Shown here piece after piece: positions 1 through 64,000 of a stretch of 64,000 bases of DNA. Below the pieces are notes generated by a model, which saw only the letters and a program-made list of their open reading frames with translations, was not told the DNA's origin and did not search any database. The DNA lies in contig CAVNZM010000010.1 of NCBI GenBank assembly GCA_963693365.1, positions 5,276,060 through 5,340,059 on the forward strand, given 5' to 3'. The DNA is from Amoebidium appalachense. Lineage: Eukaryota > Protista > Ichthyosporea. The stretch's first letter is position 1. Every line of letters starts with the position of its first letter. The translations under genes and the position numbers were made by a program.

Positions 1-81
1 GAACGGTTGTTACAATATTGTCAGAAATATGGATTTCGTTTTCTGTTTGCAATATTTAAAGCTCACGTGTAATTGGTGCAG

Positions 82-178
82 TCGCCGAGGATATGTTTAA
101 GACTGGTGGCTACATTGGCGAGAGGGTGCGCCTGTCACATGACGAGCAGGTATCAAACACCCTCCCCCCCCCCCCCCC

Positions 179-216
<38 letters not shown>

Positions 217-562
217 TCCCGGCGCAGAGAGTAGGGCCCCATATTTTTGTTACCGTGCCGGAGATGTGGCGTCTGGGGACTGCAGTTTTTTAGGTAATTA
301 TTGTGAAAGGGTATAAGCTCAGCTTAACCCTTCACACATGCCAGTAATTTTGGTCCCTAATGAAAGCCCATATTCATTCTTAGCATGCTGTAGCACAATA
401 CTATCATGACGATTGCGTGAACAATCACTTAGGCTGGGTGGGGTGGGGTGGGGTGGGGTGGGTGGGTGGGGGGGGGGGGGAGTGAAGAAGAAATAGAAGA
501 GGGAAAAGGCAGTACGAAAATAAAAAGGTGGGTGTGTGGGTTTTTTTTTGTGTGTGTGGGGG

Positions 563-598
<36 letters not shown>

Positions 599-1020
599 AA
601 GGAAAAGATTATCCACTCACCAACCCACCAACCATTTCTCAGGCGTCCATGGCACGGCGTGGCACATCGAGTGAGGATGTAGTGGGGTTCTACGCCTACA
701 CGGCCGACAGGGGGGATGTGGAGGCCCAGGTGACTGTGGGCAGGCTGTATCTGACTGGTGGCCACAGTGTGGCACCGGACCATGCAAAGGCCTACCAGTA
801 CCTCTCAAAGGCTGCTGGTGCGTCATGTTTCTCTTTCCCTCCCCCCCAACTATCTAACGCATACCCTCCCCCCCCCCTCCCCCCTCCCCCCCCCCCCCCA
901 AACACACACACGTACACACACAAACACACATACACGCACACACATTCACACACGTGCACGCGCGCACACGCACGCGTGCACACATACACACGCACGCGTG
1001 CTCACACACACACACAAAAC

Positions 1021-1117
<97 letters not shown>

Positions 1118-1260
1118 ATAGTCTTTATGTGTGATTTTTTTAGCAATCTGCATGGTGTTGTCCGTCATGAATGTGCACATTGTAAGGTGTGCATTTTAGA
1201 GAGAAGGGTTAACCTTTTACTGCCCCATGTGTCTGTCTGCTTGTGCGCGTGCGTGTGTAT

Positions 1261-1355
<95 letters not shown>

Positions 1356-1870
1356 GGGGAGGGGGGGGGTAGGCATGGTATTTTGCACATGAGGGTGGGT
1401 ACAGAGCAAATGGCCTTGCTCTACCTCTTCTAACGCATGTGTGTTTTTGTGATTGCAGAGGCAGGCAGTGCACAGGCTAAAGCCAACCTGGGCCAGATGT
1501 ATGAGAAGGTGTGTGGTACTCCATCCAAAGCTTGTTTGTTTGTTTGTTTCTTTGTTTGTTTGTTTGTTGTTTGTTGTCTTTCCTTCCTGCTTTCCGTGTC
1601 TCGTTCTTTCTGTCTTTCTTTCTTTCTTTCTTCATTTCTCTCTTTCCTTCCTTTTTTTCTTTTCCTCTGTTATTTGTTTGGGTGTTTGCTTGCTTGTTTG
1701 TTTGTTCGTTTGTTGTCTTTCCTTCCTTCTTTCTTTCTTTTTCTCTCTCTCTTTTTTTTTTTTTTTTTTTTTTTTTGGGTTTGTTTGTTTGTTCGTTTGT
1801 TTGTTTGTTTGTTTGTTTGTTTGTTTGTTTGTTTGTTTGTTTGTTTGTTTGTTTGTTTGCTTGCTTTTAC

Positions 1871-1918
<48 letters not shown>

Positions 1919-2470
1919 ACGCGCGAGAGGTTTAAAGAGTCGAAACCCATGCTTTTGGTGGAGGCATAGGAACCCCCCTGATGATGGGTTCTGTTCAAGT
2001 GTCTTCTGCCTGCACGCTTAAATCGTTTGATTTTGGATTTCCCACCTTTGTGACGCTTTGGTGTTGCTCTTTGTTGTCTCTTCCATATTTCCAACCCTCT
2101 AACGCATACATCCCCCCGTATCGACGGGGGAGCTTACTAGAAGCGCCGTCTCCTGAGTTCCTATCTATATTTTTCTTGCTTCTGCTTACTGCTGCAACTT
2201 TAACCCCCGGCCTTTCCCACTGCCCTTGCCTGCATAAGCAACCCTGCTCGTCTCTGATCAAGACGGGTGACCTACCCATGTTCAAGTGAAACAGTATCTG
2301 AGTTGGGTTTCGTTAACGAGGTGAATAGGTCGAAACTCGGGTACTGTGGATGACGTGGGCTCCCCCTGAGGATGGGCTCTGCTTATTATGCATACTCTTT
2401 ATGTATGGCTTGCATTCTGCATCGTGTTATCCGTTTGTTCTTGTGTACTTCGTACTTTTTGACGCATTCA

Positions 2471-2504
<34 letters not shown>

Positions 2505-2822
2505 CCCGTCCCTTCCCCCGGCAATCTAGCATTGTGTTCTATTCACAAATAGTTCCTTCGTCCTTCGATTGCTCTGTAACCCATTCTAACCCCCCCCCCC
2601 CCCCTCCCCCCCCCCCCTTTTTTTTTTGTTTTCTTCTCCACACACATAGACAAACACAAATATACGCACTCCCATCAAACCACGACAGAAAAGTCTTTTT
2701 CTCAAGTGTGCAGTGTGATGCAATCTGTTCTTTGTGTGTACTCTTGTGTCAGTTACTGCGCTCTAACCCCCCCCTTCCCTTCCCCCGTCCCCCCTTCCCC
2801 CCGTCCTTCCTCTTCCATTCTT

Positions 2823-2907
<85 letters not shown>

Positions 2908-3242
2908 CACAAGGGCCGATCAAGGAACCAGATCTCAAGAAAGCATTCGAACTTTACAAAGAGTCTGCCAGCGAGGTAATCCCCCCCCCCCCCCCCCCAT
3001 CCTCTGTCACCAGGTTTATGGACATTGGCTAGCATCCATTTCTTTTACGTGTGCCTTCGGAAAGGCTGTATGCAAATCCCGTTTTTTTAGTGAGGAAGTT
3101 AGGAGACGAGAGGGTGACAGGCAGATCTTTCTAACTGCAGTCTGCAGGGTAACCCAAGCGGACAAAACAATCTCGGGCTCCTCTACCTTCACGGAAAGGG
3201 TGTCGACCAGGTGAAAAATCCCCGCCCTCTTCCTCCCTTCCC

Positions 3243-3276
<34 letters not shown>

Positions 3277-4109
3277 CTCCCACGCACACACAGAGAGACA
3301 CACATACCTTCGGACCCTCTCTCCCACCCCTTCTCTCCCAGCACCGCCCGCCTGCTTTTCCAATCCGCCTGTATAATGATATGTAATAATAGTCATAGTG
3401 AATAGCAGAGATGTCAAGTGACATGCCCAGCCGGTGCGATGTCAGATTGACATCAACATGACGTCACAACGAAGTATGATTCAAAGACTTTCTTCGTCTG
3501 TTTATTCAGCGAATTCCTATTTAGTGCGTCGCCAATCCCCATGTAACGGAATCCTGGAGATATTCCAAATTATTCGTAAGCACTCTGACAATAAACATGC
3601 TGGCGTGTCTGTGTGTGCCTGTATGTTGGCCTGTTATTTTGCATGTACATGTGTGGGTACCTGGTGCACATATTTGCATACTACCCCGACCCCACAAATC
3701 TATAAATAGGACTACATTGACGCATCGATTCTATTTTTAGGACCACACTGACTCACCGATTCTATTTTTAGGACTACACTGACCCACCGATTCTATTTTC
3801 ATGACTACACTGACTCACCGATTCTATTTTTAGGACTACCGGGAGGCGCTGCGGCTGTTCCAGATGGCGTCCAAAGAGAACCACATTGACGCCCAGTACA
3901 ACCTCGGCCTCATGTTCTTCAGTATGCCTCCCCCCCCTCCCCCCCCCCCCCCCCCCCCCCCCCCCGGCCGGGGCAGAGAATGGGCTCTGCTCATGATGCA
4001 TGCATGCTCTTTATGTGTGCTTTGTGATCTATATTACGTATCAGTCATGGATGTGTACTTCGTACTCTGTAAAACATCCTAACAACCCCCCCCCCCCCCA
4101 AAAAAAAAA

Positions 4110-4141
<32 letters not shown>

Positions 4142-4267
4142 AAAAGAAAAAGAAAGGCTAATCAACAACATTTTCACACACCACAGCCAGAGAGCTTGCT
4201 TCCAGATCGCCTCTTATTCGTCATTTCTTGATAGTTGGACATAATAGGACTCACACACACACACAAA

Positions 4268-4298
<31 letters not shown>

Positions 4299-4578
4299 CA
4301 CAAATGTGCACACTCACATACACATTTGCACCACTAACACAGGCTTACACCCACACATGTTCAGATACGTTTACACGCAACCACAATCGACATTTTGCGC
4401 ACAACAAACAGACACGCACACACATACACACACACATGGGCACAGATTATGCATTTGCACATGCACCACCTGATTTCACTTGCTGACTGTATGCACGTGT
4501 TCCCATCAGACGGTCTGGGAATCACACGTGACCCCGAGTCTGCACTCAAGATGTTCCAAAAGGCTGCAGAAAAGAGTA

Positions 4579-4640
<62 letters not shown>

Positions 4641-4983
4641 ACACACGCACACACACACCACCACCACCACCACCATTGAACATTCCTCGCCATATTTCCT
4701 ACTTTTTTTTTTTTAAGTCCTGCCTCCCGTCGTCACCGTGGCAGTGCTGTAACCTCTCCCTGTTCTCGGTGTTTTTTTAATTTTTCCCCGGAGGGGTGGG
4801 GAGGGGAGAGAGAGAGAGGGGGGGGGGGGGGGGTTGCCTTGTCTCTGTCCTTCCACTTATTGATTTCTTTCTTTTTGGCAACAAGTCAAGTCCCTTGCCT
4901 TGTGTACCACTACAGTCCCATGCACTAGATCACAGTCAAACGACTAAATGGCAACCTGCTTGACTGTCCGACTAATTGTGAAA

Positions 4984-5068
<85 letters not shown>

Positions 5069-5236
5069 ACCCCCCACGAAAAAATAATAAATAGATAAGA
5101 AAACCACGGCCATCACCACGACACCACTTTCTTTCTCGTTTATCCATGAAGGCGCTACGACTAACTGACCCCCCACCCTCAACCCCATCCCACACACACA
5201 TACACACACACATACACACGCACATACACACACACA

Positions 5237-5310
<74 letters not shown>

Positions 5311-5765
5311 CACAGCCTAGCCCTGTACAGTCTTGCCCTTATGTACCATCAGGGGGTGGGCACCGTCCGCAACCCAACCCTCGCTGTCACTGTATGTCCC
5401 CCCCCCCCCCCCCCCCCCCCCCCCGGGGGGACCCTTCCGCCCGTGGGAGGATGAGATGTACTTATGATCCTCATGATTTGTGTTTAATCTCAGTCGTCAA
5501 ATGTTCATTGGGTTTCCCGTTGTGAATGTGTATTTTGGTAACAAATTCTACCCCCCCCCCCCCCCCCCCCTCCCCTCCCCGAATGACTTGGGCACCCCCT
5601 CGAGAATGGGCTCTGGTGGTCATACGCCATCTTTATGTGTGCTTTGCACTCTCCATTGTGTAGTCCATCATGAATGTGTGCTTTGCACTCTCTGAAGACC
5701 CCCCCAGCCCCCAGCCCCTACCCCACCCTACACCCCTGTGCCCCTTCGCACTATGTAGCACATTC

Positions 5766-5820
<55 letters not shown>

Positions 5821-6115
5821 ACACACGTCAAATTCCCTCTCCCCGTCCCTTATGCATATACAGTTCTTCAAGAACCTTTGTGAGCGTGGGCCGTGGGTGC
5901 GTCACATGGATGAGGGCTACAAGGCATACCGGGAGGGGCGCTATGGGCAGGCCGTGGTGCACTACATGTATGCTGCTGAGCTGGGGTTGGAGGTGGCTCA
6001 GAGTAATGCTGCATTCATCCTGGATATGGGTGCGTGTTTTTTTTCTTTCGTTTTTTTTTGTTTTTTTTTGTCTGCTTTATTGTGTATGTGTGTTTGTGTG
6101 AGGGTGTGTGTGTGT

Positions 6116-6146
<31 letters not shown>

Positions 6147-6806
6147 GGGGGGGGGGGGTAATCTTGGTTTGCTTTTTTTTTCTTTTCTTTTTCTGTGTTT
6201 TTCTTTTGTTTGTTTGTTTGTTTGTTTGTTTTTATGGTGGCTGCTTGCTTGTTTGTTTTGCCTACTAAAATTTGTTGGCCTGTTTCTGTGCTAGTTTGTT
6301 TGTTGGCTTTGTAAGTTTTCTGTGGGGGCTTTTTGGGTAGGTGTGTGTCTGTGTGTATGTGTGTGTGTTCTCGCGCACATGCACACGCGTGGTGCTCAAC
6401 ATCTACGTGATCTGGAAGCCTGCAACCTAGGATTAGATTGCATCAATTTGTTTTTATTTTAAAGAACGCGGATATTCAGGTCGTTGGAATATTTGTGTGC
6501 AATGTTGCTCTACCCTCTGCGACATTTCTGCAGTAAACTTCCTTATCTAATATTAGAATGCATGCAAGCTAGTCTGTTTAAGTGTTTTTGCACTCAGAAA
6601 CATGGGTATTTCAAATGCATACTCACACTTACAACACATGCCACAGATATTGAGACGGTGATTCCCTCCGAGTACCACTACCAGATGGCCCTGATCTACT
6701 GGCAGCGTGCTGCAAAACAGGGTATGAATGATCCGGGGATTTTGCATCCGTGTGTGTGCGTGTGTGCGTGTGCGTGTGCGTGTGCGTGTGTGTGTGTGTG
6801 TGTGTT

Positions 6807-6892
<86 letters not shown>

Positions 6893-8249
6893 TGTGCTTT
6901 TGTGCTTTTTGTGTTGTTTTGGGAGGGGTGGGGTGGGGTGGGGGTGGCTTTGGATATGGGTTGGGGGTGGATGTGGGGGGAGAGGGGGGGGGGGGGGGGG
7001 GGGGGGGAATGAGTGGATGGGTGTGGGAGGTTTGGGGTGATGTCTGTATGTGTTTTTGTGTATCGTGTGTGTTTTGAGTATCGTGTGTATGTGTGTGGAA
7101 GAGAAAGGTTGTGCGTGTTCCCGTGCACTTGAGACCACATGTGCACTCATGTGTACATGTGTTGAAGTGCGTGTTCATGTGCATATGCCTGTGCAAGGAA
7201 GTTGTGTTGGATACGTGCAAGGTTTTTTATGCAAATTCCAGTCTCTTTTTTTTACACCCATTTTTTGACATTCCTTACGTTGACTCTGCCGGGAGAGTGA
7301 AGCATACAACCCGAGACCCGTTAGCGTCAGCGCAGCGTTTACGGTTTATTAATTAGGTGCTGGTACAGGCAACGGGCAGGCCAGGATCAAGATAGGAGAC
7401 TACTACTACTATGGGAGGGGCATCCCGGTGGATTACGCGGTAGGTGGTGTGCTCCCCAAAATTGCTCGAATATTTGTGTGTGTGTGTGGGGGGGGGGGAT
7501 GGTCTTAAAGGTGGAATGGTGCTGGTGATGTGTGGGTTTGAGTGCGTGTGTGCCTATTTTTCCGTTTCGTTCTTTCTTTTTTTGTGTGTGTGTGGGGGAG
7601 GGGGGGTGTTCATGCATCGGAGCAACCGTTGTTTATAAGGTGTAAATCAATCCAAGAAAGGGGTGGCCCTGTGTGTTGTGTTTTTGTTTGTTCTTTTTCC
7701 TTGGTGATGAGAAGGGTTTTTGTGTGTGTGTTTGCCGGAAGGAAGGGATTGGAAAAGGGGGGGGGGGGAGGGGGAGCGGGGGGCACCTCTTATAGTTTAG
7801 TAATCTACTTGTCCTTGTCTGTGTGGCTGGTGTTAAAGCACAACACTGCATTTGTATGATTTTTGACAAAATACAACACCCTCCACTCTCCACATTTGTC
7901 AACATCGCTTGCTGGCCTAAGATAATGCCTGACCCATGGGTCAACCTGCAGCTTGCATTCACCAACTACCGGGCAGCGGCTAGCGACAGCAACCCTCAGG
8001 CCCTCTTTGACCTTGCATACATGCACGAAAATGGCCTGGGTATCAACCAGGTAGGAGTCTTTCTTTCTTGCCTAAAACCACTTCCTCTCTCCTCCACAGA
8101 CAGCGTGGGGTGGGGAAAGAGGGGGTGGGTTGGAGGGCAGGAGGAGGAAGGGGGGGGAGGGGAGGGGGGGAGGGGGAGAAACAGGACCCACTTGCACGTG
8201 AGAGGGCCTGTGTGTGTACGCAAACACACGGCACACGTGTACACACACG

Positions 8250-8293
<44 letters not shown>

Positions 8294-9499
8294 AGCCCCC
8301 GCACCCCTTCCAAACAGCCGCACACACACACCATTGCGTCACACGCACATTCAGAAACAGCACACGCCTGTAAGCTTTTTTTGTGTAAGTTGCCTATTTC
8401 CCTTGAGAGTTATTTTTATTTCCCCCCATACCCAATCTCACCCACAAATGCTGCAGGACTTCCACTTGGCGCAGAGGTACTACGACATGGCTATGGAGAT
8501 GAATGCAAAGGCAAAGGTCCCCGTCTATGTGGCACTCATAAAGTTGAACGCAAGGTAACCTGCTTCCACCCCCCCCCCCCCCCCCCCCCCTCCCCCCCCC
8601 CCCCCCTCCCTCCCCCCCCTTCCCCTCTTGCCCCCCCGGACCCCGAAAGAAATGGTTATAGTGCATACTCTCGAAGTGTGTGCTCCGTTTTGCAGAATCT
8701 GCTTAGTTCTGTCCGTTGTGGATGTGTACTTCGTCCTCTGTGCCCTCCCCCCTCCCCCTCCCCCCCTTCACTCGCCTTCAAAGCACACACATGCGCAAAC
8801 AGAACCCACACCCATCCACCCATCCAACCTTCCGTTGCCTCCCTGGCATCCTTTTCTGCTACTTCTGCCACAAATCCCCCCGTGAGAGGAGGGGGGGGAG
8901 GGAGGAAACCCCCTTCTCTCACTCTCTTCCTTCTCCCCCCCCCCCCCCCCCTGTACTTCGTACTTTTTGACGCATTCAAAACCCCCCTCCCCCCCCCCCC
9001 CCCCCCCCAACCACCACCACACACACATACACACACACACACACCACCCCACCCCTTCCCCCCCGCCCAAGCTCGTTCCTGGCGCATCCTAGTCTTCAGC
9101 ATATCAGTGTCAACAGGACGTGTGTACGATGCAAAGCAAACGCATGCACATACACTCTATGTCACGCGAATCATAAAAGGGGTAGTAAGCTTTAGGCTCG
9201 CCTGATTCATTGCGTCTGCGCACGACCAACATAAGCTAACTAAGGCACCAACCAACATCAGACAACTCTGGGCCAACATCATAGACTTCATCCAAGGAAA
9301 AGGCACCCCCGAACCACCCAACACCAAAACGAAAGAGGCCCCAGCAAAGGGAGAAAAGGAAACGAGCAAGGAGCAAGAAAACATGGACTGGGTGCAGTGG
9401 GCATACAGTCAGGGGGAGACGGTGTGGTTGGTGACTGCTACGGTGGTGCTGGCTGGGTTGATACAGCTCAGACGCATACTCTATCCTACTGCGCAATAG
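82..9499 (+). CDS. SEL1L: SEL1L/Hrd3-like ERAD component (Sel1-like repeats, C-terminal TM helix); 5' part lies upstream of the window
   Basis: Phase-consistent GT-AG exons: 82-149, 643-817, 1459-1508, 2907-2975, 3148-3210, 3834-3921, 4510-4575, 5309-5391, 5864-6029, 6647-6721, 7369-7439, 7952-8050, 8457-8554, 9262-9499 (TAG). Sel1 repeats (AQYNLGLMFFNGLGI, ALYSLALMYHQGVG). SEL1L-typical motifs FFKNLCERGPW, AAELGLEVAQSNAAFILD, ARIKIGDYYYYG, QALFDLAYMHENGLG, DFHLAQRYYDMA. Hydrophobic tail VWLVTATVVLAGLIQL. Confidence 0.93.
1530..1918. repeat. (GTTT)n / (CTTT)n / poly-T / poly-C compound microsatellite
   Basis: Directly visible. Confidence 0.9.
1920..2117 (+). mobile_element. Poly-C-associated short interspersed element, subfamily A
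   Basis: GTCGAAAC...CCCCCTGATGATGGG...TCTAACGCATAC-CCCC. The 3' ~133 bp recur at 45520-45652 with 5 substitutions by my count. Confidence 0.8.
2228..2480 (+). mobile_element. Poly-C-associated element, long structured copy (subfamily B)
   Basis: Homologous to 26865-27145 (-). Multi-stem fold with compensatory changes. Ends GACGCATTCAAA-poly(C). Confidence 0.8.
3710..3839 (+). repeat. Four 31-bp tandem units, each a copy of the SEL1L 3' splice-site region
   Basis: Units at 3710, 3741, 3772 and 3803 with consensus GACTACACTGACTCACCGATTCTATTTTTAG. The true exon starts at 3834 with GACTAC. Confidence 0.9.
3977..4100 (+). mobile_element. Diverged copy of the poly-C-associated element
   Basis: GAATGGGCTCTGCTCATGATGCAT...GTGTACTTCGTACTCTGT...AACCCC. 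Similar remnants at 1117-1180, 2566-2590, 2735-2770, 5447-5555, 5602-5775, 8648-8745, 8951-8985, 21437-21500(-), 34418-34545, 46961-47095. Confidence 0.65.
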
Positions 9500-9577
9500 T
9501 GTGTGCTCCTTTTTTTTCCTCTCTTTTTTTCTTTTTCTCTTTTGGTTTTGCTTCTTCTTGTGTTTTCTTTCCTCCCC

Positions 9578-9613
<36 letters not shown>

Positions 9614-9748
9614 CCCCCCCCACCGCCACTACCGCCACCCCCACCTCCCATCCCAACTACCACCAGCACCACCACCACCACACACCCACCACCCGCCCGA
9701 CGCAAACCCTTTTTTTTGGGTACGCTTTGGGAGAGGGTTGGTGCTTTG

Positions 9749-9789
<41 letters not shown>

Positions 9790-10055
9790 GTTTATCAACA
9801 TTGTATCCGTGTGTGGTGTCAAATAATCATAGTTCATTAGTACTGGGATGCCCGTCAATGCAAATGCGGAAGTATTTTTACTCAGAACTATGGGGGCTTT
9901 GGGGATGTATGACAGTTTTTCGTTTCTTTCCAGCCCCTTACCCCATCTTTTTCCCCTCCTTCCCTTCCTCCTCCTCCCTCCCCTTCTTCTTCCTCTTCTT
10001 TTTTGGGGAGGATAGGGCCGGTGGTGGTAGTTGTAGTGGTGGTGAATGCGGTTGT

Positions 10056-10147
<92 letters not shown>

Positions 10148-10421
10148 TAGTGATGCAAGTGTGTCGTAATTGCTGTGACTGATGATGAAGACTGAATGGC
10201 GGATAGATTACCTAAGATTGCATTGCTTTATTGTACCACTTCCGAATGAATCCTGAGTATATAAATTACTCGATTTATTACATATCAACACGAGTGCCTT
10301 AGACAGCATACGAGGCATATGTACACGTGAATACGAAATATAAGCGTACGAACACGGGGGTCTTATGTGTACACATTAGTAAACATCCTCAATCTGCGTG
10401 GAATGGTCTTTCCAGTATATC

Positions 10422-10519
<98 letters not shown>

Positions 10520-11174
10520 AGTATTCCCCTCTCCATGGCGGCAAGCCCCCGAGTCATGATGGCTGCAGAACCTGTTAGGTGTAAATGTAGCGCTCTCCCC
10601 CCCCCCCCCACCCACCCACCCACCCACCCACCCAAAAAAAAAAAACACCCACGCCGACCACCCACCCACCCGCCCACCCTCACCCCCCCACCCCGGGCCT
10701 CCAACACACACCACATGAACCAACGCACACACGGGCACACACACACACACACACACCCGCGCGCACACACACACAGTGCACATGCATACACACACACACG
10801 CATGCATACACACACACACACACACACACACACATGCGGCTTACGCAGGTGCACACATGTGCACACACCACCCCTCCAGTGACTTCCAAGATAGTCAGTC
10901 ACCTTAACACCGTTAACACGTGCACCAGCACCGATCTATAGAATTAACTACATTAGGCATCAAACACACCCCTAACAAGAAGGAAAACAGACTGAGTGCC
11001 CCTGGAACACTAACAGTCCAAGATCTGAGCACGGGAAATCAATGATGGCCAAGAACAGCTGCAGACTCAATCATAACGACCACCGTGGCTTACAAACATT
11101 TTTGTACAACTTAATCGGTGGGCGCTTGGGGCATAATTATAATGATTATGGGCTCGATCACCCCGTGACGGCAG

Positions 11175-11782
11175 CAGAGTCGCCTTGCTCCGAGCAGAAA
11201 GCAGAATTATATATTACACCGAAGCAGAAGATGATCCTGGAAAAGCTGAATTATTCAGTATTCCTAGGCCTAGCGGAATTAATGTATTGTTTGGCAAAAA
11301 GAATGATTATCCTGCAAAAACACTCAGAATTGTTCTGCTTGTGCAGAAATAATTAGCAGAATCGTTCGGCTTTTAGCAGGAATTTGTCCACAAAAAGCAA
11401 AGGTTATTCTACTCACGGCAGCATGATTATTATTCAAGTGACTTAGTTGTATTATTGAGGAGATATCTGCACTTTCCCAGGGGACGGGGTTTTCATTGTA
11501 CTAAAATGCTCGGTGTGGTCAAAAAAAACCCCTTCAAGATCCCTTAATAATCACCAATGATTCCCCATAAATCCCCACTTCTAGGAGGTAGAGAGGGGGA
11601 GGTGTCTCTACTCTTAGTTCAGGGATTACAACTAGGTATATACATTACTCTGCTCGTAAGCTTTTAGCCGCTGCATAGTAATTTTGCTGATTGATCAGAT
11701 GATCATCTGCTTTTGCTATGATAATTCAGCTTTTAGCTAAGTAGTTCTGGATAATTCTGCCGGGGGCAATCTGGCTTTGCCG
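11175..11782. mobile_element. Degenerate MITE-like element with GCAGAATT subterminal repeats
   Basis: Left end TTGCTCCGAGCAGAA, followed by many GCAGAATT/GAATTATT motifs. Right end TTCTGCCGGGGGCAA is an imperfect inverted repeat. A related copy lies at 18760-19040. Confidence 0.5.
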
Positions 11783-11958
11783 ATGTGGTTAAACGGTTAA
11801 TTAACTTTGAAATGCATGATCTGGGGAGCGCATGCATTCCCTGAACATATCTTTAGTCGCCCACGTGCACGCTTGCGTATCATGTGTACATGTGTGTGAT
11901 CACTGCACCGTGCACATGCATGCCCCCTCCCCCCCCCCCCCCCCCCAGAACACACGCA

Positions 11959-12011
<53 letters not shown>

Positions 12012-12018
12012 ACACATT

Positions 12019-12049
<31 letters not shown>

Positions 12050-12059
12050 TGTGACACAT

Positions 12060-12137
<78 letters not shown>

Positions 12138-12437
12138 TCACTTCGTTTCTCTACTTTCCAATGATAACATGCAAGAAAGGGCCGGGAGGATGTCTGCTTG
12201 GGAGGGCTCGTGAACGAGGAGGAGGCCCTAGCACTTGCCTAAGTGGGAATTGGGAGCGAGTCGGGGAACGTGACCATAGGATCACAAAAACATTCCCTTA
12301 AAAGGTGCCTGGCCTGGCCTGGGTGGCTTTTTCTTTTCCTTCCCCCCCCCCCCCCTCCCCCCCCCCAAGTTTTTTATTTTTATTTTTATTTTATTTTATT
12401 TTATTTTATTTATTGTAAAGTTTTTTTTTTTTTTTTT

Positions 12438-12468
<31 letters not shown>

Positions 12469-12583
12469 CACCTGAGAGCAGACTAGCGCTGAGACCGGAG
12501 GGGTTGCATCATATCACGTGCACGTGATGAAAATACATCAGTTCTAATGCCATGTGTGTGTCACGGTACCACTACAGTTTGAC

Positions 12584-12641
<58 letters not shown>

Positions 12642-12670
12642 AGCGCGCGAGCCCGTGCGTGTGACGTGTT

Positions 12671-12749
<79 letters not shown>

Positions 12750-13384
12750 GTTTCAACGGGTGTAGTTAAACAAACTTTGTCTACGGGTATTTATGATTGG
12801 CCCAGATCGAATTCGGTCCAATCGGATTGTCCACAAAAGGAAACTCAAAAAATCGTTTTTGTAAAGGGGGCCCCTACATGTATGCTTGTGTGTGTGTGTG
12901 TGTCTGTATGTGTGTGCGTGTGTGTAACTGTGTGTGTGTGTGTGTGTGTGCGCGCGCGCGTGTGTGTGTGTGTGTGTGTGTGTGTGTACCTTTGTGTGTT
13001 CGTGTGCGCGGGTGTGCACGTAAGCGCGTGTGCGCATGTGCGTGTGTGTGCGTGTGTGTGTTTGTGTGTGTTCAACTTTGTGCGGTCTGTGTGTGCGCGC
13101 GGGTGTGTGTGTGTGTGTGTGTACATGGATATGTACACATGTGTGCCCGTGTGCGTGTGTGACAAGATACATGTCATGTGTGTACCGTACATGTGTGGTC
13201 ACGTGTTGGGGCGCACATCATCCCACCCACACACACACAGGCGAGATTTAAGGATGGCTAATACATCTAGTTGGGAAAAAATTCTTTCGGATGTTCGGTA
13301 CTGGAAGAGTGCAATCAAAAACACACATTCACACAAAACACACATAATAGACACACACGTACACACACACACACACACACACAC

Positions 13385-13592
<208 letters not shown>

Positions 13593-16041
13593 CAGCGGGT
13601 TTAAGAGCCTCGGACTGGGTCCCCGTGAAATGATATCCCCCTCCTCCCTGCCCACCCCTCGAGCTCTCCGCCCCTCCTTCGAATTCCGGAACCTCGCCCG
13701 CCCCCCTCCCACCCACATATGTACAGCAACGGTTCTCGAATCTCGGGGCCTTCTCTTCTAGTTTGAAAAAACACCAAATTATATTAGAACGGAAATTGGG
13801 GGGTCATATATGAGTTCATATATGTTTGATCATTCCTCCCACGTGTGCCAATGGACCATGGTCCGACCAGGCTGTGAAATGCTGCTATTTCAGCAAAAAG
13901 GCTTTCCTGGCTCGGGCAACAAAAAAAAAGCCACTGTAATCCGGAAAGACTTCTCTTCATTTTGAGGCCAGGCCTATTGATTTTCCGATAAGAAAAGCAG
14001 TTTTGCAACAACACAGTAGTACAATTTTACCCTTTTATTTTGGTAAACAAAATCCCTTGTGTTGGCCAACCAAAGCACCAGTTTCGCGCCCTGGTAACAA
14101 CCACGTGGGTCCATGTGCCATTAATTATCGGCGTTGAAATCATGTCAGGATGAGCCTCAGGCCCTCAGCTGATGTTGCCAAAGTTGAAGTTAGCGAGGAT
14201 ATATTTCCTCGTATGTGGATTCATATATGGAGCGGGGAGAGACAAATACTTATTGTAACAAGGTAAATATAATGCTGACTTAATTTATATAGAATTAAAT
14301 AAATATAAAGCTTTATTTTTAGTGGTTTTTTTTTCTCGCACCAGCATGCTTGCAGCCTGTAGTGTTGTATGGCACAGTCCATTTGTCACATACTCGAGGT
14401 AGAATCGCGAGTTGTTCCCCCGAGTTGAATTTTCACAAACTTCATATTTCTGAGAATCTGTTTTGATCGCAACAAACTGTTTCTCATTTATTGTCTGTTT
14501 AAAATCAATAATTTACCCTAAAATATAAAGCCTACTTTAATGCTCAATTACTGCTAGAAATTCCTGCTTTCTGAGCTTCTTGAGAATTTACCTTACATAA
14601 TAATGATAGGATTTATATGATTCGACCTTAGTTGCTCTAGAAGGTATTGGTTGTCTTGTCAGCTACAACAAGTTAACCGTGAGTGCTAAGTTAGCATTCA
14701 TCAGCACTCACTGTGATCATAAAAACTGGTAGATATTCGGCTTGTAAAATTTTTTTCTTGTCTTTTCTATATTCTTGTATATAATACATTTTTAGAAGAA
14801 TGACTTATTTTACTCGAGGTATCATAATCGTGTGCCGTGTCAAAGTTTGCTTCTTCTTGTTGATCCGATTCCCCACGCAGTAAGCCGTTATTGGATCAGT
14901 ATGAACCAATCGCGCATAGGAATTGGCCTGATAGTTCCTCGGCCTGGCCAATAGAAAAGCGTTGTCTTAATCTCTTGGATCCCCCAAAACTAATATGTGT
15001 GGGGCGAGTCGTATGTGTTAACAGCAGATTTACGATTTTCCAGTTTCGACATTTAGCCCACGTAAAATTCCGTTACAGACATAGGACTGCATGTGGTTTT
15101 ACATAAAATAAAAATCAATAAATTCACACTAAATATGTTTTTGGTATAACGAAGCTTCATTTTCCATAGTTATTAGTTACATACTGCTACACACTTATGG
15201 AAACGGGGTCTAAAATTCCCGGGAGTGCAGGTACGGACATACGAACGCCCCCCCACCTAGAAGTTATGGGGGATCCATCTCTTTCATTCTTGCCCCAATC
15301 AAAATGTCAAACACACGAGCCGTTCCCCGATTCCTTCACTGCTCTTCTGTGGAATGTGACACCCTCTACCCAAGAGTGGGTAAAGAGAAGGCGCTGGACA
15401 AAAGAATGCTGAAAAATTGATGAACGTACAAACGAAAATCAATAATAAAAGATACTTCTCTCAGCTTATAAAAACTAATATAGCATTTTAAACAACATTT
15501 AGACGTTTTAGTGCAGATTAGATTGCAATAACAGATGTCACTACGTTTACAGAACTTTGCAAATGTGCCTCCCTTTCGAAAACCCCAGCGAAAGCAGGAG
15601 TTCGAAGTTCTAAGAAAAACACATTCTTCTACATCTATTGGCAGAAGCAGATTCCTATTTTTTGAAAAAATCAAGCGATTGCCTATTTATCATGTAACGT
15701 TTTGGGCGTCTGATGGCTGTGTCTATATGTATAAAAGGAAAGTCCTCTATTTCTCTGTTTCACAAAAAGTAACACCGACAAATGAAGTTTGTTGGGTATG
15801 CGGGAAGTCAGCTGACACCTTCGATCGTGACACTTTTCGTTTCATTTATTATTTGCTATTGACAAGACACAATCTTTACGCTTTCCTGCTCCTTGGTGTA
15901 ATTAATACTACAAACGGGTCAAAGTGCCACACCGATCCCTTTTTTCTAAAAAGATCAAATTTAGCTTATAAACATACATAGTTTCTACCTCCCACAAACA
16001 TTTAACTTTTTTCATCCACACTCAAGAAAAACACGACGAGA

Positions 16042-16845
16042 ATGGCACCATCAGCAGTTGCCACCTCGTTGTCATCAGTGGTTCCAAAATCCCCCAAACT
16101 TACAAAGCACCTCACTCTTCTATCTGAACAAGATGATGATGAGTACTGTGGTGTGACTATTTATATTCCCCTGAAGTCCGAGAAGACCAAGAGCCCGCCT
16201 CGTAGCCCGCTAGACCGGAACGAGCGCCCTGCACGCCCTCTTCTCAGACGACAGGTATCTTTTGCTGACTCAAATGGCCTAAATCTCACACACATGAAAG
16301 AGTTCGATACCCGGGACCCGCCGAAGCTTTGCAACAAGGACCTGACCAAGCAAGAATACGACTCTCTGAAACGCAGCGCGTCTGTGCCGGATCTCTCGCT
16401 CCTGAGCATTGGGAACAAGGATTTTGGTCAACTACCCAAGGCTACACTTTCTCTCGTGCGCGAACCCTCAAGCGACAGGCGACATGCTCAAGCGGCAAGC
16501 CTGGTCTCCATTCGTTATGATGCCTTTAGGCGCACTCTTTTCGGGTCTGTAGCAGTTGAAAACAGGGCATATGAGAAAAAGGTTTGGCTGAGATACACGG
16601 CGGACGGCTGGAATACATTCAATGACATATACGCCAAGTATTCGTGGACCCGTCACGGTTATCGTGGACCGAGCACGGATTATTTTTCGTTCCAGTTCAA
16701 CATGGACTACGGCCTTTTGGTGCCTGGAATCCAGCTTGAATTTGTTGTTGCGTGTGAGATGGGAGAAGTGACGTATTGGGACAACAACAATGGGCAGAAT
16801 TTTGCTGCAGAGGTCACCTCGGCCAAATGCACCAACATGTTTTAG
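16042..16845 (+). CDS. Protein phosphatase 1 glycogen-targeting regulatory subunit (PPP1R3/Gac1-like, CBM21 domain), intronless
   Basis: 267-aa ORF with PP1-docking motif RRQVSFADSNGLNL (RVxF). CBM21 motifs GSVAVENRAYEKKVWLRYTADGWNT, DYFSF, LEFVV, YWDNNNGQNF. Confidence 0.92.
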   Translation: MAPSAVATSLSSVVPKSPKLTKHLTLLSEQDDDEYCGVTIYIPLKSEKTKSPPRSPLDRNERPARPLLRRQVSFADSNGLNLTHMKEFDTRDPPKLCNKDLTKQEYDSLKRSASVPDLSLLSIGNKDFGQLPKATLSLVREPSSDRRHAQAASLVSIRYDAFRRTLFGSVAVENRAYEKKVWLRYTADGWNTFNDIYAKYSWTRHGYRGPSTDYFSFQFNMDYGLLVPGIQLEFVVACEMGEVTYWDNNNGQNFAAEVTSAKCTNMF

Positions 16846-17209
16846 GTTGCTGCCGGATGGAGGCAACTTGTACATTAGATGTGATTTTTTTAAACCCTTT
16901 TGACCCTCTCACCTGAACGTTAGGCTAGTAAAAGTTAAATACTGGTTAGATCTCTATGAATGAATGATCGAGCAAGTATAATGTGTCGAATGTAAAGAAC
17001 ACCTCGGATACCAACGGTATATTTCGTACTTCGTACGTGGAGCACAGGCCGGATGTACAAAATGAAACTTAATGGTTAATCTCTGCAACCTAAAAAAGAC
17101 CTCGCCTTGCCCCAACATACTTGCAGTAATATTAAAAAACCCTTTTAACACTACAATACTGAAGTGGAGAGCCTCGACACGAAGAAATTCGCCTTCTTTC
17201 GATACAAAT

Positions 17210-17261
<52 letters not shown>

Positions 17262-17668
17262 TCCCCGTACCACCACCACCACCGTCGCTCGCATATGCTT
17301 TGTAAGGAGTAGCCCTGCTCTTTCTGAAAAGACGGGTATGTAAATCACAATCGTAGTGAGGTTTTGATTTTGGGGCGAGTATCGAACGCCAGTTACTGTA
17401 AAAAAAACTCGGCCACCCGGACACAGTGGATACAGGGCCCGACAGACTTCTGTCTTTCCCCACGCATTATATCCCCCCCATTTTCCACCCATCCACCACC
17501 ACCACATTTCCATGGCACAATCTCTTTTCATGCTACTTCTCACGATCCCTCACTATTTTGTATGTGCGCTTTTTATATTACATAATCTCTGTTGTCCATC
17601 ATATGATCGTGACTGGTCATATGGCGCCGTAACGCAATAGCCACATTATTAGTACTCTGCTGTTAAAC

Positions 17669-17716
<48 letters not shown>

Positions 17717-18145
17717 ACCCACCCACCCTTTCCCCCCCTCTGGTGCCCGCCTCCTCATGAGTAGGAGATCTGCAAAGTCTCCGTTTCGTTGTCCATAGAT
17801 GGTCGTGAACGTGACTTTGTGTACAGGCCTCCGAGTAATATGTACTCTCTATGAAACAAATTCACGAGTCTCCCCCCTTCCCCCCCCCCCCCCCCCCCTC
17901 CCCCGGTGGCCCCCCCGCCTCCAAGCCTCCATATCAACCCAAGCGCCAAACCCACCGACACCACGAACATCACCCACTCCCTTACACAATCAGTTTTTGG
18001 ACGGCGTCTTCAAATCTTTTGCAGCCTTTTGTCTTTTTTCATTCGTGTTTGCAGGCACTGGCTAGCCATTGGTGGCCGCCTGCATGGCCTTCCCCCATGT
18101 GATCACCACATTAGACTCCCTTTTGATCCGACCTGCGTGGCAGCC

Positions 18146-18201
<56 letters not shown>

Positions 18202-18759
18202 ATACACACCATGACACACACACACACACACAAGGCACGTGCACACACAAACGGACAGTGTGATACGTATGCATTCATGTGTACACGTTCATCCCAGGCC
18301 ATTGACATTGACAAACAACAGTCAACTATCACTAATGGCTTACAGTCCCGTACCCGTCTTTAAAATGACGACAAAATCATTCAAACGAAAATTCGGGCCA
18401 GGTGGAATAATTTTACAGTACATAGGTGGGCAGCATGGAGTCTCCGCCTATATGACTAAAACACATTTTTTTTATTATTTATTATTTTATCACGTTTTGT
18501 TCCCGGAGGACCGCATGCAGGCTCTTCAGGGAAACTACCGTCTACCACACAGCACCGACATCATGAGTGAGTTCCACTAAGGCTGCAACTCAACGGCTTT
18601 ACTACTGTCATACACTTACACACCCAATCACGTAGGGGCTCCCTATCGTAAAAACGATTTTTTTGATTTTCCTTATATGGGGCGTAATACGTCCTGAAGA
18701 GCCCCGGTTACCACGTCAGGACTCAGCAGGCTAGCCTAAGGGTCATCGTGTTCAACCCG

Positions 18760-19040
18760 GGGCTGGGAATAACAGAATTATTCAGCTTTTTAAAATTTAA
18801 GATGCCTTAATTAATAATTAGCAAAAAAATTCTGCTTTTTTCATAGGCAGAGTTGTTCTGTGCTATTTAGATTAGCAGAATTATGTGCTATTTAAATTAG
18901 CAGGATTATTCTGCTATTTTGCAGAATTAATATCTACTACTTCAATAGAACATGTTTCTACTACTTATGGTGACCTCAAGGGCAGAATAATTCTATAAAA
19001 ATCAGGAATAATTCTGCTCCGAGCAAGTTGATTCGCCTGG
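18760..19040. mobile_element. Shorter copy of the GCAGAATT MITE-like element
   Basis: Repeated (G)CAGAATT motifs. Right end TTCTGCTCCGAGCAAG is the near reverse complement of the left end of the 11175 copy. Confidence 0.5.
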
Positions 19041-19227
19041 CGCAATTGCAATGTTGGGCCCTGTCCACGGCCGTAGATGGCCCTGTCCGATAAAACATCA
19101 GCTGCTCACTCACTCACGAATACGGGTGCCCGTCTAATCCTACCACTTGGAAGCAACCCCCCCATCACCCTCCCCCCTCTTACTCGCCCTCCTGCTCTCG
19201 CTCCCCCCCTCCCCCTCCCCTGAAACC

Positions 19228-19264
<37 letters not shown>

Positions 19265-20500
19265 CCCCACCCCCCCCACCCCCCCCCCCCCCCCCGCACA
19301 AGCTGCAGGACAAATCCGATACCGTAGCTACCCCGCTCCCGGCCTCCCCCCCCCCCCCCCCCCCCCCCCCCCCGGGCCCTGCCCCGCACGCCCCATCTGT
19401 CTCTCTCTGCCCCTCCCTCCCTCCCTTACCATGGCATGCGCACAGCCCATTTCCCGGCCCAGCCATTGTCACACATTGCATGCATTGGCAAGCCTAAGAG
19501 CCAGTCACTGCTCTATTCACAACAGCGCTAGCACTAGAAGATAATATTTGTAGGGCGCAGCACATAGCGCATGTGCCGTCATGTGAGGAGGAGACGATCT
19601 GCTGGTGGCCATGGTGGTGCCGTCTTGATCGTGAGGGGGACAAAGGTGTATGTGTGTGTGTGTGTGTGTGTGTGTATGTGGGTGGTGGTGGTGGTGGTGG
19701 TGGTGGTGGTGGTGGGGGGGGGGGGGGGGGGGGGGGGGGGGGAAGGCAGTGACCTTTCTCTTTAAATTTTCATGGTGCCACCACATCTATATGCATGTAG
19801 AATGTCTTCGTTTTATATTTTACTTATTGTTTTGCGTTTCAGTGAATTCTATTTCACTTTGTGGCACCCATTAACTCACCAGTGACAAAACATTCGTTCT
19901 CAGTACATGGCAAAGAGTGTGAAAACAAAGAAACCATAGATCTATTCATTTCATTCAACATGTATATTTTTACCGGCCCTTAGGCTCACCTAGCATACTT
20001 TCCATCTTGACGTTGTCTTTCCATGATCATGCAGTTTCATATACACTCCAATTGCAGACTTGGTTGACAAACTACGGACACGTTTGCCTGCATATGTAGA
20101 CCCAAGTGTTTATCGTACGTGGGCACTCAAGCTTGGCCTCTGCTTGTGTTCTGTGTCTGTCTGCGCATCTGTCTGTCCTAGCACATACTTTTTCATGTGC
20201 CACATGCATTGCTTACAAAAGTACAATTGAAAGTACAAACTGAATTGCTTGCGCATATGTGTATACGGAGAGAAACAACCGCCTGCGCAATACCCTACAG
20301 TAATAAAAATGTATGTCGACAGCTTTTCACTGTAGTGCACACACAGCACACCGTAGCACACACACGTGGCAAAAGGAGAAGGAAGAGGGGGGGAGGTGTT
20401 CTTTTTTGGAGGTTTTTAACCCTTCCCCCCCCCCCCCCCGTGTAGGAGAGGGGGGGTAGGGAGGGGGGGGGGGGGGAGGAGGAAGGAGGGAGGGAGGGAG

Positions 20501-20531
<31 letters not shown>

Positions 20532-20576
20532 AGGTAAAAGAGAATCGGGCATCCAAGAATAGCCACCAGCCGCTTT

Positions 20577-28859
<8,283 letters not shown>

Positions 28860-31047
28860 TCTCCCACCTCCGCTTCAGGGTGACACAGGCAGCCACCAAC
28901 TATTGTATCGAAAATTTGGAGCTGTTTATCGTAGCTAGAAGAAAGAGTTAAAGTGTATGCTTACTAAGGTGTCAATTTCAAATCCGTTTGGATGGAAGTG
29001 TAGGAAACCGTGTCACGCAGAGACAGTTGTGTTTTTGCTGACGATGGGTGGCCGTGAGAGCTTTGCCACTTCAGAGCTAACTTGCGCTGAAGAACATCTG
29101 GGACCGGTGGTGGTGCCTTTTACGTGCTACCGTTTCGTGCTCTTGACCAACCTTGGAAAATAAGAGCTGCCGGTAGCTATAAACAGGTCACTAAATGTAT
29201 GAGCGTATGTTATAACTGGAGTCAGGCTCTCAGTGCAACTGGGGAAAATGGGTAGGGGAAAGGTTTATTATCGACACGCAGGTGAGGCTGTCGTCATGTG
29301 CCGGCACCAGGCCAACGTTAACAGTGCTTCCACGAACCAAACAAGAAACAATGCTATATAGGCTACGTTGTTAAAAGATATAAATACATTAAGACTATCA
29401 GTGATTTACTTGAAAACTCTATGTATCTCAGCTGAGACACGTGCACTACACAATAGTATAAAAGCAAGTGTTCACTGTCCTGCAGCAAGCACAGTGACAA
29501 ACGTTTGCGTCAGCAACAGCCGAGTTACGGTATGAATCGAGACGCGATTCCTATTGGCGAAAACAGTTGCATAGAGCGGGGAAAATGCGTGCCAACATCC
29601 TCGTAAATCAAAGTAAACAGAGAAAATAATTGGAAGAAAACCAGGCGCCACAGATAGGTTCTACACCAAATCGACAAAGGCATGTGGAGGTTTGCACACA
29701 TGAGTATAAACCAATCGGAAGACGCTTTTGAGATGTTTTTTGAACTTATTTCGGGTGCTTCAACATAATGCACACTATCAACGGGCTGAAGAGAAAGATA
29801 AGATTACAGTAACTGCGGCCCACAATCATGTATAACGATACTTTTACATAAAGCCAAGCAGTATTAGAGAATAATAGCGCCACAATATTCTAAGCCCATG
29901 ATGCAAAATTGAGAACAACAGCGCTAATATTTGTGTTTTTGTTTTGTGATCTACTTGAGCTATGATCCTTTGGCAAGGGCAACACGGCAATATTGACAGC
30001 CCCTGAACAATCGCCCATTGGTTGCCTCTTGGTGACCAATCGTTGATGATCGAACGGGAATCCAACATCATCATGGCGGGGCATTCAAAAATCTTCAATG
30101 TGCATGGTGCCGGTCAATGTACTATAGAACTGCGCTGTTAGAGAGCAGGGTCGTTAGTTTATATGGGAAAACATATAAAATATAAGGCTATTCATCAGTT
30201 TTTCGCCCCACTATGTAGCACCAGGAAGCTATAGCTAATATTCACACTATCTTGTTGATTGCCACGGTTTAGATCCAAGTACCATGCAACGGACGGACCG
30301 GCGGTCAGCCGGCCGCGTCCAATCAGAGCACATGCGCCAAGTTATCCGCACCACGCCTGCCAACGCTAACAGACAACCGGATAAACAAACCATTGTACAG
30401 CATAATGTGCTATCCGCCATAGGCGAAGAGCTCTTCTTGTATAAGAGGAGGAAAGCACTTCAAAGTTGTCAAACAAGGGATTAGTGGGATTGCAACGTAT
30501 AATTTCCGGGAAGTCGCAAAGTTTGGAACCATGGGACGGCTTGCATATCCAGGGGTTCAATTGCCGAAACAAATCGTTTGCGGTAGAGCTTTGATACTTA
30601 GAAGAACCATATTGCTGTGAAAAATTATAAAAAAGTGCTTAATTTTTTAAAGGGTCCCTTAATCACATATCTGTTATAGTAAGTAATAAAATAATAACTT
30701 TAAGCTTGTAATTTCAAAATGGGAGGATTTGAAAAATGCCATTACAGCTGTGTGACACAGCCATTCCAATCGCTCTGACAGCGCTAGGGAGATTAGCCCA
30801 TCCAATCACACTGCGTGCGTCTGCCAAGCAGTGGCGTAATGTGATTCGCTTCTTATCACGAGCTCCATATGAGCGCATTCTGTTGCGATCGCCTGGCACA
30901 AAAGCGGTTGCACATCAGCTTTGAGCAAAGTTACGGATGGTGCAGCGAGTAGCTATAGTAGTGTACCTCGTGCAAGCAACGACTGGAAAGGGAAGAGCTG
31001 TACACTTTATGTGGCAAATAGTACTAGGTTAGCAAGTAAGTTCTGAA
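28860..31047. promoter_or_regulatory. Divergent intergenic/promoter region between CDIN1 and the ankyrin gene
   Basis: Head-to-head genes; no microsatellites; CCAAT motifs near 30319, 30766 and 30802. Function is inferred from position only. Confidence 0.4.
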
Positions 31048-31898
31048 ATGCCAGCTACCACTGCGTCCGATATACTTGCAGGCTCGCACAGAAGCGAAGC
31101 CATGCCATCGACAAAGTCAGCCATGTGGTCGTCGTGGGTGCTGTGGGCGCCTACAGCACAGGCACAGGCAGAGGTGCCCCAGGTACTTGATGCCAACATC
31201 ATCTCCACTGATGGGAGGGATCCCCTTAGCGAGGCCCATTTTGCCTCTAGCCGCATGATGGAGTTTCTGTTGGGTTCTGCTGCCGGCGACTTTAGCTCAG
31301 CTGAATTGTGGGCTTGGGATGATGACAACAAAGTTCCCAATGTTTCCTCGGATTCAAGCGCGAGCCTGAGGCGCACACGCACTCGTAACAGTAGTGTTAG
31401 CAGCGCGGATAGCTTTGATAGCTACAGCAGCGGGAACTCTGATAGTGAGGGGGATTCCATGACGTCTCCTCAGGCATTCCTGCAGTCGCCAAACATCTGG
31501 ACGGCGCCCTCCCTCACTCTTTCCAAGCAGTATTCTGCTCCTACTGAACTGTCGGCCTCAGCCAACCCTTTCATTCCCACGTTTCAGCCAAAGCCAGTTG
31601 CTGTGGAAAGCTGGGCTGTGCCTTACATCTCCCCGAATCTTAGCAGCCCAAGCAGCTCCTCTCGCCTGCACGGTGGCCACACTCTCTTCCAGACGATGTC
31701 TACCCCCGGGATGTTCGAGGGGCCCACGAAGATGCAGCAGTATTCCCAGTCGTGGAGCAGTCCAGGTGAGCAGACACTGTTAGCTTTCCGCTGTTCTCGT
31801 CCTGCTGCAGTTCTCTTACTGCAGAGCTTATCCTTACGCCTCCTTGAGCATCATCTCCATATCTCCCCCCCCCCCCCCCCCCCCCCCCCCCCAAACTT

Positions 31899-31935
<37 letters not shown>

Positions 31936-33265
31936 ACCACCACCAACACACACACACGAAGACGAGTGAAGAACACAACCACATACGGTTGGTTTTAGTT
32001 ATTGTGAAACTAGTCATAGAGCTTACTTTTCTTTCTGTCCCCCTTCCAGCAGGCCTAGCTCTAGCACGCAAGCGCAGCAAGGCCACCGATCGTGCACGCC
32101 CACGTTTCAGCGGTGACGCCTTTGATATCGACAACGGGCTGTGCATTCCGGAGTTGGGCAGGATGCCGTTTGAGGCTGGAAGAAAGGTGGTGCGCTTTTT
32201 CAGCAAGCGCACACACCGGCGCACCGTCGTTTCCGTTATCGACCCCAAGTATCTCCAACCCGAAGTGGTAAGTTCCGTTGTATGATGTAGATCTTGTCAA
32301 GGAGCCTGCGATACCCACACACCTGCATCCTATCATCCTGAGTATGTTCCGTTGTTCCTGGTTTTTGGGATCCCAAACCTTTTTTGCAGCCGTCACACTA
32401 CTTTTCACATGTTCTTTCTTCGTGTAATGTTATTCAATCAGTTATCATTGCCCTAACAAACAACTCCATTCACAGAACCACGAGGGGGAGTTTGGGTTCC
32501 TCACCTTCCACGACTGTGTCGAGCTCCGCACTTTGAAAACAGGCGAGACGCTAACCCGCAACCAGCGCAACAATTTGCGAAAACGCCTTGCCACCACTGC
32601 ACGCACTGTGGTTCAGGTGGATGTTGCCCAGCTGCTGCAGGATTTCAGCGAACCGGACTGCTGCCCCCGCAGCACGTACCACCACACCAAGTTGAATGCG
32701 TACCTCATCAGCCCTGCTGTGAGCCAGGTCCTGCTGTGCACAAGAGGTGAGGATTGGCTCCGTCTTTTTTTTTTTTTTTTTACTTTGACTGGGTAGAACG
32801 GCGATTGTGGTTCTGTGGTTACTTGTTTGTGCGGGTATCTCGGTTGGTACAAAAGGTTTTTGGTGCCCAAGGTGTTAAACTGCACTAATTTGCGTTTCTT
32901 TTCTTTCCTTTTTTTTTTTTGGGGGGGGGGGGAGGGGGGGGGGGGGGGGGGGGAGGGTCCGTATAACTGTGATACTGTTTTCTTACCACGATGTTTCTTA
33001 CAACAGAGAGTGACCTTGGCGATACATACAAGGGCCAGACGCTGGCTGCGCAGACCCTTTTCGATCTGTGCAAGAACGAAAATGCAAGCAATGCCCTTGC
33101 GGAATTCATCAAGTCTCAGCCCGGTATCGATCTGAACACGAGGGACTTCAAGGGCATGTGTCCCATCCACTACGCCGCAAAGGGGGGGTTCAAGGATGGC
33201 ATTGATGTGCTTCTGCGTTTCAATGCTGATGGTGAGTAACTACTTGGTTTTCTTCCATCCCACCA

Positions 33266-33308
<43 letters not shown>

Positions 33309-33728
33309 CGCCTCTTCCCGCCCGTCCGCCCCACTCTCCCCGTCTTTGAATTGTTCTGAGAATGAATTTGGAATTCCTTTTGTACGTAATAATAAGACGT
33401 TTTGCTGACATGACATCCCCCCTGTGCAGTGAATGTGAAGGACAAGAGCGACCAGTCCCCCCTGCACTACGCCATCTACAACGGCCACAGGGACGTTCAG
33501 TTCCAGCTGCTCATGGCTGGCGCCGCAGTTGACACCCGAAATGTTTCAGGCAACACCCTGCTCCATGTCGCCGCGTACCACAACCAGATTGAAATTGCGG
33601 CCGCCATTCTCCAACGCTCGCCAGAACTCGTCCATGTTCGCAACCACAAATTTCTTTCCACCCCGCTGGAATGCGCTGTGCACAAGGGCCTGACTGAGAT
33701 GGCTCGCCTGCTGTCAGGTGCCTCCTGA
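31048..33728 (+). CDS. Ankyrin-repeat protein with Ser-rich N-terminus and an unassigned central domain
   Basis: Exons 31048-31765, 32053-32267, 32476-32746, 33007-33231, 33430-33728, in phase. Ankyrin repeats GMCPIHYAAKGG, DQSPLHYAIYNGH, GNTLLHVAAYHNQ, STPLECAVHKGL. Start codon uncertain. Confidence 0.82.
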
Positions 33729-34360
33729 TTTATGTTTGCCGTTATGCTCGTAATTACCAACAGCTCAGTGCATAATTTTTTGAATTACTTGAAATTTACC
33801 AAATCACACGGTATGGTATTTGTTTACGAGATTATTAAAGGTAATATGTAACGGAGTTTGCTCGTTGACTTGCGGGTGAATTTCTTATTTTTAGGCTATG
33901 TTTAGGCTATGTTTGGGCTTAGAAACCCATGTAAGCAGCTTTTGCTTTTTTTTCTTCTTCTTTCCCGATACGAAGTCATGTGTCGTTTTTTCCCACGAAT
34001 TGTCTCTGAGTTTGGGTCAAATCGTATGTGAATATTCAGTCTAGCAATTCTTTCCGTGATATGACCGTTGACCTTTGCAGAAGATATAAGATGGTGACCT
34101 ACACCATTTATCGTAGAAATTCGTTCAAGCCCCTATCTATCCCCATACTATTCACTTGGATGGGTGGTAGCACATAATGTAACAGGCAGACATGGAGCGT
34201 GCAAATGCGCCGTCCATATTTACGTAAGTAATGCAGGCATGGTTAGGGACCGTGTGGCAGTAGTAGTTGTTGCTGGAATAGACATGAGACCGGCACTATA
34301 ATAATTTGTAAATAAAAATATATGCATGCGACATGTGCTGCAAAGGTTGGATCGGGGATT

Positions 34361-34408
<48 letters not shown>

Positions 34409-35564
34409 ACGCTCGCGCTGAGGGTGTGCTCTGCTCATTATGCATACTTATGATGTGTGGCTTGCAGTCTGCATGGTTTCCACGGTCTATATTTTGGGGA
34501 TACGGTGGGAGCACACTCTGCATTGTGCTGTCCGTTGTGAATATCGTTCAGACACAATGAAATCTTCCATGTGTACACTTTTTTCAGGCAAAAGACCCTG
34601 CAGGTACATGTGGCACCTGATTTATCATATCGATATCAACGAAGGGGCTGGAGGCTAGAGCATGCATGCGCAACTGAGGTGGGGTGGGGCCGGAGCCACA
34701 GTCTGCAAATGTGATCCACATTTATGCTCCCATGCCCATGGCAAATTGGATGTGAATGATGTTATATATATATATTTGTTTTTGATCTCTCTGCATATGC
34801 TTTCTCAGGTTAACGTTGGTTCTGAGTCACGATTTCGCCTGAGGCCGGTTCTCCTGCAAGTTGACCAGAATCGATATGAACACGGTACTGCCTCAGGGTT
34901 GTGGCCGATACCGCAAAGTAAGGGTACAAATATAGTGACTTTTCAGGCTGTTGCATAATGCTGTACCGAGTTCCCTAAGGCGCAGGGTGGCATAGCGTGT
35001 CATAACATGCGTGATATCCCTCATCGGGGGTTGTGATAACCTCCCAGGGGATTATCGGGATACATTTGGATAGTCAATGGATATTTTCGATTGCAATTTG
35101 ACCCCCCTGGGGGGTTCTAAATGTGTCAGCCATTTGCGAACCGAATTTTCAAAAATTTTAAATTCTGAAAAAAGTTTTTTTTTCTTCTTTTGACTGGATT
35201 TATTCGACGGAAAGATATGCAAGTATGCACGGCATACTGAAAAAGGTTTCAAGGATAAATCGATAGCGCTGAACACGTAGAACACCTTATTTTCTTTCTA
35301 GCACCCCTCCTTCATTGTTTTCTGGAAAACCGCCAATTTGGGGTCAAATAGTAAAAAAATTTCAAAAGGTTCCTGCAGTGGCGCTGGGCAAGTGTCACGG
35401 TGCATTTGAAGTAGACATCAAGGCGCACGTCGACATTTTGACGTGTCTATTTCCTTTTTATCTCAATTCTTTGGGGAGCGACATGCTCTCAGATCGGGAC
35501 CATTTTGGGGTCTGAAATTGGAGAACGTTTTAGACTTGAGTCACTAGAGCCTTATATGATGCAT

Positions 35565-35598
<34 letters not shown>

Positions 35599-37195
35599 GC
35601 TTCATACATCACACACACACATTGGCAGACACACCACTGATATCTCTCCGTGTCTCTCTCTCTACAGTTTGTGCGCGTGACACTATGTGAGTATGTATGT
35701 GTCACGTGTACATGTGTGTAACATTGTGTGTGTTGGTGGTGGTGGTGGTGGTGGTGGTGGTGGTGGTGGTGGTGTGGTGGTGGTGGTGGTGGGGGGGGGG
35801 GGGGGGGGGGGGGGGGGGGAGGGCTTGGACGGCCGCTTGATGATGATGTAGAGGAACGAGACTTTTTGTGGGGTGTGAACCTGTGACCAGCACAGGTCAC
35901 ATGTACAGGTCACAAAAAGGTCGCATTCTGTAACTTGGCAAACCCGCATGTCACATGTAAGCATTTGTGCATTAAAGGACGAGGCCACACAGGGTGTATG
36001 GCTCCATAGCTATATCTGTAACCTAATAAACGTGGTGGGCAAGGTGCACGTGTGTGCATACACGTCCAACTAGAGAGCTTTGCAAGGCACTCCCACTCCA
36101 GGCCGCGGGCAGCCCGGAGCGTGACCCGAATCGGTTCGGGCCGACCCGATTTGGACCGAGTCGAGCCGGCTTGATGACGTAATCGCATCGGGCCGGGTCG
36201 GGTCGGAGGGGGGTCAGATTGGCGGTTTTGAGGTTAGACACGCCATTCGACAGGCCTCGTCAAGAGCGTTCGATCCATCCAAAAAAAATTGAAATCGGCC
36301 GGCGGGAACTATTTTTTATTATTATTATTTCTTGGAGGCCGGTAGGCTTGGGGCACCATAGTGCAGTGCACCGTGGCATATGCATGCCCGTTCTACACAC
36401 ATGTGACGTAACGTAACGTTTACCTACCATAAAAAGGCAAACTATGTCACATTTAGGCTCGGTCTACCGGAATCTGATTGGTGATTGGTAGACTCATCAG
36501 ATCCAGAAGTTCGAACCCCCTTGAGCTTTTTCAGTCACTGACTGAGGATCGAGAGCAGATGGGAGACATGGCAATTGAGATGGTGTCATTGTGGAATGTA
36601 TAGTTGTATACGTGGCATGGCTAGCTGGTGAGGGCATTGTACAGCTAATATCAGGAAAAGCTAACCGGTCAGGTGCTGCACGAGGGAAGAAGTGCGTGCA
36701 CTGACAATCTTAGATCTACGGTGATTCGTTGGATGATGAGCTATTCTTGAAGGATTATTTCTTGTCGTGAGGGACACATCGAGCGCTCACTGAAGAGCCA
36801 GCTTGTCAACACTGGCATAAGAGATTGGATTGGCCACTATAGGGCAAATTAAGCAGAAAATCGTTCAAATCATAAAGTGCAAAGTCGGATGGTTATAGTG
36901 ACAGTGACAACGTTTGGATGCATCTCTAACATGTGGCTGCTGTGTCAGCTTGGTTCAGATCAGGTACGTGCTTGGTGACACATTGTTGTAGCCAATTTAC
37001 AGCTTGTACTAGGAAAAAGAAGTCATGCTGCATGCGCACTTCTGTACTCAAGCCTGACCTTTCCTATCAACTCCTAATGCTCTCCATGCTTGTGTCTCTG
37101 GCAGTGCTTGAATGGAATCTTTGTAAGCGTGTTAAACGTGTACGTGTGTGTGTGTCTATTTGTGTGTGTTTGTGTGTGCGTGCGCGCGCGCGCGC

Positions 37196-37252
<57 letters not shown>

Positions 37253-37720
37253 GGTGTGTTGGTGTGCATGTACACGTGTACACACCCGTCCGCGCATGCG
37301 TGCGTGTGTGTGTGTGTGCGCGCGCGCGCATACACGCAGGTGTGTGCTTGTGTGTGTGTGTGTATTTGTGTGTGCATGTGTCCGTGTGTCCGAGTGGTTG
37401 AGCGGGTAGTTGAGACCATGGATCTTTCTGAACGGGTACTGGTTGCTGTGGATGGGTCGTGGGTCTGCCGGTGTGTGTGTGTGTTCCTGCTTGTATATTT
37501 ATTGCGGCCCAACTGTGCTTGTGCGCCTGGGGGGATGTTGTGTTTGGAAAGGTGGGGGGAGGGGGGGGAGGGAGGGCTGGACGAGACTGGGTTGCTTAAA
37601 AGGAAAAGAAGGGGCTGGGGGAGTGGGGGGGGTGCGGGGTGGGGAGGAGGGGGGAGGGGGGAGGAGGGGGGGTTGAGATCTGTGCTCTAATTGTCCGTCC
37701 TTTCATACCTAACTGTGAAA

Positions 37721-37860
37721 GTTTCTCCTGAATTTGCTGAACACAAAGACTCAAAGGGAACACATACCCCCCCCCCCCCCCCCCCCCTCCCCCCCCCCCC
37801 TTTCTCCTGAATTTGCTGAACACAAAGACTCAAAGGGCACACATACCCCCTCCCCCCCCC
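37721..37860 (+). repeat. Tandem duplication of about 46 bp plus a C-tract
   Basis: TTTCTCCTGAATTTGCTGAACACAAAGACTCAAAGGG(A/C)ACACATAC-poly(C) at 37722 and 37801. Confidence 0.9.
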
Positions 37861-38034
37861 TCCCCCGTCCCCCCCCACCTGTCTCCCTCTGCCTTCAGCC
37901 CTCCCCCTCCCCCAACTCCTACATCTCCTCGACATCGAGACAAGAAGCGCTCTGCTCTTCCGAATGCTCACTTAATCTGTCACGTACAGAGACAGGTTTC
38001 TACCGTGGCTGCCGGCCAGGCACAGTGAGGGGCC

Positions 38035-63661
<25,627 letters not shown>

Positions 63662-63798
63662 GTGTGTGAAATATGTCTTTGAAGGGGGGGGGGGGGGTCT
63701 TTTGAGCTCCGGGCTGGGCCAAACTCGAAAAAAGGTGTGGTGGATGGGCGCTCTTGTGGAAACTAACAACTGGGTATTGCGCGTTATCTTGGAAAATG

Positions 63799-63830
<32 letters not shown>

Positions 63831-64000
63831 TTTTTTTCCTGTCCTCTTTTTTTTTTTTTTAAGGCGCGTACCGGTACGCATTCACCAGCACGCCGTTGCA
63901 TTTTTCACAACAGTACTTATCTCACCACCCTTACGTGTTAGAACTTTCACTTTCTTCGAGTCAGAGCCACTAGTGCAACCAGTGACATAAAAGCAACTGA

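What the first reader, a model, noticed from the sequence alone, without database searches (positions are those of the whole stretch)
2228..2392. Pseudoknotted RNA with hammerhead-like core segments in a non-canonical order, supported by compensatory changes, inside an intronic element
Seen, comparing copy B (2228-2392, +) with copy C (27145-26975, -): the sequences differ but pairing is kept. (i) Closing stem ATAAGCA/TGCTTAT versus CATGAGCA/TGCTTATG. (ii) Hairpin CTCGTCT-loop-AGACGGG in both. (iii) CCCATGT/ACGTGGG versus CCCAAGT/ACTTGGG (U-G to A-U). (iv) ACAGTATCTGAGTT (2291-2304)/AACTCGGGTACTGT (2334-2347) versus TGC-TCTGAGTT/AACTCAGA-c-GCA. (v) A crossing pseudoknot helix GACCTA (2269-2274)/TAGGTC (2326-2331) versus GACCC/GGGTC (U-A to C-G). 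G-U pairs indicate the C-tailed strand is the RNA. Established: hammerhead ribozymes have a CUGANGA core, stem II followed by GAAA, and a stem III-UH cleavage site; Penelope-associated ones often read CUGANGAUG. Seen: GGTC-GAAAC, CTGAG-TT pairing with AACTC, and CCC-CTGAGGA-TGGG (CTGATGA in subfamily A) are all present, but in the order cleavage strand, GAAA strand, CUGA strand, which fits none of types I-III. Inference: an undescribed structured RNA, possibly a permuted hammerhead variant or a new self-cleaving motif. Catalysis is not shown.
Basis: partly seen in the sequence, partly recalled or inferred. Interest (0 to 1): 0.88.

Follow-up and report, generated by a model that had tools for sequence, protein, structure and literature searches.

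The report
Split-core hammerhead ribozyme in jumping repeat
A short, high-copy mobile repeat in this genome carries every part of a self-cutting RNA (a hammerhead ribozyme) in scrambled order, predicted to fold with two extra helices spliced into its catalytic core; the same layout ends several Naiad jumping genes reported to lack such a ribozyme, and cutting itself is untested.

Summary
Copies B (2234-2386, +) and C (27138-26980, -) keep all five helices. The strand order is not new: it is type SGC (Eckert 2023). What I found in no paper is the wiring. The crossing helix is hammerhead stem II, and its 5' strand lies about 100 nt upstream of CUGAGGA, so the A9-G10.1 link is opened by the closing stem and a hairpin. 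Predicted cut: after U2304 (GUU). Read by eye in Craig 2021's supplement, 10 of 54 Naiad Penelope-like consensus records show this layout with different, still complementary helices, and 8 show intact type CSG; that paper reported no canonical hammerhead in Naiads. The window's repeat is high-copy, 5'-truncated, poly-C-flanked and partly tandem; no partner reverse transcriptase was found. Caveats: cleavage is untested, stem I is weak, a rough model says one copy alone cannot reach the active shape, and an ordinary SGC refolding is a live rival. The scan had already noted this fold in five findings from other (animal) genomes.

The parts
2234..2244 (+). P1 5' strand (closing stem 2234-2240, plus CCC 2242-2244)
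   Evidence: pairs with 2374-2376 and 2380-2386; mean pair probability 0.93 and 0.84
2246..2268 (+). P2 hairpin, ending directly before G10.1
   Evidence: 6 of 6 pairs in B, 5 in C, U-A to C-G; duplex -8.8 and -10.0 kcal/mol
2275..2284 (+). P3 5' strand and 2-bp canonical stem of the kink-turn; equivalent of the stem I-II interaction helix
2285..2290 (+). predicted kink-turn, bulged strand: 3-nt bulge, then G, A, A
   Evidence: G.A, A.G, A.G in B; G.A, A.G, U.U in C; definition from PMC5579392 passages
2291..2307 (+). block S: stem III strand, U16.1 = 2303, U17 = 2304 (predicted cut 2304/2305), stem I strand 2305-2307
2310..2319 (+). small palindromic hairpin in the S-to-G linker
   Evidence: a different hairpin at 27059-27050 in C
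2326..2347 (+). block G: stem II 3' strand, GAAA 2332-2335, stem III strand
   Evidence: the only ribozyme-family match below threshold lies here: Rfam Hammerhead_1, 14.2 bits, E 3.6
2348..2359 (+). kink-turn unbulged strand and P3 3' strand
2363..2372 (+). stem I strand 2363-2365 and core C3-A9 (CUGAGGA 2366-2372)
   Evidence: N7 is G in B and C, U in A
2373..2386 (+). U after A9, then P1 3' strand; 2375-2380 is also the alternative stem II strand of the rival fold
2387..2503 (+). 3' tail of the element and poly-C run
   Evidence: shared 3' end in several copies
2150..2224 (+). 5' extension of subfamily B, also high-copy; true 5' end not found
   Evidence: depth similar to the module in runs X1-X3; no second copy in the window
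1919..2111 (+). copy A, 5'-truncated, divergent subfamily; GAAA at 1942, CUGAUGA at 1978-1984
   Evidence: model R1 hit 1927-1997, E 0.0004
26870..27145 (-). copy C, 276-nt unit (G10.1 27101, U17 27067, G12 27035, C3 27001)
27146..27226 (-). 81-nt duplicate of the unit's 3' tail fused directly in front of copy C (partial tandem)
   Evidence: 97.5% identical to 26950-26870
1509..2906 (+). inferred host intron of a Sel1-repeat gene holding A and B in sense
   Evidence: GT-AG ends and in-frame flanking exons; Sel1 Pfam hits in other exons, below the curated cut-off

Best explanation
This is one copy of a high-copy, poly-C-flanked mobile repeat, likely a non-autonomous Penelope-like element related to Naiads, whose RNA is predicted to fold into a non-circularly permuted hammerhead ribozyme that would cut itself after U2304. 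Shown in sequence: all core nucleotides (C3-A9, G12-A15.1, U16.1, H17, G10.1-C11.1) and stems I-III, in S-G-C order. Inferred: the fold is a type-CSG hammerhead reopened between A9 and G10.1; P1 and P2 would stack on each other in a four-way junction, leaving stem II stacked on the core. Inferred: P3 is the stem I-II interaction helix, joined to the far end of stem III through a kink-turn. Inferred, weakest step: one unit alone is probably too constrained to reach the active shape, so cutting would need two units (the loop of one docking on the junction of another, or the 3' half of an upstream unit pairing with the 5' half of the next). That would cut tandem transcripts to unit length while sparing monomers, circles and most host pre-mRNAs. 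A partner reverse transcriptase would then copy the RNA from the tail into poly-C tracts.
For: Core and helices in B and C; 0 full sites in 400 shuffles (post-hoc descriptor). Divergent subfamily A keeps GAAAC and CUGANGA and changes only the free N7. In runs X1-X3 the paired stem II changes 2273 T>C and 2327 A>G occur at 1.6/2.9%, 4.9/4.4% and 4.6/4.5% (my division depths; unphased). None of the 16 variant rows falls on a core nucleotide. By eye, 10 of 54 Naiad consensus records (ctenophore, cnidarians, a crustacean, octopus) have the same order P1-P2-II-P3-S-G-P3-C-P1 with different complementary helices and an intact core; three have no linker base at the junction, one has the same U.U pair after A9, and the two octopus records have a kink-turn-like loop at the same place in the opposite orientation; 8 others are intact type CSG. 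Types SGC and CSG cleave in vitro (PMC10085705). Element behaviour fits Penelope-like elements: 10 of 12 loci in the window are 5'-truncated, 7 of those 10 have at least 18 C in the 25 bases upstream, and copy C is a partial tandem; Craig 2021 lists these traits and (C)n/(CA)n targeting for Chlamys. Penelope hammerheads are proposed to work as dimers (PMC4209133).
Against: No cleavage data. Stem I is 3 bp in B and has a C-C mismatch at its second pair in C (-4.3 and -2.2 kcal/mol). The site is GUU, and U17 is paired in 88% of the nested ensemble. A rod model leaves a 19-36 A gap against 6-13 A of linker for a monomer (crude, recalled dimensions); Eckert noted a like conflict for some SGC ribozymes, so it neither kills the fold nor proves the dimer. 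No reverse transcriptase or GIY-YIG hit in the 118 of 358 frames scanned, so the Naiad link rests on RNA architecture alone, and the (C)n target is Chlamys-like while I saw no such motif in the Chlamydomonas Chlamys hits shown. In a lizard Penelope-like element the hammerhead needs protein, is dispensable for insertion in vitro, and no RNA-seq reads end at its site (PMC11167929). No pile-up of 5' ends at 2305 among the loose ends shown (24 shown, 958 not shown). Naiad pairings were read by eye, not computed.
Confidence: 0.62

Rival explanations
1. The active form is an ordinary type-SGC hammerhead with a 2-nt insert after A9: 2375-2380 pairs with 2326-2331 as stem II, and the pseudoknot with 2269-2274 is an off state of a two-state switch.
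For: The alternative helix has 6 of 6 pairs in C (-7.2 kcal/mol) and 6 of 6 in A with the majority base C at 1989 (pairs read by eye). Eckert allows inserts of one or two nucleotides. It frees P3 from the top of stem II and so eases the monomer geometry. The stretch after CUGANGA is well conserved among copies.
Against: Only 4 of 6 pairs in B (-3.9), where the upstream partner gives 6 of 6 (-8.8); it also costs P1b (-4.8). The acroporid, Morbakka-1, octopus and crustacean Naiad records that I checked by eye cannot form it.
Confidence: 0.15
2. The module descends from a hammerhead but no longer cuts in this family; it persists as the protein-binding handle for the partner reverse transcriptase, or simply as a recently amplified relic.
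For: Weak stem I, GUU site, monomer geometry; sense insertion in an intron is tolerated; cleavage is dispensable for insertion in vitro in another Penelope-like element.
Against: Three diverged subfamilies keep the catalytic bases while helices and linkers change.
Confidence: 0.18
3. It is a different structured RNA (SINE head, box C/D-like RNA or new ribozyme class) whose hammerhead-like words are coincidental.
For: The kink-turn and UGAUGA-like words resemble box C/D RNAs; Rfam hammerhead score is far below threshold.
Against: All core bases sit with the three stems in the right geometry; no Rfam family matches; intact CSG hammerheads occupy the same place in sister Naiad records.
Confidence: 0.05

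Closest known systems
Type-SGC hammerhead ribozymes (HRIMA-1 and variants; Eckert et al. 2023, PMC10085705; read parts 1-6 of 8, supplement by term search only)
   Same: Order S, G, C; full core; pseudoknotted stems; an extra helix tying stems I and II.
   Different: Those are about 80 nt, from metatranscriptomes, with blocks assumed uninterrupted. Here block C is split between A9 and G10.1 by two helices, the module is about 155 nt with a kink-turn, and it lies in a eukaryotic genomic repeat.
Type-CSG hammerhead ribozymes (same paper; two metagenomic sequences)
   Same: Same cyclic order; the window's module is a CSG opened inside block C.
   Different: Termini lie in an added helix P1 next to A9; P3 is joined to stem III on both strands.
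Naiad/Chlamys Penelope-like elements (Craig et al. 2021, PMC8557442; abstract, sections 6, 9, 15, 20, supplement part 1 of 59 and term searches)
   Same: 3' position, 5' truncation, partial tandem, microsatellite target; same RNA layout in 10 of 54 Naiad records.
   Different: The paper reports no canonical hammerhead and only flags HHR_core and HHR_half_core. No ORF is linked here; the target is (C)n as in Chlamys, not (TA)n.
Penelope minimal hammerheads and non-LTR retrozymes (PMC4209133, parts 1-2 of 4; bioRxiv 10.64898/2026.07.22.740005, part 1 of 5 and passages)
   Same: Extra base after A9, G10.1-C11.1, proposed dimer activity, short non-coding units derived from element ends.
   Different: Those are type I; retrozymes there are full tandem arrays, whereas only an 81-nt partial tandem is seen here.

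Membership tests
Hammerhead ribozyme | Core C3-A9, G12-A15.1, U16.1, H17 | tested here: met
   B and C; consensus as in PMC3088659 passage
Hammerhead ribozyme | Pairs 10.1-11.1, 15.1-16.1 and 1.1-2.1 next to the core | tested here: met
   G-C, A-U, G-C in both copies
Hammerhead ribozyme | Stable stem I | tested here: inconclusive
   3 bp in B; mismatch at second pair in C
Hammerhead ribozyme | Site-specific self-cleavage | not testable with these tools
   only assembled contigs were available
Hammerhead types I-III | Circular order C, G, S without pseudoknot | tested here: not met
   order is S, G, C; Rfam 14.2 bits against gathering 34
Type-SGC hammerhead | Block order S, G, C | tested here: met
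   2303, 2332, 2366
Type-SGC hammerhead | CUGANGA contiguous with its stem II strand (at most 2 inserted bases) | tested here: inconclusive
   not met in the favoured fold (strand at 2269); met only in the weaker alternative fold
Kink-turn | 3-nt bulge followed by tandem G.A, A.G between two helices | tested here: met
   sequence pattern in B and C; the kinked shape itself is untested
Naiad/Chlamys Penelope-like element | ORF with N-terminal GIY-YIG, CxC motif and C-terminal reverse transcriptase | tested here: inconclusive
   no hit in 118 of 358 frames; no genome held
Naiad/Chlamys Penelope-like element | 5' truncation, partial tandem, microsatellite target | tested here: met
Non-LTR retrozyme | Tandem units each with a type I hammerhead | tested here: not met
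   not type I; only a partial tandem
Non-LTR retrozyme | Circular RNA in vivo | not testable with these tools
   no raw RNA reads listed

The most novel reading that the evidence does not exclude
A seventh natural hammerhead wiring, broken inside the catalytic strand by a four-way junction and bent by a kink-turn, that cuts only when two units meet. It is the overlooked ribozyme of the Naiad clade, and here it drives a 276-nt circular-RNA element that inserts in poly-C tracts, possibly outside animals.
Probability: 0.35. Interest if true: 0.88.

Novelty: new variant of a known kind. Interest (0 to 1): 0.74.

Why it matters
It breaks the stated assumption that the three hammerhead blocks cannot be interrupted, which limited the family to six orders. 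It offers a direct answer to why Naiads seemed to lack hammerheads: descriptors for types I-III cannot see CSG or split forms. It moves non-circular permutations from a few environmental sequences into eukaryotic genomes at high copy. It gives short constructs with an exact predicted cut site for testing monomer against dimer activity and control by a kink-turn-binding protein.

Tried and rejected
No whole genome is held, so no genome-wide alignment or covariation statistic was possible; the count of structure pairs was not run on two sequences. Rfam: 0 hits at gathering score in the window; 4 sub-threshold hits at 1900-2500. Pattern scans gave 7 loci in viral contigs and 2 in metagenome contigs; on reading, none has the helices, and I treat all 9 as chance. 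No RNA holder is on record ('no RNA holder listed'); run X15, RNA only by guess, holds copy A, which shows nothing about expression. A blind test, predicting the missing 5' part of subfamily A from loose ends, failed because the tool skipped 1893-1933 as repeat. I first dismissed the contiguous stem II in the wrong register; one search corrected this and it now stands as a rival. Host lineage was not determined: three homologue searches found nothing, nor did the solved-structure search, and the representative search was still queued. HDV-like, SAM-I, U3 and RNase MRP readings were considered from recalled motifs and dropped for lack of any Rfam match. Nine literature searches and passages of PMC3088659, PMC13725137, PMC10162972, PMC7936874, PMC544870 and PMC13159263 showed no hammerhead split at A9-G10.1 and no permuted hammerhead in Naiads. 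The library lacks most subscription papers; Lunse 2017 on dimeric Penelope hammerheads was seen only as a title, and Eckert's supplementary figures and the 2026 preprint's supplements were not seen.

Full report
Setting. The window is intron-rich eukaryotic DNA with many poly-C and (CA)n tracts; Pfam finds Sel1 repeats, a CBM21 domain, ankyrins and Piezo. No genome is held and the lineage was not determined. Copy B lies in sense in an inferred intron, 1509-2906, of the Sel1-repeat gene.

The observation. All five helices are at the stated places in B and C. Folding recovers the four nested ones, with modest z-scores of -1.6. Only three pairs change on both sides between B and C, so these two copies alone do not prove the structure. 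A descriptor for the full layout, written after seeing them, finds only B and C in the window and 0 full sites in 400 shuffles. No Rfam family reaches its threshold; the one ribozyme hint is Hammerhead_1 at 14.2 bits over the crossing helix and GAAA.

Reading it as a hammerhead. With G12-A15.1 at 2332-2335, the long helix is stem III, U16.1 is 2303 and H17 is U2304. The crossing helix is stem II, with the usual G10.1-C11.1 pair (2269-2331). The order S, G, C is type SGC of Eckert et al. 2023, shown there to cleave. That paper assumes CUGANGA stays joined to its stem II strand. Here A9 (2372) runs on through one U into the closing helix P1, whose other strand leads through hairpin P2 straight into G10.1. 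The core strand is thus opened by a four-way junction. Between P3 and stem III both copies have a 3-nt bulge and tandem G.A pairs, the kink-turn pattern; that B's third pair, A.G, is the type that folds in magnesium alone is recalled, not checked.

The element. BLAST finds 12 loci in the window: two complete modules and 10 5'-truncated copies, 7 of these 10 with at least 18 C in the 25 bases upstream. Copy C is a 276-nt unit preceded directly by 81 nt of its own tail. Runs X1-X3 each hold thousands of contig pieces that lie on B (2702, 5816, 4143; not copy numbers), and X14 holds 20. Loose ends after copy A are poly-C in all four runs. These traits match Penelope-like elements; Craig et al. 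2021 report (C)n and (CA)n targeting for Chlamys and no canonical hammerhead in Naiads or most Chlamys, while flagging half-cores 35-50 nt apart.

The decisive comparison. I searched that paper's supplement for core words and read the hits by eye. Of 54 Naiad records, 10 show the window's layout: Naiad_Bfor, Naiad-3_Chem, three Acropora, two Morbakka, one crustacean record (by list order) and two Octopus. Their helices differ in sequence yet pair, the core is intact, and stem II always uses the upstream strand; stem I is 4-6 bp in nine and 2 bp in Bfor. Eight more, nematodes by header or list order, are intact type CSG with a long interaction helix round block C. The split form is what results if a CSG is closed at its ends and reopened between A9 and G10.1. 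The count is a floor: line breaks hide some words, I did not see CTGATGA hits 55-62, CTGAGGA 23-25, CTGACGA 23 or CTGAAGA 38-43, and three Clytia 3' ends seen over 600 nt showed neither form. I saw neither form in the Chlamydomonas Chlamys hits displayed.

How it most likely works. In the junction P1 would stack on P2 and stem II on the A9.G12 pair, keeping the catalytic geometry (inference). Stems II and III are coaxial in the crystal structure, so P3 must reach from the top of II to the far end of III. A crude rod model leaves 19-36 A unbridged in a monomer, but a one-strand link, as at the junction of two tandem units, can span it (62 A needed, up to 74 A). I therefore favour cutting that depends on two units, as proposed for other Penelope hammerheads. 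It would release unit-length RNA, spare monomers and circles, and explain the more-than-unit copy at C. This step is the least secure; I put cleavage in some context at about 0.65 and the two-unit requirement at about 0.4.

Against. Stem I is weak, above all in C; the site is GUU and U17 tends to pair with A14. A contiguous stem II using 2375-2380 forms 6 pairs in C and in A's majority sequence but only 4 in B, so a plain SGC fold or a switch remains possible. No partner ORF was found in the 118 of 358 frames scanned. In a lizard element the hammerhead is protein-assisted and not needed for insertion in vitro.

Novelty. Nine searches found no description of this split or of permuted hammerheads in Naiads; subscription papers and some supplements were out of reach. 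I recorded my reading, before the look-up; one search then showed five earlier notes of this scan on the same fold in other, animal genomes. They agree but are not independent evidence. No note was found for this genome or for look-alike DNA, nor for a protist or C-tailed version. Particular to this family are the poly-C target, the GUU site, the long kinked stem III and the possible second fold.

Verdict. A real structured RNA and a new variant of a known ribozyme, untested for cleavage. Interest 0.74.

Noticed in passing
window 39025-63679 (+): Piezo-like gene (Pfam TM1-24, THU and anchor domains), with a 500-codon open frame at 39025-40524; no homologue found by word search.
   Followed up: partly
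window 16297-16842 (+): Open frame with a CBM21 starch/glycogen-binding domain (E 5e-23).
   Followed up: no
window 33414-33725 (+): Ankyrin-repeat exon.
   Followed up: no
window 42726-43251 (+): Diverged direct duplication (about 255-nt period, 72% identical) that includes exon-like sequence and poly-G intron; possible exon duplication in the Piezo-like gene.
   Followed up: no
window 37722-37886 (+): 79-nt tandem duplication ending in poly-C in both units; could be another poly-C-targeted partial tandem.
   Followed up: no
window 2350-2379 equivalents at 3976, 5583, 21531, 26056, 34411, 45514: Many truncated copies begin at or near the element's own C-run before CUGANGA, which suggests 5' joining by microhomology to the poly-C target or stalling at the P3 helix.
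   Followed up: partly
window 1919: Copy A begins 23 nt before its GAAA, within about 4-8 nt of where the cut site would lie by analogy with B and C; one case only.
   Followed up: partly
window 5420-5530 (+): Another short C-flanked insert with a GGAGGAUGAG word and similar tail; perhaps a further subfamily.
   Followed up: no
PMC8557442 supplement, Naiad-1_Chem and Naiad-2_Chem 3' ends: Both lack the hammerhead core but share two conserved, helix-rich segments; candidates for a different self-cleaving RNA.
   Followed up: no
PMC8557442 supplement, records near parts 16-19: Several arthropod Naiad records have CUGANGA in yet other arrangements that I did not resolve.
   Followed up: no
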